Positions 1 to 64,000 of a stretch of DNA of 64,000 nucleotides are shown one piece after another. This DNA is from Octopus vulgaris (Eukaryota): contig OX597831.1 of the NCBI GenBank assembly GCA_951406725.2, forward strand, positions 83,886,001 to 83,950,000, in the 5' to 3' direction. The notes under the pieces were generated by a model. That model did no database searches. It was not told the DNA's origin and worked only from the letters and a program-made list of their open reading frames with translations. The position numbers were made by a program, and so were the translations under genes. Within the stretch, counting starts at the first letter, position 1. Every line of letters begins with the position of its first letter.

Positions 1-330
1 GTCTTCTACTATAGCCTCTGACTGAACAAAGCCTTGTGAATGGATTTGGTAGACGGAAACTGAAAGAAGCCTGTCGTATATGTATATATACATGTGTGTG
101 TGTGTGTGTGTGTGTATCATTGTGTGTCTGTGTTTGTCCCCCCAACACCACTCGACAACCGATGCTGATGTGTTTACGTCCCTGTAACTTAGCGGTTCGG
201 CAAAAGAGACCGATAGAATAAGTACTAGGCTTACAAAGAGTAAGTCCTAGGGTCGATTTACTCGACTAGAGGTGGTGCTCCAGCATGGCTGCAGTCAAAT
301 GACTGAAACAAGTAAAAAAGAATAAAAGAA
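1..330 (+). mobile_element. tRNA-derived SINE family A (CORE-like), 5' part cut by window edge
   Basis: Matches the body and 3' tail (CCAGCATGGC..CAGTCAAATGACTGAAACAAGTAAAA) of the full copies at 21971 and 36400; internal (TG)n. Confidence 0.85.
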
Positions 331-1759
331 TTATTTACGTTCTCTGAAACCATAGATGCTACGAATATTATGGATGACAGGCTACAAATCCTAATAACTG
401 AAGCTCAAATTTTATTTTGTTGCAGGCGAAAAAATCCATCGCAAGTTTGTTGCGAATCTGAGTTTATTACAACTTTTTTTTTTTTTTGTATAGGTTTAGC
501 GGCTGAAGCATGATTTGTTAAACTAATTTTGTGAACTCGTATTTCAAAACTGTACTCTTTATGCAAAGCCTTATCGCTAGCTTATTTTGTTTCTACCGTC
601 CAATTGAATATTGTGGATCCGTTTGGCAGTAGTTTTTAAACTTTTTTCTCTACTTTGTCCATTTGCTCATTGTATAGACATGGGAAACATGGATTTTTAG
701 GACGCACACACTCGTAATCCTTCTCGACGACTACAAGATGTACAGATCTTTCTGTCGGACGAGATGGAGAAGATAGGTAGTGTCGCTGTAGAAAGTTTGG
801 AGCATACTGTACGGATAATCTTCGTGGAAATGGTTAGTTAGTTGGTAGTTCCAGGACACGGAAACAGTTAAGGCAGTGCTTTCAGGCAAATGGCCATTTG
901 TGTCTCCGATTGAGACCGACAGTCATACTTCTTCAGCTGCTAGAAGCTCGTTAGCGAAAGCATGCGATTTTTAATGGTATCTCGAGCGTACACAGGGGTT
1001 GTGCAGTTACAGACAATAAGTGGGACAATGTAAAAGCTTCGCAAACCCTATTCATGTAGTTTCAACTGTCTTTAAAGAACCGACTGAATTTCCTGAATGT
1101 TTCGTGATGGGAATGGGCAAACCAAAATGAATCATCGTGATCTTAGCTTGAGTAATTTGTTAAACATGAAATTAAGGTGGGGGTGTCTTAAATATTAGCT
1201 GATGGGCTACGCAGACCACAAATTTATGATTTGCTTGACCTATCGATATAAAATGCAACGACAGGAACCTGGTTACGGGGAAATGGATGCGTCTTTCTCG
1301 GCGCGGAATTTCCACAGCGATCGTATTAAGCAAACTAGATAAGCGTGAGTTGACGGAGGCGATAGACAACAACCAGAAGCGGAAGTCGTTTAAAGGAGAA
1401 CAATACATCGGACATAAAAAAAAAATTGAAGATACAAAGCACATAGTTATAAAAGGCGATTAGCAAAATGTATCGCGAAAGTTGCTCGCACAGTAAAACT
1501 GACGCCCAGCCATTTCTTCAACGCGAAATATTAAGTTTTCGTTGTCCGGAATAAGACGCATGTTTTAAATTCAAGAGACTGAAGGCAGTTCAATGAATCC
1601 GGACGGCGAAGCACATCAAAGCGAACAGTATGAATTTGTGTTGTTTTCAGATCTCATAATTGGATAATTTCTATTTCCAGATAATTATATTTTCTCCATC
1701 TTTTTAAACATATTTTATCAGCTGTTGAGATGGTTACGTCCATTAAGAAGTATTTCTTG

Positions 1760-2160
1760 TAGACAGTGTCTGCTCAGTTGGTCTTGATCTCTCTTTGTCT
1801 ATGGTAATTGGCACATTCCAAACTATGATAAAAGATGGTAAAGTCATACATCTTTTCTAGTGTACGCATAAACTCTCTTTTCTAGTCGTATTTCAAAGAG
1901 CTGCCATAACATCCAGAGCATAAAAACCTTCTTGACTATTCGCGGGTAAAAGGGGGAAATCAACATTAATTATATGGCACATGTGGTTCACCTTATCCAC
2001 TTCTACTGGGTCGATTTTGTTGTGCTCTATGATTTGATCTGTTTAGATTGAGAAATCCCGCAGGAATTTGTGGGTTTGGACGAAGTCTAGGGCATCCATT
2101 CACCGTTTGGGCAATGGTTCCTCCACTCTAAAACTCTATTACAAATGCGGTACAGTGAAG
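1760..2160 (-). pseudogene. Highly decayed R4/Dong-like LINE 3' fragment (RLE region)
   Basis: Minus strand reads LRDFSI*TDQIIEHNKIDPVEVDKVNHMCHIINVDFP, resembling the WDF-IQTD..RPD..IIDV RLE motif of the neighbouring copies. Confidence 0.55.
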
Positions 2161-2169
2161 ACATTTGTT

Positions 2170-2254
2170 CATTCATCATCATTACCATCATCGTCATCGT
2201 CGTCGTCGTCGTCATCGTCATCGTCAACGTCATCATCATCATCATCACCATCAC

Positions 2255-2287
<33 letters not shown>

Positions 2288-2316
2288 TATCATCATCATC
2301 ATCATCATTATTATTA

Positions 2317-2394
<78 letters not shown>
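2170..2394. repeat. (TCA/TCG)n + (TTA)n microsatellite
   Basis: Direct reading; source of the poly-S/I/H/Y ORFs. Confidence 0.95.
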
Positions 2395-2395
<1 letters not shown>

Positions 2396-3735
2396 CTCTT
2401 TCTCGCGGGTTTCGTTGGAGCTTCTCGAGTCTGGCATGCTTAGCGGGCTTACTACCTGCAGCCTATGGTACCATGCTATCCGTTCTCTTCAGCTTTCTAA
2501 TACTTTTCTGATTACTCTGGCCGTGCCAACGAGGCAAGCCTTTTGTAACAGTTCTACTGGGCACTCTGTTCCAATTTCCTTTATATTCCTCTTGATGCCT
2601 TCTGATACTATTCCCAAGGACCCAACAATAATTGGCACTATCTTCACATTCTTCATTTTCCATAGCCGGGCTATTTCTTACTTAAGAGTGTTGTATCTGT
2701 CTATCTTTTCGCCTCCCTTCTTGACTATTCGTGTGTCAAAAGGGTCATGCAGCATCAACTACATATCACATGTGGTGCATCTTGTCCACCAACACTAGGT
2801 CCGGGTTGCTATGCTATAGAACCTAATTAGTTTCGATTGGGAAATCCAAGATGATTTTCGGATTCTGTCACTCACTGAGGTTTGTGCCCATACCATGTCT
2901 TGCTTCTCTCTAGCTCCCACTTTTAACTGGTCGTGTTGCCACAACTTGTAGTGGTCTTGGGCAAGCCTAAGGCATTTGTTCGTGAGATGGGCAATGGTTT
3001 CATCCACTCTATTGCAGATGCGGCACTGCGTGGATACTTACTCATTCCCCAGGTTGTCCTTTCAATTAGCAGCCAAAGCTTGGTCCTGCGCCGCTCTCGA
3101 TCTCTTTTTTTAGGGTTCCTTTCATCAGCCAATCCCACCTATGTTTTCCAGCAACTTCTGTTGCGGCTACATGGAATTGATTGTAGTTCCTTGTTGCGTA
3201 ATTCTTTGTCGTGTCCTTTTTGTACTTCTTCCTTTGTTTTCCCTTTTCTCTCTGCTCTTAATACTCCCTTGTACCTAACTGTCACGAGCAAGGCTTCCTT
3301 ACTTTTCGGCTTGGTGTCTCATTAAGCTCTCGAGTTCGATACGCACGCAGTCTTAGCAGTCCTCTTTCTCCATTTGCTCTCTTCATGTAAAGGCGATCAG
3401 TGTCTGCACGTTGATGATGGGATCCATGCATCGTTAGGAGCTTTCTAGACTACCTGTTCACCTCCTTTAGCTCCTCTTCTGTCCACTTCAGGATTCCAGC
3501 GCCATACCGAACTACTGCGACTGCGCGCGTGTTTCTTGCCGAAATTATGTTTCGGGCATTCAGCTTTGAAGCCAATATTTTTTCTCACCTGCCACAGGTA
3601 CTCTCTTTTTGTCTTTTCCTTCATGCCATGGTGTTTGATTCCATCTGCCTCGAGTATTCCCAGGTATTTATAGCTGGATTGAGGTAGAATTGCCTTCATC
3701 ATTTCACCACACTTGGCAACCATATGCCTTCTGTT
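2395..3735 (-). mobile_element. Decayed 5'-truncated R4/Dong-clade LINE (second subfamily) flanked by (TAA)n
   Basis: Frame fragments YKYLGILE, ETIAHLTNKC and WKMKNVKIVPIIVGSLG..LLQKACLVGTARVIRKVL; several stops and frameshifts; (TAA)n on both sides. Confidence 0.85.
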
Positions 3736-3741
3736 TATTAC

Positions 3742-3810
<69 letters not shown>

Positions 3811-3818
3811 CATTATTA

Positions 3819-3873
<55 letters not shown>

Positions 3874-3881
3874 CATTATTA

Positions 3882-4002
<121 letters not shown>

Positions 4003-4005
4003 CAT

Positions 4006-6121
4006 TCTATGTTTGACTTTTGCTTTATATTTGTACAAGTTGGCTCCAAGTCTCACCCAGAGACCTCAAGAGACAACAGGGTTGGAAGTTCATGTTGTTG
4101 TTATGCCTAGTGTGCCATATATTTGGGGGGTGGGGATGTTGTACTAATGAATGTCTAAAAAGAAAAAAAAAAAAAAAAAAGGTTTTTTTTTTTTTTTTTT
4201 TTTTAAACCGAAAATTATGTTTGTTTTAAACCTTGAGATTACATAGAGAGTATTTTGCGCAGGATATGAGCAGTTCCCATGAGCACTATCTTTTGAACTT
4301 CTGCCATTTTTGGGTTTCCTGGTATCTGAGTTAGGTAGCTATCAGCCCCTTTTGCTATCATTCCCAGGGCACCTATGACAACAGGTATTGTTTTAGTCTT
4401 CAGCTTCCACATTTTGCTGATTTCTATTTCAAGATCTTTATATTTGCTCAGTTTTTGGTAGGTCTTGACAGATACGTTTATATCGATTGGGACAGTCATA
4501 TCAATGAGGAGGCATGTTCTTTGTTTGAAGTTTTTCAATATGATGTCTGGCCTATTTGCATCTATCTTCCTGTCAGTTTGAATGGTGAAGTTCCAGAGGA
4601 GTGAGATGTGGTCATTTTCAAGCACTGGGGGTGGTTTGTGTTCCCACCAGTTTTTTTCATGGGGCAAATCCAGGTTTTTACAGATTACCCAGTGAATATA
4701 TTGTGCAGCTCTATCGTGCCTGTTGAGATACTCTGTAGGCGCTAGAAGACTGCACTTGGAGACCACATGGTCAATGGTTTCATTTTGTTGCTTGCATACA
4801 CGACACGTTGGACTGCTTCTGATCTTTAATATGTTGGCCTGGTAGTTTCTTGTTGGTAGGCATTGATCTTGAGCTGCTATGATAAACCCCTCTGTTTCAG
4901 ATTTTAAGCCAGAGGCCATTAGCCATTGATGGGTCAGGGCTTTGTCGATATCTGCATTATTCGCTCTCTTTGGGTATTTGCCATAGAGAGGTTTTTCTTG
5001 CCATTTATTATTCAGAATATCTAAGGCCGCAGTTTTGGCACGGGTTTTCATGCGCCTAGCTTTTTCTGTGCTTGTTTCTTGTATATCTATCTCCGAAATT
5101 GGTTGTATTCGGAATTCACTTAGATATTCCTTTGCCTGTATTGTGACTGAGTATGATGCTTTCTTGTTTTCATGTTTTGAGACAAGTTTTAGCATCCAGT
5201 CCTCAGAGTTTTTCAGGTAGGTGTCTAGGCCAATTGTAGCAATCTTCATTGTTATTGCCAGTTGCAAAAGACCACGGCCTCCCTCTTTTCTTGGCAGATA
5301 GAGTCGTTCTGTATCTGCCTTAGGGTGGTGCATTCTATGCATTGTCAACAGTTTCCTTATTTTTCTGTCGAGCTGACATATTTCAGTAATTGACCAGTTA
5401 ACAATATTGAAACTGTAAGTCACGACTGGTATAGCTAATGCATTGATTGCTTCGATCCTGTTTCTTGCATTCAGCTCTGTCTTGAGTATTGCTCTCACTC
5501 TTCGATAGCATTCTCTCCTGATCCTTTCCTTCATCTCTGAATGCCTTATTCCGTTCCCTTCAATTATCCCTAGGTACTTGTAGCTCTCCGCTGGGTCTAG
5601 TTCTTTTATGACATTCTGTTGGTCAAGGTTAACGTTAGATGTTTCTGTCATTTTTCCTTTGATAAAGGTAGCCTTTGCACATTTATCGAGGCCGAATTGC
5701 ATTCTGATGTCGTCACTGAATTGTTTGACTATCGCTAGTAAGCCCTTGAGTTGTTGATCATTTTTTGCAAAAAGCTTTAAATCATCCATGTAAACGAGAT
5801 GATTTATATTTTTATCAAACATTTTATACCCGTACTGCGCGTCATTGAGCAGCTTTGAGAGAGGTATTAAGGATAAACAAAAGAGGAGTGGTGACAGTGA
5901 GTCACCCTGGAAAATGCCACACGAAATTTTTACATCACCAGCATTTAGGAATTCACTGTCACTGTTCAGAGTTAGTGTGGTTCTCCATGATCTCATACTT
6001 ACAGTCAAGAAGTTTCGCAGAGTTGGTGCTATCTTATACATTTCAAGGCATTTTCTAATCCAGCTATGTGGTAGGCTATCAAAAGCCTTTTTATAGTCTA
6101 TCCAGGCTATTGATAAGTTTT
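4006..6121 (-). mobile_element. Young 5'-truncated R4/Dong-clade non-LTR retrotransposon in (TAA)n
   Basis: Open RT-ZnF-RLE frame plus 3' UTR ending ..GTCAAACATAGA-(AAT)n; 5' junction fused to (AAT)n. Confidence 0.93.
4239..6041 (-). CDS. R4/Dong ORF, C-terminal ~600 aa: RT (GIFQGDSLSP, YMDDLKL, YKYLG), CCHC finger (CRVC..H..C), restriction-like endonuclease (RHD, RPD..IDM..K..KY)
   Basis: Motifs read in the ORF track. The frame stays open upstream to ~6120 (LSIAWIDYKKAFDS), so the ATG is internal. Confidence 0.92.
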   Translation of the reverse strand: MYKIAPTLRNFLTVSMRSWRTTLTLNSDSEFLNAGDVKISCGIFQGDSLSPLLFCLSLIPLSKLLNDAQYGYKMFDKNINHLVYMDDLKLFAKNDQQLKGLLAIVKQFSDDIRMQFGLDKCAKATFIKGKMTETSNVNLDQQNVIKELDPAESYKYLGIIEGNGIRHSEMKERIRRECYRRVRAILKTELNARNRIEAINALAIPVVTYSFNIVNWSITEICQLDRKIRKLLTMHRMHHPKADTERLYLPRKEGGRGLLQLAITMKIATIGLDTYLKNSEDWMLKLVSKHENKKASYSVTIQAKEYLSEFRIQPISEIDIQETSTEKARRMKTRAKTAALDILNNKWQEKPLYGKYPKRANNADIDKALTHQWLMASGLKSETEGFIIAAQDQCLPTRNYQANILKIRSSPTCRVCKQQNETIDHVVSKCSLLAPTEYLNRHDRAAQYIHWVICKNLDLPHEKNWWEHKPPPVLENDHISLLWNFTIQTDRKIDANRPDIILKNFKQRTCLLIDMTVPIDINVSVKTYQKLSKYKDLEIEISKMWKLKTKTIPVVIGALGMIAKGADSYLTQIPGNPKMAEVQKIVLMGTAHILRKILSM

Positions 6122-6126
6122 TATTA

Positions 6127-6160
<34 letters not shown>

Positions 6161-6183
6161 CATTATTATTATTATTATTATTA

Positions 6184-8733
<2,550 letters not shown>

Positions 8734-8810
8734 GTGTGTGTGTGCATGTGTATGTGTTTGTGCGTGCGTGTTTGTGTGAGTATGTATGTGTGCATATATA
8801 TATATGTATA

Positions 8811-9024
8811 TACTCTTTTGCTCTTTTACTTGTTTCAGTCATTTGACTGCGGTCATGCTGGAGCACCGCTTTTAGTCGAGCAAATCGACCCTCAGGACTT
8901 ATTCAAGGCTTTGGTCGGCCGGGGCTATAATAGAAGTCACTTCCCCAAAGTGCCATGCAATGGTACTGAACCCTGAACCGTGTGGCTGGTAAGCAAGCTA
9001 CTTACCACACAGCCACTCCTGCGC

Positions 9025-9026
<2 letters not shown>
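8811..9026 (-). mobile_element. SINE family A, internally deleted copy
   Basis: tRNA head (GGCGCAGGAGTGGCTGTGTGGTAAG, B-box GGGTTCAGTACC) joined directly to the 3' tail; same deletion as 14610-14823. Confidence 0.85.
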
Positions 9027-9067
<41 letters not shown>

Positions 9068-9088
9068 CATGTAAGTATGTATCTATGT

Positions 9089-9129
<41 letters not shown>

Positions 9130-9132
<3 letters not shown>

Positions 9133-10226
9133 ACAATTGAGGGTAAAATTAATTAAATAATCAATTTCACCAAGTGTTCAGTATGTAAAAGGACCATTTA
9201 AGGCGAATTCAAAATATTACATTATATAATTAGGGCTTAGTAAAATAAATTACTTTGCCACATACTGAACTTAGTAGAAATAGCAGCCAAAAAAAATTTT
9301 CTTAGCATTTCTACTACTTAAAGAAAATTTCTCTCAGATAATGTTTACTCTAGACAGCTCACGAAGGTTTGGGGGTAAATACAGAAAAATATCACAAGTA
9401 CATAGATCGTTTGAGTACGTCAACGTTTCAAGATTAGCCAAATAAATCAGCATTTCTTTCGTCAGCTCAAAATTTCTTAATTTGGATTTGGAAACACTAA
9501 AAGAAGGAACTTTACCTATCAGCGAACTTGTCGCTTCAGATGAACCACTCCAACTAAACAGTGTCAACAAATTCAAAATGCGCAGGCGTAAAATTCTGCA
9601 CTCCCCATTCCACCCACGTGGTCTATCTAGCAAACATTATATTTTAACCGCGAGAACCGAGGCAGTATGACCGAGAGAAATGAATTATAATATCAACAAT
9701 TGAGGGTAAAATTAATTAAATAATCAATTTCACCAAGTGTTCAGTATGTAAAAGGACCATTTAAGGCGAATTCAAAATATTACATTATATAATTAGGGCT
9801 TAGTAAAATAAATTACTTTGCCACATACTGAACTTAGTAGAAATAGCAGCCAAAAAAATTTTCTTAGCATTTCTACTACTTAAAGAAAATTTCTCTCAGA
9901 TAATGTTTACTCTAGACAGCTCACGAAGGTTTGGGGGTAAATACAGAAAAATATCACAAGTACATAGATCGTTTGAGTACGTCAACGTTTCAAGATTAGC
10001 CAAATAAATCAGCATTTCTTTCGTCAGCTCAAAATTTCTCGGTTCTCGCGGTTAAAATATAATGTTTGCTAGATAGACCACGTGGGTGGAATGGGGAGTG
10101 CAGAATTTTACGCCTGCGCATTTTGAATTTGTTGACACTGTTTAGTTGGAGTGGTTCATCTGAAGCGACAAGTTCGCTGATAGGTAAAGTTCCTTCTTTT
10201 TAGTGTTTCCAAATCCAAATTAAGAA
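9130..10226 (-). mobile_element. Retrozyme-like element: ~563-bp unit x1.6 plus inverted segment (10038-10226), 3' end in (TA)n
   Basis: Direct repeat starting 9131 and 9694; 10038-10226 is the reverse complement of ~9474-9661; one HHR per unit. Confidence 0.85.
9410..9471 (-). ncRNA. Type I hammerhead ribozyme (second copy 9972-10033)
   Basis: tttgag CTGACGA aaga..tctt GAA ACGT tg ACGT A ctcaaa: 6-bp stem I, canonical core, stem II, stem III, GUA site. Confidence 0.85.
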
Positions 10227-10254
10227 AGAGTGTGGTTGTTACTTTCTGTTGCTT

Positions 10255-10556
10255 CCTTTCAGCACGTAAAAAAAAAACGTGGCCGTTTTCAGCGCCACCT
10301 TGACTGGCTTCTGTGCCGGTGGCACGTAAAAAGCACCATCCGATCGTTGCCGCTGCCAGCCCCCCTGGTACCTGTGCCGGCGGCACAAAAAAGCACCCAC
10401 TACACTCAGAGTGGTTGGCGTTAGGAAGGTCATCCACCTGTAGAAACACTGCCAGATCAGACTGTAGCCTGGTGCAGCCTCCTGGCTTCCCAGACCCCGG
10501 TCAAACTGTCCAACCCGTGCTAGCATGGAAAACGGACGTTAAACGATGATGATGAT
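10255..10556 (+). mobile_element. SINE/RTE-related non-autonomous element 3' part with (GAT)n tail
   Basis: Internal TGCCGG(T/C)GGCAC..AAAAAGCACC repeats, GGCGTTAGGAAGG.CATCCA motif, tail GGACGTTAAACGATGATGATGAT. Confidence 0.6.
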
Positions 10557-11364
10557 TCTCCCTCTTTGTTTCTCTCTCCTTTCTCTCTCACTTTCCCACT
10601 CTCTTACTTTTCTTTCACTCGGACTCTCCCTCGCTTTCTATTACTCTCTATCTTTATCTATCTCTCTCCCATTTATAAACAACAAAAGATCTTGAGTAAG
10701 TTGAGAAATAAAATATTTAGAAAGATCAATCATAAATATCAGGCAGTGGCAACGGAAAGGTCTGCTTCAAGGCAGACAGCAAAACGCTAACATTTAAAAG
10801 GGACAGACGAACTTGCGAGCTGAATAAAAATAATAAAATATTGGAGACCAAAGTTTGAAGGGATTGAATCTGAGGATAGTAGAGTCACCATGGCTGGCAT
10901 TTCTTAACGACGAACAGCAACGTATTGACAGTTTAACGACTGGCGTAAAATTTTGAACTTGATGTAAAAGAAAATTCGTAAACACCAAGTTTTGAAGTGA
11001 TTCTTTCTCACGACAGTAGACTCACCATAGCAAGCATTCAAAACTTCTTCATCGTGGACGGCAACACATTGACGATTAAAAGGCTGGCGCAAATTTTTTA
11101 GCTTGATGTAACAGAGAATTCCTAAACACTCGCTCATTTAAATTTTAATCCCCTTCCAGCCCCATTTAGATCCCTTTTCACATTTTGGTTAATATAACCC
11201 GATTTCATTCGGGTGCACTGGGGTCACATTTTATAAGATGAGGTTTTTGTCCTAGAGGTCACGCCTTTCATTTGAGGAAAAAAATAGTTGTCATGCAAAC
11301 TTGCCAGCACTTTTAACATAGGTGTGCATATTTTCAGCTGAACCGACCGACCACATAATGAACA

Positions 11365-12247
11365 CATTATATATTAATAAATGAAATAAAACATATGCAT
11401 ATATATAAACATATATGTACGTACCTACCTCTACATGTACATATACACGCATATATGAGTACAGGACACCAAAGGGACGTCGAACACAAAGAGAAACGAA
11501 AACATAGACACAAACCAAAGGAACTGGACATTTTTTTAAAAACAACAAAAAATGGAGTACAGGACAATTAACACAAAGAAAAAACCCCTTCTTCAGTCGC
11601 TATGGTTTCATCTACTCTACGTTTCGAAGGCTAAAAGCGAGACGTATCTTCGACAAGAAACTTTCCTTCCTGCGAAAAGCAAATCAATTAAAATTCTGAG
11701 ATCTTTTCGCAGAGGGGTAAAAAATGGTAAAAAAATGGTAAAAAAACAGGACAGTAACGACAGTACAAAATATAAACAGTAAAAACAGGGAAAAACAAGA
11801 TAAGAAGGGCTGTTGACGCCGAACGAAAAAAGTATTGCAAATGCAGAATTTTTTGTGAACGACAGGGGAGCAGGAAGAATGTCGTCCAGTTACCTTGAAA
11901 GGCCAGGCCAGAAAGACAGTCAGAGCGGAAGTATCGTCGCGGGTGGACGACGGGAAGGGGGAGGTGGAGCAAGAGGAAGGGAGAGAAGAAGGGGAATGGC
12001 TGCGAGGAAACCATGAAGAATGGTGAGGGGGAGAGAGAGAGTGAAGAATGAAAGAGAGAGGAAGAGACAAGTTAAGTAGAGGAAAAAGAAAATCAAAGAA
12101 TAGGGATGGGACAGAAAGGTGAAGAGTGCGCGTCAGAGTTAATATCAAGACCAAAACTTGATATACAGAACAATCTTACTTAAGGGGGTGCGTGCGTTTT
12201 GTCATATAATATATTAATAAATGAAATAAAACATATGCATATATATA

Positions 12248-12256
<9 letters not shown>
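11365..12256 (-). mobile_element. ~840-bp non-autonomous PLE-type element (family X) with terminal direct repeat, carrying a permuted hammerhead
   Basis: ATATTAATAAATGAAATAAAACATATGCATATATATAAACATATAT at ~11370 and ~12210; CT-rich sense-strand tract; abuts (TA)n. Confidence 0.65.
11584..11718 (-). ncRNA. Candidate non-circularly permuted hammerhead ribozyme (family X)
   Basis: TACGT C TCGCT..CCTTC GAA ACGTA..AGCGA CTGAAGA: stem III TACGT/ACGTA, GUC site, stem I TCGCT/AGCGA. Confidence 0.65.
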
Positions 12257-12304
<48 letters not shown>

Positions 12305-13429
12305 GTGTGTGTGTGTGTGTTGGAGTCTCTCTCATACGTGAGCGTTGACGCTGAATTCGACTGGTAAGCAGGTAACCTTGTCTTTGTTGAAATAGTTGTG
12401 AGCTGCTGTAGTTATTTCTCTGACGGGTAATAGGAATTTCCATATCCTCCGAGGAAACGAACTGTTGACCCAGACTGTCATGTTTATAAATAAATACATT
12501 TCAATCCATGTTCTGTTTAAACTTTATAAATAAATATATTCTTGCATTATTCATTATTGTTTTTAAAAAAGAAATCACACCAAATCTGCACAAATGACCA
12601 CCACCACCGCGATCACATACACCAATCAAAAATTTAAATAATTTAAATTTTTCAATTTTATATGGGCTACCTTAGAAATATACATGTGTATACATTACAC
12701 ATGTATATATATGTATACACATGTATATATACATATGTATGTATATATATATATACATGTATAGATACATCTTTAATTAAACTATTGACCGCCTTAAAAC
12801 GGATTTCAACAGACAAATATTACTATAATGGAGAATTAAATGTATTTATTTATAAACTTTAAACTGAACTTCAATTGTTTTATAAACCTAACAGCATGGT
12901 GGTACGTAAATAAACGGCGTAAATTAACGAAGGTATAAACCTGACGTAAATACACGAAGTTGACGTACTTTCACTTCTGACAGCTAATAGCATGACAGTG
13001 CCTTAATTTTAATAAAAGCATCAATTTAAGAAAAAATAATAAAGTAGTTAAAAATGAAAATTTAGCACGAAAAATTTGCAGGGTTCTAAATAAATGTTAA
13101 AATGTAATAGATACGAAAAACCTACGTTATCACCAATTTGTTTTAAAATATATATAACTATCAAAAAGTATTAAAAAGTTTAATATACATAAATACAGAT
13201 ATATACACTTTGTATATATACATTATATATACATATTTATATATCGAACACACACACACACACATATATAAATGAACGCAATGAATATCTGATTCATAAT
13301 ATTTGTTCTCGTGATTGTGTGTTGATGGTGACATGTGGCGATGATAATTCTCCCTATGAATGCAGACAGATACATCAATGAACGCCGTCTGACGAACTTT
13401 ACATTAAATAACGGGAGTGGATTTGTCAA

Positions 13430-13654
13430 AGTTATAAATAAAGGGGAGTTAGAGGGGAATGTAGGAAATAGCGTGAGTGAGGAAGATGGCCCCTAGCAAT
13501 CACACCTTTTATGATAGGGATTTCTAAGGTTACCCACGGGCATCGTCACCTCATTCTACATGTCCCTGTAAATTTTGGAGCGAAGCGGACGGGACGTAGT
13601 GGCATTGAAAGCGAGCCAAGCAGTAAAAACGCATTTCAGTTTTATATATAGAGA

Positions 13655-13657
<3 letters not shown>
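13430..13657 (-). mobile_element. Probable non-autonomous Helitron 5' portion
   Basis: Minus strand starts A|TCTTCTCTATATATAAAA, like the 5' ends of the complete Helitrons here; no 3' CTAG end identified. Confidence 0.4.
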
Positions 13658-13689
<32 letters not shown>

Positions 13690-13704
13690 TAAAAAATGGA
13701 CCCA

Positions 13705-13747
<43 letters not shown>

Positions 13748-14298
13748 CACCCACATATATATATTATACACCCACACACCCACATATTTATTATTAATGC
13801 TATTACCAGTGGTTTTCTTCTCTCTTGCTATTTTGTCCTTCAGTACACTTTTTCCTTTTTTTCCTTTTTTTCTTGCTTATTATTATTATTATTTTTTTTT
13901 TTTTTGCAGAACTGTTTCCAACTTTCCCAACAGCCGTGCAATCAGGCTGTCACTCACTCATCCCCCTACATTCATTGACTGTTTGACTCATATTACGGAT
14001 GTCGAACCTTCTAAACCATTGTGTAGAAATGTCATTTTGTCAGCAACAAACATTTAAAGTTAAGAAACTAAACTAAAATAAAATAAATTGAAACTGAAAG
14101 TTTGGTGGCATTTAATGTTTTACTTCAATCTCATTATCTCCGCTTCTAACCGACTGTTTGCAAAAAGGAAGCACTCATTAAACAATTTTGTCCTAAATAT
14201 ACTATGTGGGTGTGTGGGCGTATAATATATATATGTGGGTGTATAATATATATATGTGTGTGTGTGTGTACATAGATACATACATACATACATACATG

Positions 14299-14392
<94 letters not shown>

Positions 14393-14395
<3 letters not shown>

Positions 14396-14559
14396 TATTA
14401 GCCAGCGGGGTGGCGTCATTCGAGCTAAAACAATGCGAACGCATTAGCCAGCGGGGTGGCGTCATTCACGAAGGCTAAAACAATGCGAACCCTCACCCGA
14501 CATTGATGACCAGCGATGTGTATACAACATCTGATGGTTCTGGTCGGTCACGTGACCGT

Positions 14560-14566
<7 letters not shown>
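14393..14566 (+). mobile_element. Short structured element inserted in (TA)n (related copy 33178-33293)
   Basis: TTAGCCAGCGGGGTGG..GCTAAAACAATGCGAAC..GACCAGCGATGT..ACATCTGATGG..CTGGTCGGTCACGTGA at both loci. Confidence 0.7.
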
Positions 14567-14609
<43 letters not shown>

Positions 14610-14612
<3 letters not shown>

Positions 14613-14823
14613 CGCAGGAGTGGCTGTGTGGTAAGTAGCTTGCTTACCAGCCACACGGTTCAGGGTTCAGTACCACTGCATGGCACTTTGGGGAAGTGAC
14701 TTCTATTGTAGCCCCGGCCGACCAAAGCCTTGAATAAGTCCTGAGGGTCGATTTGCTCGACTAAAGGCAGTGCTCCAGCATGACCGCAGTCAAATGACTG
14801 AAACAAGTAAAAGAGTAAAAGAG
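14610..14823 (+). mobile_element. SINE family A, internally deleted copy (inverted twin of 8811-9026)
   Basis: Near-identical reverse complement, including the deletion junction. Confidence 0.85.
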
Positions 14824-14886
14824 TATATACATATACATATATATGCACACATACATACTCACACAAACACGCACGCACAAACACAT

Positions 14887-14921
<35 letters not shown>

Positions 14922-15110
14922 TAGACAGAAACCAAAAAGCTGGGATAGCTGGAGCAACTTTGATCAAAGAGTGCACGTATTATGATTGCGGGTGTAAGAA
15001 GGTTAGTAAACAACTAAGTGGCCCCAGGTTCGATTCCACAATGCCTCTTAGTTATGTAGTTGTCTTCTACCATGTGCAGTAAAATTTAGAACTACTGGAC
15101 CCTACACATG

Positions 15111-15158
<48 letters not shown>

Positions 15159-15673
15159 TTTCAACCTTTACTTGTTTCAGATAGTAGATTGCGACCATAC
15201 TGGAGCACAGCCACCAAGGGCTTTACTGGAACAAATCGATCCCAGTACTTATTTTTAAAATGTGGTCCTTGTTATAATCGCTTTTTCTCCCTCACCCCAC
15301 ATCGAACGTGGAAGTAAACAAACCATTACCAGCTGTTAAGCGGTTTTGGGAAACAAACTCAAACATATATATATATATATCAACGACGGACTTCCATAAA
15401 GTTCCATCCTAGCAAATTCATTCACAAGGCTTTCATCGGCTTGAATCTTAAATAGGAGACACTTACCCGAAAGTAACACGCAGCGGGAGCGAACCCGAAA
15501 ATACACGGCTGCAATGTAAGCTTCTTAACTACATGATCTCGCCTATGCCTGTGCCTTTGTATCTTATATCAATCTGTCTCTTTGTCTCTTTCCTTTTTCT
15601 CCCTTGATATATATAATACACACGCACATGTATACACATATGTATATATATACGTACATATATAAAATATTTA

Positions 15674-15844
15674 AGGCGGTGAGCTGGCAGAAACGTTAGC
15701 ACGCCGGGCGAAATGCGTAGCCGTATTTCGTCTGCCGTTACGTTCTGAGTTCAAATTTCGCCGAGGTCGACTTTGCCTTTCATCCTTTCGGGGTCGATAA
15801 ATAAAGTACCAATTTCGCACTTGGGTCGATGTAATCGACTTAAT
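15674..15844 (+). mobile_element. tRNA-derived SINE family B (Meta-domain-like), 3'-truncated
   Basis: Head GGCGGTGAGCTGGCAGAAACGTTAG, B-box GAGTTCAAATT, GCCTTTCATCCTTTCGGGGTCGATAAA.AAGTACC motif. Confidence 0.85.
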
Positions 15845-16393
15845 AAAAGGGGGTTTGATAATAAAAGGGGGTTTGGTTTTCGATCAAAAGGGATCGTAAA
15901 AGGAAAGAAAGAGGAAAGCAAAAAAAAGGGGGGGGGATAAAAATAAAAGGAAAAAGAAAAAATCGATCAATAGGGATCGTTATCACAGAAATGTCAATAT
16001 AAAGTGTAAAGAGGAGGACAGGTGAGGTTTACCCCTGGAAAGAAAAGCCTACGGAAAAGACCACGGTGACCTCGGTCAGTGAAGTCACATGTTACATTTT
16101 TTTTACAAAGAAGCAACTTTCTGTATAATTTTTACGGTTCATAGAATCATAGTCAAGGTGGCTTCGTCATTCATACGTGCCATCCTTGCTACATTCACCC
16201 ATCTTTTTTTTAAACATTCACTAGACAACACTTGCCTCTCTACTCTCACTTTCCTCTTCAAGTGATACTTGAAGAAGTTGATGAAAGATTGACCAGGGAG
16301 GAAAGTGTTTGTCTCTAATCCTTTCAGGCGCGTCCACCAGATACATTCTTTCGCCATAGCCCGTTTGAAGGAAGGAGGCGTGACGATATTAAC
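15845..16393 (-). mobile_element. 3' fragment of an L1/Tx1-clade LINE
   Basis: C-terminus AMAKECIWWTR..LKKRW..* (AK..IW..R motif), then a pyrimidine-rich 3' UTR; 5' junction in (GATA)n. Confidence 0.6.
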
Positions 16394-16485
<92 letters not shown>

Positions 16486-16826
16486 TGTACATGACTAAAC
16501 ACATTAAAAGCAAAAAGCTTGCACTACACACACACACACATTTACAAAACATATTTTAGCAAATATAATTGGGGATTATGGCGGGATAATTGCTAAAAAT
16601 TTGTAAGACTGCGTTCATTGCCTTGTTTTTTGATAATCTGTCTGTGTGACGAGGTTTGAGGTTTTTGCGAAAATAATGAATATATATATATATAAGTTCA
16701 GCAAAATTTAAATTCAGATGAATATGGTACTTAAGTTAAAGGTACCAGAATTTGGTATGGTATTATCCATATAAATCAAATGGGGTGATTATAATCAAAA
16801 TAAGCAACAAGGATATCCAAGGTAGA

Positions 16827-16912
16827 GTAGTACAATTGTTTCATGCTACTTCATTTTATTAAACACTGTAAGTATTACATTGGTTTTAAAATGTCGAGCA
16901 ATCTTCAGCCAC
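16827..16912 (-). ncRNA. Type I hammerhead with long stem II, in a ~300-bp element (~16693-16990) ending in (TA)n
   Basis: gtgg CTGAAGA t-TGCT..AGCA-t GAA ACAATTGT A ctac; palindromic stem III. Confidence 0.75.
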
Positions 16913-16992
16913 ATATAGAATTTTCCAATTAAACGGACAATGCACATTCTTATCCCTATTTCATTTGCCAACATTATAAAGAGGGTGTATAG

Positions 16993-17182
16993 TCGCCATG
17001 ATAGATCGTTAGCCACTGCACACATTTTTTTCTCTCCTTGTTTCGTTCTGTGTACCTTTCTGTAGAAGAGCGTAAGCTCGAAACGTAAAAGACTTTTTCT
17101 ATTCCTGAGCGTTATACTAATACATATGTTTGTTTTGTACACCACCTGTCTTCGTCTTTTGTTTTTTTCGTGAACTCTCCCT
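16993..17182 (+). mobile_element. ~190-bp pLTR-like element with HHR-like motif at 17056-17091 (copy at 53162-53362, -)
   Basis: cttt CTGTAGA A GAGC gtaa GCTC GAA ACGT A aaag; two copies with the same ends; 3' end at TA. Confidence 0.7.
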
Positions 17183-18341
17183 ATATATGTAAATATATAA
17201 TACGCTTCGTGTATTTATACATACACTTCTTTTGTGAGTAACAGTTAAGCGTTTGATGCTATTGAATTATAAAATTTACTTTCTAAATTATTCGACACGA
17301 GTTGAAATCGTTCTGTTCATTTTCTATATTCGTCTCATAATGCTTAATGAAATAGTTTGAAGTTTCCTGAATTAACCAACAGAGTTTCTACTTTCTTACT
17401 TACAACAGCGTCACAGTTTAGTTACTCTGTTTGTTTTTTTTTGTTTTTTTGTTTTGGGTTTTTTTTTTATTTTGAAAGTTCATTCTGCTTTCTTAATGTT
17501 AAAATAATGTTTTATAATATTCATAAATTTTGACGATTTGCCATGCATCGCAACATTTATAAAGAGATTTCTTCATCATTATTGTAGCCCGAACGGTTCT
17601 TTTGAGGAAAGTTGCATCCGTACTATAGAACAATGGCACTTATTTTTAATTTGTTTTTTACCACTATGTCCAATAAAAATCTCACTAAACTTTCAGAGAA
17701 GGTCTCCACTCACTTGCTGGAGCCGTTCTCTTTATTTCTTTATCATCGGAAGTTTATCTTGCTATCATAATTGTCTTACAATGTTTTATCATTCATAAAT
17801 CCAGATGATTCTCCCGGCATGGCAGCAGCAGCAGCCACAAGAAGTCTCGATGCTACGTTAGTGCGCTGTCTTTAATTTCAAAGCGTTTCTAACCTAACTC
17901 TATCTCTTGTGTACACTGTGAAATGATCTGATCTGAGTTAGGCTTAGAGTTAGAGTGAGGTTAGAAACACTGAAATTACAGACTGAAAATTCACCTCCTC
18001 ATATCTTCACAAGAAATGTTGTTCTTCGTGAACCTCTCCAGTGAATCACACGTGTATAGTATTTTAGGAGTAATAAATATAATTTTCATATTTTCCTGTC
18101 ATTTTTGGTATTTTAATTTACTTCTTCAGTTTCTGTTTTCAGGACTAACTTTTCCAACAATAACTCCGTCATTATTGACGGCTCGGCTACTCTAGTAAAA
18201 TATTAATCAGTTAACACGAATGCCGTCGGTTTGTGCCTTATACTGGCCAATGGTTACATTTTCATATGCTGGTACGTACAACAAGGTTACAGTCTATGAC
18301 TGACACTGATAATTGACAAATATATAAATACATACATACTA

Positions 18342-18375
<34 letters not shown>

Positions 18376-18512
18376 CGGAGATGTACTTGCATAGCGAGTG
18401 ACTTGATCTGAGATGGTGTGCTGGAACGAAAACATTTAAATGTTGAAGTGAATCTAACGGTTTTTGTGTTTTTCTTAAATGGCTTATAAACACCTTCTAC
18501 GCTGCAATTGTT
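18376..18512 (-). mobile_element. Short 3' end plus inverted segment of the 46768-47090 family
   Basis: 18376-18433 is the reverse complement of ~47030-47085; 18433-18512 matches ~46953-47030 directly; flanked by (TA)n. Confidence 0.75.
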
Positions 18513-18569
18513 TATATATATATATGTGTGTGTGTGTATGTGTGTATATATATATGTATGTATGTATGT

Positions 18570-19104
18570 CAGGTCACTTTCGATTGCTACTGGTAACATG
18601 TAACCCAGTACAACCTGTTGGCGACTAAACCGGCAACCTCACCAAGCTTGCTTGGTGAGGAGGGTGTTTATTGGACACCCTGCGGGATGAAAAACAAAAC
18701 CCGTCAAAGGGCGGAGGAACTTTTGAGAGTCAACGGCCATCCAATAAATTTCTTAAGGCTGTATCATGCGCGGGGACATAGAAATAATCGGACTGAATAT
18801 CCGATCGCGCGGTTAAACCATTGGGAGTGACGGACTCCTAGCCTTTGTTAGGGCATCCTTCTAAGAGAAGGTAACTCGGGAAACTGGGATAACTCCGACA
18901 TAAAACCTGCGGCTCAGTGGTTACCGATAATGTTGACTTGTTCTTCTTTTCGGATTATGGCTACTGTTGCTTAGTGAGTGGGATTGACTCAGTGCACAGC
19001 CTTTCTTCACTTTAAAATAAATCTTCTTGCACAGGCATTGCACGATAACAACATTGATTAAGCCTCGTGCAATGGACATACTCGATAACGAGGGGGCAGC
19101 CACC
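18570..19104 (+). mobile_element. RTE-5'UTR-like non-autonomous element embedded in (TATG)n
   Basis: AGGGCATCCTTCTAAGAGAAGGTAACTC resembles the RTE 5'-UTR motif; GC-richer block with hairpins; (TATG)n on both sides. Confidence 0.45.
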
Positions 19105-19406
19105 ATGTATGTATGTATGTATGTATGTATGTATGTATGTATGTATGTATGTATGTATGTATGTATGTATGTATGTATGTATTATGTATGTATGTGTGTA
19201 TGCATGTATGTGTGTATGTGTGTATGTATGTATGTATATATGTATGTATATTTGCTTGTATGTTTGCTTGTATATATGGTATTATATTTAACTCTTGAAT
19301 TTCGGTTTTTACGATTGATAAACAGTCTACTTTCTTCACTCTGTTAGCCATGTATGTAAGCATGTACGTATGTATATATATATGTAAGTATACTCACACA
19401 CACACA

Positions 19407-19441
<35 letters not shown>

Positions 19442-19894
19442 AAAACACACGTGAAAGTACTTGGCCTAGTGGATAGGGTATTAACACTCACGATCGCTAG
19501 ATCGTGGGTTCGATTTTCAGATCGGGTGGCGCCTTGTATTCTTGAGCAAAATATTTCATATCACATTGCTATGTGGGTGTGAGAGTGACAGAGCAATGCT
19601 TTACAGTATATCTTCCGGCTCTCAACATCCTGAGTTCGAATGCTGCCTGGAGAAATAATGGGAAACCATTCCAGTATTCATCGTAACTCTTGTCATGGTT
19701 GCCAAAGTTCCAGTAATCGGGCCCTCCAAAGTCGAATAGAATGCTTGAGAATGTACACATGCATAGCACCTACCCAAGGGCATAGTATCACTAGATTAGA
19801 GATATGCGTACATATGAACATGTAGAGGCAATTATGCGGATAAACAAATTAAATATATTAAATATAATATAATAGTTTGGGCATGAAGTATGTT

Positions 19895-19928
<34 letters not shown>

Positions 19929-20249
19929 CATGCCAAAACAAGAGAATTATTATATCTAATTTGTTTATCCGCATAATTGCCTCAAATCCACCCACAGGAT
20001 TTCGGTTGGCCCGAGGCAATATTAGAAGACGCATGCCAAACGTTCCACGCAGTGGGACTGAACTCGGAACCATGTAATTGGGAAGCAAACTTCTTACCAC
20101 ACAGCCGCATACATGTATACGAATATATGACGCGCTTCCGCATAGTGTCCGTTTACAAAATTCACTCAGAAAGTATAGATCGTTCCGTGACAATTAACCA
20201 GTGCTTCTCAACGAGGGTCCATATAGGGCCCGTATAAATTTTGCTCTTA

Positions 20250-20870
20250 AAATGAAGTCTCCTTCATTGGAATTTCAACATCAACAACAGGATATTTTTG
20301 TATGTATGTATGTATGTATTATGTATGTATGTATGTATGTATGTATGTATGTGTGTATGTATGTATGTGTGTATGTATGTGTGTGTGTGTGTCTGCGTGT
20401 GCGTCCAGATTTGTATGTTTTATGTATGTATTCTGATGCATATAGTTGCATATCTAGGCATACTCATATATATTTAAATGATAAATTTCTGGAAAGTTTT
20501 ACAGATTTTTACAGTTCCAGTGATGGATTGGGTCTGTAGTCTTCGGATATGTGTTACGTATCTCAGTGTCCCAATAATTACAGGTATAAACCTGAACCTG
20601 TAATCTGGATAGAGTAACAGCAGATTTCTCAATACTTCAGCATAGGTGTTCTCTTGTTCACTGGTCTTCTGTTTTATCTTAACATCCGTTTGGCAGCTAA
20701 TTTCCACAACTCTGCACAGTTTCTTTTCTCTATCCCAAATCATTATATCAGGTCTGTTATGCTTACATTTTATTGGGGTCTTCACTGGGACATTCCACCA
20801 GTATTCCTTTTTATTACGAGTGGCTATGGCTTCTACTATATTGTGGGTTTTTTTTATTTGTCCTCGGGGT
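20250..20870 (-). mobile_element. Decayed 3' end of another RLE (R4/Dong-like) LINE family associated with (CATA)n
   Basis: YWWNVPVKTPIKCKHNRPDIMIWD..VVEISC..FIPVIIGTL; 3' UTR CCTGTTGTTGATG.TGAAATTCCAATGAAGGA recurs at 25363. Confidence 0.75.
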
Positions 20871-21014
20871 TATGTATGTATGTATGTATGTATGTATGTA
20901 TGTATGTATGTATGTATGTATGTATGTATGTATGTATATTTGTGTGTGTTGGTGCATAAATGTGTACATATATATGTGTGTGTTTGTATGTAACCATGCA
21001 AGAGTGCATATATA

Positions 21015-21234
21015 TCCTTTTATTCTTTTAGTTGATTCAGTCATATGACTGCGGCCATGCTGGAGCACCGCCTTAAAGGGTGCTAATCGAACAAATCGAC
21101 CCCAGGACTTATTCTTTGTAAACCTAGTACTTATTCTATCAGTTTCTCTTGCCGAAACGCTAAGTTACGGGGGCATAAACACACCAACATCGGTTGTCAA
21201 GTGATGGCGGGGGTACAAACACACACACGCACAA

Positions 21235-21287
<53 letters not shown>

Positions 21288-21288
21288 A

Positions 21289-21343
<55 letters not shown>

Positions 21344-21344
21344 A

Positions 21345-21431
<87 letters not shown>

Positions 21432-21582
21432 GATTCTTCCTTTTCCGCCTATCAAATTCACTCAGAAGGTTTTGGCTAGCCCGAGGCTATACTAGAAGAC
21501 ATTCGCCCAAGGTGCCACGCAGTGGAAGTGAACTCGTTACCATGAGCTTGGAAAGCAAGCTTCTTACCACACAGCCACACCT
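21015..21582 (-). mobile_element. SINE family A with expanded internal (TA)n
   Basis: Head at ~21580, tail at ~21020. Confidence 0.8.
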
Positions 21583-21970
21583 GTAGATTAAAGTAGATGT
21601 AAGTTGTAGGTGATAATTTTAAAATCCAGGTGACTGAAAATTTTCCGAGGAATACACTTTCCAAGATAGTCAAAAGCTACAGTAGTAGATCGAATGACAG
21701 CAGTTGGTTAATGGACAGTAAGAAAGTGATAAATGGCCATAGAATGGCCAGTAGTCGAGTGGCTAGCAGCAGTAAAGGCTTTAACAGTAATGTCAGATCT
21801 CAGACACCGCTACTGGAATTTCTTCTTTGTGTTGCCCCACCGAAAACTAAGAATATTGTCTACCACCCAAACATTGCAATACATAGTGAGGAAGTTATTG
21901 ATTAGAAAAATAATTAATTTAGAGTAATTATGTAAATTATTGTAGCATCTTGAAAAAAAAATGAATAGAT

Positions 21971-22136
21971 AGGCGCAGGAGTGGCTGTGTGGTAAGTAGC
22001 TTGCTTACCAACCACATAGTTCCGGGTTCAGTTCCACTGCGTGGCACCTTGTGTAAGTGTCTTCTACTATAGCCTCGGGCCGACCATATCCCTGTGAGTG
22101 GATTTGGAAGACGGAAACTGAAAGAAGCCCATTATA

Positions 22137-22230
<94 letters not shown>

Positions 22231-22405
22231 CACGATACTGGTGTGTTCACGTCCCCGTAATTTAGCGGTTCGGCAAAAGAGAACGATAGAATAAGTACTA
22301 GGCTTACAAAGAATAAATCCCGGGATCAATTTTCTCGACTAAAGGCGGTGCTCCAGCATGGCCGCAGTCAAATGACTGAAACAAATAAAAAAGAGTAAAA
22401 AGAGA
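21971..22405 (+). mobile_element. Full-length SINE family A (further copies at 15165, 19990, 36400, 46480, 48425, 50105, 52020, 53710)
   Basis: A-box TGGCTGTGTGG, B-box GGGTTCAGTTCC, CORE-like GTGGCACCTTG..AAGTG, internal (TA)n(TG)n, conserved tail. Confidence 0.9.
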
Positions 22406-23338
22406 GTAAACAGTGCGTGTTTTCTCATGGATAAGAGACAGAATTTATATTTCATGATTAATGTCCGATTTGTGGATGGTGTATTTTTCTAAGAGCAAAC
22501 ATGACTGTGTAGTAAAAAATAAATTGGTTATTGTTATCATTGGTTTAATTATAACTTGTAAAATATTATGATCGTTTGAAATAATAATGTTGTTATATTT
22601 ATTGCTTTGTTATTGAAATGTGACCTGTAGAGAACCTTAAAACTCATTATCCAATATAGACGTTGCCAGCTACACAATTGGCAGAAAAATTCATTTAAAG
22701 GCTCCTCTGCAGAAAACTTACAGGAACGAAAACACAAATTCAAGGAGGTTGCTAATCCTAAAGTGCCGCCAGTCACAACTCGAGGGTCGCCAAAGAAAAC
22801 TGCCTCATTCTCATTGTCAGGGACGAACCAGGGAACATTGGAACCGCTTCTCCAAGCCATAACCGGGGAAGACAGGAAGAATCAACCACGGCAACACCAA
22901 CAGAGAGAACTAAACGACCAGAAAACAACTCCGCGAGGCCATATAGGCAGAACTCTTGCAAAATAAATTTTTTTTTAATCTGAAAGGTCTGAATAGATAT
23001 ATTTTTTAAAAGCAAAAAGAAAAAAGTGCCAGGCGGAATACACCTTCCGTGAAGAGTAGAAACTCTTTGCTGCAGAAGAACTCATCTTTTATTAAGAACA
23101 ACATCATAATATGAACGAAATGAAAGTTCCAGCCTAATAAACCAAGATTTCCTGGAATAAGTCTGGAACGGCCTGAAAATGAGATCCCTTTCTAAACATG
23201 AGATGTTATTTGCCAACCATACACAAGTTCTACGCCCTCAGTTACTCATTGTAACCCAAGAACATTTCATAGAAGTATATCTGGACTCTACATCAATAAA
23301 CGATTTTTTTCTTCCATTCTTTAATTGGTATCTGTACA

Positions 23339-23577
23339 GGCGGCGAGCTGGCAGAAACGTTAGCACGCCGGGCGAAATGCGTAGCCGTATTTCGTCTGCC
23401 GTTACGTTCTGAGTTCAAATTCCGCCGAGGTCGACTTTGCCTTTCATCCTTTCGGGGGTCGATAAATTAAATGCCAGTTACGCACTTGGGTCGATGTAAT
23501 CGACTTAATCCGTTTGTCTGTCCCTGTTTGTCCTCTCTGTGTTTAGCCCCTTGTGGGTAGTAAAGAAATAGGTATTT
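23339..23577 (+). mobile_element. Full-length SINE family B (further copies 52765-, 60725+, 62076-)
   Basis: Head, Meta-like motif and tail CCCCTTGTGGGTAGTAAAGAAATAGGTATTT. Confidence 0.9.
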
Positions 23578-23944
23578 GTACAAAACGTTTCTCCACCCAA
23601 AACATCTACAGAAGTCCGTCGTTACCGAAATTCTTTAAATTTTAATATAACTTTTTGAAACCCTGTGTGTCATCAAGAAACCACTGTCATACTATTCACG
23701 AGTTGGCAGAATCAGTTCAACAGCTCAGTTAAATTGGAACAATGAGAAATAAAATGTCTTGCTCAAGAACACAGTACGCAGCCCGGTCCGGGTACAAACT
23801 TCAATACATATATAGAAACACTCACTTATTATACTACCCCTACTTCGGCCAGATTTGAACTCAGAACGTAAAGAGAGAGTCCGTCACGTATATCTACATA
23901 TATTATATATCAAATAAAATCAAAAGCAGAACACAAAGGATGTC

Positions 23945-24035
23945 GCGGTACACGTGTTTCAAGCTTTATAAACGACCTGTTCTTACATCAGTGTATAATA
24001 GATTTAAAAGATGGTTTAAATCTCTCTTCAGCCGC
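23945..24035 (-). ncRNA. Type I hammerhead with branched stem II, in element ~23905-24200
   Basis: gcgg CTGAAGA gag..ctt GAA ACACGTGT A ccgc; canonical core, palindromic stem III. Confidence 0.75.
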
Positions 24036-24226
24036 ATGCATTGTTATTCCAAAGGATTACATCACACTATGAAAAATATGAAATATATGAAAAGTACATG
24101 TAGTATTATCCATAATAATAGGTATATCATATCTCCCTGAGATAGCGTATACAGGTGCTTACACTTATCAAGTACTCACCCTAAATTTGCAGTACCTACT
24201 GTATATATATATATATATATATATAT

Positions 24227-24575
24227 CAAGTTATCTATAGTATTTAGGAACTTCGAACTTGACCAGTACTTTTTAATGCTATTGAAGAGCAGCACTTTGA
24301 CAAAGTAAATTAATCCACGTTGTCAAAGTGCTGCTCTTCAATAGCATTAAAAAGAACTGGTCAAGTTCGAAGTTCCTAAATACTATAGATAACTTGTAAT
24401 CTCTCTACGGATGTAAGATGTAAATTATTTTTCTGACGAATTTTTTAACAACACCAGAAACTAGTTAAACCTATCTATTCTCTGACCAGTTGTGATAATA
24501 AATTCGTTTATTTGATCTACTTCTAACAGTAATGTTTACAGTGTATCACTTTTAAAAGAATATAATGTATATTAC
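24227..24575 (+). mobile_element. PLE-type fragment with 5' foldback (24227-24302 vs 24321-24396) and decayed HHR at 24430-24469
   Basis: Near-perfect 76-bp inverted repeat next to (TA)n; ttt CTGACGA..GAA ACTAGT T aaa, stem II not pairable. Confidence 0.6.
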
Positions 24576-24923
24576 AAATTATCCTTAAAAAATACACTGG
24601 GTAGTGCACTGTTATAAATTCCACACACACTCTCCGTCCTCCTTATTAACAAATGCACGATCATTCGATTTAGAGAAACCATGATAACTCGGTTTGAGTT
24701 AAGTACACGCTATGAATAGATATAATTTACAGGTCTGCCTATGGATAGAAGATAGAAATTTTTTTTTTCTTTACAAGATGAAAAATTTACAAGACATGGC
24801 AAGTAGAGTTGAAACCTACTTGTGGTCTGATACTGTATTTAGTTTTCATAGCGTGGTTAAACGATATCCTTAATTTAAGACATGCCATGCATTTCAAATT
24901 GTTTGCCAAATTATGAATACACG

Positions 24924-25134
24924 CATACATACATACATACATACATACATACATACATACATACATAATACATATATACATACATACATACATACATACA
25001 TACATACATACATACACACATACATAATACATATATACATGCATACATGCATACATACATACATACATACATACATACATACATACATAATACATATATA
25101 CATACATACATACATACATACATAAATACATACA

Positions 25135-25168
<34 letters not shown>

Positions 25169-25362
25169 CATATAAACATGCATACATGCATACATACATA
25201 CATACATACATACATACATACATACATACATACATACATAATACATACATACATACATACATAATACATACATACATACATACATACATACATACATACA
25301 TACATACATACATAAATACATACATACATACATACATACATACATACATACATACATACATA
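24924..25362. repeat. Long (CATA)n microsatellite
   Basis: Direct reading. Confidence 0.95.
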
Positions 25363-25419
25363 CCCTGTTGTTGATGCTGAAATTCCAATGAAGGATCTAG
25401 GTTAGAAACCGGCTCTTTC

Positions 25420-25860
25420 AAACTCGCAAGCTGTTCAGTGATACAGGAATCTTCTACATAACGGATATGTAGACAGACTATACTTCTCACGCATGGAAGG
25501 TGGCCGTAGTCTCAAATCTATACTGATGTCATATGAAGCACGGATTGTGATACTAAAACATTTTCAACAGAGAAAAGAGTCCAGTAACTATCTTGCCCAA
25601 GTTTGTGACTACGAAACCAACAACATAATTAGGATACCTAATGGACTCGAGGAGAGGTATGAAATAAGAGATGATACATGTCTTTGGTTAAATCTGTTTA
25701 TCAGAACAACAGAAAATAATGGACCATTCCACTGAGAAGACAATACACGGGTACTTGGCACGTAAAACAGAAGCTGTAGAAGAGATTGATAATGTCAATA
25801 GCTTAGCTTGGAGTACCGACATGTTTATGACAGCCTACTTTGAATATTACAAGCGGTCCA
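25420..25860 (+). pseudogene. Decayed internal fragment of an R4/Dong-like ORF
   Basis: DRLYFSRMEGGRSLKSI matches ERLYLPRKEGGRGLLQL of the intact copies. Confidence 0.6.
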
Positions 25861-26049
25861 CACCAAGTACTAAATCATCCATAACTTTTGTATTATCCTC
25901 TCAGATTACACCAAAATCTCAGGCAATAACAAATAATATCGTATTTATTGTCTGTGAAAATTATAGAATATAAAACAACTTTGATAAAAAATTATATCTA
26001 CTTTTCTGACGAAAACAATGCCGTTCTGAACATTTTGGCCGCCACGGTA

Positions 26050-26370
26050 TATATAACTTTACATTATTTACATTCGACAGATATTTGTCCTCATCTTGTT
26101 TGTTCTTAATACGTTTCGCCTGATACACCCTCCAGCCTTCTTCAGGTGTCTTGGCGAAATTTCGAACCTGGGTTCTCATTCTTAAGGCATTTTTCGATGT
26201 TGTTGTTGTTGTTGTTGTTATTAATGTCACTGCCTGGAATTCATCTCGGAATTTTGGGGTAGTAGTAACCACTACGCCATATGCCCGTGGGCATATGGCG
26301 GGTTGATTAAGAGCGCGGGCAACTAACCTCAACATTCCGAGTTCAATTCCAGGCAGTGACCTGAATAATG

Positions 26371-26429
<59 letters not shown>

Positions 26430-26625
26430 TATAACAACAACAACAACATCGTAAAATACCTTAGGAATGAGAATCCAGGTTCGAAATTTCCCCAAGATAC
26501 CTGATGAAGGCTGGGGGGTATATCAGCCGAAACGTTGTGTTAACAACAAACAAGATGAGGACAAATATCCGTCAATTGTAAATAATGTACATAATTCCTC
26601 ATCTCTTAAATATAGAACTGTATTA
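26050..26625. mobile_element. Head-to-head pair of tRNA-headed, hammerhead-containing SINE-like elements
   Basis: Minus copy 26050-26288 (A-box TGGCGTAGTGG) and plus copy 26289-26625 (B-box GAGTTCAATTCC). Each has an (AAT/AAC)n spacer, an HHR motif and a TA-rich 3' end. Confidence 0.75.
26496..26541 (+). ncRNA. Minimal type I hammerhead
   Basis: gatac CTGATGA A GGCTG..CAGCC GAA ACGT T gtgtt; mutated partner at 26108-26150 (-). Confidence 0.8.
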
Positions 26626-26778
26626 CATATATATATAAATTTACTATTAATAAACATCGAGCGAGTGTTGCGTACTGTTACTTAATAAAGGAAAAATGCA
26701 TTACAAGTAAACGACAGATTAAAATCGTATAAGACACAGAGGGTTCCTAATTCTTTATCAGTTATCAACTAAAATGGG

Positions 26779-26817
<39 letters not shown>

Positions 26818-26820
<3 letters not shown>

Positions 26821-27170
26821 CAGTAATGCAATACTAGAGTATTGCTTTCCAGTAAGGAATAGCCCGTGAGGGAAAAATACACAAAGTAGTAAATATATGG
26901 CACAACGAAGTACCGATATTTACTGGAAAATAGCGATCGTAATAATACGACGATAATGTATAGCTTCACCGCGTATGTATTAGCAAAAATGCGTGTGTGC
27001 AACAAACTAGAAAAAATTTGGAGGTAAGACAATTTTTTCTAGTTTGTTGCACACACGCATTTTTGCTAATACATACGCGGTGAAGCTATACATTAGCGTC
27101 GTATTATTACGATCGCTATTTCCAGTAAATATCGGTACTTCGTTGTGCCATATATTTACTACTTTGTGTA
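26818..27170. mobile_element. Foldback insertion in (TA)n: ~140-bp inverted repeat (26878-27018 / 27031-27170)
   Basis: Near-perfect reverse-complement arms with a 12-bp spacer; (TA)n on both sides. Confidence 0.8.
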
Positions 27171-27188
27171 TATATATATATATATATA

Positions 27189-27719
27189 CTAGCAGAATCG
27201 TCCGGCGTTGCTCGGGTTTGTAAGGGAAATAACTATATAAGCATTTTTAGAGATGTAAAGTATAATAGCCATCTCAATATGTCTAACCTACCCTGATGTA
27301 ATCTCCAGGGATACAGGCATCCAGCAACAGGACCTCCGTAATGCCATGATGGACCGTGAAGTCTGGCGTAGCATGGTAAATTCCATTGTCTCGACCACGG
27401 TCGAACAATGATGATGGCTAACCACAAAGGGGGGCTGTTACTGTAGCTTTTTGCGTTCTGAGATTTAATAATAAATTTTTAGAGAGTTACTTCCCTTATA
27501 TATGCCAAAAATGCATTAAAAATGGGAAAATTTGATGGCAATTTTTTTTTTTAATCGTAGACTCATCGTAGACGCGCGCTAATACCCAGAAGGGCTCGAT
27601 ATGAATCACGACTATAAGATACCCGGTTTTGGTTAAACTGCACCACAAAATGTGGGAGTAGTTAGGAATCTAAATCGTAGGAGACAGACAGCACACAACC
27701 TCACTTTTATATATAAGGA
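27189..27719 (-). mobile_element. Non-autonomous Helitron
   Basis: 5' A|TC, subterminal hairpin CCGAGCAACGCCGG, 3' CTAG|T; same family as 35201 and 47184. Confidence 0.85.
27289..27413 (+). mobile_element. RTE LINE 3' terminal fragment nested in the Helitron
   Basis: Encodes ..RDTGIQQQDLRNAMMDREVWRSMV..*; (TGA)n tail; TSD ATG(T/G)CTAACC; absent from the 47184 copy. Confidence 0.75.
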
Positions 27720-27736
27720 TATATATATATATATTT

Positions 27737-28088
27737 CGTGGCCAGCAGCCGTCGCGGCAAGACACATTTTTTCTCTCTCTCTCGCCCTAAGGCATTTTTC
27801 TAACGCCAGCTCAAAATTTATTCGTCCTGTCGAAAAGACGCTTGTCTGTGAAGTCCTGGTCTTGTTATTATTATTATTATCATTATTGTTTTTACGTATT
27901 TTTGTACACTTATTCGTGTTTTCCGTCCTTGTTTTGTATACATTCGAGGCTTTCTTCCAAGGAATCTAATGCGCTTGGCTTAGATTTTCCTTTGGGGCTG
28001 GCCAGATCGGAGCAATCTAAAGATTAATCAGCCGAAATTGCGAGGATGATCCGGTTCTTGACTGAATATTGAAGGCTTCGAATGTCCC
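27737..28088 (+). mobile_element. Family Y non-autonomous element (related to 44980-45485) with mutated permuted hammerhead at 27940-28085
   Basis: Shares GGCTGGCC..AAGATTAATCAGCCGAAATT..GATGATCCGGTTCTTGACTGAA with 45325-45397; flanked by (TA)n. Confidence 0.7.
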
Positions 28089-28098
28089 ACATATATAC

Positions 28099-28198
<100 letters not shown>

Positions 28199-28261
28199 AT
28201 ATATATATACACACATACAGAGCTTTGCATTTTATATATATATATGCATATATATATATTT

Positions 28262-30175
28262 GGTCCACCGTTTCAACTTTGAACCAAGACCCCGCCGAGC
28301 CAACCTCACTCGGGCCGAATCCATCGCCCTTCGCCACCTCCGCCGTCGTGATGACATTGTCATCAAACCGGCGGACAAAGGCGGGGCGGTGGTAGTGTGG
28401 CGCGCGGACCTATACAGGGAGGAAGCGCTCAACCAGCTTCAAAATCCCCTCTTCTATCGCCTCCTCCCCTCCGATCCCACCTCCTCCTACCAACAGCGAG
28501 TGTCCTCCACCATCCACGACCTCATCTCCTCCTCCGCTCTCCCCCTCACCGCCACCAACCTCATCGTCCGCACACCCCGCACCTCCACCATCTACTTCCT
28601 TCCCAAGATCCATAAACCCTCTAACCCTGGCCGTCCCATAGTCTCTGCCTGTAATTGCCCCACTGAACTCATCTCCCTATACCTCGACCGCATCCTGTCC
28701 CCCTTAGTCGCAGCCCTCCCATCCCACATACACGACACCAACCACGCCCTCCGTCTCTTCAATTCCTTTTCCTTCCCTTCCAGCCCCTCACACCTCCTCT
28801 TCACCTTAGATGTAAAATCCCTGTACACAGTGATTCCCCACAATGACGGTCTCCTAGCCCTCCAACACTTCCTCGACCGTCGTCCCGACCCCACCCCCAG
28901 CACCCCCACCCTTCTCCGTTTGGCTGAGCTCGTCCTCACCCTCAATTGCTTCACGTTCGCCGGGGAAACGTACCAACAGGTGTCCGGGGTCGCGATGGGA
29001 ACTAGGATGGGCCCCAATTTCGCCAATCTCTTTCTTGGCTACATTGAGGCCCAAGTGTTCTCCCAGTTCTCTGGGCCGACCCCCGAACTATACGGTCGCT
29101 ATATCGACGACTGTGTAGGTGCCACCTCCCTTTCCCGGGAACTTCTCGGCCAATTCATCTCTTTCCTTTCCAACTTTCACCCCTCTCTTCAATTCACCTC
29201 CACCATCTCCAACACCTCTGTCAACTTCCTTGACATCTCTCTCCGCATCGATCACCCCTCCAGCTCTCTCACCACCACCGCCTTCTTTAAACCTACGGAT
29301 TCCCACCTCTATCTCAACTTCTCTTCCTCCCACCCCTTCCACACCAAACGAGCCATCCCCTACTCCCAGTTCCTCCGCCTCCGACGTTTGTGCAGCCGCG
29401 ACCAGGATTTCGAGACCCAATCTCAATACCTGGCCCGCATGTTCAGAACTCCGAGGTTACCCACCCACACTCCTCTCTGATGCCCTCACCCGCGCCCGTC
29501 GCATCGACCGCACTACCGCCTTGTCTCCTTCCCCCCGCCCACCCCCGCCCACCCCCCAACCGCACCCCCTTCCCCCTCCTTTTCCACCCCTCTACCCTAC
29601 CCCTTCGTCGCAAGATACTACGTGCCTTCCGTCGCCTCCAGCTTGATCCCACCACCCGCCCCATTTTCCCTAACCCACCCCTGTCCTCTTTCAAACGAGC
29701 CCGCAATCTGCGTGACCTCCTGGTCCACAGCACCCTCTCCCCTTCCCCCTCAGCCCCACACGGATCATTCCCTTGCTCTAGATCCCGCTGCAACACTTGC
29801 CCCTTCATCACCAACACCACCGCTGTCACCGGCTCCAACCTGCATACTGTACGCATTAGGCACTCTTTTACGTGCACCTCGTCTGGCCTTATTTACTGCA
29901 TTAAATGCAACCTATGCGGGATGCTGTATGTAGGTCAGACGGGACGCCGGTTGTCCGACCGTTTCACTGAACACTTGAGGGACGTTCGCCTACACTCTTT
30001 TTCTCCCGTCTCACGCCACTTCCGCTCGGCCGGCCATTCCCGAGATGACATCTCAGTGTTTGGTCTCGCCCCCCACAATGGTCGCCCACTTTCCAGGCTC
30101 CACTTGGAGCAACGCTACATCTTCACCCTACAAACTACCACCCCACACGGACTTAACACAGCCCCCTCCTCTTGA
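28262..30175 (+). pseudogene. PLE reverse transcriptase + GIY-YIG endonuclease, one frameshift near 29445
   Basis: [47 protein letters not shown]; Cys linker CSRSRCNTC; LIYCIKC..YVGQT..R..EH..LEQ..GLN. Confidence 0.93.
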
Positions 30176-33160
30176 GACCGTTTTTTTTTTTTTTTTTTTT
30201 TTCCGGACACACCACCCACACACACCCACCCACCTACCTCCCACACGCCTGTTCACACACACATACGTAGACCCATCTACGTACATACATTCACACATTT
30301 AATCACACACACTTACAGACACACATGCACATACACACACACATACATACATACACACACGCATACATACTTACACACACACACACACACACAGACATAC
30401 ATACACACATACACACACACATACATACGCACATACATACACACACACTCACACACACACACCGCACGTACATACTTCACACACACACACATGCACACAT
30501 ACATGTAGGCACATACATACATACATACCCACACATGCACACCCGTACACTGAATGCACACACACATACACCTTTTTGCATCCAGGCAGCCCCCCCTCTT
30601 TTCTGCTTTCCGGTTTTGGCTGATGGATCCTCGGTTCCCGCGTAGCGGGGCGTTCGAGGGCCTTTGCGCTCGCGCGCCTTGGCGCGCGCTGGGGGCTCGG
30701 TCGGCCCCTTTGGGCTTGCGTTGCACTGCTTGTGCGTTGTGTGCGTGAGCGCGCTTCGTGTGTGTGGGCTTGCTTCGGATGTGCGCTTGCGTATGTTTGC
30801 ATACATACCCACACACTCGCATGCATCCCTACCCACATACATCCACGCACACCTACTCACACACACACATACACACACACACATACCCGCACACACACAC
30901 ACATACATACATACACACACATACCCACTTCAGACATACACACACACAGACATACACCCATACACCCACACTCACACGCATACACACACACACATACACA
31001 CGCACACGTACACATACACACACACACACACCCACATACATACATTACACTTGTATACACACACTTACATTCATACACACACACACCTACACAGCCATAC
31101 CCTCACTCAGACACACACATCTACCTACACACACACAAACACACACTGACACACACCCATACATACATACATCTACACACTCACGCCTACACACATACAT
31201 ACACACATACATAAACACACACACATACACATACACACACATACGCACACACGCATATACTTATACACATGCACACACACACACATACATACATACACCC
31301 ATATACATACACACACACATACCTACATACTCCTATACGCACATACATACACACAGACATACACACATACACACTCACACAAACATACACACACACATAC
31401 TTACACACACACTCACCTGCACGCGCACACACATGCATGACAAACACTCATACACTCACACTCACATACGCACACACCAACATAAACACGCACACGCACA
31501 CACACACCTACACTCCCACACACATACACACGCACCTACATACACACACGCACGCATACACACATACATTACACACGTACACACACACCTACATACACAT
31601 GCATACACACACACACACAAACATGCACGGACACACCCAGACATACATACATACACCTATATACACACGCCTACACACCTACATACACACACATATACAC
31701 ACGCCCACACAGCTACATACACACACATACATACACACATACACGGACACACCCATACATACTTACATACATACACCTATACACACACGCCTACACACCT
31801 ACACACACACATGCACACACACACACATGTACGCACATACACACACATATACGCACACACATATATACCCACACACATGCACACACACACACATACGCAC
31901 ATACATGCACGCATGCACACGCGCACACCTACACGCATACACACACACACACGCACGTACACATACATACATACACACACGCATACATACACCCATACAC
32001 ATACATGCATCCTACACACACATACATACACACTCACACATACATACACACACACGCACTCACTCACACACCTGTATGTTCGCGCACACACATGCACATA
32101 CACACACTTCCCCACACCCACACGTACATACATACACACTCATACACACATACACACACACACACACACACGGACATACATCTATGCACACACATATATA
32201 CACACATACTCACATACATTCATCGGACACACTGCCACCCAGACATACACACAGACACACTCACACATCCACACGCACACATACGTACGCGCACACTCGC
32301 AGGCTCGCGCACACACGCGTTTGCGCCGGTTCGCGCACGCATGCGCCCCGCATGCACCTCGCCCTTGGACCCGACGAGACCTCCCGCCCGTTCCTGGGAT
32401 GCCGCTTGTCGTTGGGTTTTCCCACGCCCGTCTCCGCGGGACCACTCTTCCATCTTCCCCTCCGCTGGAGTCCTTTTCCTACCCCCCCCTTTTTTTCGTT
32501 ACACACACGCGCACACATATACACACATTGCTTAAACATATACATCACTCTTACACACATTCAATCTACTCGCCACTAATACTACCACGACACTGGACAC
32601 ACACACACACTACTACTCAACACACGCTGGCACGCTACATACGCCCCCACCCCTTCCCCTCCCTCCCTTCCTCCTTCCTCCCTTTTCTCACTACTGACCT
32701 TTGTCTGCTATGCTGCTGCTATGCTGACCACCGTCTCGCCCTACCTCACACGCCTACACACAGACGCACACACTAACACTTACATATATTTTTTGTTTTT
32801 TTACCTCGCCTCACACACACACATACACACACGCACACGCACACACTCACACATACACACACATCTGTTGCGTTACCAACCTTGTCTCCACTCTTTTGCC
32901 TTTAAAAACCCACTTTGCTCTTGTTATCGTAAACATCCGCCTTTCACCATGTGCTACTCCTAACACCAGCCGTTTTTTTCTCTATCTCCGTTGCCCGCTC
33001 CGGGATCTTTCTTTCCTCTCTCTTCCTTCTTTATGTTTCCGACGAAGAGCTCCGCTCGAAACGTCATACCTCCCTGCTTCCATTTCCTGAGCGCCTATTA
33101 ATAATAATACTGTAATTGTTCCCTTGTTGTTGTTTTTTTGTTTCCCGTTTGGATTAAAAT
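28262..33160 (+). mobile_element. 5'-truncated Penelope-like element (Neptune-type) with CA-rich 3' region and pLTR, inserted in (TA)n
   Basis: RT+GIY-YIG ORF; the terminal ~390 bp recurs at 49188-49575 (-); HHR-like motif at 33035-33069. Confidence 0.85.
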
Positions 33161-33694
33161 TATATATATATATATATGGCCTGCTCGCTTAGCCAGCGGG
33201 GTGGTATCATTCGAAAGCTAAAACAATGCGAACGCATTGTGACCAGCGATGTGTAGCAACATCTGATGGTCTGGTCGGTCACGTGATCACGTGATATATA
33301 TATATATGTATATATATATATGTATGTATGTATGTATACGTATATATACATATATAAATGTGTGTGTATGTATGTATGTATGTATGTATGTATGTATGTA
33401 CGTATGTATGTGTGTATGTATGTATGTATGCACGTATGTATGTATGTCAAGGTTGGCCAATTGTACTACCAATGGAAGGGATTGAACCTGGAACAAGTTT
33501 TTCAGCACTGTCCTCTCATCTCTAGGACTAGGTGTCCCTTATTTTTCTCCACAGTCATATTGACTTTGAAGCATTCTTAAATCTCGACTTAATTGCCATG
33601 GAATACGTAATGATAACTCCTTTGATTGACTGTGATACTCTTTGCGAATCAAAGATTTTCTTTGGAGATATTTAATATACATGTGATTGTCTTA

Positions 33695-33960
33695 ATCTCT
33701 TATTATAAAAGGCAGATTTTATCTGCCTCCCTTTGGGAGTTATACAAATCTACAATATAGGATTTCTTCAATTACAATTTACCTAGCAGTTTTAAGAGTA
33801 CAATGCATCGCGTCATGCCAGGTCCAGTTTTTAAAATTTAAACTCCAATTAAGCAAAATTTACAGAAAACTCACATTCTGGTGTGTGTGTCAAATGCTTT
33901 TCTTAGTCTGGTTTACACCACACGCAAACGCACACACACAGTGTGCTACGAATAAAGTGA
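33695..33960 (+). mobile_element. Helitron-like 5' fragment, second family (copy at 45769-46030)
   Basis: A|TCTCTTATTATAAAAG start; ~260 bp near-identical at two loci. Confidence 0.6.
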
Positions 33961-34418
33961 AACTAATTCAGTGTGTTGACAGGTAGACAATAGAATGCGA
34001 TGACGACTATGACGCTGATAGATACATGAGTAAAATGTATGGGAAGCTAACACATAAGAGTGAGTGAAAATGTTCTTGGAAGAGAGTAAATAGCCAGAGA
34101 GTAATAAAGTAAACATACACTCATACATACATACATACATACATACATACATACATACATACATACATACATACATACATACATACATACACACACATAC
34201 ACACACACATACATACATACACACACATACATACACACATACATACATACATACATATACATACATACATATACATACATACATACACACACACACACAT
34301 ACACACACACAGTATTGAAGCTTGAGAACAATCAGATACATCTGCAACACATCTGTTGAAAATATTATTGTTCACACACATACATATACATATATACATA
34401 CAGAGAGACAGACAGATA

Positions 34419-34464
<46 letters not shown>

Positions 34465-34589
34465 ATCCAGCATGGCCACAACCTCAAGGCTGAAACGTAT
34501 AAAACAATAACAGAATATAAATGTGTGCATGTGTGAGAGAGAGAGAGTGTGTGTGTATATGTATGTATGTATGTATGTATATATATATA

Positions 34590-35180
34590 TAATAATGCGG
34601 TTTTTTCAACAGCTTGAACTAAATGTCAGAGGGGAATGGGATAAACTACTTATATTAACTTGCTATAAAAGCAGGTAGTAATTTTATCTTGTCCTTATTC
34701 ATAGTGCAAGTTTTGAAGAGTGCATTTCGATTTTAACAGCTATTTTTTTCAAAGCTATATTGGAAGTAACAAAGGAGCATATTTGGCATATTTTGCTTTA
34801 TGAGTTCAATAAAGACAACAACGCAACGGAAAGTACAAGAAATATTAATGCAGTATATGGGGATTGGACAATAAGCGTAAGGCAGTGTCAATGGTGGTTC
34901 CAGAAATTCCGAGCCATAAACTACAGCCTAGAAGACGAGCCTCATCCTGAAAGATCTGTAGAACTCGACAAGGACATCCTGAAAACCCTGGTGGAACAAA
35001 ATCTCATCGTAACTGTTGAGGAACTAGCAGAGAAGCTTGGATTTGGTCATTCAACCATTCATTGAGACCTGTGTGCTATCGGAAAAGTCAGCAAATTGGG
35101 TCAATGGGTTCCTCACGAACTTTCCGAGTCTAATTGCATGCAGAGAGTGAATGTATGCTTTTCTTTGCTGTCACATCTCA
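34590..35180 (+). pseudogene. Mariner transposase 5' remnant
   Basis: HILLYEF..INAVYG..WFQKFR..LEDEPH HTH region, in-frame stop, then LGQWVPHEL. Confidence 0.88.
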
Positions 35181-35200
35181 CCACTACTGCGCTATGTATA

Positions 35201-35836
35201 TCTATATATATAAAACTGTAGTTGTGTGAGTGTCTGTCCCCTTCGATTTAGATTCCTAACTACTCCCACATTTTGCGGTGCAGTTTAACCAAATTCGGGT
35301 AGCTTATAGTCGTGATTCATATCGAGCCCGTCTGACTATTAGCGCGCGTCAACGATGAGTCTACGATTTTAAAAATAATTTAACATCATTTTTTATTCCA
35401 TTTTAATGCATAATTTTTCGTGTGTCGATGGCGGCGGAGTTGGCGTCCACGCTCACACCTGCACCTGTGGGGAAGGGAGTGTAAGGAAATCAACGTCGTA
35501 ATGCGTTGTCAAGGAGACCAGCGTTCTTTTAGAACAACGACTTCATGGCTTGAAGACACCAAAACAGAAATGGCTAAGAAAGCGTCTACATGAGTCTACG
35601 ATTTAAAAAAAAATTTACCATCGTTTTTTTTCCATTTTAATGCATTTTTTCGCTATTATATAAGGGAAGTAACTCTCTAAAAATGTCTACGATGAGTCAA
35701 CGATTTAAAAAAAATTTACCATCATATTTTTTCCATTTTTAATGCATTTTTTGCTATTTTTTGGCTATAACTCTCTAAAGATGCTTATATAGTTATTTCC
35801 CTTACAAACCCGAGCAACGCCGGGCGATACTGCTAG
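35201..35836 (+). mobile_element. Non-autonomous Helitron
   Basis: A|TCTATATATATAAAA ... CCCGAGCAACGCCGGG-CGATACTG-CTAG|T. Confidence 0.88.
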
Positions 35837-36342
35837 TATAAATATAAATATATATACATGTAATTCAGCATATACATCTGTGTATTTGTGTATGTACAAG
35901 CAATTCACATATTCGTGTTTGTGCAGGTACATAGACGCAATAAATATTAGATGGATCGATACATATATTGATCGATACAGATAATGAGCTATTGAAGCAT
36001 ATTGGCGCGTGCAGACGTACGTGAGTGTGCGTATGTATTAATGTATATAGAGAATAAGTGAGATTAAGTGTGTAGGATTGCGTGTGTGTATGTGTGTATG
36101 GGGGGGAGATAGAGACAGACAGACAGACAGATAAACAGACAGACAGCCTGAGACACAGAGTAAGGTGAAATATATGCAGATATTTCACCTTACTCTGTTT
36201 ATCTGTGTTTCTGTCTGTGTCTGTCTCTATTATATATTATATATATTATATTATATATATTATATATATTATATACATATATATATTATATATATATATA
36301 TATATATATTTAATATATATATATATATTTAATATTATATAG

Positions 36343-36401
<59 letters not shown>

Positions 36402-37090
36402 CGCAGGAGTGGCTGTGTGGTAAGTACCTTGCTACCAACCACATGGTTCCAGGTTCAGTCCCACTGCGTGGCATCTAGGGCAAGTGTCTTCTGCTATAGC
36501 CCCGGGCCGACCAATGCCTTGTGAGTGGATTTGGTAGACGGAAACTGAAAGAACCCCGTCGTATATATGTATATATATGTGCGTGTGTGTGTTTGCGTGT
36601 CTGTGTTTGTCCCCCTAGCATTGCTTGACAACCGATGCTGATGTGTTTACGTCCCCGTCACTTAGCGGTTCGGCAAAAAAGACCGATAGGATAAGTACTG
36701 GGCTTACAAAGAATAAGTCCCGGGATCGATTTGCTCGACTAAAGGCGGTGCTCCAGCATGGCCGCAGTCAAATGACTGAAACAAGTAAAAGACTAAAAGA
36801 GTATATCTATATATATAATATAATATAATATAATATATGTACATATAACACACATATATATACATATTATATATATTATATCATATGTATTATATATATA
36901 TATTATACATATATATTATATATATATATTATACATATATACATACATATATATGTATAATATAACGTATGTACATATAACATATATATTTATGCCTATT
37001 TGTATGTCTATGTAGGTACTGATTTTTATCTATCCGTGTATAATTTATATACGTATATATTTATGCTTGCCTGAATAAGTATGTAGAGAT

Positions 37091-37157
<67 letters not shown>

Positions 37158-37452
37158 TATTATATATATACACACACAGAGACAAACACAGAGGTAAATG
37201 TGCACAAATTCAAATATATATATATACATATATACATACATACGTATTTGTGTATGTACGTACATATACATACGTATATATATATATATATCACTCTATT
37301 TGTGTGTATATATGTGTATATCTATCTGAATGTATACACATGAATATATATATACGTATATTTGTATAGAAATATGCACGTTTTCATACAAATATACATA
37401 CAATATATAGATATACATATATAGACAGAGAGAGAAGAGAGAGATATGTATG

Positions 37453-37479
<27 letters not shown>

Positions 37480-37483
<4 letters not shown>

Positions 37484-40400
37484 AAATAATTAAAGGGCGG
37501 GCAGCAGGCTGCCTCGCCGCATACCGGAGGAATTAGAAATGGCAGTCAAAGACTGTTTTTTCCATTTTCTATAAGTGGATTTTCCAAATACGACGAACCC
37601 TGCGGTTCACATACGCAAAAAACGGAGTAGCAAATAAACGAAACCAATCTCTTACCGTTAATGATGAACATGTTTCTAGATCACAAGCACGAAAATAGCT
37701 TGATTTCCTTTATCAACACCATATTCGATAGATTTAGCAAATGCCACAGGCCCTCACTTCTGACCAAGCGACATCAGATAGTGGGGGGAGGTGTGCATAT
37801 GTTAAAACTAAGTAATGACTGAGAACGTAAATTTTCCCTCCAAAAATTCTGCCGTGTGTGCCGCCTGGCCGATCGCAATGGAATAAGAAATCCACATGGT
37901 AATACAATAAAAATGGTAAATAATTTTTCAGTGGTTTTTCATATAACCAACAATTATTTACCGGCAAAATTCCGGTATGTAAATATGACAAATTCATCGT
38001 CAGGAACTTCTGGAAAGTTCAGTATATAGTGAAAATAATTAAAGGGCGGGCAGCAGGCTGCCTCGCCGCATACCGGAGGAATTAGAAATGGCAGTCAAAG
38101 ACTGTTTTTTCCATTTTCTATAAGTGGATTTTCCAAATACGACGAACCCTGCGGTTCACATACGCAAAAAACGGAGTAGCAAATAAACGAAACCAATCTC
38201 TTACCGTTAATGATGAACATGTTTCTAGATCACAAGCACGAAAATAGCTTGATTTCCTTTATCAACACCATATTCGATAGATTTAGCAAATGCCACAGGC
38301 CCTCACTTCTGACCAAGCGACATCAGATAGTGGGGGAGGTGTGCATATGTTAAAACTAAGTAATGACTGAGAACGTAAATTTTCCCTCCAAAAATTCTGC
38401 CGTGTGCGCCGCCTGGCCGATCGCAATGGAATAAGAAGTCCACATGGTAATACAATAAAATGGTAAATAATTTTTCAGTGGTTTTTCATATAACCAACAA
38501 TTATTTACCGGCAAAATTCCGGTATGTAAATATGACAAATTCATCGTCAGGAACTTCTGGAAAGTTCAGTATATAGTGAAAATAATTAAAGGGCGGGCAG
38601 CAGGCTGCCTCGCCGCATACCGGAGGAATTAGAAATGGCAGTCAAAGACTGTTTTTTCCATCTTCTATAAGTGGATTTTCCAAATACGACGAACCCTGCG
38701 GTTCACATACGCAAAAAACGGAGTAGCAAATAAACGAAACCAATCTCTTACCGTTAATGATGAACATGTTTCTAGATCACAAGCACGAAAATAGCTTGAT
38801 TTCCTTTATCAACACCATATTCGATAGATTTAGCAAATGCCACAGGCCCTCACTTCTGACCAAGCGACATCAGATAGTGGGGGGAGGTGTGCATATGTTA
38901 AAACTAAGTAATGACTGAGAACGTAAATTTTCCCTCCAAAAATTCTGCCGTGTGTGCCGCCTGGCCGATCGCAATGGAATAAGAAATCCACATGGTAATA
39001 CAATAAAAATGGTAAATAATTTTTCAGTGGTTTTTCATATAACCAACAATTATTTACCGGCAAAATTCCGGTATGTAAATATGACAAATTCATCGTCAGG
39101 AACTTCTGGAAAGTTCAGTATATAGTGAAAATAATTAAAGGGCGGGCAGCAGGCTGCCTCGCCGCATACCGGAGGAATTAGAAATGGCAGTCAAAGACTG
39201 TTTTTTCCATTTTCTATAAGTGGATTTTCCAAATACGACGAACCCTGCGGTTCACATACGCAAAAAACGGAGTAGCAAATAAACGAAACCAATCTCTTAC
39301 CGTTAATGATGAACATGTTTCTAGATCACAAGCACGAAAATAGCTTGATTTCCTTTATCAACACCATATTCGATAGATTTAGCAAATGCCACAGGCCCTC
39401 ACTTCTGACCAAGCGACATCAGATAGTGGGGGGAGGTGTGCATATGTTAAAACTAAGTAATGACTGAGAACGTAAATTTTCCCTCCAAAAATTCTGCCGT
39501 GTGTGCCGCCTGGCCGATCGCAATGGAATAAGAAGTCCACATGGTAATACAATAAAAATGGTAAATAATTTTTCAGTGGTTTTTCATATAACCAACAATT
39601 ATTTACCGGCAAAATTCCGGTATGTAACTATGACAAATTCATCGTCAGGAACTTCTGGAAAGTTCAGTATATAGTGAAAATAATTAAAGGGCGGGCAGCA
39701 GGCTGCCTCGCCGCATACCGGAGGAATTAGAAATGGCAGTCAAAGACTGTTTTTTCCATTTTCTATAAGTGGATTTTCCAAATACGACGAACCCTGCGGT
39801 TCACATACGCAAAAAACGGAGTAGCAAATAAACGAAACCAATCTCTTACCGTTAATGATGAACATGTTTCTAGATCACAAGCACGAAAATAGCTTGATTT
39901 CCTTTATCAACACCATATTCGATAGATTTAGCAAATGCCACAGGCCCTCACTTCTGACCAAGCGACATCAGATAGTGGGGGGAGGTGTGCATATGTTAAA
40001 ACTAAGTAATGACTGAGAACGTAAATTTTCCCTCCAAAAATTCTGCCGTGTGCGCCGCCTGGCCGATCGCAATGGAATAAGAAGTCCACATGGTAATACA
40101 ATAAAAATGGTAAATAATTTTTCAGTGGTTTTTCATATAACCAACAATTATTTACCGGCAAAATTCCGGTATGTAAATATGACAAATTCATCGTCAGGAA
40201 CTTCTGGAAAGTTCAGTATATAGTGAAAATAATTAAAGGGCGGGCAGCAGGCTGCCTCGCCGCATACCGGAGGAATTAGAAATGGCAGTCAAAGACTGTT
40301 TTTTCCATTTTCTATAAGTGGATTTTCCAAATACGACGAACCCTGCGGTTCACATACGCAAAAAACGGAGTAGCAAATAAGCGAAACCAATCTCTTACCG

Positions 40401-41502
40401 TTAATGATGAACATGTTTCTAGATCACAAGCACGAAAATAGCTTGATTTCCTTTATCAACACCATATTCGATAGATTTAGCAAATGCCACAGGCCCTCAC
40501 TTCTGACCAAGCGACATCAGATAGTGGGGGGAGGTGTGCATATGTTAAAACTAAGTAATGACTGAGAACGTAAATTTTCCCTCCAAAAATTCTGCCGTGT
40601 GCGCCGCCTGGCCGATCGCAATGGAATAAGAAGTCCACATGGTAATACAATAAAAGTGGTAAATAATTTTTCAGTGGTTTTTCATATAACCAACAATTAT
40701 TTACCGGCAAAATTCCGGTATGTAAATATGACAAATTCATCGTCAGGAACTTCTGGAAAGTTCAGTATATAGTGAAAATAAAGGGCGGGCAGCAGGCTGC
40801 CTCGCCGCATACCGGAGGAATTAGAAATGGCAGTCAAAGACTGTTTTTTCCATTTTCTATAAGTGGATTTTCCAAATACGACGAACCCTGCGGTTCACAT
40901 ACGCAAAAAACGGAGTAGCAAATAAACGAAACCAATCTCTTACCGTTAATGATGAACATGTTTCTAGATCACAAGCACGAAAATAGCTTGATTTCCTTTA
41001 TCAACACCATATTCGATAGATTTAGCAAATGCCACAGGCCCTCACTTCTGACCAAGCGACATCAGATAGTGGGGGGAGGTGTGCATATGTTAAAACTAAG
41101 TAATGACTGAGAACGTAAATTTTCCCTCCAAAAATTCTGCCGTGTGCGCCGCCTGGCCGATCGCAATGGAATAAGAAGTCCACATGGTAATACAATAAAA
41201 ATGGTAAATAATTTTTCAGTGGTTTTTCATATAACCAACAATTATTTACCGGCAAAATTCCGGTATGTAAATATGACAAATTCATCGTCAGGAACTTCTG
41301 GAAAGTTCAGTATATAGTGAAAATAATTAAAGGGCGGGCAGCAGGCTGCCTCGCCGCATACCATGTGGACTTCTTATTCCATTGCGATCGGCCAGGCGGC
41401 GCACACGGCAGAATTTTTGGAGGGAAAATTTACGTTCTCAGTCATTACTTAGTTTTAACATATGCACACCTCCCCCCACTATCTGATGTCGCTTGGTCAG
41501 AA
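37480..41502 (-). mobile_element. Retrozyme-like tandem array: 7 x ~549 bp + 45-bp partial + inverted segment 41362-41502, within (TA)n
   Basis: Unit starts 37480, 38029, 38576, 39125, 39674, 40223, 40772, 41317; near-identical units; one HHR variant per unit. Confidence 0.9.
37661..37722 (-). ncRNA. Type I hammerhead, U3-A8 core variant (also at 38210, 38757, 39306, 39855, 40404, 40949)
   Basis: atggtg TTGATAA a-GGA-aat-CAAGC..GCTTG-tga-TCT-a GAA ACATGT T catcat. Confidence 0.7.
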
Positions 41503-41503
41503 A

Positions 41504-41550
<47 letters not shown>

Positions 41551-41554
<4 letters not shown>

Positions 41555-41760
41555 ATAAAACGGTAAGATAACAAAAGAAAGAAAGAGACCTCAATATTAT
41601 GTAAATAGAGGAAATTTATCTATACAATATGTTACATTACTCGGTAGTCAAGATAAAACTCTGAGTTTCAGATGCCGAAGTGAAAATCCACAACACCATC
41701 TCTTCGGTTATCTGGCTCTGAAACTCAGAGTTTTATCTTGACTACCGAGTAATGTAACAT

Positions 41761-41765
<5 letters not shown>
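41551..41765 (-). mobile_element. Short PLE-type element with 5' inversion (41717-41765) and HHR-like motif 41651-41713 (terminus repeated at ~47119-47183)
   Basis: agataa CCGAAGA GATG..CATC-t GAA ACT cag AGT T ttatct; (TA)n on both sides. Confidence 0.7.
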
Positions 41766-41798
<33 letters not shown>

Positions 41799-41803
<5 letters not shown>

Positions 41804-42275
41804 ATATTTCGGAATGGTCATATTGCCAGTTTAGCCAATAAAAACACACGCACTATATATTTGGTGTTATTTTGCTTCAGTGATATTTATTTTTTACATT
41901 AATCTTAATCTTATTTCGGCCAAAGTTCTTTCGTCACACTCCTGTGACCGCATCAGTGGTCCTTTGTTTTCTTCTCACTTACTTGTGTCTCTCCTTACTA
42001 ACCGTCAGCCATTTTGTATTTCTATTGTATGTCTTCATTTGCGCATGCTTATATCTCTATGTGCGTCTATGTTTATTTAGTGTGTGGGGGGGATGTCTGT
42101 AATATTTGTATCTTCTGTTTATATACATTCTTGTAATTTGTATTTTGTTTTTGTTGTTGTTGCTTTTGTTCTAATTTTGTTCATGTGTTTACATCCACCC
42201 ATTATTATCATTACATATGCTTGTATGTATGTATAACAACAATATTAGTAATAATAATAATAAATCTAATCGAAA

Positions 42276-42317
<42 letters not shown>

Positions 42318-44353
42318 GAAAAGAATATACATATACATATATATATATACATACATATACATATACATATACATATATATATATACATACATATACACAT
42401 ACATATACATATATATGCACATATACACACATATATACACATATAGATATTCATTTCTATTTCTTTAATTACCTGTGTATTTATTATGTTTGCAGGATCC
42501 ACTATTGTCATATGTTGTGGTGTGCGCTATTGCTCCATTCTAGTTTTCTATTCAGGCTAGGTTTATTTTCTATTATATGTGTAGCTTCTGTAATTTGTCT
42601 AATTGTTGCATCTGTTCTATGTGTTGACAATATCTTAATCTCTATGTTATTGATTGATCCCCCGTGTTCTTGTTCGGCGTGTTGGTACAGAATCGATGAG
42701 CTTTTACCTTCCTTGAGTTGTCTCCAATGTTCATTCACCCGCTCACCAATGCTTCTTGCAGTTTCCCCTACGTATGTTACTGTCTTGTTACTGCATCGTC
42801 CCTCTATACATCTTATACTATAGACCACATTTCTGGCTTTACAGTTCGTTTGTGGGCTAAATCTACATACAGTGCAATAGTTATCCGTACAGAGAGTTCT
42901 ACTAAAAGGATAGCTTCTACCAATTATAGATCTGATAGGGTTGCCTGGCTTTTCAACAACCTTAATTCTTAGTTTAAGTTTATCTAGGGTCCTTCTAAAG
43001 CGGTACGCTAGTTCACCTCCAGGGGTGGTGTCAACGAACATGACACTCTGGTATTTATGGCTATCATACCAAGAGTTGGCCTTCCCTATTTTCTTTTTTG
43101 TCCTTTCTATAGTGTTCCATGACTTGTTCCTATAGAGTGGGCAAATCCCATTCCTATCATTACATAATATATTATCAAATTTCTTCATGGCTCCTTTGTA
43201 TACTCTGATCCTTTCTTTATGGCTGTAACCTGAGAACTGCATGCGGTGAATGAAATACTGTATGTGTCTCTTTAATTCTGTAGGCTCGCACATGCGTGAC
43301 ACATTTCTCATTATTCTGATGAGGTCTGCCATCAAAATATTGAATTTGGCATTGCCCGCAATGGCTGTGTTCCGGTGGATCAGGTATTTTGAGGCCATAG
43401 GTTTTGCATAGTATGAATGAAGGATTTGGGTTTTATTTTTCACAATTTCTAGCCAGAGTTCAGTGTCTAGTACTGGTAGTCTATGGTTGGGGTGTTTAGT
43501 GGGGTAGTCTATTGTGACCTTAATACTCTGGTGGATGGAGTTAGCTATTTGCTGGATGCTCTCTATAGTATTAGTTTCTATTACTATATCAACAGTACCC
43601 TCTTGTGGGGGTGCCTTTACTACTATATTGATATCATCAACATAGCGAGAGTACATGTTTACGAGTATGGATTTCTGCAGTAGGCATTCTTTAAGCCTTC
43701 TGTCCCACCATACCATGAAGAGGTTGGCCACATCACCAGCGATACTAACACCGATGGCTGCCCCCACGTCCTGGGCATATATTTTATTATTAAATTTAAA
43801 TGTGTGGCCTTTTAGGGTAACTCTTATACTAGCTCCTAGTGCATGTGCGATCATTTTCTTTACCTGATGGACATTTGCGGGGCTCCGTATGGCTCTGGTC
43901 CATCCGCGCCATCTTTCTATATGTGTCTTCCTAGCCATAGAAGTAATTGTAGGCGGTCTACCTCTTAAACATCTACTGGGGCAGAAACTACTAAGATTAT
44001 GTTTATCTAAGTATTCACTATTATATGTCAGTCTAAGTAGGAGGCCCAGTTCTTCTGTGTCGACATTACAGAACTCCAACTGGCTCTCGTTGATCATCTC
44101 CACGCACTTCTCCACTGCAAAATCTACGTCAATCGATGGGTATAGGGATACCACATCCATGCTACCTACTATACATCCTGTCAAGTCACAAGTTTTGTTA
44201 CAGTCACTGATCCTGCTTAGGAGAACTTTGGCCGAAATAAGATTAAGATTAATGTAAAAAATAAATATCACTGAAGCAAAATAACACCAAATATATAGTG
44301 CGTGTGTTTTTATTGGCTAAACTGGCAATATGACCATTCCGAAATATAACAAT
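41799..44353 (-). mobile_element. 5'-truncated Penelope-like element with inverted pLTR segment (44221-44353)
   Basis: 44221-44353 is the reverse complement of ~41797-41929; 3' end in (TA)n; solo pLTR at ~56628-56855. Confidence 0.9.
42508..44220 (-). CDS. PLE RT + GIY-YIG endonuclease, uninterrupted but 5'-truncated
   Basis: SMDVVSLYPSI, GAAIGVSIAGDVANLFM, RYVDDI, LPVLD, Cys linker, VVYSIRC..YVGETAR..R..EH..TEA..LN. The first ~17 aa of the listed ORF come from the inverted pLTR. Confidence 0.92.
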   Translation of the reverse strand, partial: LSRISDCNKTCDLTGCIVGSMDVVSLYPSIDVDFAVEKCVEMINESQLEFCNVDTEELGLLLRLTYNSEYLDKHNLSSFCPSRCLRGRPPTITSMARKTHIERWRGWTRAIRSPANVHQVKKMIAHALGASIRVTLKGHTFKFNNKIYAQDVGAAIGVSIAGDVANLFMVWWDRRLKECLLQKSILVNMYSRYVDDINIVVKAPPQEGTVDIVIETNTIESIQQIANSIHQSIKVTIDYPTKHPNHRLPVLDTELWLEIVKNKTQILHSYYAKPMASKYLIHRNTAIAGNAKFNILMADLIRIMRNVSRMCEPTELKRHIQYFIHRMQFSGYSHKERIRVYKGAMKKFDNILCNDRNGICPLYRNKSWNTIERTKKKIGKANSWYDSHKYQSVMFVDTTPGGELAYRFRRTLDKLKLRIKVVEKPGNPIRSIIGRSYPFSRTLCTDNYCTVCRFSPQTNCKARNVVYSIRCIEGRCSNKTVTYVGETARSIGERVNEHWRQLKEGKSSSILYQHAEQEHGGSINNIEIKILSTHRTDATIRQITEATHIIENKPSLNRKLEWSNSAHHNI

Positions 44354-44656
44354 ATCTGTTTCAACACACGACTTCACATAAAAAATCTTGCACAACAAAT
44401 ATTTAAACGTATATATATATATATATATATATATATACGTATATATAAATATATAGGATTCTCGTATAAATATTTATATGTATGCATATATATACACGCG
44501 CGAGCACACACACATGCATATAAAAACATAGATGTACACACTCTATCAAAAATACATGCGAAGTACTACGTATACTTACAAATATTTCTGAATGCGCAAG
44601 CATTAATATATATTTCATAAATGAGTGTATATTTGTTATTATACAAGTATATACTT

Positions 44657-44692
<36 letters not shown>

Positions 44693-44979
44693 TTTGTCTC
44701 TCTCTCTCTCACTTTTACTTGATCTGTCCCCTTCTCTCTCTTTTCTCTCTACTCATCCTCTTTTTCTCTTCTCTTTCCTCTGATTCTTTGGTCTACTCTT
44801 CCCCGACCCTTCCAGTTCTTTGTCTCGCTCTGCACTCACAGGTCAATCTTCGACACCCATCCCTTCTCCTCTCTGATTCCTTCTTTCTCTCTCTTCTCTC
44901 CCCTTGTTGCGTTTGTCCCTCCTCTCTCTCTCTCTTCTCTCTCTTTCTTCCTTCCTTTGCTTCTCTTTCTTTTCTTTTC

Positions 44980-45485
44980 TCTCTTCTCTGTCACGTGACC
45001 GCTGGCCGAAATCTGCCTCTCAGCTTCCCACCAGCGACGTGTTAACATCGTTGTTTTTCATCCGCCGCCAAGGCATCGCCGATAAGGCTCCTTTCCAATG
45101 CGCCAGAGAAAATTTGTTTGCTTGTTATCAGTCGTAAGACACTTGTTGTTGTTTTCACCGTTAATGCTTCTGTATTTCATGTTTCTGTATTCCATTATTG
45201 TTTTTTGCCTTTTATATTCGTCCCTTTTGCTGTCCCGGTGTTCGTATGCATTCGATCCTTCTTCCAGGAAATCTACGCTCCCAGCTTAGTTTTTCTAATG
45301 CTCGTTGCTTAGTTTTTCTTGGAGGGCTGGCCGTGATCTAGTAATCTCAAGATTAATCAGCCGAAATTACTACGATGATCCGGTTCTTGACTGAAGACTG
45401 AGGGTTTCGAATGTCCTGTCCGTGTTTATTGTATCGTCTTCTAAGAGTTATACGTTCTTGTCCATGTTGTATTTTTCTACATACC
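44980..45485 (+). mobile_element. Family Y element preceded by a CT-rich tract (~44700-44990), 3' end at (TA)n
   Basis: Homology to 27737-28088; contains the intact permuted hammerhead. Confidence 0.7.
45249..45413 (+). ncRNA. Candidate non-circularly permuted hammerhead ribozyme (family Y)
   Basis: TAGTAAT C TCAAGA ttaat CAGCC GAA ATTACTA..TCTTGA CTGAAGA: 7-bp stem III, AUC site, 6-bp stem I. Confidence 0.7.
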
Positions 45486-45489
45486 TTAA

Positions 45490-45520
<31 letters not shown>

Positions 45521-45576
45521 GATGATATAAAAAAAAAATATATATATATATATATATACACAGGGACATATATATA

Positions 45577-45617
<41 letters not shown>

Positions 45618-45738
45618 TTGATATAAATATATATATTTAATATTATATATATATAATATATATATATGTATATCTATATATTGTATGTATATTTGTATGA
45701 AAACGTGCATATTTCTATACAAATATACGTATATATAT

Positions 45739-45770
<32 letters not shown>

Positions 45771-46282
45771 CTCTTATTATAAAAGACAGATTTTATCAGC
45801 CTCCCTTTGGGAGTTATACAAATCTACAATATAGGATTTCTTCAATTACAATTTACCTAGCAGTTTTAAGAGTACAATGCATCGCGTCATGCCAGGTCCA
45901 GTTTTTAAAATTTAAACTCCAATTAAGCAAACTTTACAGAAAACTCACATTCTGGTGTGTGTGTCAAATGCTTTTCTTAGTCTGGTTTACACCACACGCA
46001 AACGCACACACACAGTGGGCAACGAATAAAATGAAAGTAATTGACTTACTGTAGTGAGTGATTCTTTCACTCTGCTTCCCACTTCCTCTTTCCACACAGA
46101 CACGCAAATATATAAATAAAATTGTAAGCTAACGTGCGTGTGTGTGAGTGTGTGTGTGTGTGTGTGTGCGTGCGCTTGTGTGTGTGTGTGTGACGGTGCG
46201 TGTGTGTGTGTGTGCGTGTGCGTGAGTGTGTGACAGGAAAGTTTTTTTACACGAATATAACACCTATATCCAAGTAGCAGAA

Positions 46283-46471
46283 AGATAAGACAGTAAGGTG
46301 TGATTTGAGGGAGATTTGGCTGCTATTTCTACCATGTCTAGCTGCCATGTAGGGGTCTCCCTCATAGGCTCATACATACATATATACATAGATAAGACAG
46401 TAAGGTGTGATTTGGGGGAAATTTGGCTGCTATTTCTACCAGGTCTAGCTACCATGTAGAGGTCCCCCTCA
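46283..46471 (+). repeat. Two ~107-bp direct repeats of a short interspersed motif
   Basis: GATAAGACAGTAAGGTGTGATTTG..TTTGGCTGCTATTTCTACCA.GTCTAGCT.CCATGTAG twice. Confidence 0.75.
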
Positions 46472-46767
46472 ATTCTTTTATTCTTCTGCTTTTTCCAGCC
46501 ATTGCTCTGTGGCCATGCTGGGGCAATGCCTTGAAGAATTGTAGTTTAATGAATCAACTCCAGTTTTATTTTTGTAAGCATTGTACTTATTCTATCTGTT
46601 TCCTTTGTCAAACCACTAGGTGACAGGGATGTAAACAAACCAACATTCGTTGTCAAGCAGTGGTGGAGGACAATCACAAGCACAGACACGCACACACACA
46701 CACATACATGCATACACATATACACACATACATACATACATATATATATATGTGTGTATATATATAT

Positions 46768-47090
46768 TGCAGCGTGGAAGGTGTTTGTAAGCCATTTAAG
46801 AAACACACAAAAACCGTTACATTCACTTCAACATTTAAATTTAATTTGCCAAAATATTTTCGTCGCTTTGAGACCGCGACCTGTTCACTGACAAAAATAT
46901 CGTGCTAACAGGTCGCGGTCTCAAAGCGACGAAAATATTTTGACAAATTTAATTTAAATGTTGAAGTGAATCTAACGGTTTTTGTGTGTTTCTTAAATGG
47001 CTTATAAACACCTTCAACGCTGCAACTGTTTTCGTTCCAGCACACGATCTCAGATCAAGTCACTTGCTATGCAAGTACATCTCTGTAACT
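46768..47090. mobile_element. PLE-type element with foldback 5' inversion; G3-C8 hammerhead at 46845-46895 (-)
   Basis: 46768-46886 is the reverse complement of 46907-47024; tttgtca GTGAACA g GTCGC..GCGAC GAA AATATT T tggcaaa. Confidence 0.75.
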
Positions 47091-47183
47091 ATATATATAT
47101 TTATATATATATATGTATATTGGTAAAAACAGTAAGATAACAAAAGAAAGAAAGAGACCTCAATATTATGTAAATAGAGGAAA

Positions 47184-47577
47184 TCTTTATATATAAAAGT
47201 GACGTTGTGTGTCTGTCTCCTACGATTTAGATTCCTAACTACTCCCACATTTTGCGGTGCAGTTTAACCAAAACCGGGTATCTTATAGTCGTGATTCATA
47301 TCGAGACCGTCTGGGTATTAGCGCGCGTCTACGATGAGTCTACGATTTTAAAAAAAATTTACCATCAATTTTTCCCATTTTTAATCCATTTTTGACATAT
47401 ATAAGGGAAGTAACTCTCTAAAATTTATTATTAAATCTCAGAACGTAAAAAGCTACAGTAACACCCCTCCCCCTTTGTGGTTAGCCATATTGAGATGGCT
47501 ATTATACTTTACATCTCTAAAAATGCTTATATAATTATTTCCCTTACAAACCCGAGCAACGCCGGGCGATACTGCTA

Positions 47578-47578
<1 letters not shown>
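47184..47578 (+). mobile_element. Non-autonomous Helitron
   Basis: A|TC start, same hairpin and CTAG|T end; inserted into a copy of the 41551 family. Confidence 0.88.
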
Positions 47579-47625
<47 letters not shown>

Positions 47626-48123
47626 ATATATATATATATATATATATTAAATATATATATATATATATATTAAATATATATATATATAATTATATATATG
47701 TCCCTGTGTGTGTATATATATATATATATATATTGATTGATTGATTGATTGATTCTAGTTTCAGCTCATGAGCTGTGGCCATGCTGGGGCACCGCCATTT
47801 GGTGTTGCTACTTGGTTTTACTTCACGAAAGCTTTTTAGCAACTGCCATATATATATATATTTATATCATCGTCTACATGCACACACTTACACAAACACG
47901 CACACACATATCAATTAGTTCAGGGGGAATCTAGGTGCATCAACACGTAGGGTGCCAGAAATGGCTAGGTGCAATAACACAGAGTTCCCAGTGAGGTACA
48001 CAACAATTAAGGTATGAAGTGTTGTTAGGATGCTGTTGTGGACAAAATGCAATCTAATGTTGGTTGGACTCACCACTATCGAAGCGTTATTTCGCCTGTT
48101 TTGATATCTTACCTTCTAAAAAC

Positions 48124-48204
48124 TTTACCTGAAGATGGTGGTTTATATGTATGATGTAATCTTTGAATATATCAATAAAATTCTACCGAAACAACTATCG
48201 TAAA
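48124..48204 (+). ncRNA. Decayed type I hammerhead
   Basis: tttac CTGAAGA t GGTGG..CTACC GAAAC aact ATC gtaaa; stems I and II intact, stem III mutated. Confidence 0.55.
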
Positions 48205-48333
48205 TTTTAAAGCACATTCTTGTTCTCTGCTTATACATATATATCAATACAGTGCATGGGCTCTGTAACAGCTGTTAGAGACACTTTATAATTCATATAT
48301 CAATACATATAATAATCTTATGTAAATATGTAG

Positions 48334-48392
<59 letters not shown>

Positions 48393-48901
48393 GTGTGTGT
48401 TTGTGTGTGTGTGTTTCTCTCTCTTTTCTCTTTTACTCGTTTCAGTTATTTGACTGCGGCCATGCTGGAGCACCGCAGGACTTATTTTTTTGGAAGCCCA
48501 GTGCTTATTCTATCGGTCTCTTTTGCTGAACCGCTAAGTTACGGGGACGTGGACACACCACCATCGGTTGTCAAGCGATGTTGCGGTGGGGACAAACAGA
48601 CACACAAATATATGCACACACATACATATGTATGTATATATATATATATATACGTATATATGACGGGCTTCTTTCAGTTTCCATCTATCAAATCCACTAT
48701 GTATGTATATATGTATATATACACACACATATTTCATCTTAATATGCGAAATTATATATATGCATGTACGTATGTATGTATATATGTATGTATGTAGGTA
48801 TGTATGTATGTATGCTTGTATGTATAATATATGCACGTATATATATATACATACATATATATATGTATGTATGTATATATATATATACATACATATATAT
48901 G

Positions 48902-48937
<36 letters not shown>

Positions 48938-49061
48938 CATACATATACATACATATATATGTATGCATGTGTGTGTATATATATATACATTCATACATAT
49001 ATATGTATGTATATGTATGCATATATATATATACATGCATATATTATACATACATACCTAT

Positions 49062-49112
<51 letters not shown>

Positions 49113-49124
49113 CATATATATACA

Positions 49125-49187
<63 letters not shown>

Positions 49188-49191
<4 letters not shown>

Positions 49192-49575
49192 AATCCAAAC
49201 GGGAAAACAAGAAAACAACAACAATGGAACAATTACAGTATTATTATTAATAGGCGCTCAGGAAATGGAAGCAGGAAGGTATGACGTTTCGAGCGGAGCT
49301 CTTCGTCGGAAACATAAAGAAGGAAGAGAGAGGAAAGAAAGATCCCAAAGCGGGCAACAGGGATAGAGAAAAAAAAAACGACTGGTGTTTACGAGTTACA
49401 CATGGTGAAAGGCGGAAGTTTACGATAACAAGAGCAAAGTAGGTTTTTAAAGCCAAAGAGTGGAGACAAGGTTGGTAACGCAACAGATGTGTGTGTATGT
49501 GTGAGTGTGTGCGTGTGCGTGTGTGTATGTGTGTGTGTGAGGCGAGATAAAAAAACAAAAAATATATGTATGTGT
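49188..49575 (-). mobile_element. 3' end/pLTR of the 28262 Penelope family (related variant 52500-52707, +)
   Basis: Reverse complement of ~32770-33160; HHR-like motif at 49280-49314. Confidence 0.85.
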
Positions 49576-49992
49576 TAGACGAAAGTATGTCTGTATATAT
49601 AAATATGCATGAAAATAAGAATATTTATATCCGATATATATATTTATCTACACATGTTTAGCAAATAAATATACGCAGATGTTTATATGCATATAAATAT
49701 GTGTCTATATGTATACACATATTTGTAAAACGTATTCATAAGATCTGTATATACACATACATTCCTATATATGTATGCATCTGTGTATATATATGTTTAT
49801 ATATATATATATATATATAAATATATGTGTGTGTGTGTGTGTGTGTATATACACAGACACACACATGTACATATATATATATATATCTATAAACATATGT
49901 ACACACAAACGCATACATGTATACGAATGTATGTGTATATACAAATTTATGAATATTTTTTACAAATATGTGTATACATACGTATATATATG

Positions 49993-50023
<31 letters not shown>

Positions 50024-50593
50024 ATATGTATATACATATAGGTATGTATATACATACATATATATATAAATATACATGCTTAAACGTGCGTGTATATATA
50101 TATATGTATTTCTTTTATTCTTTTATTTGTTAATTGTTTCGGTCATTTGACGGCTTCCATGCTCGAGCACCACCTTTAATCGAAGAGATCGAACCTAGGA
50201 CTTATTGTTTGTGAGCCTAGTTCTTTGTCTTTTCAGTAATTTTGCCGAACTGCTAAGTTACGCGACGTAAGCACACCAACATCAGGCGATGGTGCGGAGA
50301 CAAACACAGACATACAAATACATCCATACATACTTACATATATATTTCTGTGTGTGTGTGTGTGTGTGTGTGACAAGCTTCTTTCAGTTTCCGTGTACCA
50401 AATCCATTCGCAAGTCTTTGGTCGGCCCGAGGGTATAGTAGAAGACACTTGCCGAAGGTGCCACATCGTGCGACTGAACCCGAAACTACGTTGTTGGGCA
50501 GCAAGCTTCTTACCACACAGCCTCGCCTATATGTATGTGTATATATATAATGTATACATGTATATAAAAATATATATATCTTTAATACATGTT

Positions 50594-50683
<90 letters not shown>

Positions 50684-50933
50684 CATATATATATGTGTAT
50701 ATGTATGTGTGCATGTGCATATATGTGTGTGTCTGTAGATAGACAGATAGATAGATAGATACATACATACATACATACATACATACATACATAGACAGAC
50801 AGACAGATAGATATGCACATACACACACGAATCTGTGTATATACCCATCTGTATATATATATACGTATATAAGGTTGAATATATACATTTGTAGGGATAT
50901 ACGATTACACACACACACACACACACATACACA

Positions 50934-50976
<43 letters not shown>

Positions 50977-51711
50977 GCACTGACACACACACGCAAATGC
51001 AGTATTCAAATCTCTAAGCATTCCACACTCACCACACCTGCATTAACACTTTTTCATCTTCGTATCTGATAAAGACGAACGAATACGATGCAGCAGCAAT
51101 AGTATATTTGTAGTAGTAGTAGTAGTAGTAATAATATTAATATTGGTAACAATAGTAATAGTAGCAGTAGTCGTAGGAATATCGTTAGTGGCAGCAGATA
51201 CAGTGGTAGTAGTAGTAGTAGTAGCAGCGATATTCAGACGGTTTTACTTCGCAATTTATTCACGTTGGAAACGTTAAGCCGACTACTACTGTCTGCCTGG
51301 CTTCGCTGCTGCCTTGCATACCTTCCGACCGACCAAGTCCCCATAACCCTCTGTCTCTACTCCTTCGTCAACTATCCTTCCCAACCCGTTCAGTAGAAAA
51401 TGGATTTGCCCAAAACCATCAGCCACACCCATTTCATTTAGCTGTCTTTGTGTGTTTTTCGCTTTTATAATTCATCAATAACCCTTCTTTCCTGCCTACG
51501 TTTTGCACTCCGCCCATTAGCAGAAGCTCTACTGCATTGAAGGACTTCCTACTGGCGGCCGATTGGCAGAATCGTTAGAACGGCGAACAAAATATACCTT
51601 CTCTGTTATTTGTTCCGAGTCACTCCGTTGTCAGTTCAAATCCTACTTATGCCAGCTTTGCTTTTCATCCATAATGGTTATCTATAATTACTGTACCATC
51701 CTAAAGAAGAC

Positions 51712-51893
51712 GGTGTAACGTCGGTATAGGTACTTAAAGTACAGGGCACATTTCAAGAAAGTGTTTTTTTCTATATATGGGGGGAGTTAGGGTTAGGGAT
51801 AGGGTTTGTATTAGGGTTAAGGGTTTCTGTTATCTTCAGAAATGTAAACAAAGCCACTTACGGTACTTACGGTACCTATACCGAAGGATCGCC
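51712..51893. mobile_element. MITE with imperfect 22-bp TIRs, 8-bp TSD and internal TTAGGG-like repeats
   Basis: TSD AAGAAGAC at 51704 and 51894; TCGGTATAGGTAC / GTACCTATACCGA. Confidence 0.7.
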
Positions 51894-52254
51894 AAGAAGA
51901 CAATTCTATCTTAGTGTTCCTAACTAATACTAGGGTTAGGAACACTAGGTAGAATTCTTTTTTTAATTACGCGCATTAATTGCAATACCAACCAATGTTC
52001 TGTGTGCCTTGGACGTTTATTTTTTTATTTGCTTCAGTCATTAGAATGCAGCCATACTGGAGCACCTCATTGAAGGGAGTTTTTGGTCGAACAAATTCAC
52101 TCCAGTCCTTAGTTTTTTAAGTGTGGCACATGTTCAATCGGTCATTTTTGCAGAACTGCAAGTTACGGTGATGTAAACAAACCAGTATCGGTTGTCAAGC
52201 GGTGGTGGGTGGGAGATGAATGCACACACATGTATATACACACTTACACACACA

Positions 52255-52296
<42 letters not shown>

Positions 52297-52447
52297 AACA
52301 AACAAACAAATAAACACGCACACACGTATATATGAAATAATGGGTGTGCGTGTATAGAGAGAGACAGACATCTATACAGATAGATAGAGAGGAAAAAGAC
52401 ACATTAGATATATTTTATATATATCTAATGTGTCTAACTATTGCCAG

Positions 52448-52484
<37 letters not shown>

Positions 52485-53430
52485 TATATATACACATTCA
52501 AAATGTGACCGCGAGTGTACCGTTGGCGATTTTTTCCCTCCGTCTTCCCTTCCTTGGATCTTTCCTTTTCCTATGTTTCCGACGAAGAGCTCCGCTCGAA
52601 ACGTTAAACCCTCCTTTCCTTCTTTCCTGAGCGTCCAATAATACTACACTTGTTCCACGTCCTCGCGTTGTTGTGTTTTCTCTTTGTGTTTTCATGTTTG
52701 GATTAACTATATATATAAATATGTATCAATGTCTGTTTTTATGTTCATTTATAATCCTTTCTATTATAGGCACAAGGCCAGAAATTTGTGGAAGAGGTAA
52801 GTCGATTACATTGACCTCAGTACACAGCTGGTACTTATTTTTATCGACTCCGAAAGGATGAAAGGCAATGTCGACCTCGGTAGAATATGAACTCAGTACG
52901 TGAAGACGGACGAAATACCCGCAAGCATTTCGCTTGGCGTGCTAACGTCTCTGCCAGCTCGCCGCTTGTTCATTTATAATAAAAAACAACTTTGCACTAA
53001 TTTGATGGTTTGCTCTATAATTTTGTGGAGGACAAATTTATTATTCTTTTACACGAATGTCGTTGGCAATGACATCAAAGTTTCGTCCAACGATGGCTTA
53101 GATGGTTTTGTATATACATATATGAAGCGATTATTTCTTTCAATTGACCATATATATATATAACGGGAAGGTTTATGAAAAAAAAAACAAAAGACGAAGG
53201 CAGGTGGAGTACAAACAAACAAATGTATTAGTATGGCGCTCAGGAATAGAAATAGAAAAATTCTTTTACATTTCGAGCCTACGCTCTTCAACAGAAAGAT
53301 ACACAGAAAAAAAACAAGGAGAGAAAAAAATGCGTGTAGGAGCTAACGATCTATCATGGCGTTACACACACATTATATACACATGCACATATACATACAC
53401 ACACACGTACATACATATGTGTGTGTGTTT

Positions 53431-53471
<41 letters not shown>

Positions 53472-53487
53472 ATTTATGTATATATAA

Positions 53488-53533
<46 letters not shown>

Positions 53534-54099
53534 GTTTGAATGTATGTATGTTTGTATATATGTATGTATGTATACTGTTGTGTCTGTGGAGAGTCATTCT
53601 CTTTTGGTGCCTTATACATAAATATATATATGTGTGTGTGTGTGTGTGTATGTATATATGTATGTGTGTGTAGATGTATGTGTGTGTATGTATATATATT
53701 TATATATATTCTTTTATTCTTTTACTTGTTTCAGTCATTTGGCTGCTGCCATGCTGGAGCACCACCTTAAAGGGTTTTTTTTTTTAATCGAAAAAATCGA
53801 CCCACGACTTATTTGTAAACCTAGTACTTATTCTTTTGCCGACTCGCTAAGTTACGTGGACGTAAACACACCAACATCGTTTGCCAAGCGATGATGGAGA
53901 AACACAAAGAGACACACATAAATACTCACACACACTCACACACAAACACACACACACAAACACATATACACGACGGACTTCTTTCATTTACCGTCTCACA
54001 AGGCTTGGGTCAGCCCGAGGCTATAGTAGAACACGCCCAAGGTGCCATGTTGTGAGGCTGAACCCGGAAGCATATGGTTGGGAAGCAAGTTTTTTTTTA

Positions 54100-54483
54100 C
54101 CACCCACAAGGGGCTAAACACAGAGAGGACAAACGGATTAAATCGATTATATCGACCCAGTACATAACTGGTACTTAATTTATCGATCCCGAAAAGATGA
54201 AAGGCAAAGTGAACCTCGGTGGAATTTGAACTCAGAACGTAACAGCAGACAAAATACTTATTTCTTTACTACCCACAAGGGGCTAAACACAGAGGGGACA
54301 AACAAGGACAGACAAACGGATTAAGTCGATTGCATCGACCCCAGTGCGTAACTGGTACTTAATTTGTCGACCCCGAAAGGATGAAAGGCAAAGTCGACCT
54401 CGGCGGAATTTGAACTCAGAACGTAACGGCAGACGAAATACGGTTAAGCGTTTCACCCGGCGTGCTAACGTTTCTGCCAGCTC
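54100..54483 (-). mobile_element. SINE family B partial tandem dimer nested in a family A SINE
   Basis: Full copy plus a headless copy joined at AAATA(A/G)GTATTT. Confidence 0.8.
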
Positions 54484-55290
54484 TAGCACACAGCCACGCC
54501 TGCGTCTATATTACCCATTAAGGCGGTGCTGCAGCATGGCCTCACTGTACTGATTGATGCAAGTAAAAGACAAAAGATAAAAGTTCCATAGACAACCATT
54601 ACTTATAAACATAGCATGCCGACAATGGAAAGAATAATCATACATTACTCGAAGGATAACTTACCAAAAAAATTTTCCTTAAATGTCTTCATGGCAAAAG
54701 AACGAAAAAAAAATATATAAAATAAAATATAAACAGAAAAAAAATGGCGTGATATATCGTAAGCTACGGAAGACTTACTTCCTGGAAAACAAAGGCGGTA
54801 ATCCGCACGAGAAAAAAACTTTCCAGATTCAAGATCTCGAAAATGCCCAACACAAAAAGGAAGAACCAGATACATTCACGGATGACATTATCAGTTTATG
54901 AAAGAATATAGGGTTTTAATCACAAGAAAATGATTTCTTTGGCAAGCTAAAGTTATAATAAATAAATGAATAAAATAGATAAAAGCGAATGGAATCAGCC
55001 GATAACCAATGCGTATTAGCAGACGAAAACAAGGAACCGATATATTTTACAAATGCGTCTTATAGAGTAATAAAAGAAAAAAGCAGACAACACAAAGCAA
55101 AAGTGGATTCACAACGCAAGAATCACAACACACACATCCGCGAAGCTTTAACACCCGAGACAGATTTAGATGCTTAATAATAATAAAGAAGAAGAAGAAG
55201 AAGGAGGAGGAGGTGAGGAGGGGAAGGAGAGGGGAGGGGAAACGAAGAAGAAGAGGAACAAGAACAACTCAAAAAGAAAGAAGATGAGAA

Positions 55291-55322
<32 letters not shown>

Positions 55323-55535
55323 ATTATGATGATGATGATGATTATGATGATGATGATGATGGTGGTGATTATGATGAGGATGATGATGATGATGAGTATG
55401 ATGATGATGGTGGTGATTATGATGAGGATGATGATAATGATGATGATGATCATTATCATCATCATGATGCTGGAAAAGTGTTTTTTGTGAGTGAATTTAG
55501 TCTAACCTGCTATACATACATACATACTTAATGTT

Positions 55536-55585
<50 letters not shown>

Positions 55586-56627
55586 CATATACACATACAA
55601 ACATAGCTATGTGTGTATGTCTGTGTGTGAAATCAATGTGCAAGTAGCTGAGCACTCCACAGTCACGTGTACCCTTAGCTTAGTTCCCAAGGAGATTCAG
55701 TGTGACACATAGTGTGCTAAGGCCGGCCCTTTGAAATACAAGTACATCTCATTTTTGCCAGGTGAGGGGACTGAAGCAACGTGAAATAAAGTGACTTTCT
55801 CAAGGACACAACACGTTGCCAGATATCAGATTTACGATCTTATAATCTTGACCCAAATACCCTAAAAACTTAACCACGCGCCCACTATTCGCATATATTA
55901 ATGGTGTCAGAAACAAAAAATCGAATATGAATTAGATTCGAATTTATTTCTTCAGGTTGATGTCAATTAAGCTAGAACAGACAATAATCTTACACCAAAA
56001 TGGGATTCCTGAAGAAACCTTCTAATCAAGAAAGATGGTCACTGAAAAGTGTTACGGTAGAATTTCATGTATTCGAGCTAGAACTCTTGTTCCTGTTCTA
56101 TAAAATGGAAATTTCCTTTAATGGTATAAGAGTAAGTTCTATAAGCTGTTCAACGATGACAACATTAAAGTGAGCTAGAGTTACATAAGAAAACATATCT
56201 ATCGCTGTCAAAAAGCACAATGCAAAATCATTGTAAATAGTCGTAGAACAAAGTGAAATGTTGAAACAAACAGCTCTGTTCACTTAAAGGGAAACTGTCA
56301 AGAGATACGTAAGTATTGATTACCATGTTAATGTATTCACATCAACTTGCTTTAAAAGACCTACATAGCACATCTTGAAGACTTACCTGCAACAGAGATT
56401 CCTTCGAAATTCTAAATATCACAATCTGGAAAATACCTAAGCACTTTCAGAAGACGAAAAGTATATTTGAAAACTGAGAGACAAAGGAGAGACCAGTAAC
56501 CTATTATAGTTAATGCTAAATAAGGACAGTCTTTTAAGAACGAATTAAAGTTATACGACATCTTTCTTACACATAAGTTGTTAGCTTTCTCAACTTGTGA
56601 GTTAACAAAAAAAAATAATAATAATAA

Positions 56628-56855
56628 ATTAATACAAAATGGCTGACGGTTAGTAAGGAGAGACACACAAATAAGAAAGAAGAAAGCAAAGGACCACTGA
56701 TGCGGTCACAGGAGTGTGACGAAAGAACTCTGGCTGAAATAAGATTAAGTTTAATGTAAAAAATAAATAACACTGAAGCAAAGTAACACCAAATATATAG
56801 TGCGTGTGTTTTTATTGGCTAAACTGGCAAAATGACCATTCCGAAATACAACAAT
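56628..56855 (+). mobile_element. Solo pLTR of the 41799 Penelope family with HHR-like motif 56694-56733
   Basis: Reverse complement of ~41799-42020. Confidence 0.85.
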
Positions 56856-57254
56856 AATAAATTAATACTTTCGTAAAAAAAAAACAATTAAACTAATGAT
56901 TTCGATTCCCTGACATATACTCAACTTCTTCCTTGAAAATCTTAAAAACAATCTCCTACCTCATTCCTAATTCAGGACAGATGACAACCGATGATTTATA
57001 CTGCATAAACCGCCTTCAATCATTTAATTTATTTCCAAGTCATTGACATATACGGCGGGGCCAACAGAAAGAAACTATAGTTCGAGGATATAATATCCGT
57101 TTATCTCATATAATTTAACATGTATAAGAGTCGACATACTTCTTACATAAAGTTGTATTGAAAAGTTTTATGTTTTTGTATCACAACACAAACAGCTCTT
57201 TTTCTGTATAATATATGTAGCAGTTGTATGACTAAGTACCGCCAATATAAATAA

Positions 57255-59210
57255 TAATAATAATAATAATAATAATTGTGTACAGTGCTCAGGTGCACTA
57301 CAACTCATCTAAAGTGTATATATAATCAGGTGTAGTTTCGGCGGATTTCGGAAAGCATGAGGGCCTTAAAAGATGCAGTGTCATGGCAGTCAACAACTGA
57401 CGCAGGCAGTTTATTCCATGCTTCAGCAACTCTGAGCGTGAAAAAATGTTTCCGAAAGTCATGGGAGCTGTATTGTTTTCTGACTTTGTAGGCATGTCCA
57501 CGTGTGTTAGACACATGGAGATCAAAAAGGTGTTCAGTGTTGTTGTTGGTGAGGTGGTTGATAACTTTGTGGGTGTTTACCAAGTCCGTCGCCAAACGCC
57601 GGAGCTTCAGTGAATCCATGCCCAGGGAAACAAGGCGCTCAGAATATGGTAGGTGTCTGATCGAGGGTATGCGTTTGGTTGCACGTCTCTGGACAGATTC
57701 CAGGAGGTCAATGTTCTGTGCAAGATAGGGGTTCCAAACTGATGATGCGAATTCCAAGTGTGGTCGTACCATAGCTGTATACAGTTTTAAATAGATGGCT
57801 GGAGAGCGGCTAACAAAAGACCTGCTGAGTGATGCCAAGACACCCTCGGCCTTCCTGACAATCTTAGAGATATGCTTTGACCAACGCAAATCACTGCTGA
57901 CAGTGATGCCTAGGTCACGCTCGCAAGAGGATTTCTTGATATCAGTGTTGTGGAGGGAGTAAGTGAACGCAGGGTTTTTTCTCCCAAAATGCATGGTGGT
58001 ACACTTGTCCACAGCCAGTTTCAGTTGCCAGTCTGTGATCCATTGCTGCATTGTGTCTAGGTCTGATTGCAGGAAAGAGTTGTAGACATCAGGATCTGTC
58101 CTCTTGATTTCAAGGTACAGCTTGATGTCGTCTGCATATTTCAATACTGTGGCATTCTTTAAATTGGCATCTATGTCGTTAATGTATGCCACAAACAAGA
58201 GGGGACCAAGGACAGATCCCTGTGGTACACCCGATGACATCTCATATGGTGTAGAGTGCTGTCCTAGAACTGTGACTACCTCCTTTCGGCTGAGGATGAA
58301 GGATTTCAACCAGTTAAAAAGGTCATCCCCCACACCCATTGCAGAGAGTTTCACCATAAGCCTTTTGTGTGGTACAGAGTTGAAAGCCTTAGCAAAGTCA
58401 AGGTAGACAACATCCACCCATGAGCCACTGTCAGTAATCTGAGTAATGTCCTCAAGGAACTCGACAAGCTGGTCACTGCAGCTGGAGTTAGGGACAAATC
58501 CATATTGTGAGGGTCGGATGAGACTGTGAGAGCTTCAGAAGTTCCAGAGTGTTTCTCTGACACACGATTCCATCAGTTTTGCAATACAGCTAGTGAGACT
58601 GACTGGGCGATAGTTGACAGGTGATGTGCGGTCGCCCTTTTTGAACAGAGGAATGACACTGGCAGTTTTCCACTGCTCCGGAGTAGCACCATTGTTGAGA
58701 CAGTACTGGAAGAAAATAGAAAGCTGGTGTAAAAGGAAGTGCCTGCCACGTTTGAGAAGCAGGTATGTAACTCCATCGAGACCAGGGGAGGCATAGTTGC
58801 GCTTATTTTGAAGGTGACGTCGCAGCATTGCAGGTGTAAATTCCATAGTTGTTATGGAGTTTGCTGTTAGTGATGGTGAAGATGGTACATTTTGACTTTC
58901 AACAGTGAATATGTTTGCATAGCACTCGGCAATGAGTTCTGCGCATTCCTTGGGGTCGTCAGTGATCTGGTTTGTGTGAGGGTTGCGAAGAGGGCCCACT
59001 GGAGAGTGAGGTCTCTGCTTTGAGTGCACATATTTCCAGAAAACCTTGCTGTCAGGATTGGCTGCTATGCACTGTTCAAATTCAAGCACTGCTTTTTTTG
59101 TCACTTGCTTGAGATGGTTGGAGGATTTATTCCGCTTCTTCCTGTTGGTGTCTGATTTATGCAACCTGTATTCCCGTTCAGCAGTCCGACGTTCCCTCCT
59201 GGCAAGTCGG
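57255..59210 (-). mobile_element. 5'-truncated CR1-group LINE, RT with frameshift near 58535, (ATT)n tail
   Basis: SPGLDG, PLFKKGDR..NYRPVSL, VYLDFAKAF, SGVPQGSVLGP, YADD, VRPHLEFASSVWNP, LESVQRRATK. Confidence 0.92.
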
Positions 59211-59725
59211 ACCGTGAAGTTTCCCAAATTGCCCTTTTGGGGCGGTTCTTCTTTAGGTTTACCGTCGTGCATTAAGAATTAATTCTGGGAATTGTTCCAA
59301 ATTATACTAAATGATGTAGTAGCATTTTCTCTTTTTGTTTTTTTCTTTGTTGTTTTATTTTCATTTTTTATTTCTATGAGATACTGCGATACTCATATCT
59401 CGTGTTTCCTTTTGCTCCTCGATAAAAACAATGAAATCTAATAAAATAAAGTAATGACAATCGAGAATAACAATTTGATAAAAACCTTCATTTTTACCAC
59501 CATCATCACCAAAACCATCACCACCTACTCCAACACCAACACCTCCATCACCACCGCTGCTGCGACAGCTGCCGCCGCCGCCGCTGCCACTTGCACTATC
59601 ATTGTCATGATCACCAACATCATCATCATCATTACCATTCATAGCTAACAGAGATATTACATTGTCGCTCGACTTGCTAAAAATAACCGCGCAGTTTCTC
59701 TTTCGTATTTCATACTCTACTGTAG

Positions 59726-60141
59726 GGCGACGAGCTGGCAGAATCGTTAGCACTCCGGGCGAAATGCTTAGCGGTATTTCGTCTACCACTACGTTCTGAG
59801 TTCAAATTCCGCCGAGGTCGACTTTGCCTTTCATCCTTTCGGGGTCGATAAATTAAGTACCAGTTACGCACTGGGGTTCGATATAATCGACTTAATACCT
59901 ATGTCTGTCCTTGTTTGTCCCCTCTGTGTTTAGCCCCTCGTGGGTAATAAAGAAATAGGTATTTCCTCTGCCTCTACGTTCTGAGTTCAAATTCCGCCGA
60001 GGTCGACTTTGCCTTTCATCCTTTCGGGGTCGATAAATAAAGTACCAGTTCCGCACTGGGGTCGATGTAATCGACTTAATCCGTCTGTCTATCCTTGTTT
60101 GTCCCCTCTGTGTTTGTCCCCTCTGTGGGTAGTAAAGAAAT
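59726..60141 (+). mobile_element. SINE family B partial tandem dimer
   Basis: Full copy, then a headless copy starting at GTATTTC (~59959). Confidence 0.82.
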
Positions 60142-61166
60142 ATATTGATAAAGGTTTTATCATCATCCCAAGATCGTGGTTTCGATTCTCGAACCGAGCG
60201 ATGTATTGCTTTCTTGAACAAATCATTTCATTTCATTCTACCTCAGTTCACTCGGCTGTTAACGAATAATCCTGCGACGCGAGGGAATGGAATCCCGTTC
60301 AGAAGAGTTTGTTTTGATCTCGCTGTGGGAACCAGATAACCGGCCCTGTGTATCCTCGGGCTCGAGATAATTATGTCTAGGTGTTGTTGTTGTTGTTGTT
60401 TATGATGATGATGATGATGACGACGACGACGACGACGATGATGATGATGATGATGACGATGACGACGACGACGACGACGACGATGATGATATAGTAAGTT
60501 GGCTTTAATATCATGGGTTTGTTCGAAGACATAATACGTATTGGGCTCATGATCGTGAAATGATGGACTCCATTTTTGGACTGGGCGGCGCACTGTGTCC
60601 GTTCTTGAATAAGATACTTTATTTTGCATTGCTGTAATTGATTCAATTGAAAAGGAGCAGCAGAGTTTAGTTGGAACTATGCGAAGAACTGGTGTCCGAT
60701 TTAGAGAAGCGCTACTCTTATATTCGGCGAGCTGGCAGAAACGTTAGTACGCCGGGCGAAATGTGTAGCCATATTTCGTCTGCCGTTACGTTCTGAGTTC
60801 AAATTCCGCCGAGGTCGATTTTACCTTTCATCCTTTCGTGGTCGATAAATTAAGTACCAGTTATGCACTGGAGTCGATCTAATCGACTTAATCCCTTCGT
60901 CTGTCCTTGTTTGTCCCCTCTGTGTTTAGCCCCTTGTGGCTAGTAAAGAAATAGGCATGTAAATTTTGGAGAATCCTTGATTCTTCTGATTATCTCCTCT
61001 TCTCATTTGGAGTTTAGTCACAATTGCCACCAATTCTTTCCTCTATCCTCGAAAGAGGAGATAATTTCAGTAAATCAAAATTCTTTAATGCACATTAATT
61101 CATCTCTCTCTCTCTCTCTCTTTCTCTCTCTTCCTGTCTTTTCTCACACATACGCGCACGCACGCC

Positions 61167-61226
<60 letters not shown>

Positions 61227-61334
61227 GATAGATGGCAAAGATAGATGATTAACAAATACGTAGACAAACACATGGACAGACTAATGGACATACAGATAGA
61301 CAGGCAGATGGATGGATGGATGGATGGATGGATG

Positions 61335-61424
<90 letters not shown>

Positions 61425-62916
61425 AAGAAAGATGGATAGATCTGTTATAATTTCACAACACCGAAGATGCCCTACAGGAAGAAATTCACTTCTGTACTTG
61501 GGAATTATTTTATTTTATCGACGCCTGAAAGTTTAAATGCATTGTTGATCCCTGTTTGATTTTGGCACAGAACGTAGAAGGCCACAACTAAACGCAACAG
61601 CCACCCGCCTCCGGGACTGTGTGCATGAGTGCTTCTTCGCATGTGTGTGTGTATTATATCTTTCCATCCTCGGACCCAGAACCCCTTATGGGGCCATCGT
61701 CAAAAACTGAGTTCCTTATGTATTTAGAGCACATCCTTCTTCCGTCTGTGAGCACAATCGAATTCTTCAAAGATAGTGAAAGGAAAAAAAGAATCGACTC
61801 CGATGTGATGAAAACAAAGTTGACTTCAGCAGGATTCGAACTCAGTGTGCTGGTAGCCAATACGGATATTGCAAAGGAATTTGTTTTACGTTCTAATGAC
61901 TTTGATTGCTACCTGCCTTATGGAAAGTGTGTGTGTGTATGTGTGTGAGTGTGTGTGTATGTGTGTGAGTGTGTGTGTATGTGTGTGAGTGTATTTATAC
62001 ATATATGCACATGTATGTATGTATGTATGTATGTATGTACGAATGTATGTGTATGCAAATATGTAGGTGTATGCCTATTTCTTTATTACCCACAAGGGGC
62101 TAAACACAGAGGGGACAAACAAGGACAGACATAGGTATTAAGTCGATTACATCGACCCCAGTGCGTAACTGGTACTTAATTTATCGACCCCGAAAGGATG
62201 AAAGGCAAAGTCGACCTCGGCGGAATTTGAACTCAGAACGTAACGGCAGTCGAAATACGGCTACGCATTTCGCCCGACGTGCTTAACGATTCTACCTGCT
62301 CGACGCATTCTAGATGTGAATAATATTAAAATTGAAGAAGAATGTAGAAGGGAACCGTAGAGAACTATGCAAATCAGGCAGAATACAAAGCGAAAATGCA
62401 ATCAGCTGCTATAAAATCGAAACCAATATCCAATCTGCAATATATAAAATATCAATAAACACATTTAAATTCTTTTACTACATGTGCCGATAAAAATCAA
62501 TAAACCCGTTAAACATAAAACTGCACCCAGATCATTAAATTTTCTTCATTTATATCGATTTTCATACACAAAGTACTTCGGAAAATTAAACATTTAGAAT
62601 TTTGTTTTATTTGATGGAGTAGGGGAGTTTATTTTTCTCTTTTGGCGTAGTTTAGATATTAATAACTTATTCATGCTTGAATTTCTATCTGCAGATATGG
62701 CGAGTTCACCAAGTACACGATAAAACTGTGTGTAAATAATATATTATGCATATAAATGTATGCATGCATGCATACTCAAATACATATGTGCTTAAATTTT
62801 TGCATACACATACACACATACATACATATGTACATACATACGTACGTACATGTATGCATGCGTACATAGATACATACTCACGTATGTACGTACATACATA
62901 TATACATACATATATT

Positions 62917-63013
<97 letters not shown>

Positions 63014-63424
63014 ATGAAGAATAGGAACTTATGGGTATAGATTTCATAATCACAGATCCATGATTAGTTTCCTACACAGAATAAATATATGGCCAACGAT
63101 GTGTGTGTATGTGTATACATAAATACATATATACGTATGTATTCTCCTGCCTGTTCTTTGCCACTCTCTTCTTCGTTCTTACTCGCTCTGCCTTCCATAC
63201 AAACAGAGAAACACATTCTTCACACACACGCATTCACTCAAAAACAAACACAAATGTGTTGCAGTGGATGGTAGTGCGTGTTCAATACACGCGCGTGCAT
63301 ACACATTCATGTGTGTGTTTGAAAGCGTGTGTGTGCCTGTGTGTTTGTCTCTATGTATGTATGAATGTACATACATGCATGTATGCATATATATGCGTAT
63401 ATATATATATATATATATATATAT

Positions 63425-64000
63425 AGCAATAATAATTCTCTAAAAGAGATATAGACAGTAACTGCTCGATAACATAAGGGACTAAAGCCATCTGAATATG
63501 GCTAGGGACAGGGCAGGGTGGTGGGGGTGTTACTGTTGCATTTAGCCCCAGGCGAACATCGACGTCACCAGAAAGGCCCGACACCGTCACGGTGTCCTTA
63601 ACCTGCAAAGGGAGGTAATTCCCCGATGAAGCGGAAACCACACACGGACCATGGTTTCAAGGTGTATTGCCTATCGTCGGCGTGTGGTAGGCTTCCGCTT
63701 CCTCGACGAATTCTCACTCTGCAGGATATTCATATATAGATTTTCAAGCAAAATACATTTGCTGATTTCGAAAATCTGTTCGAAAGCAATAATAATTCTC
63801 TAAAAGAGATATAGACAGTAACTGCTCGATAACATAAGGGACTAAAGCCATCTGAATATGGCTAGGGACAGGGCAGGGTGGTGGGGGTGTTACTGTTGCA
63901 TTTAGCCCCAGGCGAACATCGACGTCACCAGAAAGGCCCGACACCGTCACGGTGTCCTTAACCTGCAAAGGGAGGTAATTCCCCGATGAAGCGGAAACCA
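63425..64000 (-). mobile_element. Retrozyme-like 360-bp tandem repeat running off the window, 3' end in (TA)n
   Basis: Units start 63425 and 63785 and are identical over the overlap; many GC hairpins; HHR at 63641-63686. Confidence 0.85.
63641..63686 (-). ncRNA. Type I hammerhead, U4C core variant
   Basis: cacacg CCGACGA t-AGG..CCT-t GAA ACCATGGT C cgtgtg. Confidence 0.75.

Follow-up and report, generated by a model that had tools for sequence, protein, structure and literature searches.

How a short non-coding repeat with ribozyme motifs comes to lie in the Octopus vulgaris genome as an incomplete tandem that ends in an inverted copy of itself is the question raised by positions 9130-10262 of the stretch of DNA analyzed here (64 kb, hereafter the window). 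The preliminary description of this locus had proposed a twin-priming-like inversion during target-primed reverse transcription of a multimeric RNA. Judged from its sequence, the element represents a dispersed non-coding repeat family residing in (TA)n, namely, a non-LTR retrozyme with the insertion anatomy of Penelope-like elements (PLEs), and the family is likely moved by the enzyme of a Penelope-like retrotransposon.

Structure of the locus

In a sequence alignment, the element contains 1.62 copies of a 563-bp unit, arranged as two units in tandem with the minus strand as the RNA sense; the tandem of about 1.6 units described earlier was thus borne out. The complete unit (9130-9692, minus strand) is non-coding, has a G+C content of 34%, and, according to sequence comparison and end mapping, has its 3′ end at 9130, which is designated as fixed site B. 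This end adjoins a (TA)n target (9097-9129, strand not assigned), which was recognized from the sequence and from copies that end in (TA)n genome-wide. The second unit is truncated at its 5′ end and, by alignment, retains unit positions 216-563 (9693-10039, minus strand). There are no substitutions between the two units, and the second is one A shorter in an A-run, so that the RNA between the two predicted cut sites would be 562 nt at this locus rather than 563 nt. A Pfam search with the two longest frames within the unit (74 and 100 aa) gave no match, and there is no frame for a reverse transcriptase (RT) or GIY-YIG endonuclease that would qualify the element as an autonomous PLE.

The inverted block (10038-10227, plus strand) aligns with unit positions 32-220 over 190 bp, with 189 of the 190 columns identical. 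The earlier claim that it meets the truncation point of the second unit was correct: its far end (unit 220) overlaps that point (unit 216) by 5 nt, such that unit 216-220 is duplicated, and the block is one base longer than first described. At its near end, the block overlaps the main arm by 2 nt (CT, 10038-10039), and a 2-nt microhomology (AA) is found between the block and the right flank (10228-10262, plus strand). In comparison with 30 paralogues, this flank is the start of another repeat without its first 32 nt (a target-site deletion).

No sequencing run on record as RNA was listed as containing the element, and the runs compared consisted of contigs. Among the listed contigs from sequencing runs, none spans either locus-specific junction, and these contigs are uninformative on the junctions. 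Contigs of two runs, which we guess to be RNA, carry the unit in normal order across the ribozyme site, which is no evidence of expression. The sequence flanking the locus contains SINEs, and a fragment of a non-LTR reverse transcriptase (PF00078, E = 4e-19) lies at 8072-8656 on the minus strand and is partly repeated near 6000-6122.

Hammerhead motifs

Each unit carries a type I hammerhead motif on the minus strand. The first (9410-9471; motif scan and folding) has its predicted cut after GUA between 9416 and 9415; the second (9972-10033; motif scan) is identical, with the predicted cut between 9978 and 9977. The motif scan found no other type I hammerhead in the window. Both motifs have a 6-bp stem I, the CUGACGA box, a two-part stem II, GAAA, a stem III of 2 bp with a UUGA tetraloop, and the GUA cut. 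A 2-bp stem III with a tetraloop resembles those of invertebrate hammerheads (PMC7229834). The motifs had been called fully canonical, which holds for the complete core and the identity of the two copies but not for the 2-bp stem III, the predicted folding, or the Rfam result. For the 62-mer, a fold other than the hammerhead is predicted to have the lowest energy (-9.3 versus -7.3 kcal/mol for the hammerhead). No Rfam family reached its gathering score in the window, and a search of 9100-10300 at E up to 5 gave chance-level matches only, none of them a hammerhead. Stem III is self-complementary, and pairing between two copies is possible according to modeling (-7.4 kcal/mol).

The hammerhead match is not due to chance: in pattern counts over the 2.8-Gb assembly, a 27-nt stretch of it has 370 exact matches and its reversed control has none. 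The whole motif has 360 matches genome-wide, and the exact variant of this locus has 13 matches at 9 loci. Subfamilies that are 75-85% alike have retained the core, the pairing of stem I, and the palindrome of stem III, as has a family with other stems. The monomer from cut to cut also folds far better than its shuffled versions (z = -7.27; reached by 0 of 100 shuffles). Compared with the sister loci L186, L244, and L259, which have a six-base palindrome and GUU, the subfamily of this locus has two extra stem III bases and the GUA cut (window 9416-9425); from these bases, it may perhaps be a better monomer cleaver than its sisters.

The locus is among the young copies, with 0 substitutions in 471 duplicated sites and a divergence from the column majority of 0.42%, compared with a median of 0.95%. 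It is in this youth alone that the locus would serve as the best positive control for activity, as had been suggested: among nine predicted retrozyme dimers, one was cleaved in vitro and eight were not (10.64898/2026.07.22.740005).

Repeat family and classification

The 3′ hairpin has 4,781 matches genome-wide and is common to sister subfamilies of about 560 bp that are 75-99% alike. These sisters keep the hammerhead core and the stem pairing and vary in stem II; in a more distant family, about 600 bp long, the same core is combined with different stems. The tandem units with a complete type I motif (562 nt apart), non-coding nature, low G+C content, lack of LTRs, and stable monomer fold are those of a non-LTR retrozyme. 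The partial tandems, 5′ truncation, adjoining inverted copy, one-end tail between fixed sites, and (TA)n target are those of PLE insertions. The class is already known, as are inverted PLE copies with a tail, and the family studied here is an added member.

Animal non-LTR retrozymes were defined by Cervera and de la Pena (2020; PMC7229834), who showed circles and named PLEs as the likely movers. Li, Clavereau and Pollet (2026; 10.64898/2026.07.22.740005) argued that animal retrozymes derive from PLE pseudo-LTRs. The octopus family resembles the elements in both studies in its low-G+C non-coding tandem units, single type I hammerhead per unit, self-paired monomer, and co-occurrence with PLEs. 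Its 563-nt unit is longer than the 170-400 nt given in the former and falls within the 51-972 bp given in the latter. In contrast to those elements, it is dominated by dispersed partial tandems, fixed 3′ ends, a tail, and head-to-head inversions, which the available text of these papers does not describe. The literature covered, which excluded supplements and subscription papers that may bear on novelty, holds no description of this family or of the end rule reported below together with a circular template.

Fixed ends and head-to-head inversions

For the family-wide comparison, we took every insertion with an exact 27-mer match on C1-C3 (66 loci) and dropped L053 as a near duplicate of L051, which left 65; 10 further insertions found by neighboring patterns gave 75 insertions from three chromosomes. 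Of the 107 arms in the 65 insertions, 97 have a fixed end, which is site A (unit 468-488) in 49 and site B (unit 563) in 48. Nearly all fixed ends lie in (TA)n, and the two sites, which are 93 nt apart, are themselves TA-like. Many arms are long, with one exceeding 600 nt in 34 of the 65 insertions, and arrays reach 3.6 units (L004).

Head-to-head arms were found in 43 of the 75 insertions. The 45 head-to-head pairs comprise 35 with one end at A and the other at B (A+B), one B+B, no A+A, and nine with one off-site end. The A+B class thus accounts for 35 of the 36 pairs with both ends fixed (p = 5e-10 against 50%); 30 of these pairs, and the B+B pair, come from the 65 loci and five from the 10 further loci. 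Twenty-two insertions of a sister subfamily with about 85% identity gave 12 pairs, 11 of which are A+B when two ends at unit 13 and 18 are taken as B. The inner junctions mostly have 0-10 nt of overlap, and the inner breakpoints are scattered.

These counts bear on two other explanations of the inversion. Short-read assembly has difficulty with complex PLE structures (10.1101/2021.04.23.441226), and the inversion could in principle be an assembly chimera. We consider this hardly credible, given that inversions of this kind occur in 43 of 75 insertions with rule-bound ends, that the junctions here have 2-nt overlaps instead of long shared repeats and form no fold-back palindrome, and that the inverted arm has the local haplotype (0 of 171 sites differ). 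Head-to-head structures may also arise via self-priming on an antisense transcript, which is the published model for the head-to-head repeats of rotifer Penelope elements (PMC3846280), and some junctions do have short fold-back overlaps, up to 10 nt being common. Against this, the two outer ends coincide with fixed sites of the sense strand in (TA)n, with scattered inner breakpoints, the block at our locus does not mirror the sequence before the turn, and the sense RNA is the template of a PLE in vitro (PMC11167929), which makes self-priming very improbable.

Some inverted copies recur among the insertions. L032 and L039 have the same inner breakpoints (unit 116 and 279, the latter adjoining the ribozyme cut), which suggests common descent of their inverted copy. 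L256, L261, and L269 share a short inverted fragment (unit 343-472 facing 495-563) with identical breakpoints; that of L269 is located inside the AT-rich end of a GIY-YIG-coding element, so that this fragment probably spread as cargo.

Partial tandems, inverted copies, a tail at one end, and (TA)n bias have been described for PLEs, with a mechanism called undefined (Arkhipova et al., 2013, PMC3846280; Craig et al., 2021, 10.1101/2021.04.23.441226). The endonuclease-bearing PLEs of the Neptune/Naiad type are like the octopus family in 5′ truncation, partial tandems, an adjoining inverted and 5′-truncated copy, a one-end tail, (TA)n, and a hammerhead in the repeat. The octopus family differs from them in the lack of an ORF, a tail of about 85-93 nt (30-40 bp in theirs), and scattered inner breakpoints.

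A structured module at the 3′ end

Both fixed sites are located in a module that covers 9130-9297 in the complete unit (minus strand; covariation over 8 related sequences and end mapping), with a second copy at 9693-9860 (minus strand; module coordinates) inside the truncated unit. From 5′ to 3′ on the minus strand, covariation supports a closing stem (9269-9261 with 9185-9177), hairpin A (9259-9233), and hairpin B (9171-9141), and end mapping places site A at about 9223-9214 and site B at 9130. Each fixed site lies just 3′ of a hairpin that ends in CCC, and the 9-bp closing stem encloses hairpin A and site A. Over the 8 related sequences, 93% of the cells pair. Both sides have changed in 9 of the 28 module pairs (compensatory), a number reached by 0 of 500 shuffles and compared with at most 5 in slid controls; this test leans in favor of the module because the structure came from the same alignment. 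Based on its structure and ends, the module is likely a region for protein binding and for the start of reverse transcription.

The same two-hairpin 3′ module occurs in another array in the window (37480-41510, minus strand), which has about 7.3 copies of a 549-bp unit, one of which was in the training set of the module model. This array ends at an A-type site in (TA)n and has an inverted piece at its 5′ end; the motif scan found no type I hammerhead in it, and it has no credible Rfam match.

A comparable arrangement is known from the Poseidon PLE of the green anole (PAc), in which two RT start sites bound the tail, both strands are cut and extended, and a dimer is predicted (Frangieh et al., 2024, PMC11167929). 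PAc and the octopus family are alike in having two tail-bounding RT starts near a stem-loop 3′ of the hammerhead and an AT-rich target cut on both strands. The start sites in the octopus family are TA-like and thus share microhomology with the target, whereas those of PAc are not homologous to the cut DNA. Furthermore, the DNA ends in the octopus genome use different sites (35 of 36 pairs), whereas the start sites of PAc show no strand difference in vitro (PMC11167929).

Source of the template

To characterize the template, haplotypes were compared among 86 loci at 16 diagnostic sites, with L094 left out for its internal rearrangement. Divergence was 0.75% between tandem units, 0.85% between opposite arms, and 1.9% between insertions. 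Diagnostic alleles were shared in 80 of 88 comparisons of tandem units and 46 of 50 of opposite arms, compared with 4,387 of 31,059 (14%) between insertions. This sharing indicates that both arms come from one haplotype; the shared alleles represent one source haplotype, not strictly one molecule. New alleles present in all units of an array require a single-unit bottleneck.

Copying continues past the ribozyme cut. Crossings of the cut are free of indels in 134 of 135 cases, a count that is partly biased because 65 of the 97 loci were chosen by a 27-mer that spans the cut. There are 400 matches just 3′ of the cut and 370 spanning it, and a start close to the cut (unit 276) occurs in one of the 10 further loci. 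In a first tally, also biased by the choice of loci, 5 of 140 arms had their 5′ end at the cut.

A circular monomer fits both the haplotype and the crossing data and is at least as likely a template as a linear multimer. The alternative is that the same machinery copies an uncleaved linear multimer transcribed from a genomic array, with the ribozyme having another role or none. Arrays of up to 3.6 units (L004) could supply such an RNA, precise crossings of the cut site would be expected from it, and the lizard PLE uses unprocessed RNA in vitro (PMC11167929). We nevertheless regard the linear multimer as rather unlikely: all units of an array carry the subfamily alleles (80 of 88), which points to the single-unit bottleneck, the arms of A+B pairs often cover the same unit positions, which would require a source of at least three uniform units, and the hammerhead is conserved across subfamilies.

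The inversion at the locus

The inverted arm at this locus ends off-site and not in (TA)n, unlike the majority of the family. The repeat in its right flank has 823 exact matches genome-wide; among its 30 paralogues, 29 have GTAA before the junction point and 23 have (TA)n 31-40 nt upstream. This repeat (10228 onward; L280-L309), which we take to be Helentron/HINE-like, begins with CTAG beside (TA)n, with a GC-rich hairpin close to that end, and the deletion at the locus ends at the base of this hairpin.

Among the nine other pairs with an off-site end, three are contiguous within 20 nt (L088, +9; L092, +4; L105, -19; p about 0.02), with the reservation that this class is small and that the 20-nt window was chosen after the data were seen; L082 is at +39. 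The A+B pairs are contiguous in 4 of 30 cases, compared with 2.2 expected. Comparison of inversion breakpoints in other copies thus found the contiguity again in a few off-site pairs, but 35 of the 45 pairs are not contiguous and end at the two fixed sites. Inversions of twin-priming-like geometry are a genuine minority, associated with loss of the target end.

In L1 twin priming, a 5′ block is inverted in place and contiguous with the truncation, with a small duplication and microhomology at both joints. Our locus shares the contiguous in-place inversion, the small duplication, and the microhomology at the joints; it differs in that it has no poly(A), that no target-site duplication was seen and a target deletion is found instead, and that contiguity is exceptional in its family. 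The twin-priming reading of the preliminary description was therefore sound in its target priming, in an RNA longer than one unit in effect, in an inversion copied from the same RNA (alleles shared in 46 of 50 comparisons versus 14%), and in its geometry at this locus, where the block adjoins the flank with 2-nt microhomology and a 32-nt target deletion; it does not describe the rule of the family. Together, the contiguity, the 32-nt deletion, and the 2-nt microhomology indicate an atypical, repair-type event, for which the 2-nt microhomologies are weak support.

The contiguous inversions are most plausibly explained by second priming at the stall position of the first cDNA. The main rival is a flip at the DNA level, in which the cDNA or the insertion broke near unit 218 and the distal 189 nt (10038-10227) were rejoined in inverted orientation through microhomology repair, with loss of the 32 nt of flank. 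The same contiguity would be expected from such a flip, the break lies in an AT-rich stretch, homology at the junctions is limited to 2 nt, and part of the target is deleted. Second priming accounts more simply for the 3-5 nt duplicated at the breakpoint and for the tendency of the family to dual priming, and with zero substitutions between the arms, little time is left for a flip after insertion. Accordingly, we judge the flip an improbable, if serious, contender.

Search for an autonomous partner

Many intact 781-aa frames with an RT, a C-terminal GIY-YIG domain, and a CX4CX2C linker occur in the genome, as do other, broken PLE families; suitable enzymes thus exist in this genome. A CX4CX2C linker of this type has been described for Neptune elements (10.1101/2021.04.23.441226). 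We examined 38 GIY-YIG loci, mostly of one family, which were drawn from 148 scored matches of 6,136 candidates. One young PLE family, represented by L134 (930-6172) and nine similar loci, has the intact 781-aa RT/GIY-YIG frame, a preceding second frame of up to 479 aa, 456-bp terminal repeats, and (TA)n flanks; the motif scan found no hammerhead in it.

DNA comparison found no similarity between the 781-aa PLE loci and the unit, and profile and covariance-model scans found the unit or the module as an own end of the PLE at 0 of the 38 loci. L149 was rejected as a module-bearing PLE, since its module match is a separate insertion. A far from exhaustive search for a partner via sister hammerhead and hairpin patterns and the L149 family found only non-coding sister families. 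The octopus family thus differs from non-LTR retrozymes in that no autonomous PLE with direct homology to it turned up among the 38 loci, and this absence counts against the explanation that we favor.

Proposed mechanism

We consider it reasonably probable that the locus is a young insertion of a non-LTR retrozyme, copied in trans by a PLE RT-endonuclease that primed both (TA)n cut ends on the same, probably circular, RNA. The observations are the family, its target, the fixed ends A and B, the tandem read-through, the one-haplotype arms, and the A+B rule, which the following steps would connect. Tandem copies would be transcribed, and their hammerheads would cut out a monomer of 562-567 nt that is ligated to a circle. 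A PLE-type RT-endonuclease likely cuts (TA)n on both strands; a protein dimer would bind the two-hairpin module and initiate cDNA synthesis on one DNA end at B and on the other at A. Both cDNAs would proceed around the template and be joined head to head via a few nucleotides of microhomology.

At our locus, synthesis of the first cDNA would have begun at B and come to a halt at unit 216-218, 1.62 rounds later. At the other DNA end, the rest of the (TA)n and 32 nt of the neighboring repeat would have been lost, and this loss likely led to off-site priming by 2-nt microhomology at the stall position of the first cDNA (a primer switch that is twin-priming-like). The second cDNA would then have copied 189 nt and joined the first at the CT overlap.

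The combination of A+B ends, one haplotype, and no stop at the cut favors dual priming on one, likely circular, RNA. This explanation is also supported by the match with published PLE traits, namely, partial tandems, an inverted 5′ copy, a tail, (TA)n, and two RT starts. The lowest-energy fold, which hides the hammerhead, counts against it, as do the in vitro results for the lizard PLE, in which unprocessed RNA is used, ribozyme cleavage is not needed, and start sites show no strand difference (PMC11167929). More tentatively, and with somewhat less than even confidence, we suggest that pseudo-LTRs, tail, and inversion could all result from rolling-circle dual priming by a dimer on one circular, ribozyme-made RNA with two hairpins, with this locus as a primer-switch fallback after end resection.

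The value of these results lies in the family-wide counts; the inversion flagged at this locus is atypical and alone carries little weight. The family is short and young and has hundreds of near-identical copies, and its counts constrain the mechanism. The 170-nt structured module may provide a minimal template for the existing in vitro PLE assay. How the tandem and inverted structures of PLEs arise is a question that such family counts make testable.

Follow-up and report, generated by a model that had tools for sequence, protein, structure and literature searches.

A probable hammerhead-bearing retrozyme family in Octopus vulgaris, whose relatives in the genome appear to record stepwise change of a key ribozyme base pair

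Introduction

Metazoan non-LTR retrozymes are non-coding tandem units, each with one type I hammerhead, a GC content under 50% and no tRNA-derived part. They are dispersed as monomers to multimers in genomes that also contain Penelope-like elements (PLEs), which were proposed as their helpers (PMC7229834; 10.64898/2026.07.22.740005). Their units measured 170-400 nt in Cervera and de la Pena 2020 (PMC7229834) and 51-972 bp in Li et al. 2026 (10.64898/2026.07.22.740005). In Xenopus, 24/57 retrozyme families matched TEs (21/22 of them PLEs), and 1/9 dimers was cleaved in a published dimer test (10.64898/2026.07.22.740005). In the accessible text of this literature, the role of the hammerheads of PLEs and retrozymes is described as unclear and their route of mobilisation as hypothetical.

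The tertiary Watson-Crick pair C3-G8 of the hammerhead core is established (PMC3884650). Its U3-A8 counterpart was described in nature before the array studied here: natural U3-A8 was called active in vitro (PMC3088659), and about 1,300 motifs linked to a PLE of schistosomes have this pair (PMC4209133). In the accessible account of this element, Cercyon of Schistosoma mansoni, the pLTR hammerhead combines the U3-A8 core with a long stem II, an extra nucleotide after A9 and palindromic positions 15.2-16.2, with predicted dimer action and predicted low activity (PMC4209133). PLE insertions are typically truncated or partly tandem, may adjoin an inverted copy, carry a tail at one of their ends and favour microsatellites. 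MRC1 of Chlamydomonas, Neptune and Naiad form multicopy head-to-tail insertions of this kind, with tails of 30-40 bp, and the non-autonomous PLEs of the same study generally share their 3' ends with an autonomous family (Craig et al. 2021, PMC8557442; both as given in its accessible text).

Here we analyse a seven-unit array in Octopus vulgaris. It lies in a stretch of 64,000 nucleotides, hereafter the window (GCA_951406725.2, contig OX597831.1, positions 83,886,001 to 83,950,000), and was compared with its relatives in the 2.8-Gb assembly.

Results

The array has (TA)n on both sides and contains seven units, a 46-bp part of an eighth and an inverted piece (Table 1); its RNA sense is the minus strand. 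The units are 99.3-99.8% identical to unit 1, which agrees with the near-identical copies between (TA)n tracts described in the first-pass annotation. The TATATA that it had placed at the unit junction is also present. The inverted piece was the one reported, with a length of 144 bp (including a 4-bp overlap) instead of 141 bp. The alignment of the units revealed 13 variable columns, two of them common to several units (T at unit position 380 in units 1, 3 and 4; A at 411 in units 1 and 3), exactly as these variants had been said to assort, and the others private. Two of the differences of unit 2 are homopolymer deletions.

The unit has a GC content of 0.40. All stop-free frames of the array locus are shorter than 150 aa, and the array did not match PLE proteins. 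A tRNA search of the unit found none, and the identity of a tRNA-derived SINE was dropped on this ground. By sequence criteria the element is a metazoan non-LTR retrozyme, in line with its first description as retrozyme-like: its tandem units each carry a type I hammerhead, are non-coding and are dispersed. The 549-nt unit exceeds the range of Cervera and de la Pena 2020 and falls within that of Li et al. 2026. The array, known here from DNA alone, differs from the metazoan retrozymes in its non-canonical core, its strict (TA)n targeting and its two fixed ends.

Table 1. Coordinates of the array, of its conserved elements and of the candidate helper (window positions unless a locus is named).
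Feature	Position	Strand	Remarks
Left (TA)n target tract	37454..37479	.	From sequence; dispersed copies with same flank
Unit 1, 549 bp	37480..38028	-	Fixed end 1 of family at 37480
Units 2-7	38029..41316	-	547, 549, 549, 549, 549, 545 bp; starts 38029, 38576, 39125, 39674, 40223, 40772
127-bp tail, unit 423-549	37902..38028	-	Ends in TATATA junction; fixed end 2 of dispersed copies at 423
46 bp of eighth unit	41317..41362	-	Truncation point
Inverted piece of unit 279-422, 144 bp	41359..41502	+	Joined via 4-bp microhomology
Right (TA)n tract	41506..41552	.	
Type I hammerhead, U3-A8 core	37661..37722	-	Predicted cut between 37667 and 37666 (unit 188|187)
Hammerhead in units 2-7	38210-38271, 38757-38818, 39306-39367, 39855-39916, 40404-40465, 40949-41010	-	
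5' arm of 9-bp long-range helix across unit junction	38069..38077	-	Conserved terminal block of superfamily
3' arm of 9-bp helix	37971..37979	-	In tail of neighbouring unit; arms covary
Apparently intact two-ORF Neptune-type PLE	L129:1245-3587 and L130		Contigs C16, C5; at least 16 places

The hammerhead proposed on the minus strand was recovered in all its details in 7/7 units: a 6-bp stem I, UUGAUAA, the A.A mismatch, GAAA, the palindromic ACAUGU and a GUU site. U4 G5 A6, A9, G12 A13 A14, A15.1-U16.1 and H17 (= U) are likewise present in every unit, and positions 3 and 8 form a Watson-Crick U3-A8 pair. In stem II, the A.A mismatch at the core is followed by G.U, and the closing pair G10.1-C11.1 is absent; some relatives have a G-C after the mismatch. 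Stem III has 2 bp and is palindromic. The ACAUGU palindrome was found in 50 of the 85 rows extracted from relatives, and most of the others carry different palindromes or near-palindromes. The features given above for Cercyon recur in the octopus motif, which differs from it in its 6-bp stem I, in having one more nucleotide on each side of stem II and in having no ORF.

Two lines of evidence support the hammerhead fold. The first is the covariation of stem I, whose pairing averaged 5.47/6 over 32 distinct stem types (one mis-parsed row included), compared with 4.11 in shuffles (maximum 4.69); the search patterns made no requirement of pairing. In 12 sister ribozymes with a canonical core, 96/96 cells were paired (17-47% in slid controls) and two-sided changes occurred in 6/8 pairs, namely all six of stem I. 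The second is a covariance model trained on these 12 sisters, none of which belongs to the 549-bp family. The model gave the seven array motifs 38.5 bits each (E about 2e-8, a rough calibration); elsewhere in the window, it scored two sister copies at 44.3 bits and a sole further match at 14.1 bits. A scan with Rfam returned no hammerhead match in the array, which is uninformative because the canonical-core sister used as a control was also missed.

From the irregular stem II, the 2-bp palindromic stem III and the GUU site, we infer that cleavage of the array RNA would be slow and dimer-dependent. The A.A mismatch, the G.U as first pair of stem II, the GUU site and the short stem III should all lower activity. 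When two copies were co-folded the palindromes did pair, but in an extended register, which would be in competition with the active one.

To follow the core pair among relatives, we used a pattern allowing all four states of positions 3 and 8, which gave 115 matches (control, 0). Among the 100 matches listed, counted by eye, 44 were U-A, 30 U.G, 26 C-G and none C.A. The 85 extracted rows comprised 30 U-A (one mis-parsed and really C-G), 17 U.G, 22 C-G and 16 C-G with U4C, and C3.A8 was absent from all 85 under a pattern that permitted it. Within these rows, relatives carry C3-G8, U3.G8 or U3-A8 and never C3.A8. The earlier proposal that U3-A8 is the compensatory form is supported.

A tree was built from 72 of the 85 rows (the mis-parsed row and twelve distant ones were left out) with positions 3, 4 and 8 masked. 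The young U-A clade that includes the window (17 rows, support 100/99) arises inside a U.G grade, and so does the U4C clade (16 rows, support 100/98). Forcing the U-A clade together with the C-G rows and outgroups to the exclusion of U.G was rejected (p-AU 4e-5), for a group that had been named after inspection of an earlier tree. The U3.G8 grade is multi-copy. A second lineage also has C-G, U.G and U-A forms; by eye, 53 of the 100 matches listed for it were family members, none of them C.A. The number of independent changes of the 3-8 pair is small. Since masking moves the root of the 549-bp family into the U.G grade, the C3-G8 copies inside this family may be reversions rather than ancestors, and we claim no direction; some single U-A copies may result from CpG decay after insertion. 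The relatives in this genome appear to record stepwise change of a key ribozyme base pair. The accessible Cercyon account gives two end states, whereas the octopus has U3.G8 intermediates (PMC4209133). We found no description of such intermediate lineages, or of this family, in the literature searched (supplements and subscription papers apart).

The unit is not confined to this locus, which would have been one of the refuting conditions named in the first-pass annotation: it is dispersed over many chromosomes, with 106 matches from 40 of 1,004 candidates scored, and full-length dispersed copies are 87-99% identical to it. A 24-base motif of the young subfamily had 46 matches at 32 loci (counted by eye; control, 0), three of which are older copies. 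A looser terminal motif defines a superfamily with 4,480 matches (control, 0), units of about 550-594 bp and other arrays of 3-5 copies, among them a sister array with a 594-bp period and five motif copies.

We read the insertion ends at 28 of the 32 young loci, picked regardless of length, with the window and the three older copies left out. At 27/28, unit end 1 and/or end 423 lay directly on a TA-rich flank (14 with end 1 only, 7 with end 423 only and 6 with both). The search for dispersed copies with the same end suggested in the first-pass annotation was therefore successful at many loci, and priming at (TA)n, its proposed mechanism, is supported by the fixed ends against these tracts. A shared end does exist, but not a single one, as there are two (unit positions 1 and 423). 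Both adjoin TA-like bases of the unit. The spacing recurs in sister families, where the motif lies either roughly 30-50 or roughly 140-175 bases from (TA)n. The opposite ends are ragged, partial tandems and inversions were seen among the dispersed copies, and 12/28 young loci (read by eye) had an inverted segment. Target-site duplications are unreadable at family insertions, the flanks being (TA)n. In one copy (L206:1343-1872), priming took place at yet a third position, unit 242, which is TA-like and falls within hammerhead stem I; this supports internal priming by microhomology.

The ragged ends also bear on the use of the ribozyme. Among 40 breakpoints (the two of the window included, a noisy end of L213 excluded and an end of L208 set at 185, not 195), no excess was found at the predicted cut site (3/40 versus 1.2 expected; p 0.11). 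Nineteen of the 40 lay beyond unit 192, so that templates would often have been uncut multimers, circles or religated molecules. The lack of a pile-up at the cut site would fit an element whose ribozyme is nearly vestigial and which moves as uncut read-through multimeric RNA, without a circle. The irregular stem II and the spread of multi-copy subfamilies whose tertiary pair is the U3.G8 wobble (30 of the 100 matches listed) point the same way. On the other side, stem I still compensates within the 549-bp family, C3.A8 was never seen (0/85) and Watson-Crick clades emerge from the U3.G8 grade, which together argue for ongoing selection on the fold. We consider a nearly vestigial ribozyme unlikely.

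A second conserved structure is a 9-bp helix across the unit junction (Table 1). Co-change of its arms is seen both in the young clade (13 rows) and in one sister family (3 rows); related rows are not independent events. Pairing extends over 8 or 9 positions, with no mismatch or an end-only one, in 69/73 rows, a count that the pattern used for the 3' arm partly favours. The predicted MFE structure of a circle contains the helix and leaves both priming sites unpaired, on either side of it. Relative to 40 shuffles, the circle did not fold better than its antisense (z -3.9 versus -5.0).

The origin of the seven units can be approached through their variants. G126 is present in 7/7 array units compared with 1/23 dispersed young copies covering the position, and T380 (a CpG-type change) and A411 are absent from the aligned dispersed young copies, which points to one template and later exchange at the DNA level. 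Repeated copying of one template followed by such exchange is thus the simplest reading of the seven-mer from its variants. The earlier argument from the assorting SNPs had offered a multimeric template or later conversion; the second part is retained, and a mixed multimeric template is disfavoured by the same three variants. The array is the only one of the 32 young loci with more than two tandem motif copies, and SNPs common to non-adjacent units need DNA-level exchange, as would be expected if an insertion of one or two units had later grown to seven by unequal exchange. G126 could also have arisen in one genomic unit, and the homopolymer deletions of unit 2 would fit a copy number that is in part an artefact of assembly. 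Against such growth, sister families have arrays of 3 to 5 copies with sharp ends in (TA)n, and at L213 two private variants occur in every segment, as expected from recopying of one template; as to an artefact, the units carry private substitutions, which speaks against the assembler having simply collapsed or expanded them. We doubt both later growth and artefact, and favour repeated copying.

PLEs were considered as the source of the reverse transcriptase. An open frame of 781 aa, which holds 16/148 GIY-YIG matches, encodes RT and GIY-YIG domains with a C-x4-C-x2-C (Neptune-type) linker. The element has an upstream ORF, a minimal U3-A8 hammerhead and a (TA)n end, and from its sequence was likely active recently. 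The end of this PLE does not resemble the unit. No PLE ORF was continuous with the family terminal end in three sets of family loci (0/30, 0/40 and 0/13); in 4 of the 40, PLE pieces were present, each beyond a TA tract, and 2 of the 43 PLE loci carried sister-family DNA, separated by (TA)n. No shared end was thus found in 83 family loci or in 43 PLE loci, which represent few of the 4,480 motif matches and 6,136 GIY-YIG candidates. Among the loci sampled, no link to a PLE pLTR was found, in contrast to the Xenopus families, and no 3' end in common with an autonomous family, as is general for the non-autonomous PLEs of PMC8557442.

With no shared end found in this sample, the helper, most likely a PLE and not named in the first-pass annotation, is inferred from the anatomy of the insertions. 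The family has the 5' truncation, partial tandems, adjacent inverted copies and one-end tail of PLEs, with a tail of 127 bp compared with the 30-40 bp in PMC8557442, and its TA-rich flanks match their microsatellite bias. By this analogy, the apparently intact Neptune-type PLEs, which likewise have U3-A8 and end in (TA)n, are likely the helper. A LINE-type RT as helper, or a DNA rolling-circle repeat, could account for the missing shared end, and the loci often contain LINE-like RT fragments; the insertions, however, have no poly(A), no fixed single 3' end and no tRNA-derived head, and their ends, two-sided and with a tail, their inverted truncated copies, their bias for (TA)n and the type I hammerhead form the pattern of PLEs. 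We regard these alternatives as very unlikely compared with a PLE helper.

Other elements of these kinds were seen in the window and the genome. At 9132-10140 (minus strand), two tandem sister-retrozyme copies with a period of about 563 bp end in (TA)n; they have canonical C3-G8 hammerheads (9406-9475 and 9968-10037) and the same terminal block and helix. The right (TA)n tract of the array is shared with a small unrelated insertion at 41553-41764 (minus strand), bounded by (TA)n at 41765-41799, which has an inverted copy of its own end and a hammerhead-shaped motif with a U4C core and a 5-bp stem I at about 41652-41712. Two decayed PLE ORFs are present. One, at 42544-43827 (minus strand), retains RT and GIY-YIG pieces 26-28% identical to the other PLEs of the genome; the other, at 28302-30037 (plus strand), is followed by a CA-rich tract to about 33200 and, near 33080, by a minimal hammerhead-shaped motif with a U4C core. 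At L195:2690-3140, the end of the 781-aa PLE is followed by (TA)25 and an inverted pair of sister-family sequence, two elements within one (TA)n tract as in the window. The 2,969 matches to a canonical hammerhead pattern (control, 523) are dominated by an unrelated, very abundant family (L032, L038, L042 and L060); two of its copies lie downstream of PLE protein remnants, and the inspected copies are outside (TA)n. PLE-like proteins 43-50% identical to the 781-aa frame are named from assemblies of bacterial symbionts of molluscs and are probably host DNA in those assemblies.

Discussion

We interpret the array as a young insertion of a non-autonomous, hammerhead-bearing retroelement (a non-LTR retrozyme) that depends for its movement on a Penelope-like RT/GIY-YIG protein acting in trans, and give this reading a probability of about 0.7. 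Read-through transcription of tandem copies would produce a multimeric minus-strand RNA, some of which the hammerhead would cut, probably slowly, into 549-nt monomers. It would act as a dimer, given the 2-bp palindromic stem III, and the monomers may be ligated into circles. The PLE endonuclease would nick (TA)n, the left tract being where first-strand cDNA would be primed, and the nicked strand would anneal to a single-stranded AU-rich site of the RNA, at unit 549-544 or about 423. The RT would then pass through the cut site for one or several rounds; in this array it would have copied a single template for about 7.1 units. The inverted piece would owe its origin to a second primer, supplied by the other strand, and the two assorting SNPs would have arisen and spread afterwards in DNA.

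A more specific model, which we put forward tentatively and at somewhat less than even odds, joins the core series to this route. In at least two independent lineages, C3-G8 and U3-A8 would have interchanged only via a U3.G8 wobble, active enough to sustain the transposition of whole subfamilies; the RNA would be a circle primed internally by (TA)n at either of two loops held open by the conserved junction-spanning helix.

The element class, the U3-A8 core and the link to PLEs are all published, and the array alone is therefore ordinary. The octopus family offers a test system, with young near-identical copies, readable junctions, two internal priming sites and a covarying helix. A single genome holds both an intact candidate helper and cores in a graded series (C-G, U.G, U-A and C-G with U4C), which allows direct comparison of cleavage rate, circle formation and trans-mobilisation. 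If the model is true, these relatives would form a natural ribozyme series to test how weak cleavage sets the balance of monomers, circles and multimers during PLE-type retrotransposition.

Follow-up and report, generated by a model that had tools for sequence, protein, structure and literature searches.

The present analysis suggests that a noncoding mobile element of Octopus vulgaris carries a self-cleaving hammerhead ribozyme with a standard catalytic core in reverse-cycle wiring, predicted to fold as a single molecule, a reading to which we give a probability of roughly two in three on the sequence comparisons set out below. The motif lies on the forward strand of the window, that is, the whole stretch of 64,000 nt that was analyzed. 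It appears to be a genuine and conserved hammerhead that is probably active; self-cleavage at 45346 in some form is very likely, and self-cleavage there as a monomer fairly likely. On balance, and somewhat more cautiously, we also favor a broader proposition: that this wiring, with three linkers closed and the chain opened at A9/G10.1, is active and ancient in one branch of the Naiads, a group of Penelope-like elements (PLEs), in ctenophores, cnidarians, and molluscs, where it would occur in thousands of copies per genome, outside the six-permutation scheme, with its cut site recorded in the 5′ ends of copies.

Every hammerhead part named in the initial annotation is present where it had been placed (Table 1), and the accompanying proposal of a reverse block order that calls for a pseudoknotted or strand-swapped fold stands. 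Along the strand the core blocks run S→G→C, where S denotes stem III-UH-stem I, G stem II-GAAA-stem III, and C stem I-CUGAnGA. Positions follow the hammerhead numbering scheme, in which G5, G8, and G12 have catalytic roles. The annotation had overlooked a helix of 8-9 bp, the joining helix, which connects the far ends of stems I and II. The minimum-energy fold, computed with a method blind to pseudoknots, yields P0, P0b, and stem II (z -2.57).

Table 1. Parts of the proposed split hammerhead, its host element, and related copies in the window
Feature	Position	Strand	Remarks
F1 copy	44693..45487	+	795 nt; 5′-truncated, fixed 3′ end, flanked by TA microsatellites, without a coding frame
P0 closing helix, 5′ strand	45249..45261	+	partner 45400-45413
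P0b side hairpin	45262..45324	+	strands 45262-45271/45315-45324; abuts P0 and stem II with no unpaired linker
Stem II 5′ strand GGCTG	45325..45329	+	G10.1 = 45325; detached from CUGAAGA
Joining ("I") helix, 5′ strand	45330..45338	+	one bulged base; connects far ends of stems I/II, compare type SGC
Stem III 5′ strand	45339..45345	+	U16.1 = 45345; partner 45366-45372
C17 (AUC triplet)	45346	+	predicted cut 3′ of C17, based on hammerhead analogy and the 5′-end step
Stem I 3′ strand	45347..45352	+	position 1.1 = 45347; partner 45385-45390
Linker from stem I to stem II, 5 nt	45353..45357	+	
Stem II 3′ strand CAGCC	45358..45362	+	C11.1 = 45362
G12-A13-A14 and stem III 3′ strand	45363..45372	+	GAAA 45363-45366; A15.1 = 45366
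4-nt bulge and joining helix, 3′ strand	45373..45384	+	helix strand 45377-45384
Stem I 5′ strand and CUGAAGA core	45385..45397	+	CUGAAGA 45391-45397; G5 45393, G8 45396, A9 45397
2-nt linker and P0 3′ strand	45398..45413	+	P0 strand 45400-45413
3′ tail up to fixed end	45414..45487	+	short TA tract next in tandem copies; likely priming site
F2 copy, same fold	27918..28088	+	damaged in core (G8) and stem I; most F2 copies intact
F5 monomer, same fold, different stem II	11370..12250	-	predicted C17 at 11641

The split-core fold occurs in nine families of the octopus genome (F1-F9), its Naiad included, the families beyond those in the window coming from the flanks of fetched loci; 16 representatives, nine genomic and seven metagenomic with 12 distinct pre-GAAA strands, were compared. 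Stem II takes its 5′ strand from ahead of the cleavage site, so that the break in the chain falls between A9 and G10.1. In the proposed fold the elements would follow one another in the order stem II 5′ strand, joining helix, S block, G block, joining-helix partner, and stem I-CUGAnGA, and the chain would enter and leave between A9 and G10.1 via two stacked helices, P0 and P0b, making the motif a circular permutation of the published type-SGC hammerhead that is opened inside block C. Closed into a ring, it would correspond to a type-SGC fold with a joining helix, the link from that helix to block S being closed, and the pair tables suggest that A9/G10.1 is a fourth opening point of the reverse cycle. 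When the core strands are constrained to stay open, folding places P0 0-2 nt after A9 and P0b directly against G10.1 in most representatives (F3, F6, F7, and F9 show less clean P0/P0b folding), and the distance from G10.1 to U16.1 is 21-22 nt in 13 of 16, a constancy that fits, as expected, a defined fold. The family F8 (L176-L200) shows no tie to TA repeats and has a short monomer; the G-run that connects P0b with stem II is unusually variable, the remainder being conserved.

Because the joining helix continues into stem III along each of its strands, a monomer needs a sharp bend: this helix would have to fold back at the bulge, which a strand-swapped dimer would avoid. It is possible, if unlikely in our view, that the same core, stems, and cut are assembled between molecules, the apical loop (C17, the stem I strand, the stem II strand, and GAA) of one copy docking on the basal junction of a second, either within a tandem transcript or in a dimer. 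Such an arrangement no longer needs the tight bend and agrees with the partial tandems in which F1 occurs, with the reported activity of minimal PLE hammerheads as dimers (PMC4209133, accessible text), and with the comment of Eckert et al. that it is not obvious how joining-helix-to-stem-III connectivity would fit the crystal structure (PMC10085705). However, the fixed 21-22 nt path and a hinge bulge of 4-10 nt in most families suit a folded-back monomer, and short type-SGC constructs cleaved during transcription (PMC10085705, where dimer dependence is unreported in the accessible text). Of the two, the single-molecule fold is considered the more likely.

As had been proposed from the sequence of the window, the host is a Penelope-type nonautonomous element. 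F1 is a noncoding element of ~870 nt that targets TA repeats and is partly tandem (monomer ~830-877 nt). Its copies share one end point in a TA microsatellite, are 5′-truncated, and form partial tandems with periods of 830-877 nt, so that the (TA)n target, the fixed 3′ end, and the partial tandem (pseudo-LTR) copies of Naiad-type elements are all found in F1; 141 nt separate the motif from the fixed 3′ end. A search with F1 returned 1110 candidates, which are not copy numbers, and 16 of the 40 scored, including the window copy, are fully identical over 195-196 nt; among the matches listed for a query with the F1 tail, 40 of 40 are identical, all on the first two contigs. Sequence like that of F1/F2 is also present in contigs of four sequencing runs, an observation of presence only. 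No RT-like or long frame was found upstream of F1-F4 in 90 loci. Both F1 and F5 look young, with many identical copies, yet only decayed Naiad frames were found in the genome.

The 5′ ends of copies bear directly on the predicted cut. Thirty F1 loci chosen by tail identity alone gave 23 resolved ends after one locus at an N gap, one rearranged locus, and five internal tandem copies were dropped. Eleven of these ends lie at 0 to +17 from position 1.1, four of them exactly at 1.1; one lies in -26..-1 and 11 lie further upstream, so that 12 of 23 extend past the cut. The resulting step (11 ends in 0..+25 vs 1 in -26..-1) has a p value of 0.006, and the peak at exactly 0 is significant in this set (p 0.007 after 0/+1 were merged). 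A second set was obtained with a pattern consisting of a TA repeat and then the stem II-GAAA word within 30 nt, the 100 rows listed corresponding by hand count to 25 places. Among these 25 places listed, 23 begin at 0..+10, six of them clearly at 0 and a seventh ambiguously so, and the other 2 at -20..-1; the step is again evident (p 6e-9, with a pattern that slightly favors starts close to its anchor), and the excess exactly at 1.1 is not significant (p 0.23, 0/+1 merged). The step, not the peak at 0, is thus the robust signal of the copy 5′ ends. On the simplest reading, many templates began at 45347, as cleaved RNA would, and the step may be taken as an indirect sign of cleavage in vivo; longer copies would need uncut or circular templates, as retrozymes are proposed to in the accessible text of PMC7229834. 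Three independent F1 tandem insertions (L012, L019, and L332) begin at -19, within the stem II 5′ strand. The lack of an AG before 45347 and a pyrimidine as the first base speak against a splice acceptor or start site behind the step, although this is a weak argument. A cross-family survey of by-catch 5′ ends double-counted copies between related families and was left out of the evidence.

A structured 3′ signal that binds or stalls the reverse transcriptase, retaining hammerhead-like letters without cutting, could also leave a step, through polymerase stalling or TA microhomology. This we hold to be improbable. Many copies read through the site, starts at -19 recur, and starts at +3..+17 often use AT microhomology, all of which such a signal would accommodate. 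Stalling, however, would be expected at the 3′ foot of helices rather than at position 1.1, and AT/TA microhomology of equal quality immediately before the cut is nearly unused (2 of the 25 places listed). In addition, each of the 16 representatives retains every catalytic letter despite unrelated stem sequences. Self-cleavage by the hammerhead core stays our preferred account of the step.

Comparison of the families identifies the strand that forms stem II. Own upstream windows supply at least five Watson-Crick stem II pairs for 12 of the 12 distinct strands, a count that is favored because the representatives were picked as intact copies, vs 3 of 132 when upstream windows are swapped in from other families; the strand within 20 nt 3′ of A9 supplies 5 pairs in 0 of 12, the window copy giving 1. 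Stem II takes five different sequences across the nine families, the core letters (UH, CGAAA, and CUGAnGA) are present in all 16 representatives, and stems I and III are paired with many differing base pairs under core-only anchoring. The hammerhead features G10.1-C11.1 and A15.1-U16.1, together with covarying stems I, II, and III abutting the core, are all found. Selection weighs less on a second test, for which the eight metagenomic Naiad tails with a core were aligned by sequence only: pairing reaches 100% in stem II, where 5 of 6 pairs differ on both sides, 98.6% in the joining helix, where 5 of 9 do, and 92.5% in stems I and III. The covariation score of this alignment was matched by 0 of 500 shuffles, a count that is not a probability because the rows are related, and slid controls drop to 34-51% paired. 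Core conservation and covariation across copies, whose absence, alongside a lack of cleavage, the initial annotation had named as refuting its proposal, are both present. Among scanned F8 copies, 15 of 22 are without a contiguous 4-bp stem II, mostly by one mismatch, the query itself being such a variant.

Stem II had at first been left ambiguous between CTGA/TCAG pairs and a multi-helix junction; the junction, with GGCTG/CAGCC and block C split at A9/G10.1, has held, and the CTGA/TCAG pairing, lost in F3 and F4 and without counterpart in the other families, has been rejected, as has a later 3′ GGYT strand pairing with AGCC (0 of 12 reach 5 pairs 3′ of A9). An ordinary type-SGC hammerhead drawing stem II from one of these strands 3′ of CUGAAGA, with the upstream GGCTG a decoy, is accordingly very improbable: CTGA/TCAG-type pairs can form in F1/F2 and a 4-bp 3′ alternative exists in F1-F3, but F4 has neither, the 3′ strand is already used by P0, and five pairs are reached upstream in every distinct strand and 3′ of A9 in none.

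A descriptor was built on the succession of stem II strand, joining helix, S block, G block, joining-helix partner, and C block. In its strict form, with at least 5 bp in each of stems I, II, and III, a joining helix of at least 5, and C11.1, it matched the window twice (+45346 and -11641), whereas 300 dinucleotide-shuffled windows scanned on both strands gave 0 matches. Chance complementarity in a repeat, to which the 5 matches of a loose descriptor in 300 dinucleotide-shuffled windows might point, is refuted by the covariation across nine genomic families and 8 metagenomic loci and disfavored by these strict counts. The motif escapes standard hammerhead models, as had been anticipated: Rfam gave zero matches at gathering score over the whole window and a single, chance-level match on 45150-45500 (E 8.5), and both a match to the type I/II/III hammerhead models and their C-G-S cyclic order are absent from the motif.

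Naiads have been reported without a canonical hammerhead, "HHR_half_core" cases being flagged, the Octopus consensus among them, with no fold proposed in the accessible text (PMC8557442). The split order is seen by eye at 10 places in snippets of that paper's supplement: the element listed before Naiad_Mley, three near-identical coral-type elements, two from Octopus, and four others. Several nematode Naiad tails in the snippets have the C-before-G order instead. These snippets surround four core words, two being incomplete, and do not amount to a survey. A motif taken from the published Octopus Naiad has 398 exact matches in the genome vs 0 for controls. The split motif of the genome's own, Octopus-type Naiad, F7, lies ~1 kb downstream of decayed Naiad RT ends; the F7 tail has the same fold as F1, with no F1-F7 sequence match beyond the fold. 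No intact Naiad frame was found in the genome, the longest open frame among 105 and 42 matches being 292 aa; no Naiad RT was found in viral contigs; and no autonomous partner of F1 emerged from the frames upstream of F1-F4 or the genomic Naiad RT.

In metagenomes, the fold is present on the sense strand in 8 of 80 Naiad-RT loci (3 of 40 clusters), seven by descriptor and L243 by eye with a mismatch at 1.1-2.1; downstream sequence reaches at least 1250 nt in 33 of the 80 and at least 500 nt in 52. With 8 of 80 loci only, the fold marks some Naiad lineages, not all. The motif follows the stop codon of the Naiad ORF by 79-201 nt on the sense strand (seven loci measured), and two carriers, L220 and L235, encode an ORF with N-terminal GIY-YIG, CxC, and RT and count as intact GIY-YIG-RT Naiads. 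The Naiad ORF (N-terminal GIY-YIG, CxC, and RT) is absent from F1 itself, and we infer that F1 is mobilized by a Naiad. Rfam found nothing on 20 of the 80 metagenomic Naiad loci, and no twister was found in the motif-less Naiads tested. Separately, Naiad ORFs of ~1300 aa carry a C-terminal ubiquitin-hydrolase after the RT (UCH, PF00443, E 1e-33; L220:267-4187, L228:305-4201, L235:298-4188, and L274:2-1762), an extension seen in all 8 motif-bearing metagenomic loci and Pfam-checked in 3; the words "ubiquitin" and "peptidase" are absent from the main text of PMC8557442 as far as it is accessible. The contig ends of L220 and L228 repeat their starts, with the ribozyme motif just before the repeat, consistent with tandem or circular Naiad units of ~4.5 kb.

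The proposed mechanism would place the motif near the 3′ end (pseudo-LTR) of Naiad-type PLEs and of noncoding derivatives such as F1. Tandem or read-through transcripts would be cut after C17, and a reverse transcriptase supplied in trans would prime within TA repeats, at the fixed 3′ end. Cut, linear RNA would give rise to ~141-nt copies ending at the cut, and uncut or re-ligated circular monomers to longer, partly tandem copies.

The window holds further hammerhead-like and retroelement sequences. A minimal type I hammerhead family at 26490-26545 (+) and 26100-26150 (-) has the stem II and the bases before GAAA of F1-F4, either by shared origin or by coincidence. At 28245-33160 (+) lies a PLE with an RT followed by a GIY-YIG-like region and a long CA-rich insert, containing a minimal hammerhead-like motif with a variant core (approximately 33035-33070). 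A second PLE at 41800-44350 (-), RT-like then GIY-YIG-like by eye, with terminal repeats and no Pfam match, has a degenerate hammerhead-like motif at ~41950. These neighboring C-terminal-endonuclease PLEs were rejected as partners of F1, as they carry other hammerhead-like motifs. Eight tandem copies of a 549-bp unit occupy 37361-41497, without a match to Rfam or the descriptor, and pieces of non-LTR retrotransposon reverse-transcriptase frames lie at 4239-8902 (-) and 57326-59278 (-).

Hammerheads have been viewed as six orders of three unbreakable blocks, noncircular orders being regarded as rarities limited to viroid-like RNAs and a handful of microbial contigs. Since one block is broken here, every current descriptor misses the motif, despite its abundance in an animal genome. 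If the proposed reading is true, the motif would be the first non-circularly permuted ribozyme that is both abundant in genomes and eukaryotic, and part of the puzzle that Naiads lack hammerheads would be explained: a concrete fold is offered for the Naiad "half-core" hammerheads, and the claim of ribozyme-free Naiad spread is reopened. The 5′-end step would provide genomic evidence on the role of the ribozyme in the Penelope-like life cycle, called unclear in the accessible text of PMC8557442, and the A9/G10.1 opening would be a natural attachment point for engineered ribozyme switches.

Several known systems invite comparison, each judged from the accessible parts of the papers cited. Naiads (Craig, Yushenova, Rodriguez & Arkhipova 2021, PMC8557442) resemble F1 in (TA)n targeting, partial tandems, and 5′ truncation, but F1 codes for nothing. 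Non-LTR retrozymes (Cervera & de la Pena 2020, PMC7229834; Li, Clavereau & Pollet 2026, preprint, 10.64898/2026.07.22.740005) share noncoding, tandem-prone monomers with one hammerhead per unit, and PLEs are presumed to mobilize them via RNA in linear and circular form. Retrozymes carry type I hammerheads, in contrast to the reverse-cycle, core-opened form of the octopus monomers (700-880 nt), which are mostly dispersed and truncated. The minimal type I hammerheads of canonical PLE pseudo-LTRs (Cervera & de la Pena 2014, PMC4209133) occupy the same position in the element, and the extra base between A9 and stem II that is common and tolerated in them falls at the point where the octopus motif is opened; theirs, however, follow the C-G-S order with a vestigial stem III, whereas stem III of the octopus motif has 4-7 bp and the order is reversed.

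The closest relative is the type-SGC hammerhead (HRIMA-1 and SGC variants; Eckert, Friedrich, Weinberg & Weinberg 2023, PMC10085705), to which the octopus motif is alike in its S-G-C order, all core letters, short stem I-II linker, joining helix, and two core pseudoknots. The initial annotation had asked whether its reverse order matched a described class: the order is indeed noncircular, but as type SGC it is already published, so the noncircular order alone is not new. The 5-nt linker falls within the type-SGC range of 0-8 nt, the joining helix is present and covarying, and in vitro cleavage is documented for type-SGC RNAs that share this linker and joining helix (PMC10085705). That paper treats block C as unbreakable, its descriptors requiring ≤1-2 inserted nt after A9, and SGC-1 has one extra base between A9 and G10.1. 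In the octopus motif, by contrast, the 5′ strand of stem II lies upstream, so that block C is split and no stem II strand follows within 0-2 nt of A9; both joining-helix strands continue into stem III, and P0/P0b are added. The 583 SGC sequences all come from metatranscriptomes, none from genomes of known organisms (PMC10085705); the octopus motif is high-copy animal genomic DNA. A literature search, with most subscription papers outside its reach, turned up no account of retroelements with a hammerhead that is split or in SGC order. As far as the accessible literature goes, the split-core wiring thus appears to be new, a predicted ribozyme that would function like type SGC while departing from it in the unbroken block C.

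Follow-up and report, generated by a model that had tools for sequence, protein, structure and literature searches.

A hammerhead tandem repeat of Octopus vulgaris with Penelope-like insertion ends, probably copied in trans from circular RNA

At the right edge of the analysed stretch of Octopus vulgaris DNA (hereafter the window; 64,000 nt, contig positions 83886001-83950000) we found a non-coding tandem repeat with a hammerhead motif. We read it, at a probability of about 0.65, as a recent insertion copied in trans by the protein of a Neptune-type Penelope-like retrotransposon, with a circular RNA monomer as the probable template. The repeat is an animal non-LTR retrozyme whose insertion ends speak directly for mobilisation by Penelope-like elements, and in this part of the reading we have high confidence. 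The retrozyme class and its proposed link to Penelope-like elements (PLEs) are already known; what is new is the direct evidence of mobilisation from end mapping, along with the series of ribozyme variants.

The window contains 1.6 units of the retrozyme only. The first full unit (63426-63785; the ribozyme sense is the minus strand) is 360 bp long with a GC content of 46.7%, and its left edge, the tail end of the insertion, follows directly on the (TA)n target microsatellite of the left flank (63399-63425). The partial second unit (63786-64000) is the same as the first at 215 of 215 bases, in agreement with the identical tandem units beside (TA)n that had been described in an earlier note on this DNA. 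That note had also proposed looking into the next stretch for the length of the array and for a 5' inversion. The inversion is present, as a 138-bp inverted arm at contig positions 83950006-83950143 (unit positions 178 to 44) followed by a second (TA)n; as for the array, the plus arm goes no further than position 220-222 of the second unit, 5-7 bases beyond the window end. The whole insertion, 718 bp within (TA)n, consists of unit 1-360, unit 1-222 and the inverted arm from 178 to 44.

Each unit carries on its minus strand a type I hammerhead set in an extended stem (63630-63700), with a 6-bp stem I CACACG/CGUGUG, the core CCGACGA, GAAA and GUC, a stem II AGG/CCU with a closing U.U mismatch and, as stem III, the palindrome ACCAUGGU. 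The core reads C3 C4 G5 A6 C7 G8 A9 at 63672-63678, which is the non-canonical U4C, and cleavage is predicted between 63647 and 63646. All parts of the U4C hammerhead named in the earlier note (stem I of 6 bp, CCGACGA, the palindrome and GUC) were thus recovered on the minus strand. An Rfam search of the unit gave no match at the gathering level nor at E<=10, hence motif and covariation, and no library match, underlie our hammerhead call. In 16 relatives 96.9% of the cells of the named hammerhead pairs are paired, with 0/500 shuffles as high, and pair 3-8 is found as C-G, U-A and U-G. It should be noted that shuffle controls on related sequences overstate significance, both here and for the helix treated below. 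Stem III is palindromic in the common form of each subfamily (ACCATGGT, ACCTAGGT, ACTATAGT, ACCGGT and ACCCGGGT), and such independent palindromes would be difficult to account for unless stem III forms between molecules; animal hammerheads have been described as acting in dimer mode (PMC4209133). Given the conserved pairs and palindromes in the relatives, U4C is a derived change that arose in the youngest subfamily while the scaffold of the putative ribozyme was kept.

The unit is strongly folded as a whole. The minimum free energy (MFE) of the minus strand is -123.4 kcal/mol (z -6.1, 0/100 shuffles as good); the plus strand is also well folded, less so than the minus strand (z -3.7). When folded as a circle, as the earlier note had suggested, the unit reaches -120.6 (z -5.4 against 40 shuffles) with 64% of its bases paired, and the predicted active hammerhead fold lies 8.8 kcal/mol above this circular MFE. 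The hairpins proposed in that note were borne out in part: the extended stem, GACACCG, AGCCAT and AGATTTTC are in the MFE fold, while the helix ACAGTAAC/GTTACTGT lies outside it. This helix pairs in 90.6% of cells in 12 aligned relatives, with one A-U to G-C change (2 sequences). The conserved region 63455-63537 (minus strand) holds the helix CAGUAAC/GUUACUG around an AGCCA/UGGCU hairpin together with the short-end site described below, and this structure may serve in protein binding and initiation. Pairing was weak (78%) for a pseudoknot UGGGG/CCCCA spanning the conserved helix, and we make no claim for it.

Animal non-LTR retrozymes have been described as tandem units of 150-450 bp with a type I hammerhead, GC under 50% and a highly paired fold (PMC7229834), and as having neither LTR nor ORF, with PLEs proposed as their mobilisers (PMC7229834). 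The octopus repeat has all of these features: dispersed tandem units within the range of ~150-450 bp, GC under 50%, a highly self-paired circle and in each unit a type I hammerhead, recognised by motif and covariation and with the non-canonical U4C. It has no coding capacity, the longest ATG ORF in the natural dimer being 50 aa, and no LTR, as the units adjoin (TA)n directly. The earlier interpretation as a viroid-like retrozyme therefore fits an animal non-LTR retrozyme in size, tandem layout, type I hammerhead and lack of coding capacity. An ORF scan detected no ORF with reverse transcriptase (RT) plus GIY-YIG in the unit; such ORFs occur elsewhere in the genome, hence the repeat is not itself an autonomous PLE.

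The family is large. A genome search with the unit gave at least 168 matches when 40 of 955 candidates were scored, on most large contigs. The genome has 3,621 occurrences of the 24-nt motif contained in the conserved helix region and 1,210 of the exact U4C core context, with 0 occurrences of either control. Full units in the search were 96-100%, mostly 99-100%, identical, and dispersed full units this similar fit recent movement, as the earlier note had supposed. Relatives span ~66% to 98% identity, with the subfamily cores CCGAYGA (the youngest), TTGATGA, TTGATAA, TTGACGA and CTGACGA, and CTGATGA in a distant family.

To map the ends we examined 40 scored loci with ~5 kb on each side; since these loci were picked for holding a full unit, arm lengths are inflated. 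In 27 of the 40 the insertion consists of two head-to-head arms with outer ends at unit position 1-4 and, inverted, at 43-49; the other 13 are not cleanly two-armed, 8 having the tail-end arm only and 5 being irregular. In a sample drawn by the motif, 9/17 distinct insertions were cleanly two-armed and 3 more were nearly so or had a stub second arm (read manually). Outer ends adjoin (TA)n, with at least four perfect TA, in 63 of the 67 cases that could be mapped, and inner ends vary between insertions. In sister subfamilies the short end sits after GTT, where 18 ends read CGTT followed by ATATAT as against CGTT followed by GTCGAG internally, which places the offset at 45-46 nt; both end sites are retained in subfamilies at just 66-72% identity. 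In the present copy the corresponding Penelope-type tail of ~45-46 nt (63426-63470, minus strand) is found at one outer end and missing from the other, and it would span the gap between two RT start sites, at unit position 1 and ~46. One non-microsatellite insertion, L049, has an 11-bp duplication. The family thus has an inverted 5' copy, a one-sided tail, a microsatellite target and, at L049, a duplication above 4 bp. An inverted copy plus a one-sided tail has been described for PLEs (PMC8557442, PMC3846280), and PLE protein has been reported in vitro to use two internal RT start sites and to nick both strands (PMC11167929).

Further we looked at what the arms tell about the template. A cut linear monomer yields at most ~221 nt from the tail start, yet two or more crossings of the cut site were counted in 31 of 71 arms, with 11 crossings in one of them. 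The arm of the present copy stops at unit position 220-222, right at the predicted cut, as would be expected from run-off at the ribozyme cut; however, inner ends are not clustered there (2/71 arms end within 217-226, with 2.0 expected), hence we dropped this explanation and take the coincidence as chance. Three sites segregate between insertions. Among variant sites within insertions 27 were common to all covering units (19 of them across both arms), 11 were partial and 97 private, and N7 was uniform in 25/25 multi-unit clusters (12 with C and 13 with T), counted by eye in the first 100 of the 1,210 cores. L023, which with 12 pieces is the longest array, combines several haplotypes in a mosaic, and one discordant unit each was seen in L057 and L049. 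The single haplotype usually present within an insertion fits one type of template molecule per insertion, either a circle or a uniform uncleaved multimer, and we consider a circle to be probably the main template.

The alternative on this point is that Penelope-like machinery copied an uncleaved linear multimer, with circles being minor and the U4C (and C3U) hammerhead weak or vestigial. U4C has been reported to lower activity in vitro considerably (PMC3088659), ribozyme cleavage was dispensable for insertion of an anole element (PMC11167929), and 8/9 Xenopus retrozyme dimers were found without cleavage (bioRxiv 10.64898/2026.07.22.740005). The core departs from the canonical CUGA in most sampled subfamilies, uniform arrays would equally come from uncleaved linear transcripts of uniform arrays, and the mosaic L023 suits such transcripts as well. 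However, copying of a linear array would only keep or lose units, so that arms of 9-11 units should need a source of gain; the rest of the core, pair 3-8 and the palindrome of stem III have been kept with compensating changes; and contigs of RNA-like runs (RNA status guessed) loop within a single variant. On balance we find this alternative rather doubtful, though the most serious of those considered here. A different objection is that the end anatomy equals that of an ordinary PLE insertion, so that the copies could be the 5'-truncated ends of a yet-unfound autonomous PLE with terminal 360-bp tandem repeats. Just 150 of 6,136 GIY-YIG candidates were scored, and further families can have escaped. 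Arms of up to 11 units never enter a shared ORF, though, the sequence beyond one-armed copies varies by locus, and the unit is absent from the autonomous families examined, which leaves this origin improbable. Slightly less probable still is satellite-like growth, in which a single terminal fragment inserts and the array expands locally by unequal crossover or slippage. Local growth has been discussed for vertebrate retrozymes (bioRxiv 10.64898/2026.07.22.740005) and could explain the mosaic L023; against it, both arms begin at fixed sites and have haplotypes in common, and the arrays, which are short and scattered over most large contigs, agree between loci at 99-100% identity.

The contigs referred to above were assembled contigs from 8 of 24 sequencing runs, none of which was recorded as RNA, their RNA status being guessed. 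Single contigs of 390-391 nt that loop from position 360 to 1 were present in 4/6 guessed-RNA runs and in 1/2 unlabelled runs. The fifth guessed-RNA run gave a 549-nt contig across the junction, the sixth was deeper and fragmented, and the other unlabelled run, which is very large, gave 541 fragments. These contigs lend weak support to expression; as assembled contigs they carry no information on strand, ends or circularity. In run X11 contigs of a related subfamily had a depth of 100-220 over window positions 63499-63573, against 8 for the present subfamily, and a sister family may be the dominant one in that run.

In order to find candidate partners for mobilisation in trans we searched for GIY-YIG loci, scoring 150 of 6,136 candidates along with follow-up searches, and obtained three active families, whose intact ORFs are 781, 775 and 884 aa long. 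The 781-aa and 775-aa ORFs contain RT and GIY-YIG with a cysteine linker and exist in many near-identical copies; both families sit in (TA)n with tails. From the cysteine linker and the target, and not from a tree, we would place the autonomous families in the Neptune clade. Two intact two-ORF elements of Neptune type were also observed (L127:1788-7040 and L177:3700-8900), with upstream frames of 479 and 454 aa from stop to stop, for which no convincing Pfam family was found.

All 17 two-armed copies of the 775-aa family have one tailed and one short end, in regions mostly chosen for inverted pairs, and the terminal repeat of this family contains a hammerhead motif with the stem II U.U and a palindromic stem III. 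Of its cores 44 were readable by eye, besides 4 unreadable rows, and 41 of these 44 are U4C. No hammerhead match was found in the terminal repeat of the 781-aa family by descriptor search. By manual reading the tail could measure ~32-42 nt in the 781-aa family and as much as ~52 nt in the 775-aa family, and since TA letters blur the ends, tail length favours the latter weakly. Blastn of the unit against the 781-aa and 775-aa elements gave no significant match (best E 0.076), nor did blastn against ~1.5 kb on each side of the 884-aa match and the other fetched GIY-YIG loci. A partner by homology was therefore not obtained from the three active families, and derivation from a specific PLE pLTR was not seen in these families or in the GIY-YIG loci fetched. 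As the unit has homology to no family compared, we infer a partner rather than identify one, and we give the 775-aa family an even chance of being it. A fourth lineage appears decayed (7 matches, no long ORF) and was rejected as partner. Retrozyme copies lie right beside a 775-aa end at L138 and L170, which may merely reflect the shared target and was set aside.

On the preferred reading, copying from a circle in trans, the order of events would be as follows. The array would be transcribed on the minus strand. Pairing of neighbouring hammerheads via the palindromic stem III would lead to cleavage, slowed by U4C, and a host ligase would then close the 360-nt monomer. A Penelope-like protein would bind the structure around unit positions 1-135, nick both (TA)n strands and prime two cDNAs at the two internal start sites; each cDNA would make anything between less than one turn and ~11 turns of the template before short microhomology joined the two head-to-head. 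The occurrence of U4C in the youngest subfamily and in the 775-aa family, along with U3.G8 or U3-A8 in other subfamilies, suggests possible selection for slowed ribozymes that spare their templates. Further, we speculate that the repeat is spreading at present as a circular-RNA parasite, that a Penelope-like enzyme copies the circle by twin-primed rolling-circle reverse transcription, with two cDNAs that start 45-46 nt apart on one circle and become the two arms, and that RNA structure rather than sequence is what the enzyme recognises in both parasite and host element. This wider proposal is tentative, and we hold it less likely to be right than wrong; if true, twin priming on a rolling circle would account at once for the Penelope tail, for the inversion and for how retrozyme arrays arise.

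Compared with known retrozymes, the octopus unit of 360 bp is close in size to those of mussel (350-390 bp; PMC7229834), and its hammerhead shares the U.U at the base of stem II with the axolotl HHR_Amex2 (PMC7229834). Cleavage and circles have been demonstrated for non-LTR retrozymes (PMC7229834), whereas in octopus both are predicted only and the youngest subfamily differs by its U4C core. The two-armed inversion, the tail offset and the (TA)n targeting of the octopus unit are not described in the accessible part of PMC7229834. A natural U4C hammerhead variant of a viroid has been reported as slower in vitro and sufficient in vivo (PMC3088659); in octopus the substitution is found in over a thousand genomic units and in a separate autonomous retrotransposon family.

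The octopus unit resembles EN+ PLEs, including Neptune, in its head-to-head inverted arms, one-sided tail and microsatellite targets (PMC8557442, PMC3846280), and also in palindromic stem III hammerheads thought to be dimeric and in internal RT start sites (PMC4209133, PMC11167929). It is unlike them in having no RT or endonuclease gene and in that both arms are multimers of the 360-bp unit; its tail of 45-46 nt compares with the 30-40 usually quoted for PLEs. The PLE hypothesis of retrozyme mobilisation has been restated (PMC11722881), and dependence on PLEs has recently been argued, mainly for vertebrates, from co-occurrence and pLTR homology (bioRxiv 10.64898/2026.07.22.740005). The present analysis agrees with that preprint on PLE dependence; in octopus the argument comes from the insertion ends, and a search for pLTR homology gave nothing in the families compared. 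The words 'tail', 'octopus', 'cephalopod' and 'U4C' are absent from the main text of the preprint. A literature search by title and abstract opening found no description of the present octopus family; subscription papers and supplements might contain the family or U4C variants.

These results bear on how retrozymes are copied in animals, on the origin of their arrays and on the role of the hammerhead in PLEs. The family is young and offers mapped start sites, natural cores (C3-G8/U4, C3-G8/C4, U3.G8 and U3-A8) on one scaffold and intact candidate partners; with these starts, core variants and partner proteins in one genome, each step is directly testable.

Several other repeats were observed. 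Window positions 37474-41502 hold, within (TA)n, a tandem array of seven units of 549 bp with 99% identity, and an inverted arm of 144 bp comes after them. A loose match to the hammerhead descriptor, with a U3-A8 core, was obtained in every unit, and the two ends are not ~45 nt apart. This array is possibly another retrozyme-like family. A repeat with a 564-bp period (9122-10227; 1.6 units) lies by (TA)n; it has an inverted arm of 190 bp, and its loose match to the hammerhead descriptor shows a canonical core. Among PLE sequences, a young truncated copy of the active family with the 884-aa ORF, which has a ~6.2-kb tandem period and a CA-rich 3' region, lies at ~28300-30300 (plus strand), and a divergent remnant of a Penelope-like RT and endonuclease, with 25-27% identity to the active families, at 42544-43830 (minus strand). 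At 3825-8437 a sequence of 2.3 kb is directly duplicated (92.7%), with (TTA)n tracts at the borders. Elsewhere in the genome, candidate U4C-type cores (CCGA) appeared in descriptor matches of other repeat families (L075:4483-4530, L093:200, L124:2782 and L035:7027). Finally, an unrelated-looking 361-bp two-armed tandem element in (TA)n at L082:5460-6600, with a U3-A8 hammerhead motif and a palindromic ACGCGT stem III, is by these features a further putative retrozyme family.
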